From the sequence record OR352956.1: a stretch of 64,000 bases of DNA; one strand, given 5' to 3'. Below, one piece after another: positions 1 to 64,000 of the stretch. The notes beneath the pieces are model-generated. The model did no database searches. It saw nothing but the letters and a program-made list of their open reading frames with translations, and was not told where the DNA came from. The position numbers and the translations under genes were made by a program. The DNA is from Escherichia phage AV126. The stretch's first letter is position 1, and the number at the start of each line of letters is the position of its first letter.

Positions 1-165
1 AGAGGAAACAAAATGAATACATCTAATCGCGCAGAAAAAATTCAATCTTCCAAGATCCGCAAGGCCTGGAACGAGGAAGTGATCCGCAAAGGCGACAAGC
101 GTAATAAAACAAAGCGCGGGAAGAGTGACAAATATAATTGGATGGATTTAGAGGATTAACATAAC

Positions 166-195
166 AAGGGCGCACCAAGCGCCCTTTCTTTTTAC
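166..195 (+). terminator. rho-independent terminator (GGGCGCACCAAGCGCCC hairpin plus T-run)
   Basis: GC hairpin followed by TTTCTTTTT directly upstream of next gene. Confidence 0.6.
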
Positions 196-214
196 ATGTA
201 GAGGATAAACAAAA

Positions 215-400
215 ATGACTTTAAACGAGCTTAAAACAGCGTACAGCGCAACATTAAAAATAGCCGTGCGTTACCGTGACGAATACGGTTTTATTGCGCA
301 GGGCGTGATCCTGGGCTTTTCTGACGATGGTTTGATCTATGTTGATGCACATTATAACAAGGTTAAACCGGAAAACGTTATTAGCATAAAATATCTTTAA
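215..400 (+). CDS. hypothetical protein (61 aa)
   Basis: ORF with GAGGA SD-like motif upstream; flanked by terminator and next promoter. Confidence 0.5.
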   Translation: MTLNELKTAYSATLKIAVRYRDEYGFIAQGVILGFSDDGLIYVDAHYNKVKPENVISIKYL

Positions 401-485
401 AAACGGTTGACACCATAACCGGACCTGTTAAACTGTATTACATCAGGCGGGGAATAGTTCCCCACCATACAAAAAGGTAAATATT

Positions 486-692
486 ATGATCACCGCAAAA
501 CAAGAAAAAATCATTATCGACGTTGCAGCCGTTGCCGCTATCGCTATTATTGGATCTTATTATGATACCCGTTTCCCGTCGGCTATGCATGAGGTCGCCG
601 CCGTTGCATCAGTTGGCGTACTGTTTTACGTTGGTAAACGCTATTTATCACCAATGATTAACAAGCTGACACCGTGGAAAAATAAAGGTTGA
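486..692 (+). CDS. hypothetical small hydrophobic protein (68 aa)
   Basis: ORF preceded by promoter-like TTGACA and leader hairpin; hydrophobic N-terminal half. Confidence 0.5.
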   Translation: MITAKQEKIIIDVAAVAAIAIIGSYYDTRFPSAMHEVAAVASVGVLFYVGKRYLSPMINKLTPWKNKG

Positions 693-763
693 TCCTGTTT
701 TACATTGTGTTATAGTTATCGTGTAGGGCGGCAATGGTGCCGCGCCCCTTTGAGGATGCAATC

Positions 764-1048
764 ATGAGTAAAGCTAACACCGTGCTAATGTTTTCCCTGA
801 TTAATGATCTCGCTTACTTGTCCAACATGACGCAGGAGGGTAACACATTAACGGCAACATTCACCAATAAGCTTGACCGAGTGATCATCGTCTCACTGAA
901 AACAGTTAGTAAAGGCTTTTACTCGTTAGCTTATCATTGTATCACTGACACCGACGAGACAAGCCAGGACTATAGCGCCCCTTTCCCTGAATCAATGGCA
1001 CGGGAGATCATCGCCGCCGTTGTAAATGATGGTTTGTTTACTGCATAA
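764..1048 (+). CDS. hypothetical protein
   Basis: ORF 734..1048 trimmed to internal ATG at 764, which lies after the leader hairpin and a GAGGA motif. Confidence 0.45.
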   Translation: MSKANTVLMFSLINDLAYLSNMTQEGNTLTATFTNKLDRVIIVSLKTVSKGFYSLAYHCITDTDETSQDYSAPFPESMAREIIAAVVNDGLFTA

Positions 1049-1145
1049 ATAATTTAGAAAAAGGCTTGCAATCATTTTGAGATAGTGTATATTTAATTCA
1101 TAGGGCGGCGGGAATAGTTCCCAAAGCAAACGAGAGGATTACACG

Positions 1146-1265
1146 ATGAGCAAGTACACAGTAGAATACACGGTAGAGAATCCGGCAGTATCCGAAGGTA
1201 AAAAGATGACATTTGCCATCAGTATAATCGCTTTCGTTGTCACTATCTTATCAATCATCTTATAA
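1146..1265 (+). CDS. hypothetical small membrane peptide (39 aa)
   Basis: short ORF with GAGAGGA SD-like motif and hydrophobic C-terminus; below the ORF-track size cutoff. Confidence 0.35.
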   Translation: MSKYTVEYTVENPAVSEGKKMTFAISIIAFVVTILSIIL

Positions 1266-1275
1266 GGTACACACC

Positions 1276-1437
1276 ATGAAAATAGCAGACATTATCAAAG
1301 AGATCGCCCTTGCCACTGGTATCGAGATCGAGGAAGTGATCGCGCTCAATCTTACAGAAAACGATTTGCGCAACTATGAAGCGGAAAGCGTGAAAGCAAG
1401 TGGCGCGGTCCTGGCATATAATCCGGCTAACAAATAG
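1276..1437 (+). CDS. hypothetical protein
   Basis: ORF 1237..1437 trimmed to first ATG (the track start is TTG). Confidence 0.4.
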   Translation: MKIADIIKEIALATGIEIEEVIALNLTENDLRNYEAESVKASGAVLAYNPANK

Positions 1438-1438
1438 T

Positions 1439-1466
1439 TTGACAAGCTGAATCAACCTGATAAGAT
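1439..1466 (+). promoter_or_regulatory. sigma70-like promoter (TTGACA - 16 nt - TAAGAT)
   Basis: consensus -35 and near-consensus -10 upstream of leader hairpin and gene 1518. Confidence 0.55.
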
Positions 1467-1517
1467 GTATGACATAGGGGCGACAAGCGCCCCGCCTAAC
1501 AGAAGAGAGAAAAAATC

Positions 1518-1796
1518 ATGACCATCACCAAATTATCTACCGAAGAGATCACCAACATTCTGACTACTAATCTGCAAGATTGGAAGCGTGAAGCCGATTT
1601 GCAAGCGGTTTGCAAGCTGAATGTAGAGTTAACAGAAAGCGACATTGACGCCATTATTAACCCTGATTTCTATGATGCTATTCATGATGATTCTATTATC
1701 CTTGAAACACTATTAGATAATACTTGGATCAATCCCGATTTGGCAGCTTATGACCGTAGCGCCTTTATCACTATCCACAATATCTATAACCGTTAA
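1518..1796 (+). CDS. hypothetical protein (92 aa)
   Basis: ORF with AGAGAGA SD-like motif; own promoter and leader hairpin. Confidence 0.55.
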   Translation: MTITKLSTEEITNILTTNLQDWKREADLQAVCKLNVELTESDIDAIINPDFYDAIHDDSIILETLLDNTWINPDLAAYDRSAFITIHNIYNR

Positions 1797-1918
1797 GGGG
1801 CGTAGCATGAATCCGAGAGATATGCAATCATGGAAAGGGTGCGACGATCTAAGCGCCTTGCGCAATAAGTCAAGCCGTAACCTTAGACGGTTGGAAGCAA
1901 AGAAAAAGAAAAAATAGT

Positions 1919-1946
1919 TTGACAAGTCGGCTTAGTCTGGTAATAT
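1919..1946 (+). promoter_or_regulatory. sigma70-like promoter (TTGACA - 16 nt - TAATAT)
   Basis: consensus -35/-10 followed by GTAGGGCGGCAATGGTGCCGC leader hairpin. Confidence 0.55.
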
Positions 1947-1995
1947 GTATCTTGTAGGGCGGCAATGGTGCCGCTCACAAGAAGAGAGAAAAATC

Positions 1996-2280
1996 ATGGA
2001 AATCACAAAAAGCCTAACTAATTATGCAGCACGTCGCGGATTATGTTTAACCGTTGAAAACTTAGGGAAAGAAGACTTTTTGTGTTTTTGGGAGCTTGAA
2101 AATGATTGCGAGTGGATGTTTTCCTATTCTATCTGCGAAGATCAAAACGGTTGTTTGTTAACCTGGCGCGGTAATATCTATTTACCGGAAGAAATTAAAG
2201 AAGAGTTACCAGGTACAATCATGACAGAGAGACAGCTTAAGGAAGTGATCAATTTTGTAGGGCAAAACATTAAAAAATAA
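1996..2280 (+). CDS. hypothetical protein
   Basis: ORF 1945..2280 trimmed to ATG at 1996 after leader hairpin and SD-like motif. Confidence 0.5.
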   Translation: MEITKSLTNYAARRGLCLTVENLGKEDFLCFWELENDCEWMFSYSICEDQNGCLLTWRGNIYLPEEIKEELPGTIMTERQLKEVINFVGQNIKK

Positions 2281-2281
2281 T

Positions 2282-2310
2282 TTGACAGCACGCAAACAAC
2301 GTAGTAAAGT
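2282..2310 (+). promoter_or_regulatory. sigma70-like promoter (TTGACA - 17 nt - TAAAGT)
   Basis: consensus -35, 17 nt spacer, -10-like hexamer, followed by leader hairpin. Confidence 0.55.
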
Positions 2311-2365
2311 TTACCACATAGGGCGGCGGAATGGTCCACCGCTCACAACAGAAGAGAAACAAATC

Positions 2366-2536
2366 ATGATCCCGACTATGTTTTATGTATCGCGCAAAGG
2401 TCACAATATTTTTTGGTCTGAAGATTTAAATGAAGCCATGACGTTTGCCCGTGATCGTGTTGCTATCGGTGGCGTTAACATCACCGTAACCGATGAAAAT
2501 GGCATTGAATACTATAACGGCGACGATGAAGAGTAA
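2366..2536 (+). CDS. hypothetical protein
   Basis: ORF 2282..2536 trimmed to ATG at 2366 downstream of promoter, hairpin and SD-like motif. Confidence 0.5.
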   Translation: MIPTMFYVSRKGHNIFWSEDLNEAMTFARDRVAIGGVNITVTDENGIEYYNGDDEE

Positions 2537-2602
2537 TTAATAAGGCGGGGAATACTTCCCGCCACGCAGTGAATTTTCCGTTTGGGAAGTAAAAAATAAA
2601 TC

Positions 2603-2630
2603 TTGACGATAATTTGTTATCTGATAGAAT
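2603..2630 (+). promoter_or_regulatory. sigma70-like promoter (TTGACG - 16 nt - TAGAAT)
   Basis: near-consensus hexamers followed by leader hairpin. Confidence 0.5.
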
Positions 2631-2682
2631 GTATTTCGTAGGGCGGGGCAATAAGGCAACGCCCATTAATGAGGGTAGAATC

Positions 2683-2787
2683 ATGTTAGAGAAAATTTTC
2701 ACGGTTGCAGTAGTTGGCCTGGCGTTATCGGTTGGAGTGGTTGCAACTATGGCTAATATGATCCTATCTTCCCACGGTATCGGCTAA
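2683..2787 (+). CDS. hypothetical hydrophobic peptide (34 aa)
   Basis: short ORF with GAGGG SD-like motif directly after promoter and hairpin. Confidence 0.3.
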   Translation: MLEKIFTVAVVGLALSVGVVATMANMILSSHGIG

Positions 2788-2797
2788 GGTGAAACAA

Positions 2798-3013
2798 ATG
2801 ATCACGAATAAGACAGGTAAAACGGAATTTTTACGCGGCTTGCAAGTTGGTAAACCTGAGATCTGGCATTGTACTAAATCCGCGCATAATGAAATGAAAG
2901 ATTTTACCGCTACTTTACAACGTGTTAAAATATCTATCACACAGAAAAAAGCCTTGTTAGTAGTAGAAAACGAGATCCCGCAAACTATTATTATTGTCGA
3001 GCGTACAGCATGA
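2798..3013 (+). CDS. hypothetical protein
   Basis: ORF 2789..3013 (GTG) trimmed to ATG at 2798; AAGGTG SD-like motif. Confidence 0.45.
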   Translation: MITNKTGKTEFLRGLQVGKPEIWHCTKSAHNEMKDFTATLQRVKISITQKKALLVVENEIPQTIIIVERTA

Positions 3014-3396
3014 AAACAGAAATCATTATTGAAATCATCAACGGTTATAAAGAAGCCTTTATTTTTGCTGAATCAGCAAGGGATCATGAAGGTAATTTTA
3101 TTGAAAACTTAGACGATTATGATTTTTCTCCTAGCGCGGACGAACGGATCGCCCAGGATGTAACAGCCTTTATTAATGCTAATCTTGCCGCTATCTCTGA
3201 GGCAATGAGCGACGGCGCAACAGCCAACCAGATCGGGAATGATTTACATTTTACCCGTAACGGTCACGGCGTAGGCTTTTGGGATCGCCCTGAAATATAC
3301 ACCACTAACACGGCGAACCGCCTAACCAATGCAGCTAAGTTTATGCCGAACGTGTCGGCTTACATTGGTGAAGATAATTTGATTTATATTGAATAA
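3010..3396 (+). CDS. hypothetical acidic protein (128 aa)
   Basis: ORF whose ATG overlaps the upstream stop (ATGA coupling). Confidence 0.55.
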   Translation: MKTEIIIEIINGYKEAFIFAESARDHEGNFIENLDDYDFSPSADERIAQDVTAFINANLAAISEAMSDGATANQIGNDLHFTRNGHGVGFWDRPEIYTTNTANRLTNAAKFMPNVSAYIGEDNLIYIE

Positions 3397-3402
3397 AAAG
3401 TA

Positions 3403-3430
3403 TTGACACAGATCGCCAGTGTGCTAATAT
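3403..3430 (+). promoter_or_regulatory. sigma70-like promoter (TTGACA - 16 nt - TAATAT)
   Basis: consensus hexamers followed by leader hairpin GGGCGGCAATGGTGCCGCC. Confidence 0.55.
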
Positions 3431-3477
3431 TTACCACGTAGGGCGGCAATGGTGCCGCCGATAATGAGGAAAGTAAA

Positions 3478-3777
3478 ATGGAAACTATCGCTATTGTTAC
3501 CGTAGAAAAACTGGTTGTTGGTGATGTATTCGCGTTAATGGTGCCTAACAGCAGCAAGCTGGGCGCTTATGAAGTAATGGATCATAAAAATGAATCATTT
3601 GGCGACGGTTGCACAATGGCGGTAAAATCTTTAAAGGATGGAATCATCCGCCAGGCTAACTGGCACAAAGGGAATCAAGTCGGTTTAATATCAGCTAATT
3701 TCTTGCCAGAAGAGCAAACGTTAGACCAACTATCAGGCGGTAAGACGTTAGCCGAACTACTGGAAACAGCGATCTAA
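3478..3777 (+). CDS. hypothetical protein (99 aa)
   Basis: ORF with SD-like motif after promoter and leader hairpin. Confidence 0.55.
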   Translation: METIAIVTVEKLVVGDVFALMVPNSSKLGAYEVMDHKNESFGDGCTMAVKSLKDGIIRQANWHKGNQVGLISANFLPEEQTLDQLSGGKTLAELLETAI

Positions 3778-3821
3778 TCAACAAAGGGGCGGCAACGCCC
3801 CACATCAGAAAGGAAAAGATT

Positions 3822-4058
3822 ATGAGTATTGCAACAGTATTAAACGCCGTTAAAACCGCTGAATCATCCGGCTTGCATGTTGAGCTTATAGATCAACCAG
3901 GTGGCGATCTCCTTGTCCAGGTTTACCCGCCGAAAGTAGGGGATGATTATTATTGGGCTTATTCTGATACGTTCGAACAAGTAGACACGAAAGCGATCAC
4001 GGCTTTTATTTTAAAAGCTATTGAAGAAAATAACTTTCATCATAACATCAATCAATAA
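3822..4058 (+). CDS. hypothetical protein (78 aa)
   Basis: ORF with AGGAAA SD-like motif; preceded by GGGGCGGCAACGCCCC hairpin. Confidence 0.5.
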   Translation: MSIATVLNAVKTAESSGLHVELIDQPGGDLLVQVYPPKVGDDYYWAYSDTFEQVDTKAITAFILKAIEENNFHHNINQ

Positions 4059-4112
4059 ACCATAAGCGGGGCGGTAACGCCCCATTAAACGCAATAGGAA
4101 GAGGATAGACGC

Positions 4113-4403
4113 ATGAAAAAGATGATCGCAGTAGTTGCCCTGGTTGTTGGTATTAACGCGCCTGTACTGGCTAATGAGTTGCCAGAATCCATCACGCTAA
4201 CCGATATCAACGCAATAAACCGGATCGGCGTTAATTATCGCCTATGCCTTGCCGCTAAAACTTTCCAGGACGGCACGACAGAATACCACGGATTCGAGGG
4301 TATCCGCTGCGGTGAGCTTGCACGCGACCTTAAGGAAGATCCAGACCTTGAGGCCATACCGATGACCGTAAACGGTAAAGCTTACGTAAACCGCCAACAA
4401 TGA
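4113..4403 (+). CDS. hypothetical secreted protein (N-terminal signal peptide)
   Basis: MKKMIAVVALVVGINAPVLA hydrophobic leader with Ala-x-Ala-like cleavage context. Confidence 0.5.
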   Translation: MKKMIAVVALVVGINAPVLANELPESITLTDINAINRIGVNYRLCLAAKTFQDGTTEYHGFEGIRCGELARDLKEDPDLEAIPMTVNGKAYVNRQQ

Positions 4404-4534
4404 GAAAGATAATCATCACAATGGGGATCGTAGTAGCAACGCTGGCGCTTATCCCCTTCATGGTTGAACATGTGCTGATCAGTGTTGTCCTTGTAGTCAG
4501 TGACCTATTGGAAACGGTTGGCAACTGGTTTTAA
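4400..4534 (+). CDS. hypothetical small membrane peptide (44 aa)
   Basis: short hydrophobic ORF, ATGA-coupled to the upstream gene. Confidence 0.35.
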   Translation: MRKIIITMGIVVATLALIPFMVEHVLISVVLVVSDLLETVGNWF

Positions 4535-4787
4535 GATAAATAAACAGGGCTTGTTTTTGTCCTGTTTTTTGTTATACTTATTGAACGGGCGGCACTTGGG
4601 AGCAGGTGAAGATAATCACCGGAAGATCCCGCTATATATCGATAGCTAATACCTATCAAACAACAAAACATCAAAGAGATAAACTATCAAATCTTTACAA
4701 TCCTACCTATTGACACCGGATCACGCTTACATTATTATTTATCACGTAGGGCGAGCAATACAGCAAGCCCACAAAGAGGAAAAGAAG

Positions 4788-5156
4788 ATGAGCAAATCAG
4801 CAATTAAAGCAGTTGAAAAAGCGCAAGAAGTGATCGCAACGTCAACCACTGGCGCAAAGGTTAATCTCGTTGGTTATCTGACAGATGAAGCTATCCGTAA
4901 AAATTGGCGTAATGCTGATTTACTGGCTTGCTTATTGATTAATAGTGTCGCTAATGCTTTCCAGTGTGAAACAGCCGAGAGCCTGGAGGAAAACTTGTTT
5001 GATAATATGGATCAAGCCATTGAAACCTATATACAATCAAACCTGGATAGCTGGAACAGTAAGACATGGCCTGACAGCTTACGCGATACAACTGATCAAC
5101 TGATCCGCCTTGCCCTGATGGTTGAACGCGATAACGTTCACAACCGCACAAAGTAA
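4788..5156 (+). CDS. hypothetical protein
   Basis: ORF 4710..5156 trimmed to ATG at 4788 after promoter, hairpin and AGAGGA motif. Confidence 0.5.
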   Translation: MSKSAIKAVEKAQEVIATSTTGAKVNLVGYLTDEAIRKNWRNADLLACLLINSVANAFQCETAESLEENLFDNMDQAIETYIQSNLDSWNSKTWPDSLRDTTDQLIRLALMVERDNVHNRTK

Positions 5157-5296
5157 GATTATACAAGGGGCGCACTAAGCGCCCTTTAACGTAAAGAAAT
5201 GTAAATAATGCGCTATCCCCTATTGACAGGGGATCGGCGTTATATTATATTTAACTCACTGGCAGCAAACAACGAAACGAAACAAAGGACAACACC

Positions 5297-5716
5297 ATGA
5301 ACATTAAATCAAATAATCCAGCTTACTCCTTCGATAACGCTTTTTGTCACGGTAGCGCCGCCAAAGGCTTCGAAATCGATGGTAAATTGGTTATCGTGAA
5401 CGTTGACGGGGAAGAGGTTGCAGTGTATCCGGTAAACGATGTTAAAAGCCGTTTACAATGCCGCATGGATGTTACCGCATATCAGCTTGATCCGGTCCGT
5501 GTAGTTGCCCTGGTATTAGAGGAAGAGATCAAAGCAATGCATCACAGTAATAAGTTTATTGGTGACGCGCAGGATAATATGAACGTTTGCCGCCATAAAG
5601 TTAATGAAGCATTGAAAGAATATGGTTTTAAGGATCTGATGATCAAACGTGATGAAAAATTCCGCTTTCGTAATGACCTGGCAAACCGGATCTACTCAAT
5701 CTATGAAGCGTTATAA
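5297..5716 (+). CDS. hypothetical protein (139 aa)
   Basis: ORF with AAGGA SD-like motif; followed by terminator. Confidence 0.55.
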   Translation: MNIKSNNPAYSFDNAFCHGSAAKGFEIDGKLVIVNVDGEEVAVYPVNDVKSRLQCRMDVTAYQLDPVRVVALVLEEEIKAMHHSNKFIGDAQDNMNVCRHKVNEALKEYGFKDLMIKRDEKFRFRNDLANRIYSIYEAL

Positions 5717-5730
5717 TCGACAACAAAACA

Positions 5731-5759
5731 AGGGGCGCACCAAGCGCCCTTTCTTTTTG
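5731..5759 (+). terminator. rho-independent terminator (same hairpin as at 166-195)
   Basis: GGGGCGCACCAAGCGCCC hairpin plus TTTCTTTTT. Confidence 0.6.
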
Positions 5760-6299
5760 CCTGAACAATGTTGATAGCTTTCGCCTATGAAAAACCGACA
5801 CAGAACAAAACTGAATAAATCGCGGTATCGAGCTAATCAACCATCAAACGAATAACCATACATCCCAGGGCAACAGGCTGTTAGAGAGCTATTTAGAGCG
5901 GTTAAAATCGATCTACAACCAACAACAAACCATCAAAAACACCCTTTTACCTCCTTTCTAGTGCAATGATAACCATTATCATCTACCCATGATTATCTAT
6001 GCAATATAAGCGCATAATTATAATGTTGATAATAGTTCGCAACAACTAACCAACAAACAACATAAAACAATAAGCAAACTAATCATAATCAAAGGAATAA
6101 TAGCAAGATGATTGATAACGACAAACAATCAAACCATGATGAATACTAAGCAAGATAACGATAACACGACAAAACAACCAACTAACGAACAATAACAAAC
6201 GAAACCATTAAAAGATCAACTATTAGCAAAATAGTGTCTATTGCCATAATAGTGACTGAATGAAATCATTACAAAACGAATCATTCCAAGGATCATCAT

Positions 6300-6460
6300 T
6301 AGCACGCTACGCCGGACACGTAGCGAGCTAATAATAAGCCAACTACACCCCAACAATCATAACCATCGGTGACGGTTATTTCTTGTTACTGCGTAGCTTG
6401 CAATAATTGCAAGCGTAATGACGCTTACACTTATTGCGCTGGCTTATTATTAGCATTATA
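6300..6460. repeat. nested inverted-repeat cluster in non-coding region
   Basis: 15-bp inverted repeat GCTAATAATAAGCCA (6327-6341) / TGGCTTATTATTAGC (6440-6454) enclosing palindrome CTTGCAATAATTGCAAG and hairpin CGCTACG-CCGGACA-CGTAGCG. Confidence 0.6.
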
Positions 6461-7275
6461 TGTAATTACCAAGATCATAACATTAGCGCAATAACAATAA
6501 TCATTACAATAATTACATAAGGAAACAATTAGCATAGCAATAATTATGGGGGCAATGGGAGGATGATTATCATCATTCCGATACATTGCACACTATGCAC
6601 ATAATAAGATAAAAAGCAATAATCTTGGGGGCGAAATGTTACCGCCACAGGCGGGAATGTTGAGCATCTTCTCTTAAACGTAAATAAAATCAGAAAATTC
6701 TTGATTTATTTTAGTTTTTATGTTAATAAACGTTTAAATAATAATCATTCTCATATAAATAATAGTCTGCTTGTCATGAGCGGGATTAGTTGACATTGTT
6801 CCGTCATATGATGAAGTTGCCAAGCCATTGATAAATAAGTGTTTGTGTGATTTATAATCAAGTGGCCCACCTTGTCGCTACGTTGGCATGAGCCTTGCAT
6901 AAGTCATTGAATACGAATGATAATTATTCTCATTCGCATGATATTTGGGAATTGTCGCTGCGTGGACCTGACGGCCCGAAAATTCGCGTTAAGCACTTCT
7001 TACGTATGCGCCATGATTTTTGCCATATCATATTGATTCTATTAGATATTCTTGCCATGATTGCCATGAAACAGGGTGTCCCGAAATAATCTCTCCCCGT
7101 AGATATTTTGGGTTACTTTTTATACAAGAGTGGGGTGTCAAAAATAATCGGTATATATGGGATAATTGATAGGAATCCCCTATGATAATTCGATTGTAAT
7201 TCCCTAAGATTGATCGTATGATGTTGGTGATTGATGATTGCCATGAAAGATGGCTAACGATGAGAGGAGATTATC

Positions 7276-7644
7276 ATGCAAGAGAGTAAAAATATTCCGT
7301 TGAGCAGTGCAGCATTGATTCAATTCTACAAAGCATGGATGGCTGATCACTACAGCATGGATCGCACGGAGAATGGACTGTGTTTATGTATTCATCATTT
7401 TGTGCGATCTCATCTTATGAAAGATGTGGAGAATCCCCGATGGTATGCCGACATAATAGATAGCTTGTTGTTTGAGATGCGTGCTCAGTTCAAAGACGCT
7501 GGCATTGATACGTGCGCACCCTTCAACACTGGATATGCGGATTACTTGATTGAAGTGGAAGATAAAATGTGTCACCTGAATCCACTTCGCATTCAGTGGG
7601 TGAAAGATCGCATTGAAGATGCAAATAATGCTTGCATTGAATAA
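7276..7644 (+). CDS. hypothetical protein, paralog family A (copy 1 of 5)
   Basis: GAGAGGAGA SD; shares the GLC...YPF...WVKDR pattern with the ORFs at 10714, 14040, 17338 and 18643. Confidence 0.6.
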   Translation: MQESKNIPLSSAALIQFYKAWMADHYSMDRTENGLCLCIHHFVRSHLMKDVENPRWYADIIDSLLFEMRAQFKDAGIDTCAPFNTGYADYLIEVEDKMCHLNPLRIQWVKDRIEDANNACIE

Positions 7645-7714
7645 AAATGTCTGTATGATGTTTGTATAAGATATGCAATACCGCGCATAACAAACAGCTA
7701 ATGAGGAGATTGGA

Positions 7715-7945
7715 ATGCATAGCATGAAACGCATGAAAATTCGTATTGAGAATGATGGTGGTTATAAAGGATTGGCACATGCAAAATTTCCACTTGTGCT
7801 GGAAGCTACGGTGGAATACAGTGGGCTTGCTCATGTGCGATTCTCGAAGATGATGGAAGTGCAGGAATGGTTTTGGGACGAGATAGATGCACGAGAAGGA
7901 GAAGATTATGTTTTCTTTCCTCACGAATATGAAATTATCTATTAA
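7715..7945 (+). CDS. hypothetical protein, paralog family B (copy 1 of 2)
   Basis: GAGGAG SD; shares EWF...GEDYVFF motif with the ORF at 11424. Confidence 0.55.
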   Translation: MHSMKRMKIRIENDGGYKGLAHAKFPLVLEATVEYSGLAHVRFSKMMEVQEWFWDEIDAREGEDYVFFPHEYEIIY

Positions 7946-7957
7946 GGGTTGTGTGCA

Positions 7958-8197
7958 ATGATCACACCACAACAGAATGAAGCAGCAATGGATCTTCTTG
8001 ATAGTTTGTATTTCGATAATTGGTACTCTGAATGTGAATGGATGAATGTGCAAACTCTGAAAGAGAAGACAAAAGCGTTGATTACAGTAGATCAATTTCT
8101 TGCAGAGACGGAAAGAATGAATTATGATATGGCATCTCGCGCACGACGCGTTTCCATTTTCAATAAAATGTTAGCATTATGGGGAGGTAGAAAATGA
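7958..8197 (+). CDS. hypothetical protein
   Basis: ORF 7949..8197 (TTG) trimmed to ATG at 7958. Confidence 0.45.
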   Translation: MITPQQNEAAMDLLDSLYFDNWYSECEWMNVQTLKEKTKALITVDQFLAETERMNYDMASRARRVSIFNKMLALWGGRK

Positions 8198-8655
8198 GAC
8201 AACCATCTATACTGGAAGCGCATGTGCAGTGTGTTGTAGATTATGTCAAAGAACACTCAAGTTTATTAAATGTAACCTGTGCAGTGCAAAATGATGTAGG
8301 TATTGTCTGTGTGCAACATATCTTATCTGAAACTCGTTATGAAGTGTTTCGTGCCACGTTGTTTGGATGTGATCGGGTGCATGTAAACTTCCTGGACTCC
8401 AATTATCGTTATGCTTTAGAAAATATTGATGACTATCTTCCTTGCTCTCCGACAGGATATGTAATGGTAACAGCAAACGAAGTAACACCGAGCAACAGTG
8501 AACGGGAAGCTTTGTTACGGAAGAAAATACGCCAACTGCAAGTGTTGAATGAAATGCAAGAAGAGATTGAAAAAGAACTAAAAGAAGATTTTGGTATACT
8601 TCCAAAAGACGCTTTGAAATGGTATGATGAACTAGGAGGAGAAAGTTATGAATAA
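8194..8655 (+). CDS. hypothetical protein (153 aa)
   Basis: GGGGAGG SD; ATGA overlap with upstream gene. Confidence 0.55.
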   Translation: MRQPSILEAHVQCVVDYVKEHSSLLNVTCAVQNDVGIVCVQHILSETRYEVFRATLFGCDRVHVNFLDSNYRYALENIDDYLPCSPTGYVMVTANEVTPSNSEREALLRKKIRQLQVLNEMQEEIEKELKEDFGILPKDALKWYDELGGESYE

Positions 8656-8842
8656 AGGAACCACTGTATATTTAGTGACTAAGAACACCCCATGTTGGAA
8701 TCAGTGCACAACGACTCCATATAAAATCTGTGCAACACTGGAACTAGCACAACGTGCAGAAGCAGAAGTTGACGCTATGCATTACAGTTATGGGGAGATC
8801 ATTCCTTTCACTCTGGAACAAGAAGGAGCATACAATGTTTAA
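8648..8842 (+). CDS. hypothetical protein (64 aa)
   Basis: GGAGGAG SD; start overlaps upstream stop. Confidence 0.5.
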   Translation: MNKGTTVYLVTKNTPCWNQCTTTPYKICATLELAQRAEAEVDAMHYSYGEIIPFTLEQEGAYNV

Positions 8843-9293
8843 AGAAGGCCATGTCTACCGTTTCCAGGATGAGGATTATATGCGACTGTATTCTACCTTT
8901 GATAAAGGTATTGCGACTATCATTGGAGAGAATTTTTTCGAGGTGTTGAGCACTGATACGAATGGTAATATCTTGTCAATGGTTGTAATAGGTATGAGAG
9001 ATGGTATTATCACTGCTGGTGATGGGGATCGTTACATAATCAATTCTGCTCATATAGATTATTTTGTTGACGGTGGTGTTCGTGGTGGTCGTGGAAAACC
9101 CCAAGAAGAACCTGTTGATACAACAAAAGAAGAGTGGTATGTTGTAATGACTGATGACACATGTATTTCTGGATTTGAAAGTTATGAAGAAGCTTTGAAA
9201 GAAGCAGCAGAGCATAAAATGGCTAATCCTACAGAAGAGGTTGAAGTTTATAAACGTTTGGTTGTTGCTACCATCGGCGTATCTTTTGTTTAA
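8835..9293 (+). CDS. hypothetical protein
   Basis: ORF 8754..9293 trimmed to ATG at 8835 with AAGGAG SD. Confidence 0.5.
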   Translation: MFKEGHVYRFQDEDYMRLYSTFDKGIATIIGENFFEVLSTDTNGNILSMVVIGMRDGIITAGDGDRYIINSAHIDYFVDGGVRGGRGKPQEEPVDTTKEEWYVVMTDDTCISGFESYEEALKEAAEHKMANPTEEVEVYKRLVVATIGVSFV

Positions 9294-9305
9294 AAGGAGA
9301 ATGTT

Positions 9306-9743
9306 ATGTTTAAAGTTAATGCTGTTTACTGTTTCAAAAGTAAAGCTGCATGTGAAGCTTTCTCTATGATCTCTGATGAAAATTTCAAAATGGCAGCTTT
9401 GATTGAAGGGTCTTGTTTCCGCGTCGAAGATGTTAGTGAATCAGGGTCTGTTTGCTCATTGACTTTATTGGACAGCGGGGATATTATTGAAGCTGGACAG
9501 TATCCGTTCAGAAGTTGGGAGATATTGTTAGCTCGCGGAGAGCGTAACTTTTTTATGTGCGTGTCTGCGGGGGAAGTTGTGAAAGAAACTAAGGATGTTT
9601 CTGTTTACAATTCTGAATTTATAAGTTATAGTGAGTATCAACATCTGGAAGGCATTGTTGGTCACTTGTTATCTCTGATTGACATTGAATGTGACTTGCC
9701 TGAATCATTGAAAGAAGAGTTGAAAGCATTAGATCTGTTATAA
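9306..9743 (+). CDS. hypothetical protein (145 aa)
   Basis: AAGGAGA SD upstream. Confidence 0.55.
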   Translation: MFKVNAVYCFKSKAACEAFSMISDENFKMAALIEGSCFRVEDVSESGSVCSLTLLDSGDIIEAGQYPFRSWEILLARGERNFFMCVSAGEVVKETKDVSVYNSEFISYSEYQHLEGIVGHLLSLIDIECDLPESLKEELKALDLL

Positions 9744-9770
9744 TGTTTCGCACAACGAAAGGAGAATAAG

Positions 9771-10070
9771 ATGAATCTGACCGAACAGTTACGCCGTATT
9801 GCAAAAGAAGCTTCCTTCAACTTCCCTGTTGAAGAAGTGATCGAGACATGTTTTGCTGAAGCACGAGCGGGAAACTCTTCAAGAAATTTCACGCCATCTG
9901 ATTTTGGTCTGGATAACTCCCCTACCCACCCAGGGGAGATCTACAATCAGGTGAAGTGGATGGATGAAGCAGTAGCAATTCTTCGTGAGCGTGGGCTTAT
10001 TGTTTATAAAGAAATGGATCTGAACGGGGCATACGAGTGGATCACTATTGATTGGTCGGAGGTGAAATAA
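9771..10070 (+). CDS. hypothetical protein (99 aa)
   Basis: AAGGAGA SD upstream. Confidence 0.55.
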   Translation: MNLTEQLRRIAKEASFNFPVEEVIETCFAEARAGNSSRNFTPSDFGLDNSPTHPGEIYNQVKWMDEAVAILRERGLIVYKEMDLNGAYEWITIDWSEVK

Positions 10071-10279
10071 TGGTTACTATCACATTGACAGTTACACAAG
10101 AGCAAGCAGAAGAATTACGTGATGCACTGGCATATATGGGACGCGCTTATTATATGCCTCATAAATCTCAAGATGTTTTTGCTACAGCCGTTGAGAAAGC
10201 TTTAAACAAATACCGAGAAACTCATGCCGTTCCTAAAGTATCAGCAGAAGAGTTTGGCACTTGGCACGAAGTTCACTGA
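10070..10279 (+). CDS. hypothetical protein
   Basis: ORF 10052..10279 trimmed to ATG at 10070 (GGAGGTG SD, TAATG overlap). Confidence 0.5.
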   Translation: MVTITLTVTQEQAEELRDALAYMGRAYYMPHKSQDVFATAVEKALNKYRETHAVPKVSAEEFGTWHEVH

Positions 10280-10289
10280 GGAGGTTTCG

Positions 10290-10523
10290 ATGAAAGGTAA
10301 CAAGATGAAAGTTAGTCAAGTGCCGAGCGCATACACTTTGTGGCTTGCGCGAGCGTTACACCAGACGATCAAAAACCCTAAGAAGCCAATGAAGAGCGGG
10401 AAGAAGTTTATGTCTAAGGGCAAAACAACCTTTGGCTTCACTCGTATGTCTGTTAAGATGAAAAGACTGGGATACAAGCCAAACTACGCTCGTTACCCTT
10501 CCGAATACAACTGGTTTGACTAA
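10290..10523 (+). CDS. hypothetical basic protein
   Basis: ORF 10224..10523 trimmed to ATG at 10290 with GAGGAGG SD; Lys/Arg-rich. Confidence 0.5.
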   Translation: MKGNKMKVSQVPSAYTLWLARALHQTIKNPKKPMKSGKKFMSKGKTTFGFTRMSVKMKRLGYKPNYARYPSEYNWFD

Positions 10524-10536
10524 AAGGAGAAAGATT

Positions 10537-10713
10537 ATGGCTACTTTTCAACAATTGAAAGATGTTTCACGTTTAGTAAGAAAAATCCGAGAAGCAGACG
10601 CTGCTGTGCGGAATGCACTAACACCAGCAGAGCGTGAAGATCTTGAAGAGGAGGTGAAAACAGCCGAGAATGCTTTTGCTGCGTATCTTTCAACACTGTA
10701 CACAGGAGGTTAA
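10537..10713 (+). CDS. hypothetical protein
   Basis: ORF 10516..10713 trimmed to ATG at 10537 with AAGGAGA SD. Confidence 0.45.
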   Translation: MATFQQLKDVSRLVRKIREADAAVRNALTPAEREDLEEEVKTAENAFAAYLSTLYTGG

Positions 10714-11028
10714 ATGTCAGAAGAACTTAAAGAATTTTATCAGGCATATCATAACTGGCTGTTAGCTGGTGCTCCAGATAATAATCCTTTCTGGCATGAT
10801 AAAGGGTTATGTAGTTGCCTCTATCTTTGGTCTGGTGGTTATGATGACCTAAATTATGAAATGCAAATGCAATTCCGCGAAGCAGGTTTGTCTGAAGAAT
10901 ACCCGTTTGATGATGGGGATTGGTTTAAATATGATTTTGCACAAAGAAACGGGCTGCTACATTTAAATGCTGCCCGTATAAAATGGGTAAAAGATCATGC
11001 TACACAGGAGGATGTGCAATGCCTATAG
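10714..11028 (+). CDS. hypothetical protein, paralog family A (copy 2 of 5)
   Basis: AGGAGG SD; conserved GLC...YPF...WVKD pattern. Confidence 0.6.
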   Translation: MSEELKEFYQAYHNWLLAGAPDNNPFWHDKGLCSCLYLWSGGYDDLNYEMQMQFREAGLSEEYPFDDGDWFKYDFAQRNGLLHLNAARIKWVKDHATQEDVQCL

Positions 11029-11219
11029 TGTTTGTTTTCTTGGCAATTGTTATGGTTGTTCTTTTCGCCGCATGGCTTTGGGATTTTGACCCAGGAGCCG
11101 CGCAGCAAAGAGCTACAGACTTGAAAGAACAATGTATTGTGCTCAAACATGAACGAAATGCGGAGAAATTTCTTGACCTGGAGTGTGATCGCCTTGTAAG
11201 ATACAAGCAAGATAAATAA
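11019..11219 (+). CDS. hypothetical membrane protein
   Basis: ORF 10983..11219 trimmed to ATG at 11019 (AGGAGGA SD); hydrophobic N-terminal helix. Confidence 0.45.
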   Translation: MPIVFVFLAIVMVVLFAAWLWDFDPGAAQQRATDLKEQCIVLKHERNAEKFLDLECDRLVRYKQDK

Positions 11220-11233
11220 CTTTTAGGTGCAAA

Positions 11234-11422
11234 ATGGTAATTGAGATTAAACTTGAATATGCTGGGGCTGTTGCCTTGATCGCACAAATGCTTGGAGCAA
11301 AGATTGAAGAAGTGTATATCAACGCCTGGAGCGTAGAGATTGATGTTCCTATGGACAACATTGCTAATCGCTTGCTGGTGGCAGAGTGTGAACGCACCAA
11401 CATAATCTACAAAGGAGCATAA
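11234..11422 (+). CDS. hypothetical protein (62 aa)
   Basis: ORF in operon context. Confidence 0.45.
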   Translation: MVIEIKLEYAGAVALIAQMLGAKIEEVYINAWSVEIDVPMDNIANRLLVAECERTNIIYKGA

Positions 11423-11423
11423 T

Positions 11424-11645
11424 ATGAAAATTAGAGTTTGTGATGTATTGGGTTATGTTGGTTTTGAGAATGTTCAGATTCCTTTTGTTGTTGAAGCACA
11501 TCTTGTTAGTGAGGATATGACAACATTCTTTGTTACGATAGAAGAAATGTCCAAAGTTGAGGGATGGGAGTGGTTTGAAGAAGATGTTTGGGAAGGTTGT
11601 GATTACGTATTCTTCTCTGACGAAGTGAATGTTCTTGCGGAGTAG
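11424..11645 (+). CDS. hypothetical protein, paralog family B (copy 2 of 2)
   Basis: AAGGAG SD; EGWEWFEEDVWEGCDYVFF motif matches the ORF at 7715. Confidence 0.55.
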   Translation: MKIRVCDVLGYVGFENVQIPFVVEAHLVSEDMTTFFVTIEEMSKVEGWEWFEEDVWEGCDYVFFSDEVNVLAE

Positions 11646-11647
11646 GT

Positions 11648-11854
11648 ATGTCTTGTTTTACAAAAGCAGTGTCCATATGTAAGAAACAGTATGAAAGTGA
11701 TTACGGAATATTTAATATTCCAGTAGATCATACAGTGTATTGTTCATGTGGTGGCAGAATGAAGAAAACAGTGATTTATGCGGATAATGGAGATGAACTT
11801 GTTCCAGTTATGGTTTGCAAAGCTTGTCATTCTGTTAAAACATTAAAAGCGTAA
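11648..11854 (+). CDS. hypothetical zinc-ribbon-like protein (68 aa)
   Basis: Cys pairs CSCGG ... CKACH. Confidence 0.45.
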   Translation: MSCFTKAVSICKKQYESDYGIFNIPVDHTVYCSCGGRMKKTVIYADNGDELVPVMVCKACHSVKTLKA

Positions 11855-11950
11855 GGAGTCGGGACACCCGACGATTGGAGCTAAAAATTTTGCGTACAAC
11901 CCTTTCCGCCCAACAGGGGGCGCATCGGGTAAACAAAGAGGAGAGTTTAT

Positions 11951-12349
11951 ATGAAAAAGATTATCGTAGGTTTATTGTTACTCATTGCATCTCTTGGAAC
12001 AGCAAATGCATCTCAAGTTTATGAGTGTGTATCAGACGTAGTTGTTAAAAATCTGAAAGGTGAAGTGATTTCTGGCCCTAAGAAAATGGCTTCTGTTGTC
12101 ATTAATAAAGACAACTCCTTTATCCTTAAAAATTCGGGTGGTGCTTTGATGAGCGGTATTCTTCAAAACACAGGAGGAAAGAGTAAAGATGGAAGTTCTA
12201 TGTACGGTTCACAGCAGTTTATTGGCACTACCGAAGTTGTGATGATGCGCACAGAGTATCGAGATACTTTAGCTTGGTTTGCATTTCTAAAAAATGATAA
12301 AACAATAACGAATGTTCTTACTCTAGAAGCTGATTGTACGCAACGATAA
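11951..12349 (+). CDS. hypothetical secreted protein (signal peptide)
   Basis: MKKIIVGLLLLIASLGTANA leader; AGAGGAGAG SD. Confidence 0.55.
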   Translation: MKKIIVGLLLLIASLGTANASQVYECVSDVVVKNLKGEVISGPKKMASVVINKDNSFILKNSGGALMSGILQNTGGKSKDGSSMYGSQQFIGTTEVVMMRTEYRDTLAWFAFLKNDKTITNVLTLEADCTQR

Positions 12350-12358
12350 GGGGGATTT

Positions 12359-12805
12359 ATGACTAAAGTGAGGCATTACGCTGTAAACTGCAACGATGCT
12401 TGGCGTTTGTGTCCTGATGATCCTACAGAAGGGACATTTGTAAGATATGAGGATTATAAAGAGTTATCGGATGCTGTGATCGCATTGTTAACTGATATCC
12501 GTTCACGTTATCCAGGACAAGATTTCACTTGCCCTCACATCAAACTTCTTGCTTGTCTGGTAGAAGGTGAGAAAGAAGTGGAAGATGGCTTCAAGCGTGT
12601 AGAGTATCAAGGTGAAACTTTAGATGTTCCTGAGTTTGTTAATTATATTGCAACAGATTCGAGTGGCGAGCGTTATGGCTACAGCCATAAGCCAGAGATT
12701 CCTGATTGGATTCCCGCTTGGAGATATTCCGTTAGTACCGGAGACTATATCTTCCTTGGTGTAGGTAGTAGTAAGGATTGGCGTTTCTCTTTGACAGAGG
12801 TTTAA
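12359..12805 (+). CDS. hypothetical protein (148 aa)
   Basis: ORF in operon context. Confidence 0.5.
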   Translation: MTKVRHYAVNCNDAWRLCPDDPTEGTFVRYEDYKELSDAVIALLTDIRSRYPGQDFTCPHIKLLACLVEGEKEVEDGFKRVEYQGETLDVPEFVNYIATDSSGERYGYSHKPEIPDWIPAWRYSVSTGDYIFLGVGSSKDWRFSLTEV

Positions 12806-12809
12806 TAAT

Positions 12810-13073
12810 ATGGAAGAAACATTACCAGCAGCATATCGTTTGAATGATGAGCGTATTTGGGAGTGGACCGACGTTTCTTGTTTTTACCCTGAAATAGTTC
12901 AGTATTGGCGAGCGAAAGGGTGTATTGTGGTTATCAACCCTTGTGGACCAGTGGATGAAGATTGCTTGTATCTCGATGGAAAGTGGCACAGTTATTGTCG
13001 CTGGCCTTTTGAGTGGATGTGTAAAGAAGATCTCCCAGAGGGTTGGGAGTATCCAAAAGCAAATAGGAGATAA
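12810..13073 (+). CDS. hypothetical Cys/Trp-rich protein (87 aa)
   Basis: ORF in operon context. Confidence 0.5.
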   Translation: MEETLPAAYRLNDERIWEWTDVSCFYPEIVQYWRAKGCIVVINPCGPVDEDCLYLDGKWHSYCRWPFEWMCKEDLPEGWEYPKANRR

Positions 13074-13074
13074 T

Positions 13075-13437
13075 ATGTCTAAAGATTTTGTTGAAGTGTT
13101 TGTCAAAGATGAAGAAACTGGTTTAGGCACGGGTTTCATTTGTGAAGAAACTTTTAAACGTGAACAAGAAAAAGCTATCCTTATGCGAAACTATGATCAT
13201 GCATTAGAACAATGGAAAAATGCAGAACAAAAATGCAAAAACCTTTATGCAGAAAATAGAAAACTACAAGATCAAATGGAGTTGTTAGCTATCAGTTTAC
13301 GATCTCTCATTTTGGCTGTAGAAGACGGTTTTAAAAATCCAGATGGTTTTCCTGTGAGCGATATTGAACATGATTTGTATCTTGCTCGTGGTGCTTACTT
13401 TTATGTTAAACAGAAGTCTGTAGAAGGAGAGAAGTGA
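13075..13437 (+). CDS. hypothetical protein
   Basis: ORF 12925..13437 trimmed to ATG at 13075 with AGGAGA SD. Confidence 0.5.
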   Translation: MSKDFVEVFVKDEETGLGTGFICEETFKREQEKAILMRNYDHALEQWKNAEQKCKNLYAENRKLQDQMELLAISLRSLILAVEDGFKNPDGFPVSDIEHDLYLARGAYFYVKQKSVEGEK

Positions 13438-13634
13438 TGGAAGAAAAACTGGAACGTATTATCGAGTTAGCCATGTCTATTGGCTACGACGATTGTTTTC
13501 TCCAAACTATTGGAGAAACACAGAACGATTACGACTCTTGGGTGAAAGAGTTGGAAGAACTCAAAACTTCCTTGATTGCTGACTTTGCTGAAGCAGAGGA
13601 TAGAGCGGATCGTTACAACTATCTGTGTCGATAA
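13434..13634 (+). CDS. hypothetical protein (66 aa)
   Basis: ATGA-coupled to upstream gene. Confidence 0.5.
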   Translation: MMEEKLERIIELAMSIGYDDCFLQTIGETQNDYDSWVKELEELKTSLIADFAEAEDRADRYNYLCR

Positions 13635-13695
13635 ACCTTGACATTTCTTTTATGTATGGTATACATACATTATCAACACAGATAAGGAGAGAAAA

Positions 13696-14040
13696 ATGAT
13701 TAAACTTTTATGTGCAGAGTCTTCTGTCGAGTTCCTTAAAGAGGGTAAGCAGTATCTAGCTTCCCAAGTTATAGATAATCCAGGTTTGTTTTATATTACA
13801 GACGAAGAAGGGGATACCCTGTGTATCTCTTTGATTATGGATTGTGGTCGGTTTCATGTAATTGAGGATGACACTATTCGTCTCTTTGAGGTTTCCTACA
13901 CAAAAGACAATGGTCCTGTCCGTAAATATCAAATTCCCGCAAAATCCGCCTTTAACGCATGTGTACGATTAGGTCAAATCTACGGGGACGATAAAGATTG
14001 TCGTGAAGACGTGTTTATCAATGTGATCGAGGTAAAATAA
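13696..14040 (+). CDS. hypothetical protein (114 aa)
   Basis: AAGGAGAG SD; TTGACA promoter-like motif upstream at 13638. Confidence 0.55.
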   Translation: MIKLLCAESSVEFLKEGKQYLASQVIDNPGLFYITDEEGDTLCISLIMDCGRFHVIEDDTIRLFEVSYTKDNGPVRKYQIPAKSAFNACVRLGQIYGDDKDCREDVFINVIEVK

Positions 14041-14366
14041 TGAAAACAAGTAAAGATTTGATGGAGTTTTATAAAATTTATCTAGCATGGATTGATGTTG
14101 GTGCTCCTGATGGTAAACCTTTTCGGCGGGATTGTGGTTTGTGTGCCAACTTGTTCGATTATGTGCACAGAGGTAATTACAACCCCATTATAACAACCTT
14201 ATCAGATGAAATGCACGCACAGTTTTACCATAAAAGGTTGAATCAAGGACTCCCTTTCAATGAGAACTACGATGCATATGTCTTAGAGTCAGATGCAGAT
14301 GCCTGTCACCTGAACGTGGACAGAATTAATTGGGTAAGAGATCGTATTGCAGAGGAGGATGAATAA
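14040..14366 (+). CDS. hypothetical protein, paralog family A (copy 3 of 5)
   Basis: conserved GLC...LPF...H.N.DRI.WV.DR pattern. Confidence 0.6.
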   Translation: MKTSKDLMEFYKIYLAWIDVGAPDGKPFRRDCGLCANLFDYVHRGNYNPIITTLSDEMHAQFYHKRLNQGLPFNENYDAYVLESDADACHLNVDRINWVRDRIAEEDE

Positions 14367-14593
14367 TGTCGGATTATAACTGGTATGAACTTGAAGCTGT
14401 TTGTCAGTTTTATGATTCAATAGTTCTGCGTGATCCAATCTGTCAAGAATTGAGTCGCCGTGCAAGTGCATTGGCAATCCGTGTTAAAATAAATGGTTGG
14501 AACCCAGACTTGGAAAAAGAGTTGGAATTTCTCTTAGAAACAACACGTGTCTTCCACAAAGTGTTCCCTGAATGGTTCGAGATGGAAGAATGA
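14366..14593 (+). CDS. hypothetical protein (75 aa)
   Basis: GGAGGA SD; coupled start. Confidence 0.5.
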   Translation: MSDYNWYELEAVCQFYDSIVLRDPICQELSRRASALAIRVKINGWNPDLEKELEFLLETTRVFHKVFPEWFEMEE

Positions 14594-14811
14594 TCATGTG
14601 GATTGTACGTCTTAAATATGATGGCCCTGATCCTTGGGTGCATAACGTTTGCGGTTGTGATTCCGAACAAGCAGCACATAAAGCAGGAAGAGCAGTAAGT
14701 GCCTTCTATAATGACAAACCTCTTTGTTTAGAAATGGCAGGTGTGGTTTGTATGAGTATGTTCGAATACTACTCTTATGAAATCAAAGAACACCAAGGGG
14801 AATGGAAATAA
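14590..14811 (+). CDS. hypothetical protein
   Basis: ORF 14572..14811; start placed at ATG 14590, but 14572 is also possible. Confidence 0.4.
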   Translation: MIMWIVRLKYDGPDPWVHNVCGCDSEQAAHKAGRAVSAFYNDKPLCLEMAGVVCMSMFEYYSYEIKEHQGEWK

Positions 14812-14815
14812 ATCG

Positions 14816-14844
14816 TTGACAGAAGGATCTGTCTTTGTCATAAT
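14816..14844 (+). promoter_or_regulatory. sigma70-like promoter (TTGACA - 17 nt - CATAAT)
   Basis: consensus -35 with 17 nt spacer upstream of gene 14874. Confidence 0.55.
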
Positions 14845-14873
14845 CATCTCATCGAAACAAAGAGGAGAAAATC

Positions 14874-15287
14874 ATGAAAAAGTTTATTTGCACCCGTTCC
14901 ACTAACAGTGATATCCTTGTAGGTAAGGTTATCAAAGGAGAACTCTTCCATGCAAATGGTAAGAAATATATCCTGCTGAAAGATTCTTTCAACGGGGAAT
15001 ATCCGCGCTGCACTTTCTTCAATTACAACACTCCATTTGCTTTAGAAGGAGATGCTTGGGAATGGGCTGAACTCAATCCTTGTTGTGAGGAAGAAGAATC
15101 TATGTTCTTAGGTTTAAACGTTTACCGTGTAGATTACACCATGTGCGGAGCGGAACATTCTGTTCGCGTAGAAGCCGAATCCAAACTACAAGCACCTTTC
15201 AAGGCGGGGTTGACTTTGGGTCATTGTTTGGCAAACATTGAAGATGTTGTGATCCAAAGAGTTGTTTTAGAGAAAGAGGCTATTTGA
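14874..15287 (+). CDS. hypothetical protein (137 aa)
   Basis: AGAGGAGA SD; own promoter. Confidence 0.55.
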   Translation: MKKFICTRSTNSDILVGKVIKGELFHANGKKYILLKDSFNGEYPRCTFFNYNTPFALEGDAWEWAELNPCCEEEESMFLGLNVYRVDYTMCGAEHSVRVEAESKLQAPFKAGLTLGHCLANIEDVVIQRVVLEKEAI

Positions 15288-15340
15288 TAGAAGACGGTGC
15301 AATATTTAAAATATAAAAATTAACCACAAAGGAGATAGAT

Positions 15341-15640
15341 ATGCAAGTTGAAGACCTGATCAACATTCTGAATAAAGCCAAAGAGAAAGGGGCTATTAAG
15401 GACTGGAAACGTGAAACAAGTGAAGACCTATCTCACTGTTGCCGAGAATTTTACATCGAAGGTATTGCTGACGATCATTATATTATCGAATGGTATATCA
15501 ACTTAATGACTCTTAAGCACGGTTCGTTTGAGGTTTGGTTTGATGACATTGATGTAAATGGTTTTCATCCTGGCTATAAAATTGCTATGCAGTTATCTTA
15601 TCGTAGAGAAGTTGTAGCACATTTGGGTTTACATAACTAA
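15341..15640 (+). CDS. hypothetical protein (99 aa)
   Basis: AAGGAGA SD. Confidence 0.55.
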   Translation: MQVEDLINILNKAKEKGAIKDWKRETSEDLSHCCREFYIEGIADDHYIIEWYINLMTLKHGSFEVWFDDIDVNGFHPGYKIAMQLSYRREVVAHLGLHN

Positions 15641-15650
15641 GGAGAAAAGA

Positions 15651-15974
15651 ATGCAAGCAGTTGTTAACGAAGCTATTATGAACTTATCCTTCTTGTTAGC
15701 TGGTTTAGGAGGTGTTCTCATAGGTTTGGCTCTTATCTGGTGTATTCGTCGATTAATCGGGTACCGACAAAAAGGTGTTTCATGTTTTGTATCTTACAAT
15801 TTTACAACTGCTTACAGCAATGAGGTTGGATCTGGTAATGCTCAAGCATTTTTACCAACATATCCTCCTACAGTAGAAGATATTCGAAACTTGGAAGTAG
15901 AACTTATGGGACTAGGTGATAACTATACATCTCTAGTTATTCAAAATATTTTTCGACTAAAACAGGAGGCGTGA
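15651..15974 (+). CDS. hypothetical membrane protein (107 aa)
   Basis: AAGGAGA SD; N-terminal transmembrane segment. Confidence 0.5.
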   Translation: MQAVVNEAIMNLSFLLAGLGGVLIGLALIWCIRRLIGYRQKGVSCFVSYNFTTAYSNEVGSGNAQAFLPTYPPTVEDIRNLEVELMGLGDNYTSLVIQNIFRLKQEA

Positions 15975-16187
15975 ATGAAGGTACATTACCCTCATCCCTT
16001 TGATCCTAAAAACAAAGCCGTAATTCTTCGTCAGTGGCAACGGGTTTGCCGTACTAAATGTCCAATCAATAGCCCACACAATGTAGACAAGGACTATCTT
16101 GGGACATTTATTGAATACACTTACATAGACAAAAACAAGCGTAAACAACATGTCGAGGAATACTGCTTAAGAGTAGAATGGCTGTAA
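15975..16187 (+). CDS. hypothetical protein (70 aa)
   Basis: AGGAGG SD. Confidence 0.5.
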   Translation: MKVHYPHPFDPKNKAVILRQWQRVCRTKCPINSPHNVDKDYLGTFIEYTYIDKNKRKQHVEEYCLRVEWL

Positions 16188-16199
16188 ATAATAAATACC

Positions 16200-16228
16200 T
16201 TGACAAGTGTTTATTCGTTTTGTAAAGT
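16200..16228 (+). promoter_or_regulatory. sigma70-like promoter (TTGACA - 17 nt - TAAAGT) upstream of the recombinase gene
   Basis: consensus -35, 17 nt spacer; partial palindrome AATAAATAC / GTGTTTATT flanks the -35. Confidence 0.5.
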
Positions 16229-16257
16229 GAGAATACAGCAATGGTTTAGGAGTGGTT

Positions 16258-16929
16258 ATGAAAAAGTTTGTTGTTTACAGTCGTCTTTCTAAACAGAAAA
16301 AAGGTGAGGCACAATATGGTATGGAGAGCCAAGAGAATGATATCCGTTACTTCTTAGACTCTGTGCCTGATGCGGAAGTTATTGGTCAATTTTCTGAATA
16401 CTATTCGGGTAAGGGTGATTGGAAGCAACGTAAGGAACTGGTTAAAGCGGTTGAAATGTGTAAAGCTACCGGAGCAACTTTATTGGTAGCTAAAGTTGAC
16501 CGCTTGGGTCGTAACAACGCCTCCGTAGCAACTCTTCTAGAAATGATCGATGTTAAGATAGCCATCATGCCAGACGCAGATAAAATGGTTATACAGCTTC
16601 TGTCTGTTCTGGCTGAACAAGAAGTTAGAGGTATTGCTGATCGTATTAAAAAGGGTCTTGCTGTAGCAAAAAGCAAAGGTGTTTTATTAGGCAGTGCTAA
16701 TCCTAAAACTGCCGCTGCACGTAGAAAAGGAAAAATGGAATACAACTCTGTTAAAGCAGACGCTTTTGCAGAGACATTCCGTGAACGCTTGGAGATCCTT
16801 AGAGATTTAAATACACCTTACAAAACTATTGCTGAAAAATTCAATAGTAAGAAAATAGCAACAGCACGTGGTGGTAAATGGGATGCTAAAACTGTTTCTC
16901 GTTTGTGTGCCAGACTGAACATTAAATAG
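16258..16929 (+). CDS. serine recombinase (resolvase/invertase family)
   Basis: N-terminal catalytic YSRLS serine motif, LLVAKVDRLGRN resolvase signature, C-terminal HTH-like tail; AGGAGTGG SD. Confidence 0.7.
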   Translation: MKKFVVYSRLSKQKKGEAQYGMESQENDIRYFLDSVPDAEVIGQFSEYYSGKGDWKQRKELVKAVEMCKATGATLLVAKVDRLGRNNASVATLLEMIDVKIAIMPDADKMVIQLLSVLAEQEVRGIADRIKKGLAVAKSKGVLLGSANPKTAAARRKGKMEYNSVKADAFAETFRERLEILRDLNTPYKTIAEKFNSKKIATARGGKWDAKTVSRLCARLNIK

Positions 16930-16937
16930 GAGAGGAT

Positions 16938-17360
16938 ATGAAACAAGAAAATGAATCTGTAGATCACTTAATCATGCTGTCAGCCCTTTTTGCCGGATGG
17001 AACGTATTTTTTGAAAATTTGTTCAATTCTGCTACAGATGGTTCCGATTTTATGCGCCAGTTTAAACGACGAACTGTTGAGGACTATGCTTTCTATTCAG
17101 GTCGGATTGAAAAAGGTTACGAAGATACAAATACAACACTCACCATTAAAGTTTTAGATGTGATGTTTAGTGTTATAGATGCTATCGACGAAAGTCTTCC
17201 GATCCTAGACAATTGTAATACGAAAGCCTATGTTTACAAAATAGCTCGTGCTTATGTGTCTGCAAACAGTTGTCTTCTTTCCGCCCAGATTGCCGTGAAC
17301 AATCTTGCCAACTTGTTCGATGAAGGAGAAACTTTTTATGACAATCGATTTGAAGTGTAA
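16938..17360 (+). CDS. hypothetical protein (140 aa)
   Basis: AGGAGAGGA SD. Confidence 0.5.
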   Translation: MKQENESVDHLIMLSALFAGWNVFFENLFNSATDGSDFMRQFKRRTVEDYAFYSGRIEKGYEDTNTTLTIKVLDVMFSVIDAIDESLPILDNCNTKAYVYKIARAYVSANSCLLSAQIAVNNLANLFDEGETFYDNRFEV

Positions 17361-17703
17361 GAGGATTCTTTTAGATTTCTATAATAATTGGTTAGAACAC
17401 CTCCGTCTCTTTCCAAGAGAAAGTGGTTACGCTGATGTTGGCTTATGCCGAGGTCTACGTATGTATATAAGTGATGAATTTCGGGCCGAGCATTCTTTAG
17501 CATATTCTGTTTATGGTATGCAATTAGCCAGTTTTGAAAACGCTGGCTTAGATACAACTTTCCCATTTAACACAGCAAAATCTTTTGAGCAAGAGTGTAA
17601 GGAAAAACGTTGCATGTTTAATGAAAAACGTGTACAGTGGGTTAAGGATCGAGTTAAACAACTGGAACAAGAGTTGGATTTCTTCTATGATGAGGCAGAA
17701 TAA
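17338..17703 (+). CDS. hypothetical protein, paralog family A (copy 4 of 5)
   Basis: ORF 17305..17703 trimmed to ATG at 17338 (GAAGGAGA SD); conserved GLC...FPF...WVKDR pattern. Confidence 0.55.
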   Translation: MTIDLKCKRILLDFYNNWLEHLRLFPRESGYADVGLCRGLRMYISDEFRAEHSLAYSVYGMQLASFENAGLDTTFPFNTAKSFEQECKEKRCMFNEKRVQWVKDRVKQLEQELDFFYDEAE

Positions 17704-17975
17704 TGGATAGACAAACCTTAAAAACAATGGCAGATGCCACTAATTCCCCGTACTTTGAAAAAGTAAGTAAATTGGTAGCTCAAGCCGCAGAGGAAGGATA
17801 TTATAACATAAACATCCACAACCCAAGTCTTATACTAGAAATGCCAAGTGATAAGAAGATACAAGAGAGTATCTGTGAAGGTATTGTTAGTTACTGGCGC
17901 GAGCGTGGGTGTGGTGCAAACATGGCTTTAGACAGTGCAAACATTGTAAGATATATAAATATTTCTTGGGGGTGA
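17703..17975 (+). CDS. hypothetical protein (90 aa)
   Basis: coupled start. Confidence 0.5.
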   Translation: MDRQTLKTMADATNSPYFEKVSKLVAQAAEEGYYNINIHNPSLILEMPSDKKIQESICEGIVSYWRERGCGANMALDSANIVRYINISWG

Positions 17976-17979
17976 TTTT

Positions 17980-18591
17980 ATGATTCAATGCACTCATATC
18001 CAAATTACTTGGAGAGATGAACTTTACCATTTGGGACAATTTACTGTAGGGGAAACATACCCTATCATTAAACATAATCCTAACATCGCAAACTTTGACA
18101 GGATGGTTCTTGTTGAGGACGATCTAGGTCAAACTTATTCTTTAGATCTAAAATATCCGTTTTCTTACGGCTACGATTGGATCGTTACTTTTGAAGACGT
18201 GGAGGAAAATAAAACAATGAACGAAAAAAATTCTTGGTATTATCGTTGTGAACTGCCACCAGTAGGTGAAAAGGTTATCTTTGTCCCTGATTTGGAAAGA
18301 TATTCTTGGGACAGTTCTTATTCTGTTCCTAAAGAAGGCACCGAAGTTGAAGTTATTGCACATCGCACAACTTCGCATGGTAACGATGTAGCAGTTGTTT
18401 TCTGGGATGATGAAGGCGCTGCTTGTGCAGGTGGCTTTGTTGCAGGTAATTTTGAACCCCTGCCAGATCCTTTGAAGGAGGCAATTTTAGGCGTAGCTTC
18501 TTTTGGACTCTCTTACACATCTGCACAAGAGATCGTAGAAGGTATTTTAAACGGTACCGTTCCAAACGAAATTTTTAAACAGATTAAATAA
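17980..18591 (+). CDS. hypothetical protein (203 aa)
   Basis: GGGGGTGA SD. Confidence 0.55.
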   Translation: MIQCTHIQITWRDELYHLGQFTVGETYPIIKHNPNIANFDRMVLVEDDLGQTYSLDLKYPFSYGYDWIVTFEDVEENKTMNEKNSWYYRCELPPVGEKVIFVPDLERYSWDSSYSVPKEGTEVEVIAHRTTSHGNDVAVVFWDDEGAACAGGFVAGNFEPLPDPLKEAILGVASFGLSYTSAQEIVEGILNGTVPNEIFKQIK

Positions 18592-18597
18592 TAGTTG

Positions 18598-18625
18598 CAC
18601 CCCGTTCTGCGGGGTGTTATTGTAT
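18598..18625 (+). terminator. putative intrinsic terminator (CACCCCG-TTCT-GCGGGGTG hairpin)
   Basis: GC hairpin followed by T-rich tract. Confidence 0.45.
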
Positions 18626-18642
18626 ATGTAAAGGAGGCGCTA

Positions 18643-18981
18643 ATGTATTACACTGAAGACTACATATTGTATAACTTTTTTAAAGGTTGGTTGAAATGGG
18701 CGGAACAAGCTCCTGTCGGAGATTGTGTTTTTCCTTGGGATTCTCGTCAAGGCTTGTGTCGTTGTTTGGAAGATTGGCTTATAACCACAAACTACAATTC
18801 AGAAACTAAGAAATCTACATCAAACAGATTAAAAATGTTATTTGAAGAAGATGGTTTAGATCCAATTTATCCTTTCGGTGCTGAAAGCTTCCACAATGGT
18901 CTTTTTCTTGGCACTCAACATTATGACAAAGATCGCGTAGATTGGGTAAAAGAAAAGGTAGCACAGTATGAATGGGGCTAA
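18643..18981 (+). CDS. hypothetical protein, paralog family A (copy 5 of 5)
   Basis: ORF 18595..18981 trimmed to ATG at 18643 (AAGGAGG SD); conserved GLC...YPF...WVKEK pattern. Confidence 0.55.
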   Translation: MYYTEDYILYNFFKGWLKWAEQAPVGDCVFPWDSRQGLCRCLEDWLITTNYNSETKKSTSNRLKMLFEEDGLDPIYPFGAESFHNGLFLGTQHYDKDRVDWVKEKVAQYEWG

Positions 18982-19171
18982 GACTTATCATCGTTGGTTA
19001 GAAAGTTATATTAAGAAATGTGAACTTGGTGTTCCAGGTTATACTTACGACACGGACGAGATTCTTGATGAGATGGAAGTTTGGTTTAAAGAGCCTCGTG
19101 AACTATTGTCAAATATTCTAATGGCTTGGGATGGTACAGCACAAAGCATCGGAGGAGGTAGAAATGAGTAA
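18968..19171 (+). CDS. hypothetical protein (67 aa)
   Basis: ORF in operon context. Confidence 0.45.
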   Translation: MNGAKTYHRWLESYIKKCELGVPGYTYDTDEILDEMEVWFKEPRELLSNILMAWDGTAQSIGGGRNE

Positions 19172-19315
19172 GAAATTGTTTAATATTCGTGAGAACCGTG
19201 ATGGATCGTTCTCTGTAGTTAATGAGTTTAACGTTTCGGTTGGGACTTTTATTACTAAACGTCAAGCAGAACAAGTAAGAGATACTTTAAACAAGTAAGT
19301 TTTTAAGGGGGACTT

Positions 19316-19735
19316 ATGTTAGGTAAGATCAAAGCTTTTTTCAAACGTATTATTGAAGGAAGTCCAACAGAAGGTGCATTAGGAAGATCTCTAACAGGAG
19401 AACCACTTTCCATAATTTCTATCAGTCGGTATGGTGGATATTCAATTCGACAAACACCTTTAGGTATAGAAGGTAGTATGCTTTCTTGGACAATATCTCA
19501 AGTTGGTGATAACAGACTTGCAGCTATAGCGTTACTTCGTGGGGAGTATGACCACTGTTTATCAGCATCTTGTAAAAAGCACCTCATAGAGCACATTAGA
19601 GACAGAGTAGAAAGAGAAGGCGGATACTTCTTCGAAACTAAGAGAAACGAACAAGGAACTCTTGACTTCACTAAGGTTTACTGGGACAATCATACTCGTC
19701 AAACTGTTGAACAACTTCTGGAGGAAAGATGTTAA
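19316..19735 (+). CDS. hypothetical protein (139 aa)
   Basis: AAGGGGGA SD. Confidence 0.55.
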   Translation: MLGKIKAFFKRIIEGSPTEGALGRSLTGEPLSIISISRYGGYSIRQTPLGIEGSMLSWTISQVGDNRLAAIALLRGEYDHCLSASCKKHLIEHIRDRVEREGGYFFETKRNEQGTLDFTKVYWDNHTRQTVEQLLEERC

Positions 19736-19938
19736 AAGCTTTTGCTATATACTCTACTGTAGGATTCTTTTATTGGATTATAGTTATTGTCGGATGTTGG
19801 TTAGGTTCTTGTGTTGTGATGGGAGAATGGTTAACATACAATGTATTCGAATGGGATGTAGTTTGTAGATCATTACTTGTTATATGGACTGCTATTGTTT
19901 GTTGGATAACTGTTAGTCTAACATTAGATCTATATTGA
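19729..19938 (+). CDS. hypothetical membrane protein (69 aa, two predicted TM helices)
   Basis: hydrophobic, Trp/Cys-rich sequence. Confidence 0.45.
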   Translation: MLKAFAIYSTVGFFYWIIVIVGCWLGSCVVMGEWLTYNVFEWDVVCRSLLVIWTAIVCWITVSLTLDLY

Positions 19939-20231
19939 TTAATAGATGGTAGATAGATGATCATAGTTTATCTACCTTCACTTACGTTTCATACCTCACT
20001 ATCGTGAGTAACATGAAACATTATTATATAGAAATCTACTACTCGCTATCGCTCGTAAACATATGTTTAGGGTACCATACTTTTTTGAAAAAGTCAATGG
20101 TGACTCACCTATCAATTATCTGTTTAAGATAAGTCTTACCTATCAATCTAACTCTTAACTAGTATTGCACCTATAGTAAGACTATTCCTATAGTTATTAA
20201 CCCTCTTCTTCTGTAGAATGTAATTAGATCC

Positions 20232-20261
20232 TTGACAAACTCACAAAACTTGTGTTACATT
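20232..20261 (+). promoter_or_regulatory. sigma70-like promoter (TTGACA - 17 nt - TTACAT)
   Basis: consensus -35 upstream of gene 20299 after a ~360 bp intergenic gap. Confidence 0.5.
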
Positions 20262-20298
20262 GTGTCTCACAGGTGAATAATACCGAACAGGAGGAAGA

Positions 20299-20514
20299 AT
20301 GAGTTCCAATTTTCTATACAAAGCAAAAGATTCACGAGATGGAGAGAACCATTGGTGGTTGATCACAGAAGATGGTGTTATCATCCTACCGTGGGACGGA
20401 GAGACGAAAGTTCAAATATTAGAGAAAGTAAAAGGTGTTAGTTTTAATGTTAGTCATGATATAACAACTTTCAAAGCTTTTGCTATGAATCCTAATCTTG
20501 TTGCTGAATGGTAA
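20299..20514 (+). CDS. hypothetical protein, tandem paralog 1
   Basis: GGAGGAAGA SD; C-terminus NLVAEW matches the next gene. Confidence 0.55.
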   Translation: MSSNFLYKAKDSRDGENHWWLITEDGVIILPWDGETKVQILEKVKGVSFNVSHDITTFKAFAMNPNLVAEW

Positions 20515-20527
20515 TCCAGGAGAAAAT

Positions 20528-20746
20528 ATGACTAAAATGTATGCAGCCGTTGATAAGCTGGATGGGTCTGATTCTGTTTTTATTTTGAATAAAATGGGTG
20601 TCTTAGTTTATGCCCGAACTTCTCAAAACATAGAACACCAAGTGGAAGCAGCACAAATTTTAGAGCAAATAACCCCTCCATACCTATACTCAAATGTTGA
20701 GCGTTTTAACGATGCACTTGGTTTGACGTTAATAGCGGAATGGTAG
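20528..20746 (+). CDS. hypothetical protein, tandem paralog 2
   Basis: ORF 20498..20746 trimmed to ATG at 20528 (AGGAGAA SD); C-terminus LTLIAEW. Confidence 0.5.
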   Translation: MTKMYAAVDKLDGSDSVFILNKMGVLVYARTSQNIEHQVEAAQILEQITPPYLYSNVERFNDALGLTLIAEW

Positions 20747-20748
20747 TA

Positions 20749-20946
20749 ATGGCGAAAATGTTGGAAATTGATAATGTCGTAACAATCACTACGTCCATAC
20801 CTTGTCCTCCTATGCCTTGCCCCTATTGTGGTGGTGCAGGATATGTTATGGCGGACGTAGGTCAAATTTACGAGTGCAACCCGTGCAAAACCACAGGTTA
20901 TATCCAAATAGAATCAGAGGAGAAACACTATGAGCCAAAACGCTAA
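20749..20946 (+). CDS. zinc-finger mini-protein (DnaJ-type CxxCxGxG motif)
   Basis: CPYCGGAGY and CNPCKTTGY repeats. Confidence 0.5.
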   Translation: MAKMLEIDNVVTITTSIPCPPMPCPYCGGAGYVMADVGQIYECNPCKTTGYIQIESEEKHYEPKR

Positions 20947-21379
20947 AGAAAAAGAAGTAATCACGGTAATCCGTCAGATGGAAGGTGCCGAAAACAATGC
21001 TTTTGTTACTAAGATTCTTCTTAATATCTTTGAAGATGTTATTTTAAACAACCCTGGTCATAAAGATTATCAGTATGATGTTATGATGGGTGCTTTGCTT
21101 GAGATTAACAAAAACACTTTTGCTGAATATGAGCAACACATGCTTTTACCAGAGGAAGATCAGGATTATTTGTTATCTGGTGCTTTAAGTGCACAAGAAA
21201 ATTTCTACCACGTTCTTAATATGGCTTATGCAGATGAACTTGCTGTTTCCCTTGAAGAGCGTATTCAAATGGTTCGTGATGTGATGAATGAACAAATCCA
21301 AGAAGTTGAAGACTTGGTAGCAGAACCTTTAGCAGAAATTCGTGCAGCTATTGAAAAACAAAAAGGAACTCAATCATGA
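20930..21379 (+). CDS. hypothetical acidic protein (149 aa)
   Basis: ORF in operon context. Confidence 0.55.
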   Translation: MSQNAKEKEVITVIRQMEGAENNAFVTKILLNIFEDVILNNPGHKDYQYDVMMGALLEINKNTFAEYEQHMLLPEEDQDYLLSGALSAQENFYHVLNMAYADELAVSLEERIQMVRDVMNEQIQEVEDLVAEPLAEIRAAIEKQKGTQS

Positions 21380-21539
21380 TGCAAGTAGGTGATGTGGTTT
21401 GCCTTAAAGGTGCAAACAAACAAATGACAGTAATAGAAAGTTATGGTGAATCTTGTAAAGTAACTTGGTTCGATGAAAACGGGGAATTGCAACACGCCAT
21501 ATTCGATCAAAAAGCTTTGAGGAAGGTTGAAGAAAAAGA

Positions 21540-21803
21540 ATGAGCCATCCGTCAATATTTTTCTGTTTTGTAGATCTTGAAAACGAGTCTTTAATCGTTG
21601 ATAGTGAGGGTTACTTCACTTATTGGGAATCCGAGCACGAAACTATAAGTGTAGTGAAAGAAATTATGCAAACCAATCCAAGCCTACCAGCGCATAAGTA
21701 CGGTATTGCAAAAGTGTTTGTTACTAAAACAGAGTACACAAAAGAGCGAAGCACTTTGTACCATAATATTGAAGTGATTCACTATTTCAAAGATGTTATT
21801 TAG
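21540..21803 (+). CDS. hypothetical protein (87 aa)
   Basis: ORF in operon context. Confidence 0.5.
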   Translation: MSHPSIFFCFVDLENESLIVDSEGYFTYWESEHETISVVKEIMQTNPSLPAHKYGIAKVFVTKTEYTKERSTLYHNIEVIHYFKDVI

Positions 21804-21811
21804 GAGGTTAT

Positions 21812-22420
21812 ATGGAAGAGAAGATTTGGGATGGTAAAGATCCTTTAGAAGTTGGACACGTAGCGCGTGTCAAAAAATCTACTACAGGTCCTGGTTTTTC
21901 TGGTTTGTATCATATACCAGAAGAAGGTCAGCACGTTACAATTTTGGCTCGTGACAAACAAAACGGAGCAACGCCTGTGTGGATTGTTCGTTGGTATGAC
22001 AAAGATCTTAACATTTGCTTGTCACCTATTATGGCTCATTTGCTGGAAGCCCCTTGCTCTGAAGAAGCTCTAATTTTTGTTTCGGCTTTTCAGAAAGCCA
22101 CAGGTTTAACATTAGATGCAAAAGATGTGCAAAAAGCATTTGACATTATTCAGGAAGACAACGATACTACATCTAACGACGAACTGGTTGAAGTTACAAT
22201 CTTATCTTCAGCAGATATCCGAGAGATTGATAATTGTGATTTTCCAATCACATTTAAAATGTCGCAGAAAGACATGCAGTCATCTGGAAGTTGTTTTGGT
22301 ATACCTCGTTGGTTTTTTGATTCTATCAAAAATTCTACTACAGAGGGATCAGACTATGATCAAGATGACGTGCTTTGGTTCTTAAAAAACCGAGAGATTG
22401 TTCTCTCACCACTTAAATAA
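21812..22420 (+). CDS. hypothetical protein (202 aa)
   Basis: GGAGG SD. Confidence 0.55.
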   Translation: MEEKIWDGKDPLEVGHVARVKKSTTGPGFSGLYHIPEEGQHVTILARDKQNGATPVWIVRWYDKDLNICLSPIMAHLLEAPCSEEALIFVSAFQKATGLTLDAKDVQKAFDIIQEDNDTTSNDELVEVTILSSADIREIDNCDFPITFKMSQKDMQSSGSCFGIPRWFFDSIKNSTTEGSDYDQDDVLWFLKNREIVLSPLK

Positions 22421-22583
22421 GGAGAAATAATGGTTTCATTTATCGTAGGTGTAGTTGTAGGCTATCTTATTAACAAATATCAAGACGTTATCACGGCAAA
22501 AGTAAAAGACATTTTAGACTCATCTAAATAATCTATCAAAGCTGCATCTTCAATAGGTGCAGCCTTTTAAAAGGAGATATGGC

Positions 22584-22757
22584 ATGACTAAACGCACTGA
22601 TTTTAAATGTATGCATTGTGGGAAATCTTTTGGGGATCATCAAGCTCGCACATTCAACTGTCCACGTAAAGGTCGCGGAAATTTTAAAGGTTTTAATCCC
22701 GCACATGTTTATTCTCCAGATTACGATAAGCCAGAAGAAGAAAAATTTGTTATTTAA
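22584..22757 (+). CDS. hypothetical zinc-ribbon protein
   Basis: ORF 22557..22757 trimmed to ATG at 22584 (AAGGAGA SD); CMHCGK ... FNCPRKG motifs. Confidence 0.45.
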   Translation: MTKRTDFKCMHCGKSFGDHQARTFNCPRKGRGNFKGFNPAHVYSPDYDKPEEEKFVI

Positions 22758-22769
22758 TAAGGAGGTCAT

Positions 22770-23051
22770 ATGGAACTCGTTCAAGAATTGTATAATGCTT
22801 TAGGAGCAAAAGGAAAGGATTGGCCCGAACATGCGCTTATCGCTATAAGAGACTCCGATGGTGAGATTAAGTTCTCTAGTGTAAGTAAAGAACACATCGT
22901 AGAAAATGAGTTTGGTATTTACATGCGTGGAACTTATTGCTTATTCAACACCAGAATGGTAGAAGCCCCTGTTATTGAGTGTGGAACAAAAGATTGCCCC
23001 ACAATCGTAACAAAATCTGAATATGAGAAGTTTTTCTACGCTAAAGCTTGA
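22770..23051 (+). CDS. hypothetical protein (93 aa)
   Basis: AAGGAGG SD. Confidence 0.55.
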   Translation: MELVQELYNALGAKGKDWPEHALIAIRDSDGEIKFSSVSKEHIVENEFGIYMRGTYCLFNTRMVEAPVIECGTKDCPTIVTKSEYEKFFYAKA

Positions 23052-23094
23052 CACAGAAACAATACTATAGGATAGTGATTCTATCGTAGCAATA

Positions 23095-23118
23095 GAACCC
23101 GCTTCGGCGGGTTTTTTC
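23095..23118 (+). terminator. rho-independent terminator (AACCCGCTTCGGCGGGTT plus T-run)
   Basis: GC hairpin with TTCG loop followed by TTTTTT. Confidence 0.65.
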
Positions 23119-23142
23119 ATATCTGTAGCAATAGGAGGTCGT

Positions 23143-23373
23143 GTGTTAAATAAAATCGAAGAAGGTTGTATGGCATTTTTGGTAGATAACCCGTTTCCGT
23201 TTATGGTTAAGATCCATGTAGGAGAGTATTTAGGTAATGACGAATGGGATTGTAGTATCAATAGCGAAATGCACTACTACCAACCAACAATACTTAAGAC
23301 GGATCAAATGGCGCGTATCACAGTAGAGGATGAATTGATCATTGAGTTATACGAGAGAGCACTGCACAAGTAA
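23143..23373 (+). CDS. hypothetical protein (76 aa)
   Basis: AGGAGG SD; possible GTG start. Confidence 0.4.
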   Translation: MLNKIEEGCMAFLVDNPFPFMVKIHVGEYLGNDEWDCSINSEMHYYQPTILKTDQMARITVEDELIIELYERALHK

Positions 23374-23413
23374 GCTAGAACCCACCTAAATCGAACAGAG
23401 ACGCTCTAAAATA

Positions 23414-23448
23414 GAAAAGGCACCCACTTGGGTGCCTTTGTTTTATTC
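23414..23448. terminator. bidirectional terminator at the convergence of plus and minus gene blocks
   Basis: AAAGGCACCCACTTGGGTGCCTTT hairpin with T-tracts on both strands. Confidence 0.6.
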
Positions 23449-23715
23449 TTCGTTAGATTGCGTTTCAGATGCGTTAAATTCGGTTTCAGTACAACTTGCT
23501 AGGTAACTTATATTTTGCATCACTACAACTACAGGTGTTTGAAGTTTATCTTCTAGCCCCGCAGCCACTTGAGCCAAGGCATTATCAATATTTGATTTCC
23601 TAACACCTGTTCCATGTCCTGTTGCCAAGTAAAGATTACCTTCCCCTTTTTGTGTAGCATTAGCAAAGTAGTAAACGTAATGTGCAAGGTAGTAATCACG
23701 GATTTCTTCAGTCAT
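23443..23715 (-). CDS. hypothetical protein (90 aa)
   Basis: ORF at end of minus-strand block. Confidence 0.45.
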   Translation of the reverse strand: MTEEIRDYYLAHYVYYFANATQKGEGNLYLATGHGTGVRKSNIDNALAQVAAGLEDKLQTPVVVVMQNISYLASCTETEFNASETQSNEE

Positions 23716-23758
23716 TTTATTCTCCTGATAAGAAAGGGGCCGAAGCCCCTTGAGTGGT

Positions 23759-24559
23759 TTATTTGTTTAAATGGTCTTCAACCATTTTGATAAAGCCTTC
23801 ATCACTGAAGACTGTTCCTGCTTTCTCTCGGTAGACAAGCACTCCACGTTCTTCGTAGAGAGTTTGTTCTACAAAATTCAAACCTGGGTTAACTACTACC
23901 ATCTTAACCCCAATATTCAGGGCAGGGAAGAGTTCCCAGTTGAAGTTGATTACTTGGTTAGAGCAGCCTACAACGATAACCATATCTTGTGATGTTAGTT
24001 GATCCAGTTTGTGATACATGTCTGTGTAGAGTGGTGCATTCTCACCAAAAAACACCACATTAGGCTTCACATATTTGTAATCGTCTACATCAATAGCTGC
24101 GTAACCCACATCTTTGATAATTTTGTTATCAACAACAACTTCTGGCAAGAAGCCATGAACGTGCAATATTTCTTCTCTATCGATTCCAGCGCGTTCTAAT
24201 AGATCGTCAACGTTAGTAGTAATGTTAATAATCCTTTCTGCACCGTATTTTTCGAACCATTCTCCAATCTGAAGATGTGCTGGATTCGGGTCAACTTTCT
24301 CTAATTCCACGCGACGTTTATTGTAGAAGTCGTGAGTTTTACGGTAGAGGTTATATCCTTCCACATCTAAGCCACCCATAGCATCAGGAATACCCTGTTC
24401 TTGCTGATAACCGTCACGGAAGTTGAAAATGTCACAGACTTCTGTTAAATCGTATTCATCCCATAATGCCTTTCCAGAATCTGTTTCTGTGCGAAATGTT
24501 TGGATTCCGCTGTCAGCACTTAGTCCCGCACCACTAATAAAATATACACGTCTTGGCAT
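23759..24559 (-). CDS. Sir2-like NAD-binding protein (no zinc-ribbon cysteines)
   Basis: GAGLSADSGI Rossmann motif, sirtuin-like NITTNVDDLLERAG, HG and VVFFGE motifs; no CxxC pairs. Confidence 0.55.
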   Translation of the reverse strand: MPRRVYFISGAGLSADSGIQTFRTETDSGKALWDEYDLTEVCDIFNFRDGYQQEQGIPDAMGGLDVEGYNLYRKTHDFYNKRRVELEKVDPNPAHLQIGEWFEKYGAERIINITTNVDDLLERAGIDREEILHVHGFLPEVVVDNKIIKDVGYAAIDVDDYKYVKPNVVFFGENAPLYTDMYHKLDQLTSQDMVIVVGCSNQVINFNWELFPALNIGVKMVVVNPGLNFVEQTLYEERGVLVYREKAGTVFSDEGFIKMVEDHLNK

Positions 24560-25032
24560 TATTCGTCCTCCTCAAATGGATCATAAGAATCATATTCGTA
24601 AGTATCATCTTCTGAAAATTCTACTTCGAAATAAATATCAAACTCTGCAAACAGACGTAGGATGTTAGACATGCTATAATAATTATCGTAGGCAGATTCA
24701 GCTTCATAGTAAACATAAAGCAAATGGTTAGCCTTATCATCTTCCAAATATTTCCCGTCTGCATACGCATAGTCTGCATATGCTTTACCTGCATCTTCTA
24801 CAAGAGAACGATCAAGCAGAGTAGGAAATGGTTTCTCTTTTTCTTTTAGTTTGCTCACCAACCAATGTGCAATATCATTCCATTCTGCATCCATACCACT
24901 AAAGCAACTTGCTTCTTCTCCAAAAGAAGCTTCTCCTAAATCGCCACTAATACGAACAACATTAGATGAATTATAGCCACACGTTTCACAATCAGAGTAA
25001 CTATTATGCACATTGACATTTACTTGAAACAT
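24559..25032 (-). CDS. hypothetical acidic protein (157 aa)
   Basis: start overlaps upstream stop. Confidence 0.5.
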   Translation of the reverse strand: MFQVNVNVHNSYSDCETCGYNSSNVVRISGDLGEASFGEEASCFSGMDAEWNDIAHWLVSKLKEKEKPFPTLLDRSLVEDAGKAYADYAYADGKYLEDDKANHLLYVYYEAESAYDNYYSMSNILRLFAEFDIYFEVEFSEDDTYEYDSYDPFEEDE

Positions 25033-25090
25033 ATTCCCTCCTATAAAAGAAAAGCCCCCTGAAACAGGAGGCTTTGTTCAGATGTTGGCA

Positions 25091-25744
25091 CTATACCAGA
25101 CTTTGTAGGTATTTGTCAAGGGCTTCTTGATCACCTTGGCAAACATAGCAACGGAAGTCTTGAGCCGAAGGTTGTTTATTTTCATCCCAATCCCAATAAA
25201 CGTTACCTTTATAACGTGAACCAGGGAACTCAAAAGAGGCTGTATGTGTAATGTACCCTGGGCCACCAGTGAAATCACAGAATGAAAATTGAGGGTATGC
25301 CGCCTTTACTGCCTCAATAAACCAAGCTTTACGATCTAAGGCTTCATTGATGCTATATGCATGTCTCTCCATTTCTTCCCAAGTTTTCCAGACGCTTCTC
25401 TCATCAGGAGAGAAGACAAGCCATTCTGGAAGGTAGAGAGTGTCATAGTAATCATCATATTCGATCTCGGATGCGCACGAAGCTGACTCCTCCAACTTTG
25501 AGTAGTCAAAAGCGGAATATACCCACCAACCATCTTCCAGCAAGGCTTTGATAGGGACAAAACCTTTATCTGCATATTGATCAAATTGTTTGACACGGTG
25601 GCTTGTGCAGTCTTCAAACTCACATTCTAAACGATATGCACCTTTTCGACGAGCCTCAAGACCGTGTGTACTGAAAATAACAACACTTCCTTCACCATCA
25701 TTACGATCTACTTGATAAGCAACTACTGGTTTTGAATTTGACAT
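25091..25744 (-). CDS. hypothetical protein (217 aa)
   Basis: coupled to the MTase-like gene. Confidence 0.5.
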   Translation of the reverse strand: MSNSKPVVAYQVDRNDGEGSVVIFSTHGLEARRKGAYRLECEFEDCTSHRVKQFDQYADKGFVPIKALLEDGWWVYSAFDYSKLEESASCASEIEYDDYYDTLYLPEWLVFSPDERSVWKTWEEMERHAYSINEALDRKAWFIEAVKAAYPQFSFCDFTGGPGYITHTASFEFPGSRYKGNVYWDWDENKQPSAQDFRCYVCQGDQEALDKYLQSLV

Positions 25745-26427
25745 TATTTCTCCTTATCTAGAAGATTGTTAGACAAAAACACTGCACGAGCAAAACCACG
25801 TGCGGTTAGTGATCTAAGTTGTTTTGTTTTTGCACTGGCTCCGCCTAAGCTTTTCCAACCCCAGAAGCAGCCTATATGATCTACTGGTTTCTTCACTGGT
25901 TGAACAAAACCATTGCCGTGCCAAATACAAGTTTTCTTTGTATACCCATCACGGGTAGGCATTTTAGGATGAAAGCTTCCTTCCTCTTCAAACAAATACC
26001 CACCATACTCATAAGGATCAAAGTAAAAATCGGGTTTACGCCATAAGGTTGAAAGTTTACCTACTGGGTTTTCAATCATCCAAGGAACATTATATTTGTT
26101 ACCCAAAGCTTCCACTACACGAATATTAGCTAAAGCTTCGTCTAATTCCTCTGTGCTGCGTTCGTGTTTGCTACCACTACCTGCTAACATAGTGCAAGGT
26201 GGAAATCCAAAAATAATATCGGGTTTAGGTATTCCATGATCTTCAGGGTTGAATGTAGAATCTATCCAAGCATTCACATAGGTTATGTTTGGGTGTTCCA
26301 TCCTAACCTCGTATTTACCGTGGTCCCCTTCATCAGCGTTTACACAAAAACACTTGTGACCTGCTTCGGCATAACGTAACACCATGATCCCAGATCCGTC
26401 AAACATAGACAAAACTGTTTTACTCAT
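25744..26427 (-). CDS. DNA cytosine-5 methyltransferase-like protein (divergent, short)
   Basis: motif I-like FDGSGI, motif IV-like GFPPCT (PCQ position), motif VI-like ENPVG; start trimmed to ATG at 26427 with GGAGGG SD. Confidence 0.5.
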   Translation of the reverse strand: MSKTVLSMFDGSGIMVLRYAEAGHKCFCVNADEGDHGKYEVRMEHPNITYVNAWIDSTFNPEDHGIPKPDIIFGFPPCTMLAGSGSKHERSTEELDEALANIRVVEALGNKYNVPWMIENPVGKLSTLWRKPDFYFDPYEYGGYLFEEEGSFHPKMPTRDGYTKKTCIWHGNGFVQPVKKPVDHIGCFWGWKSLGGASAKTKQLRSLTARGFARAVFLSNNLLDKEK

Positions 26428-26833
26428 TACCCCTCCATTCAAGACAAGCCATAACTTTACGCCAATCACTTTCTGTAAGAAAAATCTCGTTTGCTTTCTT
26501 CCACAAATCTAGATCGTGAAGGGTTGGAATACGATATGTTAGTTCACAGAATCTATGTTCTTCTTCTGTAATATAACCAAAATGCAAAGCCACATCGTGA
26601 AACCAACACCAACCATGCATCTCTCGAACAACATGATCATGTTGAGACATTGTTTTATGACGTAAACCTAACCAACAAGGAACAGATACTTTAGTAGTCT
26701 TTAATCTGTGATCAACAGTATTAGAGTATTCAATAATAGCTATCAATTTCAATCGTGCTTTTTCTAAATCCTCATGCGGCACTTTGAAATAACTTTCTGA
26801 AAGATATCCACACATATTAATAACCTCCTTCAA
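26420..26833 (-). CDS. hypothetical protein (137 aa)
   Basis: coupled within operon. Confidence 0.5.
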   Translation of the reverse strand: MKEVINMCGYLSESYFKVPHEDLEKARLKLIAIIEYSNTVDHRLKTTKVSVPCWLGLRHKTMSQHDHVVREMHGWCWFHDVALHFGYITEEEHRFCELTYRIPTLHDLDLWKKANEIFLTESDWRKVMACLEWRGNE

Positions 26834-27758
26834 AAGGCTTAACTACATGTTGATTAGCTTTAAAACGTTCAACATAGTCGTTTTCACCCATGTTTTCATA
26901 TAGCTTAGTAACAACATAAAAGTTCTCCCAAGCATATTCCCTAAACCAACCACTAGTGATAGATGTGCAAACTTTAGATAAAGCCATCATAAAACTTTGC
27001 TTAGGGGTTGGACCTCCGATCTCTTCACCGAAAGGAATTTGTGAACGTTCCAAAGCCAAAACACACGCTTCTTCATAAACACCTAACAGGCGCACATGTT
27101 TTGGTTGAGCAAAAAACTTTTCTTTGCTGGTCATAACTTCACTTCCATCTTTCATATAAGATTTATATGCTGGAGCATCCATTACTGCGATTGCTTCATG
27201 AATAGAGTCATGATCATAAACATACGGAACCTCATCACCTTTAAAGAAGTCTTTACTTCTCACGTTTAAGTTTGGATGAGAGTAAGTATATGTTTCTTTC
27301 TCACGCAACTCATAAATACTCTTAAGATTTTCTGGGATCTTTGCGCCTAGTGATCGCATGAAATGAATATCTTTCATAGTTTTAAAGAAGTAAGGACTAT
27401 CCTTTTTAAAACGATGACTCATTTTAAGAAGGTAGAGCACATCTAAAGGAGCAACAACGTGTCCAGCGTAAGTTCGACGAATATCATCACAGTCTTCACA
27501 ATAACTAATCAAAGCTTCTGTGCTATTTCCTTGAGAAGCAATATCGTATTCCAAATGTGCACCCGCTATCATTTTGACATGGCCCTTGTTCCCTTTACGC
27601 TCTACAAGTTCAACAAACTCATCTTGAGAGAACATTTTTGATAATTCTTCCCACTCTTGTTCTGTACAGAGATAATCTAAATCTACACAAGGGCGATACA
27701 AGTCTTTTCCCATGTCCATAGCATGAATTTGTAATGCACGGCTACCAATTAACACCAT
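26817..27758 (-). CDS. hypothetical protein, possible Pol-beta-fold nucleotidyltransferase
   Basis: N-terminal IGSRAL ... DLDYL resembles the GS-x(n)-DxD nucleotidyltransferase signature; AGAGGAGAA SD. Confidence 0.35.
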   Translation of the reverse strand: MVLIGSRALQIHAMDMGKDLYRPCVDLDYLCTEQEWEELSKMFSQDEFVELVERKGNKGHVKMIAGAHLEYDIASQGNSTEALISYCEDCDDIRRTYAGHVVAPLDVLYLLKMSHRFKKDSPYFFKTMKDIHFMRSLGAKIPENLKSIYELREKETYTYSHPNLNVRSKDFFKGDEVPYVYDHDSIHEAIAVMDAPAYKSYMKDGSEVMTSKEKFFAQPKHVRLLGVYEEACVLALERSQIPFGEEIGGPTPKQSFMMALSKVCTSITSGWFREYAWENFYVVTKLYENMGENDYVERFKANQHVVKPFEGGY

Positions 27759-27788
27759 AATATTTCTCCTCTATTGGTTGATAGGTTA

Positions 27789-27817
27789 AGTTTATCAAGC
27801 TTCCAGATTTCTGTCAA
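27789..27817 (-). promoter_or_regulatory. sigma70-like promoter (TTGACA - 17 nt - TAAACT) for the 27758..25091 operon
   Basis: on minus strand: terminator hairpin, then TTGACAGAAATCTGGAAGCTTGATAAACT, then SD and ATG. Confidence 0.55.
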
Positions 27818-27848
27818 TAAAAAACCCGCCGAAGCGGGTTATTATTTA

Positions 27849-28121
27849 CTAACACATTGAGGAAGAAGAGATCCAAACACCTCTTGTGGTTAAACCATTT
27901 TCATCCAACTCTACACCATAATCTTCACAAATGAAATCAATATAGTGATCTGCGGCTGGCGTTCCTGTAGGGTAATAAGTTTCTCCGTTGCCGTAGTCAC
28001 CTATCCAAGCTTGTTCCTGAAACTGTTCACAAAGTTCTTCGATTTCCTTACGAAACTTTCTTTGTGCTTGTTCCATCTCTTTAACTTTCTTTTTTATCAG
28101 CAGTTCGCCTTCAGACTCCAC
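27849..28121 (-). CDS. small acidic protein, C-terminal W-x-SSS-x-C family (copy 1)
   Basis: ends GVWISSSSMC. Confidence 0.5.
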   Translation of the reverse strand: MESEGELLIKKKVKEMEQAQRKFRKEIEELCEQFQEQAWIGDYGNGETYYPTGTPAADHYIDFICEDYGVELDENGLTTRGVWISSSSMC

Positions 28122-28130
28122 AATCTCTCC

Positions 28131-28391
28131 TTAACAGCTACTACTGTGCCAAACGCCTTGAGAATTAACGACGAAACCATCATCACCTTCACCATAACAA
28201 GAAGAGGATTGCCAATCTTCAAAACAGATTGCGTTATCTTCTAAACTAAGACCAAAACCAGCATCTTCAGCTTCTTTTGTAAGTTCGTCCACTAAAGCCA
28301 TAATAGCTTGGGCTTTTTCAGTTAATTCTTCAACATTACGATCACTCATTAGTATTTCTCCTCCGGTTGGAAAACTGAACGACAAGCCCAC
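28131..28391 (-). CDS. small acidic protein, C-terminal W-x-SSS-C family (copy 2)
   Basis: ends QGVWHSSSC. Confidence 0.5.
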   Translation of the reverse strand: MGLSFSFPTGGEILMSDRNVEELTEKAQAIMALVDELTKEAEDAGFGLSLEDNAICFEDWQSSSCYGEGDDGFVVNSQGVWHSSSC

Positions 28392-28663
28392 ATACTAGCT
28401 TCTTTTAAATGTTTAATAGCACAACGGATTTGATCAATACGCTCGTATGCAACATCTAATTCTTTTTCTGTGCCGTCAAAAGACCCATGATATGCTTCAC
28501 AATACTCTTCCTCTAAAGCTTTGAAGATTAAACCTAAACGCTCTTCTGCATCTTTAATAGCGTTAACCTTGCCAATCTTATCGTCGGTATGCGCCTTATA
28601 ACCTTTGATATCTTCGATTCCCACTTTACCTCCTATTAACAACTTAAAGAAGATGGATGCCAA
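28349..28663 (-). CDS. hypothetical protein (start uncertain)
   Basis: ORF overlaps neighbour by 43 nt. Confidence 0.4.
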   Translation of the reverse strand: MASIFFKLLIGGKVGIEDIKGYKAHTDDKIGKVNAIKDAEERLGLIFKALEEEYCEAYHGSFDGTEKELDVAYERIDQIRCAIKHLKEASMWACRSVFQPEEKY

Positions 28664-28833
28664 TTTGTCCCAGTATTCTCATTTTCATCTTCTGGATCAT
28701 AATAACCACCCATCCCATATTCAGGGGAGAAATGGAAACCTTCTCCAGTCTCGTCTGCTAACTGCTCTGCTTCCGCTAAAGCATCATAAGCTGCTTTTAC
28801 GGCTTCTTCTACTGTTTTAAACTTGGTCGTCAT
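28636..28833 (-). CDS. small acidic protein, C-terminal W-x-SS-x-C family (copy 3)
   Basis: ends TNWHPSSLSC. Confidence 0.5.
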   Translation of the reverse strand: MTTKFKTVEEAVKAAYDALAEAEQLADETGEGFHFSPEYGMGGYYDPEDENENTGTNWHPSSLSC

Positions 28834-29107
28834 AAAATTTCTCCTCTCCTAAAGACATGGTGACATGAAATGCACGATATGTAAATTCGTTGTCCGTTGT
28901 ATTTGAATAAAACTCAAATTGAACAACACCGTCTTGAGAAGACAAATACATGCCAATTTGAACTGTACCTTCTGGTACTAGGTAAGCATACTCTGGGCGT
29001 AGTGTTACATTGTAAAAATAAAGTTCACCAACACCCATTTCATCCCAAGCTTCCCAAGCGGTAACGAAGTTACTTTCAAAACTTGTTACTGATCCGAACT
29101 CTGCCAT
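28817..29107 (-). CDS. hypothetical protein (96 aa)
   Basis: ORF in operon. Confidence 0.5.
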   Translation of the reverse strand: MAEFGSVTSFESNFVTAWEAWDEMGVGELYFYNVTLRPEYAYLVPEGTVQIGMYLSSQDGVVQFEFYSNTTDNEFTYRAFHVTMSLGEEKFYDDQV

Positions 29108-29598
29108 AAAACCTCCTCAATTTTGTAGTTTGACTCCATCTCCAACACATTTCCACGAACGTCTCTCCGAAGAAAGGCATAAGCTTTATTAGGTATTGTA
29201 GACTCATATTTAACCATATCTGGCACAGCAAAAGATACTACTACTCCTTCTGGGCTTCTGTCAAGAGCCTTATTAATATTTCTAAGGATATCGTTAGCCA
29301 AGATTTCTGCCAATTCTCCAAGAACAGTTTCGGTTATATCTTTATACCCCATTAAATATTTGTTAATATCTTTCATCTCTGCATTGTTCAGAGTATAGTC
29401 TAAAGGATAGAAATTCAAAGCGGAGTCACTTTTATGTGTCCACATGAAATGTACCCGATCCGAGCAGAATCGTAACCCTCTACGAAGAATGTCTTCTACA
29501 ACAGGGAGAATTTCTTTTGTCACATCATTAACCATGTTGTAATCTAAGATTTCTGCCAAGTTTGTTCTTTGTTCACCACGTTTACGTTTAGGAATCAC
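29086..29598 (-). CDS. hypothetical protein (170 aa)
   Basis: ORF in operon. Confidence 0.5.
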   Translation of the reverse strand: MIPKRKRGEQRTNLAEILDYNMVNDVTKEILPVVEDILRRGLRFCSDRVHFMWTHKSDSALNFYPLDYTLNNAEMKDINKYLMGYKDITETVLGELAEILANDILRNINKALDRSPEGVVVSFAVPDMVKYESTIPNKAYAFLRRDVRGNVLEMESNYKIEEVLWQSSDQ

Positions 29599-30169
29599 TT
29601 GTTATTGCCCTCATTACCAAAGGTCGTAGAAAATCATAAATCTCTTGTTTTGTTTTCCCACGAATGTTTAAACAAGGAACATTATTTGCTTTAGCTATCT
29701 TCCAAGCCGTAGCTGTTCCGCCTTTTGCATCTCCGTGTTTATCAGTATCGGCACAAGCCAACAAGAAACATGATGGAGCAGGATTCTCCAAATCTTTACC
29801 TAACACCTGATGCACATTACGTTGGTGCAATTTTCTAGCGCCCTGCTTAAGCTTTTCATAAGCTGGGTGAACATCTTTGATCCATTGCACAGAGATAGCA
29901 TAGTTCATTGTATCTGGTTTTGCAAGAACAATAACATCACCTGGAATCTGATTACCTTTGAAATTTTCCCAAGGTACATAAATCTCCTTGTTAGTAGGAT
30001 TTTCAGACTCTTGGACACCTGTTTCAAAAGCAGAATCACTACCCTCTGCCTTCCCAGACCTTAATTTAAACCCAAGGTTTGAAAGCCATTTCCCTATGCC
30101 TACCATCAAAGCCCACTCTTCTTCAGATATGTCTCTACTTCCAACTCCCGTATAGAACAGTTCTGCCAT
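29588..30169 (-). CDS. DprA/SLOG-like Rossmann-fold protein (tentative)
   Basis: GVGSRD and SGKAEGSDSAFETG motifs resemble the DprA/Smf nucleotide-binding core; start trimmed to internal ATG. Confidence 0.35.
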   Translation of the reverse strand: MAELFYTGVGSRDISEEEWALMVGIGKWLSNLGFKLRSGKAEGSDSAFETGVQESENPTNKEIYVPWENFKGNQIPGDVIVLAKPDTMNYAISVQWIKDVHPAYEKLKQGARKLHQRNVHQVLGKDLENPAPSCFLLACADTDKHGDAKGGTATAWKIAKANNVPCLNIRGKTKQEIYDFLRPLVMRAITSDS

Positions 30170-30176
30170 AATCACC

Positions 30177-30485
30177 TCAACAAGTAATTTCAAAAGGTGT
30201 ATAGGGTTCCGTATTTCTCATGATCCAAGGACTGCTAGGATTGCTCGGATCATAAGGACCAAAAGGTTTTATGGTAGGTTGTGTCTCTTTCTTCTGAATC
30301 TCTTCAAAAATACGACGAAGTTCAGAATATTCTTGATCCACCATAAGATTCGGTGCATCTGATTCTACAGCTTGCAGGTTATCTTCCTTAAAAATAATCT
30401 CTCGAACAAGATTAACATCTTCTGTTTCTAAGATAACTTCTTTACGGATATTACCTACACTTTGAATAATTGTAATCTTATACAT
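30177..30485 (-). CDS. hypothetical protein (102 aa)
   Basis: ORF in operon. Confidence 0.5.
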   Translation of the reverse strand: MYKITIIQSVGNIRKEVILETEDVNLVREIIFKEDNLQAVESDAPNLMVDQEYSELRRIFEEIQKKETQPTIKPFGPYDPSNPSSPWIMRNTEPYTPFEITC

Positions 30486-31228
30486 TAATCCTCCTCAAGA
30501 GTTGAATAAAATTGAAGACCACCGTCCATATCGAAATAAGCAAATGTTAAGTTATTATTGAACACAGATCCAGTATCCATATAAACACGATTCGCATTGA
30601 TAATAGGTGTTTTTACATAAGAGTGTCCATGAAACACATAGTCCACACCCATCACAACAGGAAGTTTCATTCCCTCTTTAGCACAGTCCACCATATCTCT
30701 GTCCCACATAAGTGCTTCAGCAAAACGGTTTTCCTGTGTTTTTGTCATCTTCAAAGTGTATTCTGGAATATCTGTTACAGGGAGATATTCCAAAGAAGAT
30801 GGATACCCACCATGAATAAACGCAAGTTTCATGCCTCTGTAGTTAACAATGAGAACAACAGGTAAATCTTCTGTCATCATTGCTAAGGCTGTAGCTCCTT
30901 CTTCACCACATTCTTCAAGGACTGTATATCCTCCATTTTGATACCAACACTCGAAGTAGCTACGATCTCCTTCCAGCATACCTTTAATCATCATGTCTTC
31001 ATGATTTCCACGAATAGCATAGCGGTTGTGTTTACGAGTAAATTCTAAAACACAACGAAAGTTTTGCTTTCCACGGTCAGTAAGATCTCCTAAAGATACA
31101 ACTACATCTGTATCTCGGATACCTAACTTTGCCTTTCCTTTTTCATACAAATTATAACAACCGTGTAGATCTCCAATTATAAAAAGATCTTGATCGCTTT
31201 TAACAGTAATTTCTCTATGTATGATCAC
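30485..31228 (-). CDS. serine/threonine protein phosphatase (PPP/calcineurin-like family)
   Basis: GDLHG, GDLTDRG and GNHE metallophosphatase motifs in canonical order. Confidence 0.75.
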   Translation of the reverse strand: MIIHREITVKSDQDLFIIGDLHGCYNLYEKGKAKLGIRDTDVVVSLGDLTDRGKQNFRCVLEFTRKHNRYAIRGNHEDMMIKGMLEGDRSYFECWYQNGGYTVLEECGEEGATALAMMTEDLPVVLIVNYRGMKLAFIHGGYPSSLEYLPVTDIPEYTLKMTKTQENRFAEALMWDRDMVDCAKEGMKLPVVMGVDYVFHGHSYVKTPIINANRVYMDTGSVFNNNLTFAYFDMDGGLQFYSTLEED

Positions 31229-31554
31229 TTATCCTCCTCAAAATCTAAGAAAATAAAAATATTCACCTTTCCTTCAATCTCTTGTTCTAAAACAAGATCG
31301 GCAAATTCTGCATAAGCTTTCTCTTCAACTTTTTCAATATGCTCTGCGGCATCTTTAAAAGGTGTATCCCCATCCACCTTTACTAATAAGAAAAGAGATC
31401 GCATTTCGACGCTTTTACTGTTACGAGGAAGGAAATCTACAGCTTCAACAATTCTCCAACCCAAATAGCCAGGAGTTTTATGAATCTCCCCTAAATGCTT
31501 TTCTAAGATTTTACGACCCTCGTCGATAAGGGCTTGTTCTGTAGTAATTTCCAT
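31225..31554 (-). CDS. hypothetical protein (109 aa)
   Basis: coupled ORF. Confidence 0.5.
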   Translation of the reverse strand: MEITTEQALIDEGRKILEKHLGEIHKTPGYLGWRIVEAVDFLPRNSKSVEMRSLFLLVKVDGDTPFKDAAEHIEKVEEKAYAEFADLVLEQEIEGKVNIFIFLDFEEDK

Positions 31555-31564
31555 TCCTTCCTCC

Positions 31565-32155
31565 TCAAATTATTAACGAAACCGCATGACTAAATTTTGG
31601 TTCAGATATAACCTCTGCTACAGTCACATATGTATCGTGCAGCCAAAAAGATTCTACTCTACAAACACAAATACCGTTGATAATGAAATCTACACAGGCT
31701 TTATTATTTTCGCACACTTGTTGACTATAAACAACCCCTAAAGAGTCATAAAGTGATCTAACTGTTGCTACCATTTCATCTGTTTCATCTTCGTGCGAAA
31801 CAAAGAAAACGAATACAGACAAGTTGTTAGCGAAAGTACTGCTATTCTCTACTTCAACCGACTTACAAGGTAAAAAGGAGTAATATTTACCGTTAGGTAT
31901 CAATTTCGCCTCAACCTGGTTAAGTATGCTTTGAGATGGTTTTGTTACATAAAAAAGATTTTCTGTTGGGTTTTCAACATTACTCCTTACTATGCAACGA
32001 GTGGGGTTCGAAGGATCAAAAACATGATCAAAATCGACACACACAGGTAGGTTAACAACTTTAAACTTTTTGCTAAGAATGCTTACTGCTGTAAAAATCA
32101 AACCAGCATTTATTTTGCCAGTGAAAGTTGAACGCATAACTACTCCTCGGATCAT
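31565..32155 (-). CDS. hypothetical protein (196 aa)
   Basis: ORF in operon. Confidence 0.5.
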   Translation of the reverse strand: MIRGVVMRSTFTGKINAGLIFTAVSILSKKFKVVNLPVCVDFDHVFDPSNPTRCIVRSNVENPTENLFYVTKPSQSILNQVEAKLIPNGKYYSFLPCKSVEVENSSTFANNLSVFVFFVSHEDETDEMVATVRSLYDSLGVVYSQQVCENNKACVDFIINGICVCRVESFWLHDTYVTVAEVISEPKFSHAVSLII

Positions 32156-32346
32156 TCTACCAAAGAGAATTCCGCCTCTTCCAGGTAGATTACAGACCTT
32201 GTTGCATGATATTTAACGCTCCAGAAATTACCTTCGCGCCGTAAAAGTATCTCATTCACATCAAGATTGCTTAGAAAAACCATATAACTTAAAGCTTGTT
32301 GACGCGTTGAGAATTGTTTCTCTAAAAGTTCTTCTCCGCTCTGCAT
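32152..32346 (-). CDS. hypothetical protein (64 aa)
   Basis: coupled ORF. Confidence 0.45.
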   Translation of the reverse strand: MQSGEELLEKQFSTRQQALSYMVFLSNLDVNEILLRREGNFWSVKYHATRSVIYLEEAEFSLVE

Positions 32347-32392
32347 AATCCCTCCTTAAAAATACTCCCTCCGAGAAGGGAGTATAAGTATA

Positions 32393-32596
32393 TCACGTAG
32401 TTGTTATGTTGCCTTCTTGGATACTAGAATCCACTTCTGCAAACATATCTTCTGCACTGTAATTATTTCCAGTCCAGCGTGATAAAAGGATAGCACCAAT
32501 CTCTTTTGCATGAGATTCAGACTCCGCATAAACGTTAGTCCCAGTGTCACCTTTCTTCTTTTCATGTGCATAAATGCAGTAATAATTGTAAGCCAT
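32393..32596 (-). CDS. hypothetical protein (67 aa)
   Basis: ORF in operon. Confidence 0.45.
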   Translation of the reverse strand: MAYNYYCIYAHEKKKGDTGTNVYAESESHAKEIGAILLSRWTGNNYSAEDMFAEVDSSIQEGNITTT

Positions 32597-32832
32597 TAGT
32601 CTTCCCAGTCATTGTCCTCGGTAGAGTGAACCAAAGCTCGCACGATACCACCGTAATCTACTGCCTGATTTGCAGCATGTTCGGCATAAACTTCAATGGC
32701 TTTTTTGAAGAAAAGAGCAGTAGCTGCTTCAATATTATCCATTTCGCCGTCTACATCAGTAGAAAGTGAAAGGTTGAGGCTTTCATCTACTTCATCAAAA
32801 TCAATAGCCACTGTCATAATTAGTTTACCCAT
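32596..32832 (-). CDS. hypothetical acidic protein (78 aa)
   Basis: coupled ORF. Confidence 0.45.
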   Translation of the reverse strand: MGKLIMTVAIDFDEVDESLNLSLSTDVDGEMDNIEAATALFFKKAIEVYAEHAANQAVDYGGIVRALVHSTEDNDWED

Positions 32833-32844
32833 AGTTCACACTCC

Positions 32845-33354
32845 TTAAACAAAATAAAATGGTTGAGAGAGGCCCAAACGATTCTTTGGGTCGTATACAT
32901 ACCAAGCGTATGCTGTCTTATCTGTTCCACCTGCAACAAACGAAGGCCGTTCTGAAAGAACTATAAGGTTTGTCGGTGGATTCTTTTGATGGAACTCTCG
33001 TCGTTTCTTTGACTCCAAGAAGCCCAACCGAAGAAGATAAATACAAACATCCGCCTCTTTTAAGCTCTTTTCCAAGAACTCCATTGCTAACTTAAATGGA
33101 GGGTTTGTGATTATAATGTCGGGACGATTTTCCCACTCGTGACTAAAATAATCCTTACCTTCTTCAAGTTCACAATATTCTGAACCTTCAGGAAAATGGC
33201 GATAAATCGCTTCAGCTTCACCTCTGCAAGGTTCTGCAAAAACCCAACCTTCTTCCTTTAGATTTTTGAAATCTATAACACTAAACAAACTGTTGATTGC
33301 TTTTTGCGGTGTCGGATAATAATCGCTCGTTGGGCGATCATAATCTAATGCCAT
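32845..33354 (-). CDS. DNA N6-adenine methyltransferase (small phage Dam-like)
   Basis: YYPTP motif and IIITNPPF (DPPY-type) catalytic motif. Confidence 0.6.
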   Translation of the reverse strand: MALDYDRPTSDYYPTPQKAINSLFSVIDFKNLKEEGWVFAEPCRGEAEAIYRHFPEGSEYCELEEGKDYFSHEWENRPDIIITNPPFKLAMEFLEKSLKEADVCIYLLRLGFLESKKRREFHQKNPPTNLIVLSERPSFVAGGTDKTAYAWYVYDPKNRLGLSQPFYFV

Positions 33355-33772
33355 CTAAAATCTCCTCTTTTGTAATATTATCCAACTCTTTAAAGGATGA
33401 AATCTCGTTTAATAATCCTATTTGATCAGCCTCTAGAGGATAAGTGTTTTTATCTGTTTTTCTAGACAGAATATCTTCAACAAACTTATCAATAGCCAAA
33501 GAAGAATCATAAAATTTTAAAAGTTGGTAATCCATAGGAGATATTTTGTCATCTCTTAGAAATATTTCTAACATGTTTTCAGGAGTATCGTGGTTTAGTT
33601 TATGTTCACCAAAAATATTAACTTCGTAAACATCTTTGCCAAACCAACGTTTTTTCTTTTCAACAGTATAGGTTTTTGCCACCAGACCATCTAAACAGTT
33701 TCTTGCCCTCTTACATGTTTGACGGTAAGAGTGGATAGCGCCTTCAACAAACTTAGCAGGAACTTGTAACAT
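33338..33772 (-). CDS. hypothetical protein (144 aa)
   Basis: ORF in operon. Confidence 0.5.
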   Translation of the reverse strand: MLQVPAKFVEGAIHSYRQTCKRARNCLDGLVAKTYTVEKKKRWFGKDVYEVNIFGEHKLNHDTPENMLEIFLRDDKISPMDYQLLKFYDSSLAIDKFVEDILSRKTDKNTYPLEADQIGLLNEISSFKELDNITKEEILDGIRL

Positions 33773-33817
33773 TATTAATCTCCTATGTTTAAGAAATGCC
33801 CCCGAAGGGGCAGTTTG

Positions 33818-34510
33818 TTAAATAGCGGTTCCTTCGAAATCCGCCACATTTACGAGATTAATATTTTCAGATTTAGAAGTCAAGTTGTTTTCTGCAACAG
33901 ATTTTTCTTCAGTATCCGCCTCGTTACCTGCCACGTTACGAGGTTCTTCTTCACCGTAGGGATTACCGAATTTCAAAAGATTGATCAATTCTTCTTTGGA
34001 GAAGTTTTCTAAATCATCGTCTGTTAATTCAATAATCTCATCTTGTTCTTCAACAAATGTTTCACCACCAGAAAAAGCATCTCGCTTTTTAGCTACTTCC
34101 ATAGCCTGTTCTGGTGTTGCCCCTGCATCAAGAGCAGCTAAAGCAAAGTCTGACCCGCTTCCTACCGCATAATATTCTTCATCAATCGGATATGCACGTG
34201 TTGGGTTGTTACCTTCGTGCAGGAAAATACGTCCGTCAGGATGAACAACAAGTGCAATAAACTCTTCATCTTCTTTATCTGGATCAGAGTGAATCATCAA
34301 ACCAGGGACAGCATCACGTGCTGCTTCGCACTGTAGGTTTTGTTCAAACCATTGAAAGAAAGAAAGCACGGAGGTCAGACGACCAGCACCACCTACAAGG
34401 TAATCTCCAATTTTTCGGACCTTTTTGAAATTAATAGAATCTACACGTCCGCCAAAAGTTACCTTACCATCACTCAAAATCTTATTCTTGGTTGCAATAA
34501 TTGTCGTCAC
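33818..34510 (-). CDS. HslV-like N-terminal-threonine peptidase with acidic C-terminal extension
   Basis: MTTIIATKN start (Thr directly after Met), GGAG and AVGSGSDFALAAL blocks align with HslV; about 50 extra acidic residues at the C-terminus. Confidence 0.6.
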   Translation of the reverse strand: MTTIIATKNKILSDGKVTFGGRVDSINFKKVRKIGDYLVGGAGRLTSVLSFFQWFEQNLQCEAARDAVPGLMIHSDPDKEDEEFIALVVHPDGRIFLHEGNNPTRAYPIDEEYYAVGSGSDFALAALDAGATPEQAMEVAKKRDAFSGGETFVEEQDEIIELTDDDLENFSKEELINLLKFGNPYGEEEPRNVAGNEADTEEKSVAENNLTSKSENINLVNVADFEGTAI

Positions 34511-35013
34511 TATTCTTCCTCCTCTGTTAATGTTTTAAGAACCGCTTTCCCGCCATTCACATATTTGCAGATGTATTCTATCGCACGTAGTGTCTCTTTG
34601 TCAACAAAAATTTGATCAGACGTTGCGAGCGGGTTATTAAGAAGATCACTGCAATCACGAACAAGCAGTGCTTTCTTATTAAACAAATTACTTAAGAACA
34701 GTAACTTCGCCTCTTCTTCTGTTATGTGCAGAAGGCTAGGATCGGAGCCAGCTATTCCTATTATACAATCAAACAAGCTTTCTTTACTATCAGAAAGTTC
34801 TTGAAAATGGTTTAAAAGCCAATCTTCTCCTAGACACCAACATTTAAACATTTCCAGTTTATCTCGGAGGGTCATATTCTCTAAAGTAAGAGCAATCTCT
34901 TTTTCAATATGGTTTACACAAATTTGACGAAATTCGTTAGGTTTTACGAGTCCCGTTTGATAGCACTCATCTATACCGCTTCTTCCGATAGCTATTGTTG
35001 CTACACCCATCAA
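34510..35013 (-). CDS. hypothetical protein (167 aa)
   Basis: coupled ORF. Confidence 0.5.
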   Translation of the reverse strand: MMGVATIAIGRSGIDECYQTGLVKPNEFRQICVNHIEKEIALTLENMTLRDKLEMFKCWCLGEDWLLNHFQELSDSKESLFDCIIGIAGSDPSLLHITEEEAKLLFLSNLFNKKALLVRDCSDLLNNPLATSDQIFVDKETLRAIEYICKYVNGGKAVLKTLTEEEE

Positions 35014-35045
35014 TCCTCCTTATAAATGGCTTCCCTGCCACGTTA

Positions 35046-35804
35046 TTAAATAAACACTTCAGTAATCAGTTTAGACAAACGTCCACGTTTATTATCGTCC
35101 GTTGTCAGTTCAACATATCCAATAAAATCTACAATTGGCTCACGAACACCTTCTTCATTTTCTGGATATAAAAGTTCCAAAATTTGATGCAGACCATTGC
35201 TACGTTTTTTAATTGCATATGTCTGGCGAACATCACCTAATACAATAACATGCGTATTAATACCTGCACGTTCAATAAGAAGTTTAAGTGTTTCTGTTGA
35301 CATAAGTTGTGCTTCGTCAATAATGACAATTGTATTATCCAGGGTAGCTCCCAACAAATAGTTAGGAATATTCAATTCGATCTTACCTGATCCAATATCG
35401 TTTTCCAATTTGTTGGCTGTCATGAATTGCTGGAAAATACGTTTTGTAGATTCATAGTGTGCTGCTAGTTTATCTGTTTTATCCCCAGACAAGAAACCAA
35501 TCTGGTCATCTCCGACTTCAGTAGGGTTTTTGATAAAAAGTAGTTTACGGAAGTCTCCTGAACGAAGCATCTGCAAAGCTTTCCATAAAGCAACAGAGGT
35601 TTTACCAGTCCCTGCCGGAGCATTTACAACAGTCAGATCATTCCAAATCATGCTTTGAACAATCTTATTTTGGTCCCCTTCAGGCATAAATTCATCTAAA
35701 CGGTAATCGTCATTACCTACCGCTTTTGCTGCATAACGGCTTTCAATCTTTGCTGAATTAGCCAGTTTCTGCCGTTGTGTTTTAGCTGCGGTTTTATTTC
35801 CCAT
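35046..35804 (-). CDS. phoH: PhoH-like ATPase
   Basis: Walker A GTGKTSVAL and Walker B IIDEAQ; start trimmed to ATG at 35804 with AAGGAG SD. Confidence 0.8.
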   Translation of the reverse strand: MGNKTAAKTQRQKLANSAKIESRYAAKAVGNDDYRLDEFMPEGDQNKIVQSMIWNDLTVVNAPAGTGKTSVALWKALQMLRSGDFRKLLFIKNPTEVGDDQIGFLSGDKTDKLAAHYESTKRIFQQFMTANKLENDIGSGKIELNIPNYLLGATLDNTIVIIDEAQLMSTETLKLLIERAGINTHVIVLGDVRQTYAIKKRSNGLHQILELLYPENEEGVREPIVDFIGYVELTTDDNKRGRLSKLITEVFI

Positions 35805-35841
35805 AGTAGCACTCCTTTTAGAAGGGGCCGAAGCCCCTTTA

Positions 35842-36342
35842 TTAGTTGTAAGCATCTAAAGTTCCAGAAGTCAGAACTTTAATTACTCGTTCAGCACGGT
35901 TTGGCGTCTGGCTATACCATCGGCTTTTACGCATGTTTTTACCTGCTTGAGTATAATATGCATTGCTGATTAAAGTCAAGCTATTTTGAAACCCTTCAGC
36001 ACCTTTTAACCCCAACTGGAAAACCATGTTGATTATTCCCAATTTACGAGTATCACTCACCTTATCATAGATTGGTGATAAGATAGCACTGTTTTTTATG
36101 TCTCTCTTCACTTTTGCAACATCGTCAGCAAAGATTTGACGGGCTTCTTTTTCTGTGATAACTCCATTGGTCTTACGACCAAGGAGATTATCTAAGATTT
36201 GAATAGCCTTTGCTTTATCTTTTATTTTAGTCAGAAGGTGTCCTATGCCGACTGTCCAATAACCAAGATGGTCTTGATAAACAGTAAGCTTCAGTCCTTC
36301 ATCGACTCGTAGCATATCAAACTCATCTACTACTTTAGCCAT
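35842..36342 (-). CDS. T4-type lysozyme (glycoside hydrolase family 24 endolysin)
   Basis: near-collinear match to the T4 lysozyme sequence, including EGLKLTVYQD, YWTVGIGHLL and WYSQTPNRAERVI. Confidence 0.9.
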   Translation of the reverse strand: MAKVVDEFDMLRVDEGLKLTVYQDHLGYWTVGIGHLLTKIKDKAKAIQILDNLLGRKTNGVITEKEARQIFADDVAKVKRDIKNSAILSPIYDKVSDTRKLGIINMVFQLGLKGAEGFQNSLTLISNAYYTQAGKNMRKSRWYSQTPNRAERVIKVLTSGTLDAYN

Positions 36343-36504
36343 TTACTTCCTATTCGTCGTCTCCTACTCCGTGATCCAACTCGTTAAACAATAGATGTTC
36401 TGGAGAAGTTTCACGTTTTGGTTTCGTTTTCTTTATGTTGGACTTCAGCTCATTTGCCAAAGCACGAGAAAAGATCTTACGTTTCTGTTTACTTTTCATA
36501 ATTG

Positions 36505-36765
36505 TTACTCCGCAATTTGAGCCATGAGATCACGCAGTTCGGTAAAACCGCCTACGTATGTTACCTCCCCGTTCACTTCAGACAGAATTTGTGGAAATGT
36601 GCGTGGAGGAACTCCGGTAAGATCAACAACTGTTTTAGTCATTGATTCTAAATCGTAGTCTTGGTCAAGACTTAAATATTCAAACTGTTTATTGCGCATG
36701 GTTAATAGTTGTTTTGACATTTCACAAAATTGACAGTTAGGTTTACCAAAAATTACAAATTCCAT
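36505..36765 (-). CDS. glutaredoxin/NrdH-like redoxin
   Basis: CQFC active-site motif in an 86 aa thioredoxin-fold-sized protein next to RNR genes. Confidence 0.7.
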   Translation of the reverse strand: MEFVIFGKPNCQFCEMSKQLLTMRNKQFEYLSLDQDYDLESMTKTVVDLTGVPPRTFPQILSEVNGEVTYVGGFTELRDLMAQIAE

Positions 36766-37607
36766 TACCTCTCCTTATTAAGTAATACTGCTAAAGACTG
36801 TTCAATACCTTTATTTAAATCTGATTTTGTAAGATAGTGACTGGTTACTAGTTGTGACTTCACCGGACGTGCTGCTGGAGCATTATAGGTTGAAGCTGAT
36901 ACCGCCGATATCTTAACAGGTTCTGGCATCTGTGTCAAGATCTTTTCCGCAAACTCCGCCCAAGAAATAAGATGGCTTCCTGCAAAATGGTAAGTCTTAA
37001 CAGATCTTGACCAACCTGTTTTTAATACTTCAAAAATAGCTTCTGCTAAATCTGGGGCATATGTTGGACAAGAGAACTGATCAGCAACAATAATAAAATC
37101 ACGTTGTCCATCATTATAGCGAGACAACATGGTTTTTAGAAAGTTATTTCCAAATTCGCTATATACCGAGGCTGTTCGAATAATATATGCATTTGGGTTA
37201 ACTCCTCGCACCATTTTTTCACCAAGTTCTTTCGTATACCCATAATTGTTTATTGGGTTAGGTGTAGTATCTTCAAAAATAGGATGAGAATAATTAAAAA
37301 TATAGTCTGTAGAAATATGCACAAAATCAATTTTAAGTTTGCTGCACACTGCCGCAATATTTGCAGGTCCATACGCATTAACAGCCAAAGCAGTAGCAAA
37401 TTCATGTTCTGCTTTATCTACCGCCGTATAAGCGGCGCAATTAATAACACCATCTACATAATCTTCAACAATAGCGTTTCGCACAGCTTCAAAATTTGTA
37501 ATATCTACACGTTCTTTAGGATAAATTAAAGATACATTTGCAGGGGCAACTTTACGTAAAGCTTGTCCCAGTTGTCCATTACCACCCAATACCAAATATG
37601 TTAGCAT
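36765..37607 (-). CDS. rmlD: dTDP-4-dehydrorhamnose reductase
   Basis: N-terminal LVLGGNGQLGQAL Rossmann motif; size and position within rml cluster. Confidence 0.8.
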   Translation of the reverse strand: MLTYLVLGGNGQLGQALRKVAPANVSLIYPKERVDITNFEAVRNAIVEDYVDGVINCAAYTAVDKAEHEFATALAVNAYGPANIAAVCSKLKIDFVHISTDYIFNYSHPIFEDTTPNPINNYGYTKELGEKMVRGVNPNAYIIRTASVYSEFGNNFLKTMLSRYNDGQRDFIIVADQFSCPTYAPDLAEAIFEVLKTGWSRSVKTYHFAGSHLISWAEFAEKILTQMPEPVKISAVSASTYNAPAARPVKSQLVTSHYLTKSDLNKGIEQSLAVLLNKER

Positions 37608-38167
37608 ACACCCTCGCTACGTAACTGTTGAAAAGATTTAGCCATTGCATCTTTTGTTGATAGGATAGGTTTAAAACCTTCATCAAAAATCATATCGAAG
37701 CCCCAATCGATCCCTATATCAGGATCATCCCAACGTAAACTTTGTTCACTAGAAGAGTCGTATGGAGTTGTGCATTTGTATTCAAAGATAGCATCCATAC
37801 TCAAAACTATAAAACCATGTGCCAAACCAGGTGGAAGCCAAAACTGCGTATGGTGTCGTGCACGAAGAACAACACCGTCCCAAGCACCGTAAGTAGGACT
37901 ATCTTTACGTAAGTCTACAGCGAAATCCAATACTTCACCACTTACACAACGAACAAGCTTACCTTGCGGATTATTTGTTTGAAAGTGCATTCCTCGCAAA
38001 ACACCGAAGTTTGATTTAGACATGTTATCTTGAACGAAAGTTTGTCTACCAATAATATCTTCGTATTTTTGTTCATTATATGTTTCTAAAAAGAAACCAC
38101 GGTCATCTTTATAAACGTCTGGTTTGATAATTACCGCACCTTCAATTTTTGTCTTTTCTACTTTCAT
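37601..38167 (-). CDS. rmlC: dTDP-4-dehydrorhamnose 3,5-epimerase
   Basis: cupin-fold epimerase signature (DDRGFF..E, RGMHFQ); start trimmed to ATG at 38167, ATGA-coupled to rmlA. Confidence 0.8.
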
Positions 38168-39042
38168 TTTCTCTCCGCTAATTTGAGTAGGTATTGCCCG
38201 TACTCTGTTTTCTTCAGTGAGTTTCCATGATATACCAAAGTCTCTAAAGAAATCCACCCTTTTTTGAAAGCAATTTCTTCCAGGCACGCAATCTTCAACC
38301 CTTGACGGTTCTCAATAGTCTGCACGAATTGACCAGCTTCCATCAGACTGGCGTGTGTTCCTGTGTCAAGCCAAGTAAATCCTCGTCCGAGAACTTCCAC
38401 TTGTAACTTCCTGTCTTCGAGGTAGCTGCGATTGATATCTGTGATCTCCAGTTCTCCCCGCGCGGAAGGGGTTACTTCTAATGCACGTTCAACAACAGAG
38501 TTATCATAGAAATACAAACCTGTGACAGCATAATCTGATTTAGGATTTTCAGGTTTCTCTTCAATAGAAATAGCTTGACGATTACTCCCAAATTCAACCA
38601 CACCGAATCGTTCAGGATCTTTCACCAAATACCCGAAGATACAAGCTCCGCCACAAACATCTACCATCTCACTGGCGTTAATCAGTAGTTTACCAAAGCT
38701 TTGTCCGAAGAATAGGTTGTCACCTAAAATAAGAGCAACAGAGTCTTCTCCGATAAAATCTTTACCGATGATGAAAGCGTCCGCAAGACCTCGTGGCTCG
38801 GATTGGATTGCGTAAGTGAGTTTTATCCCAAACATAGACCCATCTCCGAGAAGATACTCAAAGTCTTCCTGATCGCCTGGTGTGGTGATGATTAAGATAT
38901 CCTTAATGTCAGCCAACATCAATACCGATAAAGGGTAGTAGATCATGGGTTTGTCATACACAGGGAGCAATTGCTTGCTCACACTGCGTGTTACCGGATG
39001 AAGGCGGGTTCCACTTCCTCCCGCCAAAATAATACCTTTCAT
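38164..39042 (-). CDS. rmlA: glucose-1-phosphate thymidylyltransferase
   Basis: [14 protein letters not shown] nucleotidyltransferase motif; start trimmed to ATG at 39042 with AAGGAGGG SD. Confidence 0.85.
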
Positions 39043-39050
39043 AGCCCTCC

Positions 39051-40043
39051 TTAAATCTTCCCACTCCACCATTGAGGGTTGTTTAAGTACCATTCAATCG
39101 TTGAGTAGAGATCTTGTTCAAATGTAGAGTTTGCACTCCAACCCAGTTCAGACTCTATTTTAGAAGGATTGATTTCATAACGCAAGTCATGTCCTTTACG
39201 ATCTTCAACAAAAGTTATCAAGTTGGAAGAAGGGTAGGTTCCTGCTTCTGGATGTACAGCATCCATGTAGTCACAAACCATATAGATGATCTCCATATTG
39301 GTTTTGGGATTACGTGTTCCAACATTATACGTTTGACCTGGTTCTCCACCTGTTGCCACTTGAAGAATAGCTCGCGCATGATCCTCAACAAAAAGCCAGT
39401 CTCGCACCTGATCGCCTTTACCATACACCGGAATCTCTTTATTCGTCAAGATACTTGTGATGATTTTTGGGATCAGCTTTTCTGGATGTTGATAAGGTCC
39501 AAAGTTATTGGAGCAGTTGGTTATCACAACAGGTAAACCGTAGGTACGGTACCAAGCTTTCACAAGATGGTCAGATGCTGCCTTAGACGCACTGTACGGG
39601 CTTGAAGGGGCATAAGCTGTCTCTTCGGTAAAGGGAACGCCAGAGTCTGCCATATCGCCGTACACTTCGTCTGTGGAGACGTGTACGAACATCTTCAGTT
39701 TATTTTTTGGGAGGAGCCTTGCAGCTTCCAATAAATTGTATGTGCCAATAATATTGGAGTCGATGAAAACTCGTGGATTCTTGATAGAATTATCCACATG
39801 ACTCTCTGCCGCTAAGTGAATGATGAAATCGGGATTGCACTCTACTACTAAACTTTTGACCTGGGTTTCGTTTGCCAAATCTGTTATGCTTAGTTTAACG
39901 TGAGTGATATCGCCTACATTCTCAATATCTGCTGCATAGCCCATCTTATCAACGACAAAAACTTCGTTATTGGGATCTTGACAAAGAGAGCGCACCACGG
40001 CACTCCCAATAAAACCAAGACCACCTGTTACCAGATAGCGCAT
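39051..40043 (-). CDS. rmlB: dTDP-glucose 4,6-dehydratase
   Basis: [13 protein letters not shown] Rossmann motif, YSASKAASD catalytic YxxxK context. Confidence 0.85.
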
Positions 40044-40052
40044 CAGTTCTCC

Positions 40053-40379
40053 TTACCAGACATGTTGAGAAATAATAGTTTCCGTTTTAATGTTATATTT
40101 TTCAAGTAGCTTTGCATAGGCTTCTTTTGCATTCTCATTCAATTGCTCAAGATCTACAGCTATGCTTCCTTCTCCGCCTTCTAAATCAAGGCCATATATG
40201 CAATAAGACTCATCCGCATCGTAGAAAGGAGAGATGCGGCTTAAGTCAAGACCTTCTTGTAAGAACCAGTTAAAATCTCCGTCAAATTCTTCTTCAATTC
40301 TAGGATCTTCTCCTACAGCCTCTTCCCACTTATTAAAAGGTGCACCCTGTAACATACGCCATTCGATATCAATACCCAT
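40053..40379 (-). CDS. hypothetical acidic protein (108 aa)
   Basis: ORF in operon. Confidence 0.5.
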   Translation of the reverse strand: MGIDIEWRMLQGAPFNKWEEAVGEDPRIEEEFDGDFNWFLQEGLDLSRISPFYDADESYCIYGLDLEGGEGSIAVDLEQLNENAKEAYAKLLEKYNIKTETIISQHVW

Positions 40380-40522
40380 TTTTCATCTCCTCCTCTTCTT
40401 GAGCAGCTTTAATAATTGCTTCATAAATATCGTAAGCAATGCCTCCACAACATCTAGCTTCGAAAGCTATTGCTTCTGCAATGTGATCTGTTAATTCTCG
40501 TGGAATGCGAACATACTCTTTT

Positions 40523-40675
40523 TCACTCTCCATCTTCTACCTCCAACCCTTCTTTTTCAAAGACTACTACTCGTCCCTCACCATGACAATTCAGGCAAGG
40601 AAATGTTACCATAATTTCCACTTCCATCTGTCCCGTCCCACCGCACACAGGACAAAAAATAAGTTTTTCAGCCAC
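40523..40675 (-). CDS. hypothetical zinc-ribbon mini-protein (50 aa, GTG start)
   Basis: CPVCGG ... CLNCHG; AGGAGGA SD; below the ORF-track cutoff. Confidence 0.35.
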   Translation of the reverse strand: MAEKLIFCPVCGGTGQMEVEIMVTFPCLNCHGEGRVVVFEKEGLEVEDGE

Positions 40676-40884
40676 TATTCCTCCTTAATTATTTCAAATT
40701 TGGCAACACCATTTACAATAATATGACCACAAGACATAACTCCTAGCCAAGGATCGCCGTTTTTCTTCAGGCGTTTACCGAATACATCACAAAAACCATT
40801 CTTCATTTCAGAGGCTTCATAAGAAGCCCCTTTATCAAAAACGTCTTTGAATGTGTCGATTATACCAACACATTTCAAAATCAT
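40675..40884 (-). CDS. hypothetical protein (69 aa)
   Basis: coupled to nrdB. Confidence 0.45.
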   Translation of the reverse strand: MILKCVGIIDTFKDVFDKGASYEASEMKNGFCDVFGKRLKKNGDPWLGVMSCGHIIVNGVAKFEIIKEE

Positions 40885-41969
40885 TCGAAGTCAAGCTCCT
40901 CATCATCAGAGAGATCTTTGTTAGCTGAATTCAATTTGTAATTAGTTAACTGAATCTCTTGGGCTGCTGACTGAATCAAATCAGGATTCAACCATTTTTC
41001 CATCCAAGCTAAAGGACTGTGTTTAGGTGCTTTAAACTTGGCTTTCATTTTCAATCGACGATAAATAGGAGCAGCATTGAAATAAACCCACTGTTTAGAC
41101 AATTCGGCGTTAAGACCTACAATAAAACGACCTTCACTAAACAGGTAGTCACACCACTGTTCCTCTTGTTCAACAACAGTGTCGAGGATCAAAGTCAACT
41201 CTTCAATATTGTCTTCGTAAATTTTACGCCAAATTGGGTCATGCATCAATGCATCAATTACAGCATAATCCATCTTAACATGCAAGATTTCATCTAGCAT
41301 AATTTTCTGGATCAGTTTACAAGCTCCAACAAACAGTTGTTGTTCTGCCATAGCAAAAGTAGCAGAGAAGGAAGATATAAACTGGATACCTTCTAACCCA
41401 ATCAGGGCTACCATCCCTTTAAGAATCAGCAATCGAAGTTCATCGTTAGCTTCAATCAATCCTAGAGCATACTTATGACCAGCTTCTTCCAACTGACCCA
41501 TGATATCAGCAATGATACCCATACGATTGAAAATTTTATCATTAACCATAATCTGATTGATGACTTCAATTGGATCTGGAGTACATTGACGGATTATTTC
41601 AGAATACGTTAACGCATGGAGAACTTCCATTTCACTCTGCTTCATCATCATAGCACAGGCTTCATTGTTACTCAAGAATGGAGAGAACAAAGTGATGATT
41701 GATTTTGCAAGAGAATCATTTTCCCATTGGAACGATAAGTTTTTAATCATAACATCATAGTTGTTTTTAGAACAAGCTACGAAATCTTTACGTGTCTGAT
41801 CTAGATTAACTTCGTTTTCATCCCAATCTTGTGCTTTTTGAAGTTTGTAGAGTTTGTGCATTTCTGGATAAGTTACGTTAACAGAATCAAAGATCCCTAA
41901 TTGCTCCCCCAAAAATACTGGATATTTTCCTGTTTTGTAAACTTCATTGTGTAAATTAATTGCTGCCAT
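40881..41969 (-). CDS. nrdB: ribonucleotide reductase small subunit (class Ia beta)
   Basis: di-iron ligand motifs EGIQFISSF and DEILH; size ~360 aa. Confidence 0.85.
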   Translation of the reverse strand: MAAINLHNEVYKTGKYPVFLGEQLGIFDSVNVTYPEMHKLYKLQKAQDWDENEVNLDQTRKDFVACSKNNYDVMIKNLSFQWENDSLAKSIITLFSPFLSNNEACAMMMKQSEMEVLHALTYSEIIRQCTPDPIEVINQIMVNDKIFNRMGIIADIMGQLEEAGHKYALGLIEANDELRLLILKGMVALIGLEGIQFISSFSATFAMAEQQLFVGACKLIQKIMLDEILHVKMDYAVIDALMHDPIWRKIYEDNIEELTLILDTVVEQEEQWCDYLFSEGRFIVGLNAELSKQWVYFNAAPIYRRLKMKAKFKAPKHSPLAWMEKWLNPDLIQSAAQEIQLTNYKLNSANKDLSDDEELDFE

Positions 41970-42012
41970 TTAAAATTCTCCTCAATAAAAGGGGGCCGAA
42001 GCCCCTTTATAT

Positions 42013-42669
42013 TTAGCCTCGAAATACTGTTTTTGTTTCCGCCAGGTGCCAATAGAAATCAGCTTTGTTTACAAGAGTGTTGTACACCTCTGGATAAAAA
42101 TGTTCTTCCTCTTTGTAACGATCTGCTGTTTCCCTGATTGACTTAGCTTTATCCTTTAGCCAAGCGAAGTGTGCCTCTTCCTCTGTAGAGAAGTAGCCTA
42201 AATGCTTTCCTTTACTCCCAGAAGCTTTGGCATAAATCTTACCATCTTTCCTAACATGTGCTCCTAGTAAGTATTTTCTTTCATACCTCTTAGCATAACT
42301 TAAGAGTGTATTTATATAAGGAGGAACAAACCTACAATATTCAGGACAATAAACAGTATTTCCTTCAAGAACAAGATCTTTATCTAAAACAAAGCCTTCC
42401 ACATTGTGTTCTTGATACTAGTTATCAAAGTTTGAAAAGGTGAACCAAGCATCACACACAGTAACATCTTTATAACCTGGTCTAATGTTTTCCATACGAT
42501 ATGCACGATTAAACATGCCTTTCCAAGCTGCATAGGAAGGGTCTATGAATGTATTAACCCTTTTCCCATTGATAACACCACCTTCCCACAATCTACGTTC
42601 AACATCCACAATCAAGGGGATTTCTCCCCTCTCTGTGAGAACGGTAACTTTACGTTTACCCTTCTTCAT
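42013..42669 (-). pseudogene. homing-endonuclease-like gene (AP2-domain type) interrupted by an in-frame TAG
   Basis: ORFs 42418..42669 and 42013..42402 are in the same frame, separated by an amber codon at 42418-42420; C-terminal part has an AP2-like HLGYFSTEEEAHFAW motif. Confidence 0.45.
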
Positions 42670-42680
42670 CTGTTCTCCTA

Positions 42681-44924
42681 CTACATTTTACAGGCACTAC
42701 ACCCTTCGTCTTCAGAATCTTCTTGTGCTAAAGAATCTGCTGATTTTGTTCTACTGTTAAGGTAATACAATGACTTACCACCCAGTCTAGCAAAATTCAG
42801 AATAAACTGCATCTCAGCTTTCACTGATAAACGTCCACCTACCAATTTAGAATAATCTAGCCAAGAATCACAAGAAATTCCTTGGTCCGTAAACTTGGTA
42901 AAGATACCATACATTTCTGCAAGATCTTTAGCCGGAGTGTCCCAGGCAGACTGGTAGAACATTTTCAGTTTTTCATAATCTGGAACAATAAATAATACGC
43001 TACCTTTCTGACTTTGTTTATACATAATAGTATCACGAACAGGGTACAGAGAGTTAGTAGTATTGCTTACCAAACTGCTGGACTCATTAGGTGCAATAGC
43101 AGCCAAGACACTGTTACGGATACCACCTTGTTCAATGATTTCAGCACGTAAGCCTTCCCAGTCCATTTTAAGATCAAAATTACCGATACTATCTACTGTT
43201 TTAGCATAAGTGTCAATTGGTAGCCAACCTTGAGGCCATTTGGTCTTATCGATCCATTCTGCATTACCTTTTTCCTTAGCCAGACGCAGAGAGGCTTTTG
43301 CCAACCAAAAGTAATGACGTTCTGCAAGTTCATGCATTAATTTTTTAGCATAAGCATCTGAATAATTTACAAAATTACTTGCCAAATAATGCGCTAAGTT
43401 TGTAATACCTACACCAATAGATCTACGTGCTTTAGCAGTTATTTCGTTATGTTTAAATGGATAATCCATTGTTTCAATAACGTTGTCAATTGTCAATACA
43501 GTGTAGTATGCAACATCCTCATATTCTTCAGGTAAGACACGACCAGCGACAATAGAAGATAAGAAGCATAAAGCCAATTCTTGATCTTCTGTATTCTCAC
43601 CAGTAAAGAGATCCGGCATACTGTGGAAAGCTTTAGTTGGTAAGAAGATCTCTTGACACAGGTTTGATTGATACACCGTATCCAGGAAAGGTGTATGGTT
43701 GTTAACGTTGTCAGCAAAGAACATGTAAATACGTCCTGTTTCTGCACGTTGAACAATAATCTCTGTCAGAAGATCACGAGCCTTAACAAATTTTTTCTTA
43801 ATGCGACGACGGCTTACTTTGTCATAAACTGCATCAAACTCTTCTTCACTTTTATACAAGGCTTCATAAAGTTCAGGAGCATCATCACAACTAACTAACA
43901 TCCAGTCTTCGTTTTTTGCTGCTCGACGCAAGAACGAACGGTTAACAACAATAGAATAATCTAGTTTGTCTACTCGTTTATCTATAGGTGTTGTTGGATT
44001 CTTCAGTCGAATCAGATCGTCGAAGTCTGGTTCAAGTATGGTAAAGGTAACTGTAGCACTACCTCCACGGCTTGCTTGCTTCGAAGCTCCAACACTATCT
44101 TCCATCCATTTCAGATATGGAAGAAGACCACCATGAATAATACGATTATTCTTAACACCTTGACCTGTGGCACGAGTTTGAAGATTAACACCAATACCTG
44201 CGTTATTCAACGTATACTCATGAGCTAAGTAATTAGCAATGGCTAAAGACTCTGCCGTATCGTCTGCACGGAACAAACAACAAGACGCACTTCCTTTGAT
44301 TGGAGTTCGTAGAGTTGTCAGATACGGCGATGGCAGATTAATCTTGAGATCGCTAACATAAGTATAAAGTTTTTTAATATCTTCTATACGGCGTTCTTTT
44401 GGTTGGATCTCCATAACCTTCATTGCGATACCAATGAAAAGAAACTGTGGAGACTCATGCACCACATCGTTTACTGCATCTCGAATAAGATATTTATCTA
44501 CCATCTGACGTAAAACAGAATAACCATAAGTTAGATTTTTATTATGCTTTACAATCTTACCGATTTCTTTGATCTCTTCATCAGTATAATCCATTTTAGC
44601 CCAATGTCCACGTTCTACCATATCATGATAAAAGGTATTCAGTGAAGGGATACTGTGGTATCCCCCATGAGCCTGTTTGTAAATCATACCCAGAAGAAGT
44701 CTTCCTGCCATATCACTGTAAGCTTGTGTTTTCTTGTCAATACACGCTGCAATCATTGCTTTATGCAGATCACGTGTAGACACACCGTCATAACACCGCT
44801 TCACAGCTTCTAATTCAATTTCAGACCAGTTTAGTTTACCTGCTGCAAATTCAGACCACTTGCGAAGTTTTTCTGGATTAAACTCCTCTGTCTTACCATT
44901 AGATTTAGTTACAAAACGAATCAA
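42681..44924 (-). CDS. nrdA: ribonucleotide reductase large subunit (class Ia alpha)
   Basis: N-terminal ATP-cone, ~750 aa, adjacent to nrdB. Confidence 0.9.
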   Translation of the reverse strand: MIRFVTKSNGKTEEFNPEKLRKWSEFAAGKLNWSEIELEAVKRCYDGVSTRDLHKAMIAACIDKKTQAYSDMAGRLLLGMIYKQAHGGYHSIPSLNTFYHDMVERGHWAKMDYTDEEIKEIGKIVKHNKNLTYGYSVLRQMVDKYLIRDAVNDVVHESPQFLFIGIAMKVMEIQPKERRIEDIKKLYTYVSDLKINLPSPYLTTLRTPIKGSASCCLFRADDTAESLAIANYLAHEYTLNNAGIGVNLQTRATGQGVKNNRIIHGGLLPYLKWMEDSVGASKQASRGGSATVTFTILEPDFDDLIRLKNPTTPIDKRVDKLDYSIVVNRSFLRRAAKNEDWMLVSCDDAPELYEALYKSEEEFDAVYDKVSRRRIKKKFVKARDLLTEIIVQRAETGRIYMFFADNVNNHTPFLDTVYQSNLCQEIFLPTKAFHSMPDLFTGENTEDQELALCFLSSIVAGRVLPEEYEDVAYYTVLTIDNVIETMDYPFKHNEITAKARRSIGVGITNLAHYLASNFVNYSDAYAKKLMHELAERHYFWLAKASLRLAKEKGNAEWIDKTKWPQGWLPIDTYAKTVDSIGNFDLKMDWEGLRAEIIEQGGIRNSVLAAIAPNESSSLVSNTTNSLYPVRDTIMYKQSQKGSVLFIVPDYEKLKMFYQSAWDTPAKDLAEMYGIFTKFTDQGISCDSWLDYSKLVGGRLSVKAEMQFILNFARLGGKSLYYLNSRTKSADSLAQEDSEDEGCSACKM

Positions 44925-44940
44925 CTTCTCCTCCCTATTA

Positions 44941-45195
44941 TTAATGCATATTCAAAACATCTACATCATAACCGAACTTCATTTCATTAAAAAGTCCATT
45001 AGCATATAGAAAACCTTCAAAATGAGTTATGTCATCAAACCCTTTTGCTTTTGCTCGACGGTCTGCTTCTTGTCTTTTAGGAGATAAACGTTTTGAAGTG
45101 TCTAGAATTACAGTTACATTACAACCAACAGTTTCATCAAAATAGACTTCGATTTCACAGCCTTCATATTTATTATCAGTCATTGTCCCTCTCAT
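44941..45195 (-). CDS. hypothetical protein (84 aa)
   Basis: ORF in operon. Confidence 0.45.
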   Translation of the reverse strand: MRGTMTDNKYEGCEIEVYFDETVGCNVTVILDTSKRLSPKRQEADRRAKAKGFDDITHFEGFLYANGLFNEMKFGYDVDVLNMH

Positions 45196-45635
45196 TGATT
45201 AGTATCATCTGCTTTCGCAGGATCATAAGAGTTACCGAAATCATCCATCTTAATATGTGACGCACCCCAACCTGTAAATTCTTCATCACCAAAATGAAAA
45301 ATATCATTTTCTTGATAGATTCGTTTAAAACCACAATTAGGTGAAACAGGGAAAGTGAAAAGCGTTGTATTTGCAAACACTACTCGCTTATCGTTATTGC
45401 TTCGGATATTCACATTACGCTCAACAGAATAGTGTGAATCTTCAGCCATACCCAGCATTACAAGCGACGCTCTAATAACAGCATTTTGTTTCTCGTGTGG
45501 GATATTGCCATTGTGTTTATTTGATTCTAGTTTCCAGATAGGGGTAGACATTACAGTAGACATGCTTACGGTAGCCCAAGTTGTAGTATTTACTAATGAC
45601 ATATTTTCTCCTTCATTTTGAATGGGAGGACTCAC
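45192..45635 (-). CDS. hypothetical protein (start uncertain)
   Basis: coupled ORF. Confidence 0.45.
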   Translation of the reverse strand: MSPPIQNEGENMSLVNTTTWATVSMSTVMSTPIWKLESNKHNGNIPHEKQNAVIRASLVMLGMAEDSHYSVERNVNIRSNNDKRVVFANTTLFTFPVSPNCGFKRIYQENDIFHFGDEEFTGWGASHIKMDDFGNSYDPAKADDTNQ

Positions 45636-45700
45636 CTCCTCCCAGTATTGTGCTATATTATACTAAAACTAATACTAAAGTCAATAGCTATTTAAACAGA

Positions 45701-46693
45701 TCACCATTTAGTATGATTTGTTAAAAGTTGACGATGTTGAATCCAGCCTTTGAAATTTCCAGACCACAAACAACATTTACGATCCATATGTGTAATACCT
45801 TCTTCCCAAGTAGTAGGGAATGGGGGCATATTAACACCACCTTTTTGTTGTTTTAATCCTGACAAATCCATTTCTTTCATTGGAGTTGCTTGATGTTCAA
45901 ACGGAGAAGCATGGACTTTACGTCCAGTCAGCAAACGCCCGTAGATATCCAAAGCTTTATCTTTGGTTGCATTTAAACGACGATAGCTAACCTGTGCACA
46001 ACACGAAGCTGAAATAGCTTTGGCTTCTTCCAAAGTAAGCACAACGACTTCTCCAGATTCATCTTGAACGTAGTATCCACCAAAAACAAAATGATCGTCA
46101 CCTTCTGTGCCAATAGTATCATAGAAATGGTCTACATAAGGTGTGTGCCATTGCCCTGGTTTCAGCACTTCTGGTGTAGATCCTTCATACTCTTTGTGCA
46201 TCTCTTTAGCCAAAGCTTCGATAGTAGGATCGGCTTCTTTGTCATCACGTAGCCACCAGAAATTTTCATATTCTGTTGCTGTCAGAACTGTTTTAATTCG
46301 TTGGAAAGGTTCCAGAAGACGGTTTGCAACTTGTTTGTGGTACCCTGCCAAAGAGAATTCTTCTGCAAAACGTGCTGCACTAAGCGCGGCAAGATCCCAC
46401 CACTCTTGAGCAGTATAACCTGCATCAATAAGAGCGTCATGATCAACACCTTTATCCTGCATACCAGGTTGGTTAGCCCCAAAACGATAAGGACGAGCAG
46501 GTTGATTTCGCACCATTTCAATCAGTGTTTTAACAGGTATAGCACGGCTAGAAGCAGCATTACGACTGAACATGCGGTGAGTCATCAATTCTGAATGAAT
46601 AATACGTGGATATTCTAGTTCAAAAGTTACAATCTCTTTTCCGTCTTCAGTGATGGAATGCGCAATAATACTAGCCGAAATCTGTTTTGTCAT
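45701..46693 (-). CDS. thyX: flavin-dependent thymidylate synthase
   Basis: ThyX signature RHRxxSxxxxSxR present as THRMFSRNAASSRA. Confidence 0.85.
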   Translation of the reverse strand: MTKQISASIIAHSITEDGKEIVTFELEYPRIIHSELMTHRMFSRNAASSRAIPVKTLIEMVRNQPARPYRFGANQPGMQDKGVDHDALIDAGYTAQEWWDLAALSAARFAEEFSLAGYHKQVANRLLEPFQRIKTVLTATEYENFWWLRDDKEADPTIEALAKEMHKEYEGSTPEVLKPGQWHTPYVDHFYDTIGTEGDDHFVFGGYYVQDESGEVVVLTLEEAKAISASCCAQVSYRRLNATKDKALDIYGRLLTGRKVHASPFEHQATPMKEMDLSGLKQQKGGVNMPPFPTTWEEGITHMDRKCCLWSGNFKGWIQHRQLLTNHTKW

Positions 46694-46702
46694 TTTTTCT
46701 CC

Positions 46703-47311
46703 TTAGTTTTTAAAATTGTTCAAAGTGTTAAAAACGTCCAAACATGTTAGCCACTGATCTTCTAAACCTGTGATCACAACATTTGGTTTTTTCTTTAGTT
46801 CTTCTAGATGGTTATCTTTATAAGGTGTATTAAAATATATTTTAACCACTTCATCTGGAAAATATAGTAGGTTATCAGCCCTGTCATCTATTGCTATATC
46901 ACAAGGCAATAAATATTTTTCTTTTGTAGCAAAAAAGCCGTTACCAGATCCTTTGCTAAAATCAATCGTATCTAATGTTCTTAAAACATGTTTATGTTTA
47001 GAACTTAAGTGACCACCTTTTGTAACACTTGCGATCAAAAGATTACTACCTTTTCTTGAAACATATTTTAAGAAATCCGGCATACCTGTAACAAAACCCA
47101 TTGTATCATAGAGATGAGGATTATCCAGAAATCCGTAAGGATCTATATTGAACTCCTCCCTGAAACCAGGGAAGTAGTTGGTAAGATCGTAGTCTGCATT
47201 TTTTGTGAATGTGTCTATCTTAACACCAAGTCCACTAATCTTATTCAACCATTCTAACCAAGCAACATCTAATGGAGCCACAACTAAATCCCAATCACAT
47301 ACTATCTGCAT
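46703..47311 (-). CDS. HAD-superfamily hydrolase, possible 5'-deoxyribonucleotidase
   Basis: N-terminal CDWDLVV (DxDxV HAD motif I). Confidence 0.4.
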   Translation of the reverse strand: MQIVCDWDLVVAPLDVAWLEWLNKISGLGVKIDTFTKNADYDLTNYFPGFREEFNIDPYGFLDNPHLYDTMGFVTGMPDFLKYVSRKGSNLLIASVTKGGHLSSKHKHVLRTLDTIDFSKGSGNGFFATKEKYLLPCDIAIDDRADNLLYFPDEVVKIYFNTPYKDNHLEELKKKPNVVITGLEDQWLTCLDVFNTLNNFKN

Positions 47312-47347
47312 AAAACCTCCTCTCTCTTTTAGTATAGTTATCTTATA

Positions 47348-47923
47348 CTAACTTTCAATTTCCTGCAATAGGATTTTGACTATTTGTTTACGGCGTTTTG
47401 CTACTGTGCTTTCAGGTTCTATTTTACGCTTCTTCAGCCATGCTTTATCTTTCTTAGCTCTGCACAAAGCTATCGCTTCTTTTTCAGCTTTCGCTTCTTC
47501 AAAAGATATACCTTGTTTATCTGCATAAGCAAGAATAGAGTTGCACAATTTACAAACCATGCGCAAATCTTCTTCTTTCACATAGATTAAACGGAAAACA
47601 AAAAGAGGAATATCATCAAAACATTGAAGTTGTTTTGCTGCGTGAATATGATCCACTTGGAAGTCTTTCATTCCTCCTCTATGTCCACATATTTCGCACT
47701 CACAATTCCAAACTTGTTTTGGTTTTCCAGTTTTCTTGTCTATCATTACATTGCCGTCTTTATCTACGCGATCAACTTTAAAACGCCTTGCATTGATAAC
47801 CTTAATTTTATTAGGGTGTCTCATCCATGCTTTTCTAAAGCATCCCCTAAGATAAGTATAAAATTCAGCTTGTGTTTTCCAGGGTGTTCCTTCACCCCAC
47901 ATTATTTTTGGTTCACCTGCCAA
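47348..47923 (-). CDS. HNH endonuclease
   Basis: CECEICGH ... DFQVDHIH ... CKLCN HNH motif. Confidence 0.65.
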   Translation of the reverse strand: MAGEPKIMWGEGTPWKTQAEFYTYLRGCFRKAWMRHPNKIKVINARRFKVDRVDKDGNVMIDKKTGKPKQVWNCECEICGHRGGMKDFQVDHIHAAKQLQCFDDIPLFVFRLIYVKEEDLRMVCKLCNSILAYADKQGISFEEAKAEKEAIALCRAKKDKAWLKKRKIEPESTVAKRRKQIVKILLQEIES

Positions 47924-48146
47924 TATTGCTCACCTTTTTAGCTGTATATTCCCCTGGTGGGATATTATGTTTAAAAAACAAAAGGCGGTCTAACCCCGCC
48001 TTGCACATTGTTTCTGGAATAGTCAAAGTTAGTAAAAGTTTATCACCTTTGCGGTTGAATATTTTATAAACTTCTCCTGCTCCATATTGTTTAGTATTAC
48101 TCGCCACTAATACGTTCCTTAAGTTGTTTAATAGCTTCGATTGCAT
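47913..48146 (-). CDS. hypothetical protein (77 aa)
   Basis: ORF in operon. Confidence 0.45.
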   Translation of the reverse strand: MQSKLLNNLRNVLVASNTKQYGAGEVYKIFNRKGDKLLLTLTIPETMCKAGLDRLLFFKHNIPPGEYTAKKVSNIGR

Positions 48147-48492
48147 CTACATAAGAAGAGTTATACATGTGTTTCAGTGCCACTCGGATTAAAGGATCTT
48201 TTGTGAAGAAATCAATAAGAAGCATAGCTTGATCATGTTTAGCTGCACTAGTCATAGATGGATAATTTTCACGAACCATATACGTGTTATTTTGCATAAG
48301 GGTTCTTTCTAGTTCAATACAATGAATAGCTTTATCTAGGTTAATCTGACGTTCACCTTTAATACGTGTTGCATATTTTGCCAATTTGCAAAAACAAGGT
48401 GTGCCACCAACCAAATAAGCTAGTTCAATAGGTTGCATTGCCATTTTTGTGTAGTGATCACCGTCAACCTGATTATCAAAAGCATTAGACAT
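48097..48492 (-). CDS. hypothetical protein (131 aa)
   Basis: ORF in operon. Confidence 0.45.
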   Translation of the reverse strand: MSNAFDNQVDGDHYTKMAMQPIELAYLVGGTPCFCKLAKYATRIKGERQINLDKAIHCIELERTLMQNNTYMVRENYPSMTSAAKHDQAMLLIDFFTKDPLIRVALKHMYNSSYVDAIEAIKQLKERISGE

Positions 48493-48748
48493 AATTTTCC
48501 TCCTGAATTCCTACTGCGCCTTCTTCTGGGTAGTCTGTATAATAAGCTACCCTACCTTGATAGATAACATCACCATCATTATTGTAGATTGCTGTATCTT
48601 CTTGAATTGTTATTTCAACATCAAGTAAATCTGGGTCTTTCTCGATGGTATAGTTCAAACCTAACATTTCAAACAGTTCGAAAATTTCGTTACCTGTTAA
48701 TGTAATGCTCATATTTCCTCCTTTTATTGTGGTTAGCAGAGTATACAC
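48485..48748 (-). CDS. hypothetical protein (87 aa)
   Basis: coupled ORF. Confidence 0.45.
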   Translation of the reverse strand: MYTLLTTIKGGNMSITLTGNEIFELFEMLGLNYTIEKDPDLLDVEITIQEDTAIYNNDGDVIYQGRVAYYTDYPEEGAVGIQEENYV

Positions 48749-48798
48749 TAATATAAAATTTTTGTCAATAAAAAAGGGAGCAATAAGCTCCCTGATTA

Positions 48799-49758
48799 TT
48801 AGATTCCAATGATAGTTGCTGCTCGTTTATCCTTGGATCTGGTGTTTGCTCTACTACGTGACAAACCGCCGCAAGATTCACAACGAATGATATCGAAAGA
48901 ACTTACCGCAGTGTGGTATTGTTTACCAGTAACAACGTGAACGTGATCACTGCCACAACGAGAACAACGGACCTTCTCATCTGGATAATAAGCGGATAAG
49001 TTAGGATGTTGTGGAATCCACGGAAGGATTTTCATATACAAATCACGGAGTGAAACAACATCACCATCATTGTAAATCTGCATACGTTCAAAAGCATCAC
49101 GATCACCTTCACAACATGCTTTCCATAAAGGGAAACCCTCGTTATCCAGTTTTTCACTTTCTGTTTCGAAATATGCTCCCATTTCTTTAAGGGAGTTGGA
49201 AGGAAGTGCAAATTGTTTCTTAGCCGCCTTCAATGTATCAACAACTACATAGTTAGAAGGAGGAGCCATATCGTGATATGCAAAGCGTTGGTTAATGTAT
49301 GCACGGTCAAACTTATATCCGTTGTGTGCCACAACTACATCTGCCTCATTTAGAAGGTTCCAAAGATCTTGGCAAAGCTCCCAATCATCTGTATGATCAA
49401 TGTCAAAAAGAGGATAAGAAGACAAGTTCTTACCTTCCACTTCACCAGTATACAGGTCAGCAGAAGAGTAAGATAACAAATAACCCCTACGAATTACTTG
49501 ATCTGGAGAAATGAAGGCTTTGAATCGACGGAAAGTATATGCAATCTCTGGTGCAGTTTCAACATCAATAATTTTAATAACTGGTTGTTTCTTTTTAACT
49601 GGCTCTTGTTTACTTGCTCCGAATCGTGCAAGGAAATCGTTCACTGTGCTTTTTCTTGTTGGACTACCTAAAACAATTGCTGCAATATTGCGAGAAGACA
49701 TACCCTCTGCACTCATACTAAGGATATCTGCTTTCTGCTCTTCTGTTAATCTGCTCAC
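48799..49758 (-). CDS. DnaQ-like (DEDD) 3'-5' exonuclease with N-terminal HTH region
   Basis: IKIIDVETAPE (Exo I DxE) and VVAHNGYKFDRAY (Exo II) motifs; two C-terminal CxxC pairs. Confidence 0.5.
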   Translation of the reverse strand: MSRLTEEQKADILSMSAEGMSSRNIAAIVLGSPTRKSTVNDFLARFGASKQEPVKKKQPVIKIIDVETAPEIAYTFRRFKAFISPDQVIRRGYLLSYSSADLYTGEVEGKNLSSYPLFDIDHTDDWELCQDLWNLLNEADVVVAHNGYKFDRAYINQRFAYHDMAPPSNYVVVDTLKAAKKQFALPSNSLKEMGAYFETESEKLDNEGFPLWKACCEGDRDAFERMQIYNDGDVVSLRDLYMKILPWIPQHPNLSAYYPDEKVRCSRCGSDHVHVVTGKQYHTAVSSFDIIRCESCGGLSRSRANTRSKDKRAATIIGI

Positions 49759-50873
49759 TCTTCCTCCTGTTGTGAGATGTATGACTGAAGCATACTCTCA
49801 AATGTTGTATCGTCGTTATCCCAGCGTTTCATGTATACCAACTGGAAAATTGTTTCTATCCATTCATCTGTTGTCATATGGACTTCTTCTCCATCCCAAG
49901 AAGTAAAATTAACACCATCTGGGAACCATGAGTAGTAAGTATCTTTAACTGTTTGGAAAAGCTCTGCTTGAGTTTTACAAGCTGAAAGAAGATTAAAACA
50001 AGTAATATCTCCAAACTTAATATCAAAATCTTGATAAGGTCGGATACTATCTGTTTTATCTCCCATTAGCATCTGATATGCTAACCAGTAACTGCCCCAA
50101 CCTTTAACTTCTTTCTTTTTACCTTTATCTACGACCCATATGTCGCCAATAGATTCATCAATAAGAATTATATCTGGGTTTTTAAAGACTCCATCTTCTT
50201 TGTAGAAATTAAAAAGGATACTAGGAGTATGTAAACTATCTTTATCTATAGACACTACGATATAAGAAAATTTACCCGTCCTTTTATAATCTTTATAACC
50301 CTGGAAACCATATTTCTCCAACTCATCGTCAGCCTCTATTACAGTAACAACATCACCATTGTGGAACTCCACAAGATAATCTTTGGTTTCTGAAAGCTGA
50401 AGTGGTTTGATATCTAACCGTTCAGATTTATATTCTACGGGCATTTTGAAGGCGTGTCTGAAAGTTTTTCCTACGCCAATAACTCCGCAATATTTTTCTA
50501 AACGTAGATGTTTTAGAATGCCTAAGACTTTTGTTTTAGCTGCTTGGAAGGTGTGTCCGATATCTTCTGGTGGGTATTGCTTATCAATGATTTCGAACTC
50601 TTCCTTTGTGAAGGGACGTTTGTTTTTGGAGGCTCTTTCTGCATTTGTATCTCCTAGCCAACCTCCAATTTTAGTCTTACTTTTACCCCAAAACTCTGTC
50701 TTATTTTTAAATTCCTTTTGAGCACCTGAAGGGATGTGCTTCGCAATGATTGTTCTTTTCTCTAATGCAGACGCTGCTTGGAAAGCGATCTGATCATAAT
50801 CAATTGCAGCTATTGTTTCTTCGTTGACATATAAATGAAGATCTTCAGGTTTAATTAAAATATAACCGCTAAT
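49755..50873 (-). CDS. T4 RNase H-like 5'-3' exonuclease / flap endonuclease (non-canonical start)
   Basis: blocks IAAIDYDQIAF, EYKSER, VIEADDEL, YIVVSIDKD and MGDKTDSI align in order with T4 RNase H; reading frame is open back to 50885 with no in-frame ATG/GTG/TTG upstream of 50444; start placed at ATT after a GGGGGA motif. Confidence 0.55.
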   Translation of the reverse strand: MSGYILIKPEDLHLYVNEETIAAIDYDQIAFQAASALEKRTIIAKHIPSGAQKEFKNKTEFWGKSKTKIGGWLGDTNAERASKNKRPFTKEEFEIIDKQYPPEDIGHTFQAAKTKVLGILKHLRLEKYCGVIGVGKTFRHAFKMPVEYKSERLDIKPLQLSETKDYLVEFHNGDVVTVIEADDELEKYGFQGYKDYKRTGKFSYIVVSIDKDSLHTPSILFNFYKEDGVFKNPDIILIDESIGDIWVVDKGKKKEVKGWGSYWLAYQMLMGDKTDSIRPYQDFDIKFGDITCFNLLSACKTQAELFQTVKDTYYSWFPDGVNFTSWDGEEVHMTTDEWIETIFQLVYMKRWDNDDTTFESMLQSYISQQEEE

Positions 50874-50885
50874 ATTTCCCCCTAG

Positions 50886-51095
50886 TTATTCATCGTCATC
50901 CTCTGTTGAGAATGTTTTAGTATACGGACATTGACGACTTTTCGGGATTGCTATAACTTCATCTTGGTTAGCGTTAGAATAGTAGCAATATTTTGTGTTG
51001 CCATTAACTTCAGAATCAGACAAGATTAAAGTAATTTGACCTGCTGCTACTGTGAAACTAAAAGCTAAAAGAACGACTGTCAGAATCTTTTTCAT
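50886..51095 (-). CDS. small secreted protein (signal peptide, two Cys)
   Basis: MKKILTVVLLAFSFTVAAGQ leader; acidic C-terminus. Confidence 0.5.
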   Translation of the reverse strand: MKKILTVVLLAFSFTVAAGQITLILSDSEVNGNTKYCYYSNANQDEVIAIPKSRQCPYTKTFSTEDDDE

Positions 51096-51167
51096 AACGC
51101 CTCCTAAAAAGCCTACCTCATTAAGTAGGTAGGCATAATATCATAACTAATCCCGCAAGTCAAGAAT

Positions 51168-52046
51168 TTATTTAAGGATTGTTGCTTTGGTTAAATCTTC
51201 CATCAGACCTCGAATCTCATTGAAGCACAGAAGGACTGAAGCTTCAATACTACCTTCTTCGTCTGCAAAATATTTCGGAAAACGTAGTTTAGAAAGCTTA
51301 AACTCTTTATCCACTACAAAATCTACAACACCATCGTATTCAAGACCGATTGCAACCACATCTTTACCATCTTCTTTTAGTTCGACAGCTTTAGATTCGT
51401 ATAGAGATTCTTTACTCCAAACAACAACGCCCTCGCTATCCTCCATTTTAATATAATTTCCGAGAGTAATACGATCTGCTTCGTGATTCTCCAGCAATTC
51501 ACCAAAACCTTTTACAATAGCTTCTTCGTGCACACTAAAACCTACCGAAGGGAAAGTCCCAAGAACGGAACGGAGGAAAGAAGTAATCTCTTCTGCAACC
51601 TTTTTACTTCCATTAAGAACATAAAGAAGATTCGTAGTTTTATCCAAGACAACATAGTTAAAGAAATCTTCAGGTTCTGTTTCAGGCAATAGTGCAAATT
51701 CAATATCTTCCTTCATTGCTTTGACTACTTCTTTATCGACATAAAACTCTTTACCTTCGCTCTCCATGTCCTGACGCATTTCTTCTAGACGTTCATTCAA
51801 AATACGTTTAACTTTCTTTTTATCTACCTTCTTCACAGATTGACCTACATTAAGCAGTTCAAGATCTGAAAACTCTTTTACAAATTTAGAGTCATCTTCG
51901 AAACGAACAAGACCGATAGTGTGTGACTGGGAGCCTTCTGCTGTTACAAATTCCAGAGGAATATCTGTAATGCTGTTAATGGATGCTACAGAAGCATTGT
52001 CACCAACAACCATAGGCAGAGCGAATTTAAAAGATTTTACAAACAT
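51168..52046 (-). CDS. rdgC: RdgC-like recombination-associated protein
   Basis: N-terminal MFVKSFKF and internal FLRSVLGTFPSVGFS resemble RdgC; ~290 aa. Confidence 0.5.
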   Translation of the reverse strand: MFVKSFKFALPMVVGDNASVASINSITDIPLEFVTAEGSQSHTIGLVRFEDDSKFVKEFSDLELLNVGQSVKKVDKKKVKRILNERLEEMRQDMESEGKEFYVDKEVVKAMKEDIEFALLPETEPEDFFNYVVLDKTTNLLYVLNGSKKVAEEITSFLRSVLGTFPSVGFSVHEEAIVKGFGELLENHEADRITLGNYIKMEDSEGVVVWSKESLYESKAVELKEDGKDVVAIGLEYDGVVDFVVDKEFKLSKLRFPKYFADEEGSIEASVLLCFNEIRGLMEDLTKATILK

Positions 52047-52102
52047 GTTTCCTCCTATTTAATACATCTCACATTACCGCCCGTAAAGGGCGGCTTACAA
52101 CA

Positions 52103-52828
52103 TTACTTGTTAATAATACCTGCAATGTTAGGTTTAATGAAACCTGACCACTTCATGATCTTACCTTTATCATCAAAGAACACATACACTTTCTGTTTTT
52201 CATTATAAACAGCATGAACACCAGTGTATGCCCCTTCTGGACGATTGGCATTTCGTTCTTCAATTGCAGCGCATTCTTGTGCAATGGCTGAATCAATATC
52301 TGAAGTTTTCCAAGTTTTCAGCAACTGTTGTTTAGTTGGATACTTGGAATCATTACTTTTCAATACCTCTTTAATAACTTTCTTTTCTGGATATTTTGAA
52401 CGGATTAGAGTGTCACGAGACATACGCATAATACCAGCAGCCATTAGCGCCATTTGAACTGGCTCTGTAAATGTTTGTTCCAAAGCATCAAAATCAGTAT
52501 ACACAGTTGGAGTAAAAACATCGCCTACAGCATAGTCCAAGAAATTCATCGTATGTTCTTCACCAAAGAACATGTAAGTCAGATAACTGGATACTACAAA
52601 AATATCCGCTGCTGCATCCAAGAGTTCTACATGATCGTTTACTTTCGCGGCTGTTTCATACTCTTTAAGCTCTTCACGAACGAACCCGATTTGGGACATA
52701 AATAACTCTTGAGTGAATTCAGGTTGTTCACCACCTCGTGCTTTGGCATTCCAATCAATTACGTGCTTTGCTGCATTTTTGAAAAATTCAGTATCGAATT
52801 TAATATCTTTAAAAAAATTCTCGATCAT
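52103..52828 (-). CDS. hypothetical protein, possible MazG-like NTP pyrophosphohydrolase
   Basis: EELKEYE ... ELLDAAADI resembles the MazG ExxE...E..D motif. Confidence 0.35.
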   Translation of the reverse strand: MIENFFKDIKFDTEFFKNAAKHVIDWNAKARGGEQPEFTQELFMSQIGFVREELKEYETAAKVNDHVELLDAAADIFVVSSYLTYMFFGEEHTMNFLDYAVGDVFTPTVYTDFDALEQTFTEPVQMALMAAGIMRMSRDTLIRSKYPEKKVIKEVLKSNDSKYPTKQQLLKTWKTSDIDSAIAQECAAIEERNANRPEGAYTGVHAVYNEKQKVYVFFDDKGKIMKWSGFIKPNIAGIINK

Positions 52829-52837
52829 TATAACTCC

Positions 52838-53098
52838 TTATTTAAAATAGCTTTCTAGAAAGTTGCTAATATTTACTACAGTCTCACCCATGTAAATTCC
52901 TGCGAAACCGAAAACAAGCATACGTGGAATATTGAAATACCATTTATCCGCCGGAAAAGATGCCAGAATTACAATAGCAATTGCTATCAACATCATAAGA
53001 ATTGTTGCTAAAATTATCATAAAAATGCCTCCAGGTATTTTGCACAATAATAAGCTAAGAAACAAGAAACTACCGCATACCCAACTCCAGACATACAT
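52838..53098 (-). CDS. hypothetical membrane protein (86 aa)
   Basis: two to three predicted TM helices. Confidence 0.45.
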   Translation of the reverse strand: MYVWSWVCGSFLFLSLLLCKIPGGIFMIILATILMMLIAIAIVILASFPADKWYFNIPRMLVFGFAGIYMGETVVNISNFLESYFK

Positions 53099-53211
53099 GA
53101 ATCAATCGCAACACATATGGTTCTTTTCTTTGAATTCTTAGGAAAGTTTTCCGAAGCATTCATACAATAAAAAGAAAGCACACTGAAAACGATTAAAATG
53201 GCTAAGAACAT
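53017..53211 (-). CDS. hypothetical membrane protein (64 aa, overlaps neighbour out of frame)
   Basis: hydrophobic ORF; 80 nt overlap makes one of the two starts doubtful. Confidence 0.35.
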   Translation of the reverse strand: MFLAILIVFSVLSFYCMNASENFPKNSKKRTICVAIDSCMSGVGYAVVSCFLAYYCAKYLEAFL

Positions 53212-53220
53212 TTTTCCTCC

Positions 53221-54348
53221 TTACTCTGCTGGTTCCCAAGTGCCTGGGATCATTTCTCGAATACGAACACCAACAGGTTTTGTTGGAATACCTTCATCTG
53301 AAAATTCTTCATACTCTATTTCAACGAACTGATTAATCAAGGTAGAAGCATTCTCTGCTTTACGATAATTGATAGTCTCATGAGCATCTTTACGCATTAA
53401 GAATTCGACTACTTTACCATTTTCCATCTCACCTGTCAACACTCCATCGCCATTTTTATCGCTTTTTGAATTTGTTACTTTAACTTCAAGGGTATGGCGA
53501 GGCTTACGTTTAATAACATCATAAGAACGTTTATCAAATTCGTAAACTCCGTGAGCATTACGATATACTACACCTTCAGCTTTCTCAAGTAAAGCTTTTT
53601 CATAGAAAGCATTAAACTGTTCTTGGTTTTCAATATACTCTGTATGAACTACACAAATAAGCTCGTCAAGACCATAATCTTCAACTACGGCCTTAAGAGC
53701 AGCAAGAGCATCAACACGTTTTTCAAACGGTAGACCTGGAACTGGAATATCGTATACGTAATAATTCAGCAAAGGTGTATTTGCATTATGCTTCTTCCAA
53801 GCACTGTTAATTTGTTGCAGACTAAGGACGCCTAACCCAGCAAACACTTCACCATCAAGAGGATGACCAACAACTTCACTAATAAAGTTTGGAATACCTT
53901 TCCAATGAGGTGGCAGGTTATACACTTCCCCAGCTTTTGATAAACACTCCCCTTTCATGTTAATCATAGAACGTAACCCGTTCAGTTTGTATTGTGCATA
54001 ACCAGGGAACACAACCTTTTCAGGATAATCTTTATAATCCTGGCATTTCATTGGTGTGGAAGGAACATGGTTTTCAGCTTCTTCTTTTGTTTTATAATAG
54101 CCATTCTTTAACTGTTTTGTCCATTTGGCAAAAGCTTCAAGTTCAGCTTGTTCTTCCGGTGTTGTTTCATTGGAACGACCAATGTTTTTTGCTTCTGCTG
54201 TATAAGATTTTTCTGTGATTTTTCCACCTACCCTTCCATGAGCTACAGTAACAACTGCACCATCTGTATACACTGTCCACTGTTTAAGTTTTCCTTTTGA
54301 ATCTTTACCATACAGCGTTTGATTTGTTTGTTGCATTAGTCCTCCCAT
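53221..54348 (-). CDS. ATP-dependent DNA ligase-like nucleotidyltransferase
   Basis: motif I KLNGLR (Asn at the usual Asp position), motif III HPLDGEVF, motif IV EGVVYR, motif V DVIKRKP in canonical order. Confidence 0.6.
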   Translation of the reverse strand: MGGLMQQTNQTLYGKDSKGKLKQWTVYTDGAVVTVAHGRVGGKITEKSYTAEAKNIGRSNETTPEEQAELEAFAKWTKQLKNGYYKTKEEAENHVPSTPMKCQDYKDYPEKVVFPGYAQYKLNGLRSMINMKGECLSKAGEVYNLPPHWKGIPNFISEVVGHPLDGEVFAGLGVLSLQQINSAWKKHNANTPLLNYYVYDIPVPGLPFEKRVDALAALKAVVEDYGLDELICVVHTEYIENQEQFNAFYEKALLEKAEGVVYRNAHGVYEFDKRSYDVIKRKPRHTLEVKVTNSKSDKNGDGVLTGEMENGKVVEFLMRKDAHETINYRKAENASTLINQFVEIEYEEFSDEGIPTKPVGVRIREMIPGTWEPAE

Positions 54349-54557
54349 TTAAAAACTGAAATTTTCAATCTGTTACACACTTCATCCAAATCCGCGTCGA
54401 GTAACGTTGTAGATGTTGCCAACATATAATCAATGCTTGTGAAACCTTGCCCTTTGGCATAGTCAAGCATATCTTCATACATATCTTCAAGATCACCGTC
54501 ATCAAAAGTAGCTAGAAAATCCTCGTCCCCGCTACGAACATAAAATGCAGTACTCAT
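54336..54557 (-). CDS. hypothetical acidic protein (73 aa)
   Basis: coupled ORF. Confidence 0.45.
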   Translation of the reverse strand: MSTAFYVRSGDEDFLATFDDGDLEDMYEDMLDYAKGQGFTSIDYMLATSTTLLDADLDEVCNRLKISVFKWED

Positions 54558-54745
54558 TCATCTTCATCCCAAGATTCAAAAGCACAACAATCATCGGTTT
54601 CTATAATACCAACACGTCCGCAGGTATTGCAAGTGATTTTATCCCCGTAGAATAAATAATTTTTATCACCCTCTGTGTTTACAGTTATGTCATTACTACC
54701 ACAAGGGCAAGTCAGCCAACCAACAACAACGATATCTTTTTTCAT
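54554..54745 (-). CDS. zinc-ribbon mini-protein (63 aa)
   Basis: CPCG ... CNTCG Cys pairs. Confidence 0.5.
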   Translation of the reverse strand: MKKDIVVVGWLTCPCGSNDITVNTEGDKNYLFYGDKITCNTCGRVGIIETDDCCAFESWDEDE

Positions 54746-54754
54746 AATCCCTCC

Positions 54755-55081
54755 TTAAGCGTTCAGTTCGTTGTTGAGTTCGTAAATCTCTTCTTGAAGA
54801 GCATCAATCTCTTCCTCCAAACGGGAGATCTCTTCTTTTAGATATACCATTTCGGATTCTTTCTCTTCTAATTCATTTTCAAATTTTACTTTATTAGCCT
54901 CATTTTCATAATGCAGTTCAGCGTAATCATCACGCATTTGTTCAATAAGATGAATCAGAGACAAGATATAATTGTCTCCCGTTTCATCACGCCACTCTTC
55001 ACCGTGACGGAGAACGGTAATTCGTCCAGTGTCTTCATCTAAAATTGTCTCATATTTACGATCATCTATATAAATCTGCAT
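54755..55081 (-). CDS. hypothetical coiled-coil protein (108 aa)
   Basis: Glu/Leu heptad-rich C-terminus. Confidence 0.5.
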   Translation of the reverse strand: MQIYIDDRKYETILDEDTGRITVLRHGEEWRDETGDNYILSLIHLIEQMRDDYAELHYENEANKVKFENELEEKESEMVYLKEEISRLEEEIDALQEEIYELNNELNA

Positions 55082-55089
55082 TGTTCCTC

Positions 55090-55635
55090 CTATAAAATAA
55101 TTTTATGATGGTCTACAGTGATAACTTCTCGTTTTTCCATCATTTCGATAATTTCATCAAAATGCAGGATCTTACCGTGTGCATCCCAACCCACATCTAA
55201 CATTTTACCATAAGCTTCATCAGGGAAAGATCCGTGGGAATGCCCGTGTAGCATGATTGATCCACGACCTTGTTTATTCCAGGAGGCCATAGGGTAATGA
55301 CTTAAGACGAAGAACAGCTTCTGATATTTCACTTCGTCATAATACACCACTTCACCATACTCTGCAAGCACTTCTCGGTGTTTGCTGTAGTCATGGTTCC
55401 CAACACAGTAGGTGATATCTCCTTGGAGACGGGAAGCAATTTTACGGGTATCTTCTTCAGTTCCGAAACAGAAGTCGCCCAAATGCCACATCTTAACACC
55501 AGGAGTAGTAGCACATTTGTTCCATGCTTCGATCAAGGCTTCTGTCATGTGGTCCATATCTTCCCACGGACGATATTCAGGAGCAAACTCTCGAATACGT
55601 TTATGCATAAAATGCAAATCGCTTGTAATAAACAT
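55090..55635 (-). CDS. metallophosphoesterase
   Basis: SDLHF, GDF, GNHD and GHSH calcineurin-like motifs. Confidence 0.6.
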   Translation of the reverse strand: MFITSDLHFMHKRIREFAPEYRPWEDMDHMTEALIEAWNKCATTPGVKMWHLGDFCFGTEEDTRKIASRLQGDITYCVGNHDYSKHREVLAEYGEVVYYDEVKYQKLFFVLSHYPMASWNKQGRGSIMLHGHSHGSFPDEAYGKMLDVGWDAHGKILHFDEIIEMMEKREVITVDHHKIIL

Positions 55636-55991
55636 TAGTATAATCCCTCGCTAAATAATTCATGGTCGTGACCATTACGCTCATGGTCGATCTGGTCAGC
55701 ATTTTCCGCGATGATGTAAGCATCCGCACGACTCCACCAATTGTAATACTGATCGATAAAGCCTTGATTGTTTGGAAGACAATGCACTTTATCAAGAACA
55801 CCTGCTTCTTTCAACACGTTTAACTGTGCATATAGTACAGGATTTGCATGTCGAACACAAGGAATAATTAACTCTTCACCATTATTCAAAATATACTTAT
55901 TTGCAGCACAGACGATAACACGTTGCGCATAATGACCCTCACCCATCCAGGTAAGAGGTTGGTAACAAATATTGTTTTCAATACTACTCAT
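55635..55991 (-). CDS. hypothetical protein (118 aa)
   Basis: coupled ORF. Confidence 0.5.
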   Translation of the reverse strand: MSSIENNICYQPLTWMGEGHYAQRVIVCAANKYILNNGEELIIPCVRHANPVLYAQLNVLKEAGVLDKVHCLPNNQGFIDQYYNWWSRADAYIIAENADQIDHERNGHDHELFSEGLY

Positions 55992-56150
55992 TGTTTCCTA
56001 ATCCTCCTCTCTTAAGTTATCCTCGAAAAAACTAGTGTCTGGAAGTAAAAGATCATTACTTGTGTCGGGCCAATCCTCTTCTTCTCGGTAGATAAAGTAA
56101 CCTTCGTCCTCTTCTTGTTCCGACCAAACCGAATGATGCATGTTCTCTCC

Positions 56151-56495
56151 TTAGTAGTGCACACGAATCATTTTAATACCATAACGCAGCATGGATTCTT
56201 TTGCAAGCATGAATTTATCCCCAGCGGCGGGATTAGAAGTATGCACGAAAATGGTGGGTGAACCAAAGCAAGGTTTACCAAACGCCAGAAGTTCTTCCAG
56301 GTACAGGAAAACATCATACCCATCTTGGTCTGACTCCATACCTAAATCATTGTCAAAAGACCACTCGGTTACTCTTCGATACAGTTTAGCAGGATCGTTG
56401 AGAAAGGCCATAGCTTCTTGTGACGTTTTAAACCAAATCGCATCCTCCTGTCCATAGTCGGCTGGGTTCCGCATATCATCTATCCAAACTTTCAT
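56151..56495 (-). CDS. hypothetical protein (114 aa)
   Basis: ORF in operon. Confidence 0.5.
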   Translation of the reverse strand: MKVWIDDMRNPADYGQEDAIWFKTSQEAMAFLNDPAKLYRRVTEWSFDNDLGMESDQDGYDVFLYLEELLAFGKPCFGSPTIFVHTSNPAAGDKFMLAKESMLRYGIKMIRVHY

Positions 56496-56505
56496 ATAAC
56501 CTCCT

Positions 56506-56976
56506 TTAAGCTGGCATGATTAAAAAAGAACTTTCCACTTCAAAATGCCAATCATCAACAAGCCCTGATTCCCAATCCTTCTCTTCATGGAAAGAGCAAA
56601 TCCAACGGTACATACCTGGCGGTGTATTCTCAACATCTTCTGGCAACCCATAATCCAAAGCTGTCTTACCGTTCTCTGTAAAACCAGGATGGAGATTAGG
56701 AGCCTTCAGTACAGAAACCATACCTCCAACATCCACAGCTACGATCCACTCTGTCATGTATGGGCTGTCATATTGAGGCTCATCAGAACCTACCTCAACA
56801 GCCTCTGTGCGTAAGATGATAATAGCCTGCTCTGTGATTGGGGCTTTGACAATATAACCGTGGTCCTCAAAAAGATCGATAACCTCGAACTCATCGCCGT
56901 TTTCGACACCATAACTCTTATTCAAAGAGATAAACTTCGGGTTATCATCGTAAGCTTTAGTTACTTTAATTCTCAT
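56506..56976 (-). CDS. hypothetical protein (156 aa)
   Basis: ORF in operon. Confidence 0.5.
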   Translation of the reverse strand: MRIKVTKAYDDNPKFISLNKSYGVENGDEFEVIDLFEDHGYIVKAPITEQAIIILRTEAVEVGSDEPQYDSPYMTEWIVAVDVGGMVSVLKAPNLHPGFTENGKTALDYGLPEDVENTPPGMYRWICSFHEEKDWESGLVDDWHFEVESSFLIMPA

Positions 56977-57197
56977 TTTTCCTCCTTCACTTTAACCTCA
57001 AATTCTACAGGATTACCCTCAATGTAAAAACACTGATACTCTGCCTTATCATCATCATCACGAGGCCAAGTTACCAAGGAGTTATAGCAATCTTCTGGTG
57101 CTTTGAAGATGGTTTTAGTCTCCACAGTAACATTCCCATTAAGTGTTGCCAATACCACCCACCCAGCTACATGGATCATAGTGCCTCCACTTTCCAC
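56973..57197 (-). CDS. hypothetical protein (74 aa)
   Basis: coupled ORF. Confidence 0.45.
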   Translation of the reverse strand: MESGGTMIHVAGWVVLATLNGNVTVETKTIFKAPEDCYNSLVTWPRDDDDKAEYQCFYIEGNPVEFEVKVKEEK

Positions 57198-57358
57198 GTT
57201 TTACCATTATCAACCAAGGTTTTTGCTACAGCATACTCCTTCCCATTAATAATGAAATAATAAACTATAAAAGATTTTCCGATTGTTACTGTCTTAGTAA
57301 CCTCTACACGTTTAACACCTTGCATGTATTTCGCCTTACCGGAATAAAGTAAAATCAT
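57176..57358 (-). CDS. hypothetical protein (60 aa)
   Basis: ORF in operon. Confidence 0.4.
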   Translation of the reverse strand: MILLYSGKAKYMQGVKRVEVTKTVTIGKSFIVYYFIINGKEYAVAKTLVDNGKTWKVEAL

Positions 57359-57636
57359 TTTGCATTCCTCTTATTGTTGATAACATCCATAGTAGTATAT
57401 GGTTTATTAGTGCCATGATACTCCAGAATCATTGGAGAGCCTTCTTGCACTACTTCAAAAATACCATAAACAGAACTTTCAGCAAATACCATTTGCTTCG
57501 TGCCTTCATCGTTTACAACGAGAGAAAACTTCTTGCCTGTCCCGTTGAGGATCTCGTATTTCTTGCCAGCAGTGAATAATCCAGAGTACCACTCATTATC
57601 TGTTGCTTTTACACACTTCAGGAAAGTCTTGATCAT
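57355..57636 (-). CDS. hypothetical protein (93 aa)
   Basis: coupled ORF. Confidence 0.45.
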   Translation of the reverse strand: MIKTFLKCVKATDNEWYSGLFTAGKKYEILNGTGKKFSLVVNDEGTKQMVFAESSVYGIFEVVQEGSPMILEYHGTNKPYTTMDVINNKRNAK

Positions 57637-57986
57637 TTCTTTTTGCTCCTCTTTTTAGATTTCTCATACAAACCTAACACAGCCGCTTCTTTTGCACAAG
57701 TAGGAACTGAAGTCATTCCTCTTCTTTTTGCTTCTGGTAGTTGCAAAGTCCATATTCCCCACCAATAAATTTGGTCTGCCGTGAGTGGTTCAGCCATTGG
57801 ATCTGCCTCCTGCTCCTCAAGACGTTGCAACGCTTCTTCAATCTTCTCGATTGGTGTGTCAAAGACGAATGCCTCCGTATCAAATTTATCTTTCTTAGGA
57901 ACTGATTTAGCTACTTTGAGAACCTCGTTTTTCGGTTTCTTAGTAACGTTCTTTGGCTTTGATAACTTCTTCGGTGTTTTCGCCAC
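57633..57986 (-). CDS. hypothetical basic protein (Lys-rich termini)
   Basis: KKPK-rich N- and C-termini suggest nucleic-acid binding. Confidence 0.45.
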   Translation of the reverse strand: MAKTPKKLSKPKNVTKKPKNEVLKVAKSVPKKDKFDTEAFVFDTPIEKIEEALQRLEEQEADPMAEPLTADQIYWWGIWTLQLPEAKRRGMTSVPTCAKEAAVLGLYEKSKKRSKKK

Positions 57987-58179
57987 TTACTACCTCCATA
58001 CGATCTAAAAAGTCATTCACAAATCTCCAGTAACGTTGACCTGTTCTAAGATCTTCATAGATAACCACAGGATCAAACACTTTAGATATTCCGGCAGGTT
58101 TTGGAAATTCCACTACTGTATATAAACCACCTTTTGCTACACAAGAATAGGTTACGCCTGTAATTGGATAGTTGCTCAT
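57940..58179 (-). CDS. hypothetical protein (79 aa)
   Basis: ORF in operon. Confidence 0.4.
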   Translation of the reverse strand: MSNYPITGVTYSCVAKGGLYTVVEFPKPAGISKVFDPVVIYEDLRTGQRYWRFVNDFLDRMEVVSGENTEEVIKAKERY

Positions 58180-58370
58180 TTCTTTACGTACTCCATGATT
58201 GGGGTATGGTCGCCAGTAAGCGTAACACGGCTGTAGGACACATCTTGTGTCTTCAATGTATCAATCCACTCTAAGAAGTGTTCTTTCGCTTCTGTGTAGT
58301 TCTGTGTGCCTTTAACAACGTGTATACCATCTAGGGTTACACGAAATACCATTTGAATAACGTCTTTCAT
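58176..58370 (-). CDS. hypothetical protein (64 aa)
   Basis: coupled ORF. Confidence 0.4.
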   Translation of the reverse strand: MKDVIQMVFRVTLDGIHVVKGTQNYTEAKEHFLEWIDTLKTQDVSYSRVTLTGDHTPIMEYVKK

Positions 58371-58466
58371 TTCTTACCTCCTTTGTTGTCAAAGTAGCTT
58401 ACCAGAACATCGTGAACCACACACATGGCAAAAATCAGAACAATTGTTGCCAGGATTGGGTTCTCA

Positions 58467-58790
58467 CTAATTAGTGCTATCATCTTTAACCACCTCCAAT
58501 TGCCTTTCGAGTTTGACTCTGTTTGAGAACTGATAATGACACAACTTACATTGCATGTCAACAATCTGATCGTGATTTAACCCTACAATTTTAACTTCCT
58601 TTGCACCATCCCACTCCAAATACTCAAAGCCATCCAAATGATTACTCTTGTCCAACAGGAATGCTATCTGCTGCCATTCAATCTGAATATCATTTAAATG
58701 ATATGCTGCACAGAAGATATCCTCATAGTAAAAGACGATCATTGTCATTGCTTCGTCTAGTACAACTACCTCTTGTCTTGTAAATCTCAC
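58467..58790 (-). CDS. hypothetical protein (107 aa, GTG start), first gene of the minus-strand block
   Basis: AGGAGG SD upstream of GTG. Confidence 0.45.
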   Translation of the reverse strand: MRFTRQEVVVLDEAMTMIVFYYEDIFCAAYHLNDIQIEWQQIAFLLDKSNHLDGFEYLEWDGAKEVKIVGLNHDQIVDMQCKLCHYQFSNRVKLERQLEVVKDDSTN

Positions 58791-59039
58791 TCTAGCCTCC
58801 TAAACGCGTCTCTGACGCACTTTTTATATATAAGATGATAAATCACCTTACCTAGTAAGTAAACTTGCTCTACGAGCCTCTTATGAAGCTTGTGTTATAG
58901 GCTATACTATTGCTACCTGTTTAAGCAAGGTTTTGCACACAGAAAATAATTTTTAATAAAACTCTTGACTTTTGTGTTCGAAGTATGCTACCCTAGAAAT
59001 CTATTAACGAGCGCAGCGAGTTAAGGTTTTAGGTTGTTG

Positions 59040-59230
59040 ATGTAGTACTCTGTACTCAAGTACTGTACTCCGTACTAGATTAATAATTATTAAATATTAA
59101 TAATAAATAATTATTAGATCTAACGAACAGGTACAGTGTATCAGAACTGGTACGTACAGATCAACTTCTATCAATTAAAAATAAAATAATAAATTATTAT
59201 AAATAATACTTGATCTATAGATCAGTATGA
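59040..59230. repeat. GTACT-repeat and palindrome cluster in divergent intergenic region (candidate origin or control region)
   Basis: five GTACT units within 59044-59078; perfect palindromes TTAATAATTATTAA (59080-59093) and TGATCTATAGATCA (59211-59224). Confidence 0.55.
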
Positions 59231-59270
59231 AGTACAGTACGTAACATCTTAACAAGAATGGAGGTGTACA

Positions 59271-59456
59271 ATGATTAGTGAGAATCCGTGCAAATGGCAT
59301 CATGTGCCTATTAAAGATTGTATGTCTTGTAATCCACGTTCTATTTATAACATTGCATCTTATGATGATGACAATGTGTTAGACGATGATGAAGGCTGGG
59401 AGGATTTAGATTGGACTGATTATGAAACCAAAAAGGATAAAATTATTCCTAGTTGA
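59271..59456 (+). CDS. hypothetical acidic protein (61 aa)
   Basis: GGAGGTG SD. Confidence 0.45.
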   Translation: MISENPCKWHHVPIKDCMSCNPRSIYNIASYDDDNVLDDDEGWEDLDWTDYETKKDKIIPS

Positions 59457-59493
59457 CTTAAGATATCCTTCGTGCTAAACTAGAAGTGAGGAG

Positions 59494-59745
59494 ATGCCGA
59501 TCACTCCCCATTTGGGGTTCGAAGGATATATGCAAAATAGTTTTTATTTTAGGTGCCGTGCTTGTAATAGGCATTTGACAAACCACTCCAGACGTGATAA
59601 AAATGGAGTCATCAAGGAATCAGACCTCTGTTCTATTTGCACAGGTTTGGCTTTTGATGATAGTCCCGAAAGGGTTTATCAGCATCAATGTATAACAGAC
59701 GTTCTCGTGTCAAACTTGGTAGAGGACGAACAACTAACAGATTAG
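59494..59745 (+). CDS. hypothetical zinc-ribbon protein (83 aa)
   Basis: CRACNRH ... CSICTG Cys pairs. Confidence 0.45.
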   Translation: MPITPHLGFEGYMQNSFYFRCRACNRHLTNHSRRDKNGVIKESDLCSICTGLAFDDSPERVYQHQCITDVLVSNLVEDEQLTD

Positions 59746-59753
59746 GAGGAACA

Positions 59754-60002
59754 ATGTCTCTATTAGAAAAACACGTGTTTGAAGATGGTAACGGCAATGC
59801 AGTTTTTCTTTTCCATCCAGAAAAATACACATCTGAAAACAATGGTACAACTTCTATTGTAATCACTAAAGATGTTAAAGTTATTGATTTCTTGGCTCTG
59901 ATGCGAGAGATGGATCTTGAAATTAATACTTTTAACGCAGAAGCTTTGGTTGTTGCTCTTCTGGAAAAGAAAGATAGTGAAGAAGTAGCAGAATATGCTT
60001 AA
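59754..60002 (+). CDS. hypothetical protein
   Basis: ORF 59688..60002 trimmed to ATG at 59754 with AGGAGGA SD. Confidence 0.45.
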   Translation: MSLLEKHVFEDGNGNAVFLFHPEKYTSENNGTTSIVITKDVKVIDFLALMREMDLEINTFNAEALVVALLEKKDSEEVAEYA

Positions 60003-60248
60003 ATAACTATTGACAAACGTATCCTTCATATGTTAGGATACGTTCATCAAGTGTGGTAACAGGGTCGTTGACTTTTGTTAAGAGGGGCTTGCACTGCGGT
60101 AGTGTTAGAGACTACTTCTTCAGAGGTTAGCTACCAAAGAGGAAAAGGAATAGTCTCGGCTCAAGAACTTTTACGCTGAAAGTTGGGCTTGGTCTTAGAG
60201 AATGTAGCGGTTCTCTACAATCGTCAGCGTCTCTGTTACCACATTTAT

Positions 60249-60323
60249 GGCCCTGTAGCTCAATGGGAGAGCTGTCGGCTCATAACCGATAGGTAGCTGG
60301 ATCGAAACCAGCCAGGGCCACCA
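60249..60323 (+). tRNA. tRNA with CAT anticodon (Met or lysidine-Ile2 type)
   Basis: cloverleaf folded by eye: acceptor GGCCCTG/CAGGGCC, anticodon loop CTCATAA, T-arm GCTGG-ATCGAAA-CCAGC, CCA encoded. Confidence 0.7.
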
Positions 60324-60325
60324 AC

Positions 60326-60400
60326 GTCTTTATGGTGTAATGGATAGCACAGGAGTCTTCTAAACTCTTAGTCAAGGTTCGATTCCTTGTAAAGACACCA
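60326..60400 (+). tRNA. tRNA-Arg (TCT)
   Basis: acceptor GTCTTTA/TAAAGAC, anticodon loop CTTCTAA, T-loop TTCGATT, CCA encoded. Confidence 0.7.
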
Positions 60401-60645
60401 GAACATTTTAACATGAATTAGCTCAAGTGATTTGAACCCACTACTGATCATGGTGGCAGAGAATGAGGCAAGTATGTCAGACATTATAAACAAAGGCCAC
60501 GGTTATATTAGAAGACATAAATGCTCGAAGAGCACCGTTCGTGGAGAACGGGGGTTGGTGGAGTCACCATTCATGGTAAAATGTTTTAAAAAACTATTGA
60601 CAACAAACATTATTTTATGTTAGATTATAAGTATGGAAGGGCAAA

Positions 60646-60727
60646 TCGACGTGGCGACGAAAACGGTCTTGAAAACCGCCGAGCTTGAAAGAGCCTTGGG
60701 AGTTCGACTCTCCCTCCTTCAGCCAGA
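60646..60727 (+). tRNA. tRNA-like element, possibly degenerate tRNA-Ser (TGA)
   Basis: canonical T-arm GGGAG-TTCGACT-CTCCC and candidate anticodon loop CTTGAAA, but imperfect acceptor and D arms; promoter-like TTGACA at 60597. Confidence 0.3.
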
Positions 60728-60729
60728 TT

Positions 60730-60815
60730 AGGTAGATTGGTGAAATGGTAGCCACGACAGTTTGCTAAACTGTAGTCGGAAACGGCGTGTAGGTTCGAGT
60801 CCTACATCTACCGCC
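60730..60815 (+). tRNA. tRNA-Ser (GCT)
   Basis: acceptor GGTAGAT/ATCTACC, anticodon loop TTGCTAA, long variable arm, G discriminator, CCA encoded. Confidence 0.7.
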
Positions 60816-60946
60816 AAGTTCTTTTTAATGTAGCTTACTTTAGCAGAGTAAATCTTCGGCAAGTGGCGGTAACCACTTTACCGATAACTCATAGTTAGTG
60901 GTGCGAACACTGGCTATTTTAAAAAGAATTTAAATATTAGTATTTA

Positions 60947-61034
60947 GGTGAGTTAATTCCGTAGGGGTAGCGGGGCAGACTGTAAATCTGTTATCATTGC
61001 GATTCGGGTGGTTCGACTCCATCACTCACCACCA
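60947..61034 (+). tRNA. tRNA-Tyr (GTA)
   Basis: acceptor GGTGAGT/ACTCACC, anticodon loop CTGTAAA, long variable arm, T-loop TTCGACT. Confidence 0.7.
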
Positions 61035-61040
61035 AATTAA

Positions 61041-61126
61041 GATGAGTTGGCTGAATGGTTTAAGCGGCGGACTGTTAATCCGTGTTCGAAAGAACAATAT
61101 AGGTTCGAATCCTATACTCATCGCCA
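61041..61126 (+). tRNA. type-II (long variable arm) tRNA with GTT (Asn) anticodon
   Basis: perfect acceptor GATGAGT/ACTCATC, Ser-like D arm, anticodon arm GCGGA-CTGTTAA-TCCGT, variable hairpin GTTC-GAAA-GAAC, T-arm ATAGG-TTCGAAT-CCTAT, G discriminator. Confidence 0.55.
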
Positions 61127-61133
61127 GAATTAT

Positions 61134-61211
61134 GGACTTGTAGAGTTAAGGTAAACCCCCCAGTCGCCAATAGGCTTCTGGAATTGCAGGTATCGAATCC
61201 TGCCGAGTCCC
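61134..61211 (+). ncRNA. tRNA-like element, unresolved
   Basis: 7-bp acceptor-like pairing GGACTTG/CGAGTCC and T-arm-like GCAGG...CCTGC but no canonical anticodon arm found by eye. Confidence 0.25.
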
Positions 61212-61217
61212 AGCATT

Positions 61218-61292
61218 GCTCCTATAGTATAATGGCTATTACAACGGTTTTGTAATCCGTGGATCTCTGTTCGATTCAGTGTGGGAGCACCA
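61218..61292 (+). tRNA. tRNA-Thr (TGT)
   Basis: acceptor GCTCCTA/TGGGAGC, anticodon loop TTTGTAA (one mismatch in anticodon stem), CCA encoded. Confidence 0.55.
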
Positions 61293-61565
61293 ACACAACA
61301 TTAAGAGCACTGTGATTGATCGTCGTATCCTGTGCACAAGGTCTGCTCGAAAGACAGTGTTCTTAGTATTGTGTTGATCACAAAAAGAGTCACCCGAAAC
61401 TTGACCGGAGTAGGGTTGGATGGGGAAAAATGAGAAGCGGCTCTCCCATTGACAGCAACGAAGAATAATATTTGACTTTGGTTTTGTATTATTTTAAGTT
61501 AGCTTACCGAACGTAGGGCTAGTCACCCAACGGGATACTCGTCACTGTCCCAATCAATAAAAGTC

Positions 61566-61595
61566 TTGACAACAAATAGTAAAATGTAGTATAGT
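61566..61595 (+). promoter_or_regulatory. sigma70-like promoter (TTGACA - 18 nt - TATAGT) driving the downstream tRNA group
   Basis: consensus -35 and near-consensus -10 about 11 nt upstream of tRNA-Gly. Confidence 0.6.
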
Positions 61596-61606
61596 AAATA
61601 TATAGG

Positions 61607-61680
61607 GCGTTCTTGGTGTAGCGGTAGCATTCCGTCCTTCCAAGTCGGCGGCACGAGTTCGATCCTCGTAGAACGCTCCA
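61607..61680 (+). tRNA. tRNA-Gly (TCC)
   Basis: acceptor GCGTTCT/AGAACGC, anticodon loop CTTCCAA, U discriminator, CCA encoded. Confidence 0.65.
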
Positions 61681-61778
61681 AATTATTTAATAAAGGGTTG
61701 CCAGAAAACTTTCTCTTTTACTCATGGTTTTCTCCTTCTCTCACACTTCTTCTGGTTGCCCTTCATTAAATGATTTAT

Positions 61779-61854
61779 TGGTTTGTAGTGTAGTCCGGTA
61801 GCACACGACACTTTGACTGTCGTAGGTTTGGTTCAAATCCAGACAGACCAGCCA
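61779..61854 (+). tRNA. tRNA-Gln (TTG)
   Basis: acceptor TGGTTTG/CAGACCA with U1-A72, anticodon stem CGACA/TGTCG, loop CTTTGAC, G discriminator. Confidence 0.7.
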
Positions 61855-61859
61855 TATAA

Positions 61860-61936
61860 CGGAATTTAGCTCAGTTTGGTAGAGCATACGCTTTGGGAGC
61901 GTAGGGTCGCAGGTTCGAATCCTGCAATTCCGACCA
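61860..61936 (+). tRNA. tRNA-Pro (TGG)
   Basis: acceptor CGGAATT/AATTCCG, D arm GCTC-AGTTTGGTA-GAGC, anticodon loop TTTGGGA, T-loop TTCGAAT. Confidence 0.75.
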
Positions 61937-61942
61937 ATTTAA

Positions 61943-62016
61943 TGTTTCGTAGTTCAATGGTAGAACCCACGACTGATAATCGTGAGACACAAGTTCGATT
62001 CTTGTCGAAACAACCA
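61943..62016 (+). tRNA. tRNA-Ile (GAT)
   Basis: acceptor TGTTTCG/CGAAACA, anticodon stem CACGA/TCGTG, loop CTGATAA, T-loop TTCGATT. Confidence 0.75.
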
Positions 62017-62018
62017 GT

Positions 62019-62091
62019 TTCCCGTTAGACTTACAGGATAAGAGTTCCACAGCTTATTGTGATGCTGGTTCGAATCCAGCACGGGATACCC
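62019..62091 (+). ncRNA. tRNA-like element, anticodon unresolved
   Basis: canonical T-arm GCTGG-TTCGAAT-CCAGC and acceptor-like TTCCCGT/ACGGGAT, but D and anticodon arms could not be folded by eye. Confidence 0.3.
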
Positions 62092-62094
62092 AAT

Positions 62095-62174
62095 AGCGGG
62101 ATAGAGGAGTCTGGTCGTCCTCGCCAGTTTCATATGCTGGAGATCATCGGTTCGAATCCGATTCCCGCCTCCAA
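62095..62174 (+). tRNA. tRNA-Met (CAT), 1:72 mismatch
   Basis: acceptor AGCGGGA/TCCCGCC with unpaired A1/C72, anticodon stem CCAGT/GCTGG, loop TTCATAT, T-loop TTCGAAT. Confidence 0.6.
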
Positions 62175-62288
62175 ATATCGCTTGCCAGCGGTATCTTTGA
62201 AGACCTTGCCTGGTTCCTTCTAAGATGGAGGGGTGCGACTCCTTAACGCACAATTATAATAAAGCATTTCAACTTAACAGTATTTATT

Positions 62289-62313
62289 AGCCTCCTTATT
62301 GGAGGCTTTTTGC
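62289..62313 (+). terminator. rho-independent terminator closing the tRNA cluster
   Basis: AGCCTCC-TTAT-TGGAGGCT hairpin plus TTTTTG. Confidence 0.65.
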
Positions 62314-62330
62314 TATCTATTGAATAAAAC

Positions 62331-62360
62331 TTGACTTATTATTTTTTATATGTTAAGATA
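62331..62360 (+). promoter_or_regulatory. sigma70-like promoter (TTGACT - 18 nt - TAAGAT)
   Basis: -35/-10-like hexamers upstream of gene 62381. Confidence 0.5.
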
Positions 62361-62380
62361 AAGTTTAGGAGGATTTTATT

Positions 62381-62677
62381 ATGCCTAAACTAAAACGTGG
62401 TCGTGGAAGACCAACAGCCGAAATGCAACAGATTTACGCAATGGATGCGGCGCAAGCAAGTGTAAAAGAATTATTTGCAGAGCATTATTTAGAAGCTATG
62501 CGGTATATTGTTGAACTTGTTAATGATAAGGATGCAGCAAAACCTCTCCGCTTCCAAGCAGCTAAAGCTATTAAAGAGCAAGTAGAAGAATGGTTAGAAG
62601 AACATTATGAAGCTATGGAAGAAGAAACTCCTGCCGTGCAGAATACAGATGACGTTCCTAAAAAGATCGTAATCTAA
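62381..62677 (+). CDS. hypothetical DNA-binding protein (AT-hook-like KRGRGRP)
   Basis: AGGAGGA SD; N-terminal KLKRGRGRPT motif; acidic C-terminal half. Confidence 0.5.
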   Translation: MPKLKRGRGRPTAEMQQIYAMDAAQASVKELFAEHYLEAMRYIVELVNDKDAAKPLRFQAAKAIKEQVEEWLEEHYEAMEEETPAVQNTDDVPKKIVI

Positions 62678-62724
62678 TCCCTCTCCTCTCTTGGGGCTTT
62701 GCCCCTCCTCCTTGTTATTTTTAA

Positions 62725-62757
62725 CACCCCTCTCCGAAAGGTTAGGGGCTTTTTTAT
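62725..62757 (+). terminator. putative intrinsic terminator
   Basis: CCCCTCTCCGAAAGGTTAGGGG hairpin followed by CTTTTTTATTTT. Confidence 0.5.
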
Positions 62758-62816
62758 TTTAATGCTTGCAATTGTATATCCTTTTGTGATAAGATCAGAT
62801 ATGAGGAGGATAAAAT

Positions 62817-62987
62817 ATGCGCAATTTTGTAGTTAAAAATGATTTTAACCGTTCTTCTTATCATAAAGATAAAAAGAATGATTACACACGGGCTTGGAAC
62901 TTGGAGGAAGAACTTTATGATGACAGAGAAGACGTGGGAAGAGATCCTAGCGGAGGCTCAACCAATGGAAGTGAAGAAGATAGTTAA
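62817..62987 (+). CDS. hypothetical small protein (56 aa)
   Basis: strong GAGGAGGA SD 7 nt upstream of ATG; overlaps track ORF 62839..63054 in another frame. Confidence 0.35.
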   Translation: MRNFVVKNDFNRSSYHKDKKNDYTRAWNLEEELYDDREDVGRDPSGGSTNGSEEDS

Positions 62988-63037
62988 TAATGCCCCTTCT
63001 CTTCCTAAAATAAAATTTTATGAGGAAGCAGAAGATA

Positions 63038-63430
63038 ATGAATCTAAAGACTAAAACTGTATTAGGTTTTGTTTTAATTGTTGTTCTTATTCTTACCGGA
63101 ATGTTTGCTTATAACAAGATACGTGAGTCTGGCTACAAAGATGGTGTTGCCTATCAAACGCAATTATATCAAGCAGCCCAAGCAAAAGCAAAACAGGATT
63201 TTGATGTTCTTCAAAAAAGAGCCGATGAAGAAAGAGCATTATTAAATACCCAAATAAACAACTTGTCTAAAAACAATGCACAATTAAAAGCAGATTTAGA
63301 GAAGAAGAAACAAACGATCAATGAGGATACAACGAATTATGCAAAAACTAATTCTGGCAGTATGTCTTGCTTTGCCCCTAATGATGACGGGTTGTTCATC
63401 ATCAACAAAAGTTTCCCCAGTTCTTATTGA
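63038..63430 (+). CDS. inner-membrane spanin (i-spanin, Rz-like)
   Basis: N-terminal TM helix VLGFVLIVVLILTGMF followed by coiled-coil-like Gln/Lys-rich domain; overlaps the o-spanin-like gene. Confidence 0.55.
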   Translation: MNLKTKTVLGFVLIVVLILTGMFAYNKIRESGYKDGVAYQTQLYQAAQAKAKQDFDVLQKRADEERALLNTQINNLSKNNAQLKADLEKKKQTINEDTTNYAKTNSGSMSCFAPNDDGLFIINKSFPSSY

Positions 63431-63665
63431 TGAGTGTAAGGCTGTAGCCATAGAAAAGGTTAAAGGTCCAGATTCAGACTTGATGGATAAAGTATCGACA
63501 CCTGTGCCATACACTAAAAATCAAATTGCAAAAGGGGTCAGTAGATCTGAAGTTGTTAACAATCAAACTCAAAACAACGCTCTTTGGGAGCAAGATAGAC
63601 GAAAGGTTTTAGGTTTACAAACATATATTAAAACACTGCAAGAAAAAGGTATTATTGCTGAATAA
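63339..63665 (+). CDS. outer-membrane lipoprotein spanin (o-spanin, Rz1-like)
   Basis: signal peptide with lipobox-like LMMTGC; starts inside the i-spanin gene in a different frame. Confidence 0.55.
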   Translation: MQKLILAVCLALPLMMTGCSSSTKVSPVLIDECKAVAIEKVKGPDSDLMDKVSTPVPYTKNQIAKGVSRSEVVNNQTQNNALWEQDRRKVLGLQTYIKTLQEKGIIAE

Positions 63666-63674
63666 GGAGGGAAT

Positions 63675-64000
63675 GTGGCAAAGAAAAAGGCAGCAGGTAG
63701 TTTAGCTGGAGTAGATATTGAAGTAAAGGCTCAACCAGGTAAACAGACTCTTGCAATGGATTTAATGCCAGAAGTTATGATTTATGGTGGTGCCGCTGGG
63801 TGTGTTTCTGCCGAAACAGAATATCTTACAAAAGATGGTTGGAGACAGATTAGTGAATATTCAGGAGAGGATATTTACCAATACAACCCTAAGAATAAGC
63901 GTTTAGAATTGGTAACACCTTATTTTGTAGAATACGATTTAAATGGAGATAACCTATACAGAATAACAAATGGTGTAGGATTGTTCCAAGAACTTAGTAT
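63675..64000 (+). CDS. P-loop protein, 5' fragment, with intein-like block after GGAAG (truncated by window end)
   Basis: AAGGAGGG SD then GTG; MIYGGAAG immediately followed by CVSAETEYLTKDGW, which resembles an intein N-terminal splice block. Confidence 0.4.
   Translation, partial: MAKKKAAGSLAGVDIEVKAQPGKQTLAMDLMPEVMIYGGAAGCVSAETEYLTKDGWRQISEYSGEDIYQYNPKNKRLELVTPYFVEYDLNGDNLYRITNGVGLFQELS

What the first reader, a model, noticed from the sequence alone, without database searches (positions are those of the whole stretch)
59040..59230. GTACT-repeat and perfect-palindrome cluster in the divergent control region upstream of the tRNA cluster
Between the start of the minus-strand block (58790) and the first plus-strand gene (59271) lie five GTACT units within 35 bp, the perfect 14-bp palindromes TTAATAATTATTAA and TGATCTATAGATCA, and GATC-flanked GTAC repeats. 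Iterated short repeats plus AT-rich palindromes between divergent operons are typical of replication origins or multi-operator switches.
Basis: seen in the sequence. Interest (0 to 1): 0.45.

Follow-up and report, generated by a model that had tools for sequence, protein, structure and literature searches.

The report
Repeat-rich spacer between two phage promoters
The GTACT repeats and palindromes are real and far from random, but they lie between two conserved promoters in the main divergent control region of a phAPEC8-like E. coli phage, and most are recent lineage-specific additions; the conserved oddity is a small DNA hairpin next to them that hints at, but does not prove, a replication start site.

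Summary
Five GTACT lie in 32 bp (59045-59076), both 14-bp palindromes are present, and three GTAC sit between two GATC. The window is a Phapecoctavirus (phAPEC8-like, about 150 kb). GTAC is 3.3-fold depleted genome-wide, yet 11 of the window's 68 copies fall in this 480-bp gap. The cluster is unique in the genome, as are the two longest A/T-only runs.

Two sister clades (phiWec, BME3/Justusliebigvirus) reveal a conserved skeleton:
- a leftward promoter;
- rightward promoter P1 (58965-58994);
- an invariant 12-mer GAGCGCAGCGAG in a hairpin (58997-59029);
- an AT tract;
- promoter P2 (59210-59238).

TGATCTATAGATCA is P2's -35 box plus spacer, and several close isolates have it broken. The GTACT array, a 7-bp tandem (GTACTCN)x5, and the first AT tract are confined to the phAPEC8 lineage. 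Their GTAC sites are kept no better than GTAC sites elsewhere.

Best reading: a tandem-promoter control region with a lineage-specific repeat expansion. An origin remains plausible (about 0.3) on other grounds. P1 reads into the least stable DNA of the genome. The 12-mer contains the very stable d(GCGCAGC) mini-hairpin, and with its flanking bases it gives a 14-mer found just past the origin of ColE1 plasmids. The genome terminus lies elsewhere.

The parts
58467..58790 (-). First gene of the minus-strand block (107 aa, GTG start). PHROG family of unknown function.
58794..58818 (-). Leftward RBS (AGGAGGCT on the minus strand, 58794-58801) and a short GC hairpin GCGTCTCTGACGC (58806-58818) in the leftward leader. 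This stretch is kept, with a few substitutions, in the phiWec clade.
58835..58863 (-). Leftward sigma-70-like promoter PL (TTTACT-17-TATCAT). The -10 side (GATGATAAATCACCTTACC on the plus strand) is kept in phiWec and partly in BME3.
58943..58961 (.). 19-bp A/T-only run just upstream of the P1 -35 box, in the position of an UP element. It is the fourth-longest A/T run in the window and in phAPEC8.
58965..58994 (+). Promoter P1: TTGACT, 18-bp spacer, TGc TACCCT (extended -10). The bases TTGAC and TGnTACCCT are invariant in three clades.
   Evidence: The scan tool missed it only because TACCCT matches 3 of 6 positions.
58997..59029 (+). Conserved hairpin at the predicted start of the P1 transcript and on the non-template strand: AAATC-TA-TTAAC-[GAGCGCAGCGA]-GTTAA-GGTTT. 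The 12-mer GAGCGCAGCGAG (59009-59020) contains the mini-hairpin GCGCAGC (59011-59017) flanked by GA/GA.
   Evidence: The 12-mer is invariant in three clades while the stem changes to CCCCC/GGGGG in BME3. It occurs once per genome. With its flanking C and T it forms the 14-mer CGAGCGCAGCGAGT found in ColE1-type plasmids. d(gcGCAgc) has a reported Tm of 67 C.
59044..59076 (.). GTACT array: five units in a 7-bp period (GTACTCT, GTACTCAA, GTACT, GTACTCC, GTACTAG). It is self-complementary because GTAC is a palindrome.
   Evidence: Absent from phiWec and BME3. Variants among close isolates are shown.
59079..59116 (.). AT tract 1: 38 bp of A/T only, the longest such run in the genome. It contains the palindrome TTAATAATTATTAA (59080-59093) and is a diverged copy of AT tract 2.
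   Evidence: (repeat families D1, D4). Absent as such from the sister clades.
59116..59130 (.). Block AGATCTAACGAACAG, recognisable in all three clades as GATCTaAcaGACAg.
   Evidence: direct reading. The MAFFT alignment does not place BME3's copy in register.
59131..59162 (.). Three further GTAC sites (59131, 59150, 59154), with GATC at 59117 on the left and at 59159 on the right.
   Evidence: Individual sites are lost in anhysbys and phAPEC8.
59173..59208 (.). AT tract 2: 36 bp of A/T only, the second-longest run in the genome. It sits directly upstream of the P2 -35 box, in the position of an UP element, and all three clades have an AT tract at this position.
59210..59238 (+). Promoter P2: TTGATC, 17-bp spacer, TACAGT. 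The palindrome TGATCTATAGATCA (59211-59224) is its -35 box plus spacer. A GATC lies in the spacer in all three clades.
59260..59456 (+). RBS GGAGG (59260-59264) and the first plus-strand ORF (61 aa, 59271-59456). PHROG family of unknown function.

Best explanation
The flagged 190 bp is the spacer between two tandem rightward sigma-70-type promoters, inside the phage's main divergent control region.

Predicted, not measured: host RNA polymerase starts leftward at PL (58863-58835) into the DNA-metabolism genes. It starts rightward at P1 (58965-58994) and P2 (59210-59238) into three small ORFs, the tRNA cluster and then the lysis, terminase and structural genes. Further promoters of the same type follow at 59453, 60010 and 60597.

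The three flagged kinds of element have different natures.
1. TGATCTATAGATCA is simply the -35 hexamer (TTGATC) and spacer of P2.
2. The second AT tract is P2's upstream A/T-rich element. The first AT tract, which holds TTAATAATTATTAA, is a diverged local duplicate of it.
3. The five GTACT are a 7-bp-period tandem array, (GTACTCN)x5.

The array and the first AT tract together form an expansion of roughly 35-65 bp found only in the phAPEC8 lineage. It lies between a conserved P1-proximal hairpin and a conserved GATCTAAC block. It most likely arose by slippage or duplication. It is tolerated in a GTAC-purged genome because extra sites at one spot add little restriction risk. That cost argument is my inference.

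The conserved functional core is P1 plus the hairpin plus P2, not the repeats.
For: - Identity and layout of the phage and the region.
- P1, the 12-mer and P2 are conserved in three clades while the sequence between them is replaced. The hairpin-to-GATCTAAC distance is 86 bp here, about 52 bp in phiWec and about 21 bp in BME3.
- The window holds a family of rightward TTGAC-N17/18-TGnTAnnnT promoters at 58965, 60010 and 60597. The scan tool adds one at 59453.
- Local duplication: repeat families D1 and D4, with a period of about 95-103 bp.
- Slippage is active in this stretch. TTAAGGT(TTT) is tandemly duplicated in UP17, Ro121lw and anhysbys. The array carries a 19-bp deletion in dw-ec. AT tract 2 is duplicated in BI-EHEC and in metagenome locus L024.
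- There is no special retention of GTAC in the cluster. phAPEC8 keeps 9 of 11 cluster sites against 44 of 65 genome-wide, and BI-EHEC keeps 2 of 11.
- GTAC is depleted to 0.30 of expectation, alongside GGCC, CCGG and CTAG.
Against: - The promoters are predicted from consensus and conservation only. No transcription data exist for this genus.
- A neutral expansion does not explain why this one gap holds the genome's only GTAC cluster as well as its two longest A/T runs.
- It also does not explain why the 12-mer loop is invariant while the stem changes.
- The array is present in essentially all of roughly 64 close isolates. These are only 2-5% divergent, so this says little either way.
Confidence: 0.5

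Rival explanations
1. Transcription-activated replication origin or single-strand initiation zone, in the manner of ColE1, the T7 primary origin, or T4 oriF/oriG.

P1 transcription would open the least stable duplex of the genome. The displaced plus strand would fold into the GCGCAGC mini-hairpin, the self-complementary GTAC array and the AT palindromes. This would stabilise an R-loop whose RNA, or a primer laid on the displaced strand, starts synthesis by the phage's PolA and gp4-like primase-helicase.

In this reading the GTACT array and AT tract 1 are lineage-specific enhancers of melting and hairpin formation, not iterons.
For: - The two longest A/T-only runs and the two least stable 40-mers of the whole 148-kb genome lie here, just downstream of P1.
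- GAGCGCAGCGAG occurs once per genome. It is invariant in three clades although the stem differs.
- It contains d(GCGCAGC), an experimentally very stable GNA-triloop DNA mini-hairpin. That class is reported at the G4, St-1 and alpha3 priming sites, at RSF1010 ssiA and at N4 hairpin promoters.
- The 14-mer CGAGCGCAGCGAGT is present in more than 2100 ColE1-type plasmids. In pECO29 it lies about 675 nt from the RNA II start and about 120-130 nt past the expected RNA/DNA switch. It is in the sense of RNA II, that is, on the displaced strand.
- The literature places the ssiA/n'-pas primosome site on that strand downstream of the switch. That the motif falls inside the site rests on my memory only.
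- In the phage the motif has the same orientation relative to P1.
- The phage encodes a PolA and a primase-helicase.
Against: - There is no replication data.
- GC skew switches here, but it does so at all four changes of gene orientation, so it is uninformative.
- The hairpin lies at about +1 to +30 of the P1 transcript, which fits an RNA 5' stem-loop equally well.
- In ColE1 the 12-mer is predicted to form a stem arm, not a loop. DNA-fold z-scores are unremarkable for both the phage and the ColE1 segment.
- rV5 has only a 100-bp junction with none of these elements.
- AT tract 1 and the array are missing from the sister clades.
Confidence: 0.3
2. The GTACT heptads are an operator array for a small phage-encoded DNA-binding protein, for example a ribbon-helix-helix protein of the omega/pSM19035 type that binds tandem 7-bp repeats. 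Alternatively they form a modification-sensitive switch at GTAC. Either would control read-through from P1 or the P1/P2 balance.
For: - Five units in a roughly 7-bp period. Further CTGTAC/GTACAG copies lie in inverted orientation at 59131, 59154 and 59232.
- The cluster is unique in the genome.
- Small uncharacterised ORFs flank it, including a CxxC...CxxC zinc-ribbon ORF (59494-59745) that one relative's record annotates as a TFIIB-like zinc finger.
- GTAC is more strongly depleted in this lineage (0.30) than in partial sequences of sister clades (0.37-0.75).
Against: - The array lies 50-80 bp downstream of the P1 -10 box and 135-165 bp upstream of the P2 -35 box, so it overlaps neither core promoter.
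- The spacing is irregular (7, 8, 5, 7 bp).
- It is absent from clades with the same promoters.
- No DNA-binding domain was detected in the neighbouring ORFs.
- Units are lost in viable isolates: phAPEC8, dw-ec and BI-EHEC, if the BI-EHEC changes are real.
Confidence: 0.1
3. Classical iteron-type theta origin, with the GTACT units as iterons bound by a phage initiator next to an AT-rich unwinding element.
For: Repeats lie next to a pure-A/T tract, and the locus is unique in the genome.
Against: - The units are 5 bp rather than 17-22 bp and are not helically phased.
- No initiator gene lies beside them.
- The single DnaA-box-like TTTTGCACA at 58930 is mutated in anhysbys and absent from BME3.
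- The repeats are absent from sister clades.
Confidence: 0.03
4. Packaging (pac) site or genome terminus located upstream of the terminase gene.
For: - The region lies about 3.5 kb upstream of the large terminase gene.
- The nieznany GenBank record begins and ends inside this region.
Against: - Stephanstirmvirinae are reported to have short direct terminal repeats. The 342-bp repeat of BME3 lies in BME3's large non-coding region, whose flanks match window 5.7-7.7 kb. It does not map to this region.
- The nieznany ends overlap, with a 66-bp deletion in one copy. That looks like an assembly break in repetitive AT-rich DNA.
Confidence: 0.02

Closest known systems
Tandem sigma-70 promoters with A/T-rich UP elements in phage early and tRNA regions (the rV5-type 'host-like promoters with extended -10')
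   Same: TTGAC -35 boxes, 17-18 bp spacers, TGn extended -10 elements and A/T tracts directly upstream of the -35 box. Several such promoters follow one another in the same direction. The rV5 authors likewise found only host-type promoters, 11 of them with extended -10 regions.
   Different: P1's -10 box is the non-consensus TACCCT, yet it is invariant across three clades. P1 is followed at once by an invariant hairpin. About 215 bp of non-coding, repeat-rich DNA separate P1 from P2.
ColE1/pMB1 origin region with its primosome assembly site (ssiA/n'-pas), and more generally transcription-activated origins (T7 primary origin, T4 oriF/oriG)
   Same: A promoter reads into the region and easily melted DNA lies downstream. 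The identical 14-mer CGAGCGCAGCGAGT sits on the strand that has the sense of the primer transcript.
   Different: In ColE1 the motif lies about 675 nt from the promoter and after the RNA/DNA switch, whereas here it lies at +8 to +20. The predicted structural context differs (stem arm versus loop). No evidence exists here for an R-loop, RNase H processing or PriA dependence, and the phage has its own helicase-primase.
Mini-hairpin DNA d(GCGNAGC), as found at the G4, St-1 and alpha3 complementary-strand origins, RSF1010 ssiA and N4 virion-RNAP promoters
   Same: The heptamer GCGCAGC fits the GCGNAGC definition exactly. d(gcGCAgc) has been studied experimentally. Here too it lies in an initiation region.
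   Different: Those examples act in single-stranded phage or plasmid DNA, or with N4's own polymerase. Here the genome is double-stranded, single-strandedness would have to come from transcription or melting, and no priming has been shown.
Heptad-repeat operators/centromeres bound by ribbon-helix-helix proteins (omega of pSM19035, 7-bp WATCACW repeats)
   Same: Five short units in a roughly 7-bp period, contiguous, some in inverted orientation nearby.
   Different: The spacing is irregular and the array does not overlap a core promoter. No ribbon-helix-helix gene was found, and the array is not conserved with the promoters.
GATC clusters at oriC, P1 oriR or P1 pac (methylation-sensitive cis sites)
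   Same: A 4-bp palindrome is clustered at one unique control site. One nanopore-only assembly shows motif-specific G-to-A changes at GTAC, which could reflect base modification.
   Different: No GTAC methylase was identified. A sister phage sequenced with the identical pipeline lacks the effect. GATC itself is not significantly clustered here.

Membership tests
Iteron-type replication origin | Three or more direct repeats of about 17-22 bp, usually helically phased | tested here: not met
   The units are 5 bp in a 7-bp period, with spacings of 7, 8, 5 and 7 bp.
Iteron-type replication origin | Adjacent A/T-rich unwinding element | tested here: met
   A 38-bp A/T-only tract starts 3 bp after the array. 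It is the least stable 40-mer in the genome.
Iteron-type replication origin | Cognate initiator gene at or next to the repeats | tested here: not met
   The flanking ORFs have no Pfam domain and fall in PHROG families of unknown function.
Iteron-type replication origin | Repeats conserved, or co-varying with the initiator, among relatives | tested here: not met
   The array is absent from the phiWec and BME3 clades.
Transcription-activated origin (ColE1 / T7 / T4 oriF type) | A promoter directing transcription into the origin | tested here: inconclusive
   P1 is a conserved TTGACT-18-TGcTACCCT element. No transcription-start data exist.
Transcription-activated origin (ColE1 / T7 / T4 oriF type) | Easily unwound DNA downstream of that promoter | tested here: met
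Transcription-activated origin (ColE1 / T7 / T4 oriF type) | Persistent RNA-DNA hybrid or primer processing, and initiation mapped at the site | not testable with these tools
   This needs R-loop mapping, marker-frequency analysis or 2D gels.
Transcription-activated origin (ColE1 / T7 / T4 oriF type) | Single-strand initiation signal on the displaced strand | tested here: inconclusive
   The 14-mer is identical to the ColE1 post-origin segment and has the same strand sense. It belongs to the mini-hairpin class. Priming or primosome assembly was not tested, and fold z-scores are unremarkable.
Mini-hairpin DNA (GCGNAGC) | Heptamer GCGNAGC with a C:G closing pair and a G...A loop pair | tested here: met
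   GCGCAGC lies at 59011-59017. The definition is and the measured stability.
Multi-operator switch | Repeated sites that overlap or abut the core promoters they control | tested here: not met
   The array lies 50-80 bp downstream of the P1 -10 box and 135-165 bp upstream of the P2 -35 box.
Multi-operator switch | A DNA-binding regulator encoded nearby | tested here: inconclusive
   No domain hits were found. A zinc-ribbon ORF at 59494-59745 is annotated as a TFIIB-like zinc finger in one relative's record only.
pac site / genome terminus | Physical ends or terminal repeat mapping to the site | tested here: not met
   The BME3 terminal repeat lies in a non-coding region whose flanks match window 5.7-7.7 kb.
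Known structured RNA (Rfam) | A match to a curated covariance model | tested here: not met
   No hit in 58300-60300 apart from the first tRNA.

The most novel reading that the evidence does not exclude
A 150-kb lytic myovirus may start replication in the ColE1 manner. A host-type promoter (P1) fires into the most meltable DNA of the genome. The displaced strand carries an invariant GNA mini-hairpin, part of a 14-mer that is also found just past the ColE1 origin, and this acts as the single-strand initiation signal. In the phAPEC8 lineage the zone has been extended by a self-complementary GTAC array, possibly marked by a GTAC-specific DNA modification.

The exact 21-mer hairpin top also occurs in unrelated bacteria. 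The hairpin could therefore be a widespread, undescribed nucleic-acid signal.
Probability: 0.25. Interest if true: 0.65.

Novelty: new variant of a known kind. Interest (0 to 1): 0.4.

Why it matters
Phapecoctavirus and its relatives are among the most frequently isolated E. coli therapy phages, yet no promoter, origin or regulatory site has been mapped in them.

This work gives a concrete and cheaply testable map of their main control region: PL, P1, the hairpin and P2. It also shows which eye-catching repeats are probably dispensable.

It singles out one 12-nt element as the best origin candidate. That element is invariant across genera and, with its flanking bases, gives a 14-mer also found in the ColE1 post-origin segment.

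If the origin reading holds, it would extend transcription-primed, mini-hairpin-marked initiation from small plasmids and ssDNA phages to large lytic dsDNA phages. It would also give engineers a defined cis element.

If it fails, the region is an ordinary promoter cluster with a lineage-specific minisatellite.

Tried and rejected
- **Rfam.** No family matched in the gap or around the bacterial copies of the hairpin.
- **GC skew.** It switches at all four changes of gene orientation, as the rV5 authors also found, so it cannot locate an origin.
- **Genome terminus or pac site.** Rejected through the BME3 terminal repeat. The nieznany record ends look like an assembly break.
- **Host-factor sites, checked by eye.**
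  - The LexA box (CTGT-N8-ACAG) is not formed.
  - The SlmA site GTGAGTACTCAC matches only in its central AGTACT.
  - The IHF consensus is not matched.
  - The single DnaA-like box TTTTGCACA (58930) is not conserved.
- **Deeper relatives.** The Seunavirus homologue of ORF1 is not syntenic. The rV5 junction is 100 bp long and lacks every element.
- **Domain searches on nine flanking or candidate proteins.** Pfam found nothing relevant and PHROGs gave only unknown-function families.
- **Folding.** The RNA z-score for the P1 leader is -1.9. DNA z-scores are near 0, except for the AT-palindrome stretch at -3.2. The ColE1 segment is not predicted to be stable either, so folding energy does not discriminate.
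- **The phage 38-mer hairpin against plasmids.** No significant hit.
- **The motif as a literature string.** No paper holds it. No transcriptome of the genus was found.
- **BI-EHEC's loss of GTAC sites.**
  - The assembly is nanopore-only. The changes are strand-biased, 22 ATAC against 4 GTAT, and occur at non-synonymous sites too. That favours an artefact at a modified motif.
  - A sister phage sequenced with the identical pipeline keeps its sites.
  - GTAC sites also turn over quickly between Illumina- or Sanger-era genomes; phAPEC8 keeps only 68% of them. The question stays unresolved.

Full report
**What the window is.** The region matches 64 Phapecoctavirus genomes (phAPEC8-like, Stephanstirmvirinae, about 150 kb, E. 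coli myoviruses) at 94-99% identity. A more distant phiWec group matches at 80-90%. In phAPEC8 the genome has four blocks of alternating gene orientation. The finding lies in the 480-bp gap (58791-59270) at one of the two divergence points. To the left is the minus-strand block of ligase, exonuclease, nucleotide-metabolism and small genes. To the right are three small ORFs, ten tRNAs (60249-62173), then the spanin, large terminase and structural genes.

- GTAC is one of the four most depleted 4-bp palindromes in this phage. phAPEC8 has 157 copies against 524 expected, a ratio of 0.30, similar to GGCC, CCGG and CTAG.
- Despite this, 11 of the window's 68 GTAC lie in the gap.
- No other 200-bp stretch of the 148-kb phAPEC8 genome has more than 4.
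- Shuffles of the gap never gave 5 GTAC in 35 bp.
- The gap also holds the two longest A/T-only runs in the genome, 38 bp at 59079-59116 and 36 bp at 59173-59208. These are its two least stable 40-mers.
- TTAATAATTATTAA is unremarkable inside a pure-A/T tract (18% of local shuffles). TGATCTATAGATCA is only mildly unusual (2.5%). The GATC density is ordinary.

**What comparison with relatives shows.** I read the syntenic gap in the phiWec179/190 group and in BME3, which belongs to the sister genus Justusliebigvirus, and aligned them. A common skeleton emerges.
1. The leftward RBS and leader hairpin are shared, as is the -10 side of a leftward promoter (PL, 58863-58835).
2. Rightward promoter P1 is TTGACT, 18 bp, TGcTACCCT (58965-58994). 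The bases TTGAC and TGnTACCCT are invariant.
3. Directly after P1 comes a hairpin whose 12-mer GAGCGCAGCGAG (59009-59020) is invariant. Its stem is TTAAC/GTTAA here and in phiWec but CCCCC/GGGGG in BME3.
4. A short block reads GATCTaAcaGACAg.
5. An A/T tract follows.
6. Rightward promoter P2 is TTGAyy, 17-18 bp with a GATC in the spacer, then TAsAGT (59210-59238).
7. The RBS and the first gene complete the skeleton.

P1 belongs to a series of rightward promoters of the form TTGAC-N17/18-TGnTAnnnT, at 58965, 59453, 60010 and 60597. This fits host-polymerase-driven expression of the tRNA region.

**Where the flagged elements fall on that skeleton.**
- TGATCTATAGATCA is P2's -35 hexamer and spacer. 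Point changes break the palindrome in phAPEC8, nieznany, tuntematon, ASO2A, UP17 and Schickermooser.
- AT tract 2 is P2's upstream A/T element.
- AT tract 1, which holds TTAATAATTATTAA, is a diverged copy of AT tract 2 (repeat families D1 and D4). It has no counterpart in the sister clades.
- The five GTACT form a 7-bp-period tandem array: GTACTCT, GTACTCAA, GTACT, GTACTCC, GTACTAG. The array is also missing from both sister clades.
- The distance from the hairpin to the GATCTAAC block is 86 bp here, about 52 bp in phiWec and about 21 bp in BME3.
- This stretch is visibly slippage-prone. TTAAGGT(TTT) is tandemly duplicated in three isolates, dw-ec has a 19-bp deletion inside the array, and AT tract 2 is duplicated in BI-EHEC and in a metagenome contig.

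**Is the GTAC identity of the array under selection?** Apparently not.
- GTAC sites turn over quickly across the genus. phAPEC8 keeps only 44 of 65 window sites at 3.2% overall divergence, and dw-ec keeps 17 of 23.
- The cluster's sites are kept at a similar rate, 9 of 11 in phAPEC8.
- BI-EHEC has lost 9 of the 11, mostly as GTAC to ATAC, as part of a genome-wide loss of about 60% of its GTAC sites.
- BI-EHEC is a nanopore-only assembly. The changes are strand-biased and hit non-synonymous positions too. A base-calling artefact at a modified motif is therefore likely.
- A sister phage sequenced with the identical pipeline does not show the effect. I leave the question open.
- Either way, nothing indicates purifying selection on the array.
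- My inference is that a tandem expansion created several GTAC at once. A cluster then costs little more than a single site under restriction pressure.

**What is really conserved: the P1-proximal hairpin.**
- The 12-mer occurs once per genome.
- It reads C|GA|GC-GCA-GC|GA|G, that is, the heptamer d(GCGCAGC) flanked by potential tandem G.A pairs.
- d(gcGCAgc) is an experimentally characterised and unusually stable GNA-triloop DNA hairpin, with a Tm of 67 C.
- A recent review by the discoverers notes GCGNAGC/GCGNNAGC mini-hairpins at the G4, St-1 and alpha3 priming sites, in RSF1010 ssiA and in N4 virion-polymerase promoters.
- From memory I recognised the 12-mer as part of pUC/pBR322, and then verified it. 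A 61-mer containing it occurs in 2139 ColE1-type plasmids.
- In the natural plasmid pECO29 it lies on the RNA II-sense strand. RNAI was found on the opposite strand. The motif is about 675 nt from the RNA II start and about 120-130 nt past the expected RNA/DNA switch.
- The literature places ColE1's ssiA/n'-pas on the strand exposed by Pol I extension, downstream of the switch. That the motif lies inside that site is my recollection, not a tool result.
- In the phage the motif has the same sense relative to P1.

**An unexplained extra.** The exact 21-mer hairpin top, TTAACGAGCGCAGCGAGTTAA (59004-59024), also occurs in unrelated metagenome contigs and two MAGs with 36-66% G+C. In most of them it caps a longer stem of different sequence, and it is sometimes in tandem copies. 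Rfam has nothing for these. I could not determine what these copies are.

**Weighing the readings.**
- The promoter architecture and the lineage-specific nature of the flagged repeats are shown by comparison.
- That these promoters fire is predicted, not measured.
- An origin function is an inference with real but indirect support. The cis elements are unique, a conserved promoter reads into the least stable DNA of the genome, and a priming-site-type mini-hairpin is shared with ColE1 in the same strand sense.
- Against an origin, the hairpin sits at the very 5' end of the P1 transcript. A role in RNA as a stabiliser or antiterminator fits equally well.
- Fold energies do not discriminate.
- The more distant rV5 has none of these elements.
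- No replication data exist.
The unit size and phasing are wrong, no cognate protein was found, the array does not overlap a promoter, and it is not conserved.
- A packaging role is excluded by the position of the terminal repeat in the sister genus.

**Verdict.** Most likely (0.5) this is a tandem-promoter control region carrying a lineage-specific repeat expansion. At about 0.3 the same module also serves as a transcription-activated origin, marked by the conserved mini-hairpin rather than by the GTACT repeats. Interest is moderate. The flagged repeats themselves are probably not the functional element, but the adjacent hairpin is a specific, testable and apparently undescribed lead.

Noticed in passing
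window 59004-59024; loci L014-L018, L020, L021, L023, L025, L026, L027: The exact 21-mer hairpin top TTAACGAGCGCAGCGAGTTAA occurs in unrelated metagenome contigs and two MAGs (a PVC-group bacterium and Ignavibacterium) with 36-66% G+C. In most of them it caps a longer stem of different sequence, and it is sometimes in tandem copies (115-118-bp or 57-bp periods). Where a downstream gene can be identified, the motif is in the same sense as that gene. No Rfam family matches.
   Followed up: partly
window about 5700-7700: This is a large non-coding stretch. Its homologue in the sister-genus phage BME3 contains that record's annotated 342-bp direct terminal repeat, so the physical genome ends of this phage probably lie here.
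   Followed up: partly
locus L069 (BI-EHEC, OL505078) compared with the whole window: About 60% of aligned GTAC sites are changed in BI-EHEC (29 of 48), 22 of them to ATAC, against 2.4% background divergence. The assembly is nanopore-only, which suggests modified GTAC in the virion DNA or real restriction-driven purging. A sister phage (dw-ec) sequenced with the identical pipeline keeps 17 of 23 sites.
   Followed up: partly
whole window and phAPEC8 genome (L003-L005): Four 4-bp palindromes are depleted to about 0.3 of expectation: GGCC, GTAC, CCGG and CTAG. GATC and TGCA are not depleted. GTAC sites also differ between isolates far more often than the background rate; phAPEC8 keeps only 68% of them at 3.2% divergence.
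   Followed up: partly
window 59453-59481, 60010-60039, 60597-60626: Further rightward promoters of the form TTGAC-N17/18-TGnTAnnnT lie ahead of ORF2, tRNA-Met and tRNA-Ser. The tRNA region appears to be driven by a chain of host-type extended -10 promoters.
   Followed up: partly
window 59494-59745 (+): An 83-aa ORF with two CxxC pairs (zinc-ribbon-like). It is conserved into Justusliebigvirus and is annotated as a 'TFIIB transcription factor zinc-finger' in the Klebsiella phage KP2025 record. Pfam gives no hit.
   Followed up: no
window 59025-59031 and relatives L065, L067, L068: The sequence TTAAGGT(TTT) directly after the hairpin is tandemly duplicated once in UP17 and Ro121lw and twice in anhysbys. 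This is a length polymorphism at the foot of the conserved hairpin.
   Followed up: no
L006/L007 (nieznany, NC_052659 record ends): The GenBank record begins and ends inside this intergenic region. The two ends overlap, and one copy has a 66-bp deletion (59135-59200 equivalent). This is probably an assembly break in repetitive AT-rich DNA.
   Followed up: partly
L004:16487-16966 (phAPEC8 gp117): This gene is annotated 'DNA methyltransferase' in RefSeq, but it matches the Pfam family for the XkdF-type phage serine protease (PF14550, E = 1.4e-11). It lies between the portal gene and gp116, whose BME3 counterpart is annotated as scaffold protein. The record's annotation is probably wrong.
   Followed up: no
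window 58687-58704: An 18-bp perfect palindrome, ATATCATTTAAATGATAT, the longest in the window, lies inside the first minus-strand gene about 100 bp from the gap.
   Followed up: no

What the first reader, a model, noticed from the sequence alone, without database searches (positions are those of the whole stretch)
61041..61126. Type-II tRNA (long variable arm, Ser-like D arm) carrying an Asn GTT anticodon arm
The element folds with a perfect 7-bp acceptor stem, perfect T-arm, a 15-nt variable hairpin (GTTC-GAAA-GAAC), a G discriminator, and an anticodon arm GCGGA-CTGTTAA-TCCGT, which is the arm of a canonical bacterial tRNA-Asn. Asn tRNAs normally have a short variable loop; long arms are restricted to Ser, Leu, Tyr and Sec. 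A chimeric architecture like this could alter aminoacylation identity (SerRS recognises the long arm and G73; AsnRS recognises the GUU anticodon), or it may be a non-functional relic.
Basis: partly seen in the sequence, partly recalled or inferred. Interest (0 to 1): 0.55.

Follow-up and report, generated by a model that had tools for sequence, protein, structure and literature searches.

The report
Phage asparagine tRNA with extra arm
This is a real, conserved phage tRNA that reads asparagine codons but carries an extra hairpin arm normally seen only on Ser/Leu/Tyr tRNAs; it belongs to a widespread, almost phage-only family (also in T5 and phiKZ) whose extra arm may protect it from bacterial tRNA-cutting immune nucleases.

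Summary
ARAGORN, the Rfam tRNA model (62 bits) and free-energy folding all give an 86-nt type-II cloverleaf with anticodon GUU, G73 and a GUUC-GAAA-GAAC variable hairpin. Positions 26-43 are identical to E. coli tRNA-Asn.

It is neither a relic nor a one-off chimera. The window is a Phapecoctavirus-type E. coli phage, and the same architecture is the tRNA-Asn of T5, phiKZ, T4-like Klebsiella/Serratia phages, Vequintavirinae, jumbo phages and many metagenomic viral contigs. It makes up about 10% of sampled viral tRNA-Asn. It is essentially absent from 185,579 bacterial species genomes and 5,426 E. coli genomes.

All helices covary, including the extra hairpin. G73 is near-universal and U1-A72 is frequent, whereas serine hallmarks are not conserved: G2-C71 varies, and the arm is shorter and hinged differently from phage tRNA-Ser arms.

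Published work shows that T5's tRNA-Asn helps rescue cells when the PARIS nuclease AriB cuts host tRNA-Asn. The most likely reading is a functional, AsnRS-charged tRNA-Asn. The arm's role as a steric shield against anticodon-stem nucleases is inferred, not shown. Seven literature searches found no description of this architecture.

The parts
61041..61126 (+). Whole tRNA gene: type-II tRNA-Asn(GUU), 83-nt body plus encoded CCA
   Evidence: ARAGORN; Rfam RF00005 62.1 bits; RNAfold cloverleaf; tRNAscan-SE annotation in relatives
61041..61047 (+). Acceptor stem 5' strand GAUGAGU (G1-C72, A2-U71, U3-A70 ...)
   Evidence: the 7 pairs covary across 43 homologues (99.3% paired)
61050..61065 (+). D arm: 3-bp stem GCU/AGC, 10-nt loop GAAUGGUUUA (type-II style, G13.A22 unpaired, G18G19 present)
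   Evidence: D-stem pairs 100% paired with double changes
61067..61083 (+). Anticodon arm GCGGA-CUGUUAA-UCCGU; together with G26 (61066) identical to E. coli tRNA-Asn
61074..61076 (+). Anticodon GUU (reads AAC/AAU, asparagine)
61084..61098 (+). Variable region: 4-bp hairpin GUUC-GAAA-GAAC (61084-61095) followed by 3 unpaired nt AAU (61096-61098). U at 61098 (nt 48) can form the tertiary Levitt pair with A15
   Evidence: all 4 hairpin pairs show changes on both sides in the family, and the 15-48 pair is G-C in 21 and A-U in 8 of 43 sequences
61099..61115 (+). T arm AUAGG-UUCGAAU-CCUAU
   Evidence: 100% paired, 4 of 5 pairs covary
61116..61122 (+). Acceptor stem 3' strand ACUCAUC
61123..61123 (+). 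Discriminator G73 (an identity element for both AsnRS and SerRS)
   Evidence: G in 44 of 45 unique family members after correcting three 1-nt-shifted ARAGORN calls; this base was not part of the search pattern
61124..61126 (+). Genome-encoded CCA 3' end
60249..62173 (+). Surrounding tRNA operon (context): Met/Ile2-CAU, Arg-UCU, Ser-UGA, Ser-GCU, Tyr-GUA, Asn-GUU, Thr-UGU, Gly-UCC, Gln-UUG, Pro-UGG, Ile-GAU, Met-CAU. A terminator-like hairpin lies at 62289-62307

Best explanation
The element is the phage's own working asparagine tRNA. It belongs to a phage-specific family of type-II tRNA-Asn(GUU). It is transcribed within the + strand tRNA operon and processed to an 86-nt tRNA with encoded CCA. 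It is charged with asparagine by the host AsnRS, which reads G34-U35-U36 and G73, both present, with the whole anticodon arm identical to the host tRNA. It then decodes AAC/AAU during infection. The extra 3-4-bp GNRA-capped hairpin in the variable region is a selected structural feature of the family, not a serine identity signal. Its most likely role is to make the phage copy a poor substrate for host tRNA-cleaving immune nucleases that target tRNA-Asn(GUU), such as PARIS AriB, which cuts between nt 40 and 41. The variable region runs from the top of the anticodon stem (nt 44) to the D-loop (nt 48 pairs with nt 15). A hairpin inserted there would therefore project between the two modelled AriB contact points, 40|41 and D-loop 16-17. 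Shown: the structure, its conservation and covariation, its restriction to phages, the presence of the Asn identity elements, and (published, for the T5 homologue) a contribution to rescue from AriB toxicity. Inferred: charging by AsnRS, and the shielding role of the arm. My estimates are about 0.8 for 'functional Asn-decoding tRNA' and about 0.35-0.4 for 'the arm is an anti-nuclease shield'.
For: Structure. Family and distribution: 757 phage records match the tRNA. Long-arm Asn was verified in T5, CHI14, KPV15 and Muenster, in phiKZ/2PS, VEcB and Erwinia pEp_SNUABM_01, and in 64 IMG/VR contigs. Bacterial genomes gave only 2 genuine cases in 185,579 species genomes, and 5,426 E. coli genomes gave none. 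It is the only tRNA(gtt) in each of the first 35 loci, including T5-like phages with up to 28 tRNAs. Covariation is seen in all helices including the extra hairpin. Asn identity set: GUU plus G73 are the E. coli determinants and are transplantable (PMC9976931). G73 is present in 44 of 45 members and U1-A72 in 26 of 43. The anticodon arm is identical to host tRNA-Asn. Other long-arm phage tRNAs mostly have the discriminator seen in the short-arm tRNAs of the same isoacceptor: Lys(CUU) A73 in 2 of 3 (one U73), Trp G73 in 5 of 5, Thr A or U73. Lys(UUU) is an apparent exception, one sequence scored C73, and the Glu comparison is not clean. On balance this argues that the arm does not redirect identity. 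Experiment (literature): E. coli tRNA-Asn(GUU) is depleted and cleaved by AriB at 40|41, and co-expression of T5 tRNA-Lys, tRNA-Thr and tRNA-Asn almost completely restores growth (PMC12409363). The T5 tRNA-Asn in question is the 83-nt long-arm gene, the only tRNA-Asn in the T5 tRNA region. T5's rescuing tRNA-Thr(UGU) is also type II, 87 nt. phiKZ and Xanthomonas phage X1 carry a short and a long tRNA-Asn together, which suggests the two are not redundant.
Against: No aminoacylation, expression or cleavage data exist for this phage's tRNA. All functional evidence is by homology to T5, and there the tRNA-Asn effect was seen only under plasmid overexpression together with two other tRNAs. The paper's authors themselves allow that viral tRNAs could act as competitors. 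The window's tRNA has none of the point substitutions implicated in AriB escape: its anticodon stem-loop is identical to the host's and U16 is retained. Any resistance would therefore have to come from architecture alone, which is untested. AriB contacts come from an AlphaFold 3 model, not an experimental structure. AsnRS is a class II enzyme; from memory, class II enzymes approach tRNA from the variable-region side, so a long arm could in principle hinder charging. G73, C11-G24 and G1-C72 are also compatible with SerRS. Long arms also occur on phage Trp, Glu, Ile and Phe tRNAs, which are not known AriB targets, so a PARIS-specific explanation is too narrow. This phage encodes no tRNA-Lys(UUU), the prime AriB target.
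Confidence: 0.6

Rival explanations
1. Neutral or historical arm. The tRNA is a normal AsnRS-charged tRNA-Asn, but the long arm has no function of its own. It would be a legacy of descent from a type-II ancestor (Tyr GUA or Ser GCU by an anticodon shift, or a hairpin insertion into tRNA-Asn). It would then be kept only because the D arm and core co-adapted, and spread among phages by exchange of tRNA clusters.
For: Bodies are heterogeneous: a 3-bp Ser/Tyr-type D arm in most members, but a canonical Asn-like 4-bp GUUC...GAAC D arm in Erwinia phages. This fits mosaic evolution. tRNA clusters are flanked by homing endonucleases (SegB cuts inside the T2L tRNA-Asn gene, PMC2330249). The window tRNA shows no sequence-level escape changes.
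Against: The hairpin is maintained by compensatory substitutions over large divergence, with a strongly preferred GNRA loop. The form is almost absent from bacteria yet recurrent in unrelated phage lineages. Short and long copies coexist in phiKZ and X1. The same feature recurs on T5 tRNA-Thr. All of this points to selection in the phage context.
Confidence: 0.25
2. Decoy or inhibitor. The long-arm tRNA acts mainly as a competitive, non-productive ligand for a host tRNA-targeting nuclease or another tRNA-binding defence or regulatory factor. It would present a host-identical anticodon arm on a body that cannot be cut or released, rather than serve mainly in decoding.
For: The anticodon arm is identical to the host target. 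The authors of PMC12409363 raise competition or inhibition by overexpressed viral tRNAs as a possibility. Short and long Asn coexist in some jumbo phages.
Against: In T5-like and this phage's lineage it is the only phage tRNA-Asn within otherwise ordinary decoding sets. It keeps every feature needed for charging and translation: G73, encoded CCA, a canonical T arm, G18G19 and Levitt-pair covariation. No binding data exist.
Confidence: 0.1
3. Identity switch to serine. SerRS recognises the long arm plus G73 and charges the tRNA with serine, giving phage-programmed Asn-to-Ser mistranslation at AAY codons.
For: SerRS ignores the anticodon and relies on the long arm and tertiary shape, with G73 contributing (PMC9976931). 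The window tRNA has G73, G1-C72, a 3-bp Ser-type D stem with C11-G24, and the same total length (86 nt) and 4-bp GAAA-capped arm size as the phage's own tRNA-Ser(GCU).
Against: G2-C71, conserved in bacterial tRNA-Ser, is A2-U71 here and is not conserved in the family. Ten of 43 members have C2-G71, a listed SerRS antideterminant, and 26 of 43 have U1-A72 instead of G1-C72. The arm hinge differs from tRNA-Ser in the same phages: 0-1 unpaired nt on the 5' side and 3-4 on the 3' side, against 1 and 1, and the stems are shorter. It is the only tRNA-Asn of phages with full tRNA sets. The T5 homologue helps restore growth when host tRNA-Asn is destroyed, which is hard to reconcile with proteome-wide Asn-to-Ser substitution. 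Long-arm Lys and Thr relatives carry non-G discriminators.
Confidence: 0.05
4. Non-functional relic or pseudogene, or a mis-called tRNA whose true anticodon or fold differs.
For: Neighbouring odd tRNAs in the same cluster are flagged 'pseudo' in some records, and ARAGORN misses two of them.
Against: Three independent methods agree on the same fold and anticodon. All stems are perfect. The gene is conserved with covariation across hundreds of phages. The T5 homologue is active in vivo.
Confidence: 0.02

Closest known systems
Canonical bacterial tRNA-Asn(GUU) (E. coli asnT/U/V/W)
   Same: The anticodon GUU, the whole anticodon arm plus nt 26 (18 of 18 nt) and G73 are identical. The T-loop is conserved and CCA is encoded. 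It presumably has the same synthetase and the same Q34/t6A37 modification signals (inference).
   Different: 15-nt variable region with a 4-bp hairpin instead of a 5-nt loop; 3-bp type-II D stem instead of the 4-bp GUUC/GAAC stem; G1-C72 and A2-U71 instead of U1-A72 and C2-G71; 66% overall identity.
Phage T5 tRNA-Asn(GUU), one of three T5 tRNAs that counter PARIS/AriB (PMC12409363)
   Same: Same family: a long variable arm (GUC-GAAA-GAC), G73, the same anticodon loop, and 87% identity over nt 24-77. It is the sole tRNA-Asn of its phage.
   Different: T5 has a 4-bp D stem (GCCA/UGGC), C16, a U28-A42 pair in the anticodon stem and a 3-bp arm. The window tRNA keeps the host C28-G42 pair and U16 and has a 4-bp arm. 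Functional data exist only for T5.
Bacterial and phage type-II tRNA-Ser (e.g. this phage's tRNA-Ser(GCU), 60731-60816)
   Same: Long variable arm with a GAAA loop, 3-bp D stem with unpaired 13.22, G73, G1-C72, and the same 86-nt length.
   Different: The anticodon is not a Ser anticodon. A2-U71 replaces G2-C71. The arm starts directly after nt 43 and is followed by 3 unpaired nt, whereas Ser has 1 unpaired nt before and 1-2 after. Identity is only 72%.
Phage tRNA variants that evade anticodon nucleases through point substitutions (T5 tRNA-Lys against AriB; van den Berg et al. 2023, PMC10264068)
   Same: A phage-encoded copy of a host tRNA that is targeted by an immune nuclease, located in a large lytic-phage tRNA cluster.
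   Different: Those cases rely on base changes in the anticodon loop or stem or at U16. Here the anticodon stem-loop is unchanged and the difference is an added structural domain. Neither PMC10264068 nor PMC12409363 mentions the variable arm.
Allo-tRNAs and other non-canonical tRNAs with Ser-type bodies and non-Ser anticodons (Mukai et al. 2017, PMC5389517)
   Same: A long variable arm combined with a non-Ser/Leu/Tyr anticodon, found in part in phage or metagenomic sequence.
   Different: Allo-tRNAs have 8/4 or 9/3 acceptor/T-stem configurations and Ser or Ala identity independent of the anticodon. This tRNA has the canonical 7/5 configuration and keeps the Asn identity set.

Membership tests
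tRNA (Rfam RF00005) | Cloverleaf: 7-bp acceptor stem, D arm with G18G19, 5-bp anticodon stem with a 7-nt loop and U33, 5-bp T stem with a GTTCGAATC-type loop | tested here: met
   62.1 bits against a gathering score of 29; ARAGORN; MFE fold; covariation
Type-II (class II, long variable arm) tRNA | Variable region longer than 10 nt that forms its own stem-loop | tested here: met
   15 nt, with a 4-bp stem and GAAA loop; all 4 pairs covary in the family
Type-II (class II, long variable arm) tRNA | 3-bp D stem with an enlarged D loop (13.22 not Watson-Crick) | tested here: met
   GCU/AGC with G13.A22 and a 10-nt loop; not universal in the family, since T5 and the Erwinia phages have 4 bp
Bacterial tRNA-Asn (AsnRS substrate) | Anticodon G34 U35 U36 | tested here: met
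   determinants per PMC9976931
Bacterial tRNA-Asn (AsnRS substrate) | Discriminator G73 | tested here: met
   G at 61123; 44 of 45 family members
Bacterial tRNA-Asn (AsnRS substrate) | U1-A72 first pair (typical of bacterial tRNA-Asn; a determinant for GatCAB in the indirect pathway) | tested here: not met
   The window has G1-C72. 26 of 43 family members have U1-A72. E. coli uses AsnRS directly, so this pair is not required for charging there (PMC9976931 for the pair's role in amidation; E. coli's use of the direct pathway is from memory)
Bacterial tRNA-Asn (AsnRS substrate) | Short (4-5 nt) variable loop, type-I body | tested here: not met
   15-nt variable region against 5 nt in E. coli tRNA-Asn
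Bacterial tRNA-Asn (AsnRS substrate) | Aminoacylated with asparagine by AsnRS | not testable with these tools
   Only indirect evidence: the T5 homologue contributes to rescue when host tRNA-Asn is cleaved (PMC12409363)
Bacterial tRNA-Ser (SerRS substrate) | Long variable arm of Ser-type length and orientation | tested here: not met
   Asn family: 3-4 bp stems with 3-4 unpaired nt on the 3' side. Phage tRNA-Ser in the same loci: mostly 5-7 bp with 1 unpaired nt on the 3' side. That arm geometry matters for class II tRNA discrimination is stated in PMC9976931
Bacterial tRNA-Ser (SerRS substrate) | G1-C72 and G2-C71 (conserved in bacterial tRNA-Ser) | tested here: not met
   G1-C72 is present but 2-71 is A-U. 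Across the family, 2-71 is G-C in 26, C-G in 10, A-U in 6 and U-A in 1. C2-G71 is listed as an antideterminant
Bacterial tRNA-Ser (SerRS substrate) | Discriminator G73 | tested here: met
   (shared with the Asn identity set, so it does not discriminate)
Bacterial tRNA-Ser (SerRS substrate) | Serylation by SerRS | not testable with these tools
   Requires an in vitro aminoacylation assay
Allo-tRNA / tRNA-Sec | Non-7/5 acceptor/T configuration (8/4, 9/3, 8/5, 9/4) | tested here: not met
   7-bp acceptor stem and 5-bp T stem
Phage anti-defence tRNA (nuclease-resistant copy of a targeted host tRNA) | Same anticodon as a host tRNA known to be cleaved by an immune nuclease | tested here: met
   E. 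coli tRNA-Asn(GUU) is an AriB target (PMC12409363)
Phage anti-defence tRNA (nuclease-resistant copy of a targeted host tRNA) | [quoted passage not shown] | tested here: not met
   Positions 26-43 are identical to the host and U16 is retained
Phage anti-defence tRNA (nuclease-resistant copy of a targeted host tRNA) | Demonstrated resistance to cleavage, or rescue of infection | not testable with these tools
   Shown only for the set of three T5 tRNAs under overexpression

The most novel reading that the evidence does not exclude
Long variable arms grafted onto normally short-arm tRNAs (Asn, Thr, Lys, Trp and others) are a general, phage-specific anti-defence adaptation. [quoted passage not shown] It would sterically block bacterial immune nucleases that cut the anticodon stem or loop (PARIS AriB and similar), while leaving synthetase recognition, which for Asn rests on the anticodon plus base 73, intact. 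This would be escape through architecture rather than through point mutation. It would explain why T5's PARIS-countering tRNA-Asn and tRNA-Thr are both type II, and why phiKZ and Xanthomonas phages keep a short and a long copy side by side.
Probability: 0.3. Interest if true: 0.8.

Novelty: new variant of a known kind. Interest (0 to 1): 0.62.

Why it matters
Textbooks restrict long-arm (type-II) tRNAs to Ser, Leu, bacterial Tyr and Sec, and the arm is treated as the hallmark that SerRS reads. This finding shows a large, conserved and almost exclusively viral family of type-II tRNA-Asn. Parallel long-arm Thr, Lys and Trp tRNAs exist, and the family is present in the model phages T5 and phiKZ. 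If the tRNA is charged with Asn, AsnRS, EF-Tu and the ribosome must tolerate a long arm on a class IIb substrate, and SerRS must reject it through arm geometry. That makes it a natural test case for identity rules and a possible scaffold for orthogonal tRNA engineering. If the arm protects against immune tRNases, it is a new mode of phage counter-defence, and it could help explain why T5's tRNA-Asn and tRNA-Thr work against PARIS. The idea is directly testable with existing AriB assays. Practically, annotation pipelines label these genes simply as tRNA-Asn, so the unusual architecture goes unrecorded.

Tried and rejected
1. Alternative fold or anticodon. ARAGORN, the Rfam covariance model and RNAfold all converge on the same structure and on GUU, so this is rejected.
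2. Recent C35U mutant or duplicate of the phage's tRNA-Ser(GCU), or A36U mutant of tRNA-Tyr. Identity to the co-resident Ser(GCU) is only 72%, and no co-resident tRNA is close in seven phages tested. This is rejected as a recent event; a deep origin remains open.
3. A 'Ser-like body' as a family trait. The Erwinia phage members have an Asn-like 4-bp D arm and T5 has GCCA/UGGC, so this is rejected.
4. A host or prophage origin in E. coli. There was no match in 5,426 genomes.
5. Presence in bacteria. Of 12 pattern hits in 185,579 species genomes, 9 are non-tRNA chance matches (one of them in L074, where ARAGORN also calls a separate ordinary 75-nt tRNA-Asn), 1 is a repeated 3' fragment, and 2 are real long-arm genes on MAG contigs.
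6. Promoter scan. The number of sigma-70-like sites does not exceed the shuffled expectation (7 against 7.8), so no promoter claim is made. The terminator-like sites are enriched (7 against 2.4).
7. Literature. Seven full-text searches and reading of PMC12409363, PMC9976931, PMC2330249, PMC10264068, PMC11555353, PMC13056530, PMC7609411, PMC13191261 and PMC2474678 found no description of a long-arm tRNA-Asn. Older subscription papers on T5 tRNA gene sequences are not searchable here, so prior description cannot be excluded.
8. Codon-usage explanation. Asn codons are 46 per 1000 in the window's long ORFs with an AAT bias. That could explain carrying a tRNA-Asn but says nothing about the arm.
9. 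Not attempted. Protein tools were irrelevant, and 3D modelling of RNA-protein complexes is not available.
Full report
**Observation.** The 86 bases at 61041-61126 (+) read GAUGAGU-UG-GCU-GAAUGGUUUA-AGC-G-GCGGA-CUGUUAA-UCCGU-GUUC-GAAA-GAAC-AAU-AUAGG-UUCGAAU-CCUAU-ACUCAUC-G-CCA. ARAGORN calls tRNA-Asn(gtt) at exactly these coordinates. The Rfam tRNA covariance model scores 62.1 bits (gathering score 29, E=3e-12) and places a 12-nt insertion in the variable region. I verified the E. coli tRNA-Asn sequence against 5,425 of 5,426 complete genomes; positions 26-43 of the phage tRNA are identical to it.

**Context.** The window is 98-99% identical to Phapecoctavirus (Stephanstirmvirinae) E. coli myoviruses of about 150 kb. 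The tRNA lies in a + strand cluster at 60249-62173 holding 10 ARAGORN-called tRNAs. Two further tRNAs are seen by Rfam and by tRNAscan-SE annotations of relatives: Ser-UGA near 60636 and Tyr-GUA at 60947-61031. The finding is thus the last of four consecutive long-arm tRNAs (Ser, Ser, Tyr, 'Asn'). No ORF of 50 aa or more overlaps it, and a strong terminator-like hairpin follows the cluster at 62289-62307. Deposited records annotate the gene as plain tRNA-Asn-GTT.

**It is a family, not an accident.** A sensitive BLAST with the 86-nt sequence hit 757 phage records. I extracted representatives and folded them with ARAGORN. The tRNA-Asn genes of T5 (Demerecviridae), Serratia CHI14 and Klebsiella KPV15 (Tevenvirinae), the jumbo Klebsiella phage Muenster, Escherichia phage VEcB (Justusliebigvirus), Erwinia pEp_SNUABM_01 (Vequintavirinae) and Pseudomonas phiKZ/2PS are all 83-87 nt. 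Each has a 3-4-bp hairpin in the variable region.

Pattern scans gave the following:
- The Asn anticodon arm followed by a GAAA-capped hairpin matched 64 IMG/VR viral contigs of 7-405 kb.
- The same pattern matched only 12 places in one genome each of 185,579 bacterial and archaeal species. Just two of these, both on MAG contigs, are real long-arm tRNA-Asn genes.
- No E. coli genome holds one.
- In a sample of viral contigs selected only for the host-type Asn anticodon arm, about 10% of tRNA-Asn genes are long-armed (8 of 106 newly fetched; 10 of 97 unique). These also show other loops such as GUAA, GCAA and UUAA.

In each of the first 35 loci the long form is the only tRNA(gtt), including T5-like phages with up to 28 tRNAs. 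In contrast, phiKZ and Xanthomonas phage X1 carry a canonical and a long tRNA-Asn together.

**Structural constraint.** In an alignment of 43 distinct family members, the proposed structure is paired in 95.9% of cells. The figure is 66% for column shuffles (0 of 500 reach the observed value) and 33-45% when partners are slid. 21 of 25 pairs show changes on both sides. These include all 7 acceptor pairs, all 3 D-stem pairs, 4 of 5 T-stem pairs and all 4 pairs of the variable hairpin. The tertiary 15-48 pair alternates between G-C (21) and A-U (8). This excludes a relic.

**Which amino acid?** Per the tRNA identity review PMC9976931, E. coli AsnRS identity rests on G34, U35, U36 and G73, and can be transplanted into another tRNA body. 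SerRS ignores the anticodon, relies on the long arm and tertiary shape, and is helped by G73 and acceptor-stem pairs. G1-C72 and G2-C71 are conserved in bacterial tRNA-Ser, and C2-G71 is listed as an antideterminant.

In the family:
- G73, which was not part of my search patterns, is present in 44 of 45 unique sequences.
- The 1-72 pair is U-A, as is typical of bacterial tRNA-Asn, in 26 of 43 and G-C in 16.
- The 2-71 pair is not conserved: G-C in 26, C-G in 10, A-U in 6 (including the window), U-A in 1.
- The arm itself differs from tRNA-Ser arms in the same phage loci. Asn arms have 3-4 bp and 3-4 unpaired nucleotides on the 3' side. Ser arms mostly have 5-7 bp and a single unpaired nucleotide.
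- Other long-arm phage tRNAs mostly have the discriminator seen in the short-arm tRNAs of the same isoacceptor: Lys(CUU) A73 in 2 of 3 (one U73), Trp G73 in 5 of 5, Thr A or U73. Exceptions exist, such as one Lys(UUU) scored C73 and an unclear Glu comparison. On balance this argues that the arm does not hijack identity.

The tRNA is also not a recent mutant of a Ser or Tyr gene. Its best identity to a co-resident tRNA is 72%, to Ser(GCU), against 66% to E. coli tRNA-Asn. I therefore rate Asn charging as likely (about 0.8) and Ser charging as unlikely (about 0.05). Neither was testable here.

**Experimental anchor.** Belukhina et al. [quoted passage not shown] Co-expression of the T5 tRNA-Lys, tRNA-Thr and tRNA-Asn almost completely restores growth and restores infection by sensitive phages. 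The T5 tRNA-Asn is the 83-nt long-arm gene, the only tRNA-Asn in the T5 tRNA region. The T5 tRNA-Thr(UGU) is also type II: 87 nt, a 3-bp D stem, and a 3-bp GUAA-capped arm followed by 4 unpaired nt. T5 tRNA-Lys instead has an enlarged D loop. That paper never uses the word 'variable', and the eLife paper on phage tRNA escape mutations mentions neither Asn nor the variable arm.

**Proposed mechanism of the arm (inference).** AriB is modelled by AlphaFold 3 as a dimer. One active site sits at 40|41 of the anticodon stem, and the second monomer reads D-loop U16-U17. In canonical tRNA tertiary structure (established knowledge, recalled from memory), the variable region runs from nt 44, at the top of the anticodon stem, to nt 48, which pairs with nt 15 next to 16-17. 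A hairpin inserted there would project between the two footprints.

The window's tRNA is informative because it has none of the T5-type point substitutions: its anticodon stem-loop is identical to the host's and U16 is retained. Any escape would have to be architectural. This fits the restriction to phages, the covariation, the short-plus-long pairs in jumbo phages and the recurrence on Thr and Lys. It remains untested, and long arms also occur on phage Trp, Glu, Ile(UAU) and Phe tRNAs that are not known AriB targets. Rivals are a neutral historical arm, a decoy role, serine charging and a relic; they are scored separately.

**Comparison and novelty.** The gene is a tRNA and a type-II tRNA by every structural criterion tested. 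It meets the two sequence determinants of Asn identity, but not the type-I body or, in this phage, U1-A72. It fails two tRNA-Ser hallmarks, G2-C71 and the arm geometry. It is not an allo-tRNA or a tRNA-Sec, because its acceptor/T configuration is 7/5. The gene itself is already annotated as tRNA-Asn in hundreds of records, and its T5 homologue is in experimental use, so the sequence is not new. What appears unremarked in the literature I could search is the architecture, its phage specificity and its possible link to anti-defence (7 searches). Older subscription papers on T5 tRNA genes could not be searched. I classify it as a new variant of a known kind.

**Limits.**
- The search patterns fixed the anticodon arm, and in two scans the GAAA loop, so conservation of those parts is by construction.
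- Bacterial absence was tested only for the GAAA-type pattern.
- Hosts of the IMG/VR contigs are unknown.
- All functional statements for this phage rest on homology.

Noticed in passing
window 61127-61217 (+); also L001/L002 and L036 2586-2664: The 91-nt spacer between tRNA-Asn and tRNA-Thr folds well (z=-2.8) into a tRNA-like Y. It has an acceptor-like stem GGACUUG/CGAGUCC, a central hairpin and a T-arm-like GCAGG-UAUCGAAU-CCUGC. It is about 97% conserved in other Phapecoctavirus genomes. It is also present in a different genus (VEcB) with compensatory changes in all three stems (GCUUG/CAAGC, CUAGA/UCUAG, GUAGG/CCUAC). There is no Rfam hit and no ARAGORN call. It may be a stable tRNA-like small RNA, like the extra small RNAs of the T4 tRNA cluster.
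   Followed up: partly
L003 10004-10090 (phage T5); also L009, L019, L052, L071, L031: T5 tRNA-Thr(UGU) is also a type-II tRNA: 87 nt, a 3-bp D stem, and a 15-nt variable region with a GGA-GUAA-UCC hairpin and 4 unpaired nt. It is one of the three T5 tRNAs shown to counter PARIS. Long-arm Thr(UGU) occurs in several other viral contigs. In the window itself, tRNA-Thr (61218-61292) is an ordinary 75 nt.
   Followed up: partly
L202 1484-1572 (Xanthomonas phage XacN1), L203 1475-1563 (phage X1), L204 1500-1589 (Caulobacter phage CcrPW): These are long-arm tRNA-Lys(CUU) genes. Their anticodon, variable and T arms closely resemble the phiKZ-type long-arm tRNA-Asn (85-88% over about 60 nt), but they have anticodon CUU and, in XacN1 and X1, discriminator A73. 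This suggests anticodon and discriminator switching within one long-arm lineage. XacN1 and X1 also carry a normal short tRNA-Lys next to the long one.
   Followed up: partly
L205 829-904 and 3001-3087 (phiKZ); L203 753-838 and 845-920 (Xanthomonas phage X1); L050: Some jumbo phages encode both a canonical short tRNA-Asn(GUU) and a long-arm one. This argues that the two forms are not simply redundant.
   Followed up: no
L037 1065-1151, L065, L039, L069 (Trp); L044, L053 (Glu); L069 (Lys UUU, Gly); L047, L066, L031 (Ile UAU 91-95 nt): Long variable arms, often GAAA-capped, also occur on phage tRNA-Trp(CCA), Glu(UUC), Lys(UUU), Gly(UCC), Phe and especially Ile(UAU). In the sample, 29% of unique Ile tRNAs, 13% of Phe and 10% of Asn had variable regions of 10 nt or more. 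Some of these may be ARAGORN mis-folds or introns; they were not checked individually.
   Followed up: no
window 60636-60723 and 60947-61034 (+): Two further long-arm tRNAs in the cluster are non-canonical enough that ARAGORN misses them. Ser-UGA's best Rfam hit is tRNA-Sec at 32.7 bits, below gathering, and its MFE fold is no better than shuffles. Tyr-GUA scores 39 bits on the Rfam tRNA model, and its MFE fold is not a cloverleaf. One deposited record calls them Ser-TGA and Tyr-GTA; another omits the first and flags the second 'Pseudo-GTA'.
   Followed up: partly
window 60249-60323 and 62095-62173 (+): The two CAU-anticodon tRNAs are annotated inconsistently in relatives. The first is 'Ile-CAT' (lysidine-type Ile2) in ASO2A but Met elsewhere. 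The second has an unpaired first acceptor position and an 11-nt D loop, and is 'Pseudo-CAT' in Mt1B1_P17.
   Followed up: no
L084 1655-1700 and 2086-2130 (Saprospiraceae MAG contig): There are two direct copies of a 3' fragment starting in an Asn anticodon arm and continuing into a long hairpin (ACCCCGAAAGCUUUCGGGGU). Only the first copy runs on into a T-arm-like sequence. It looks like duplicated attachment-site remnants of an element integrated in, or carrying, a long-arm tRNA-Asn.
   Followed up: no
L080 2619-2700 (Actinomycetes MAG contig) and L031 2302-2384 (125-kb viral contig): Two outliers. L080 combines the GUU anticodon and a long arm with A73 and a Tyr-like CCCGAG...GGG D arm, so it may be a tRNA-Tyr with A36U. 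L031's long-arm Asn has an aberrant T loop (AGCGUUA) and a D loop without GG, and sits beside ARAGORN calls of 'SeC(tca)' at 97 nt and Ile(tat) at 91 nt.
   Followed up: no
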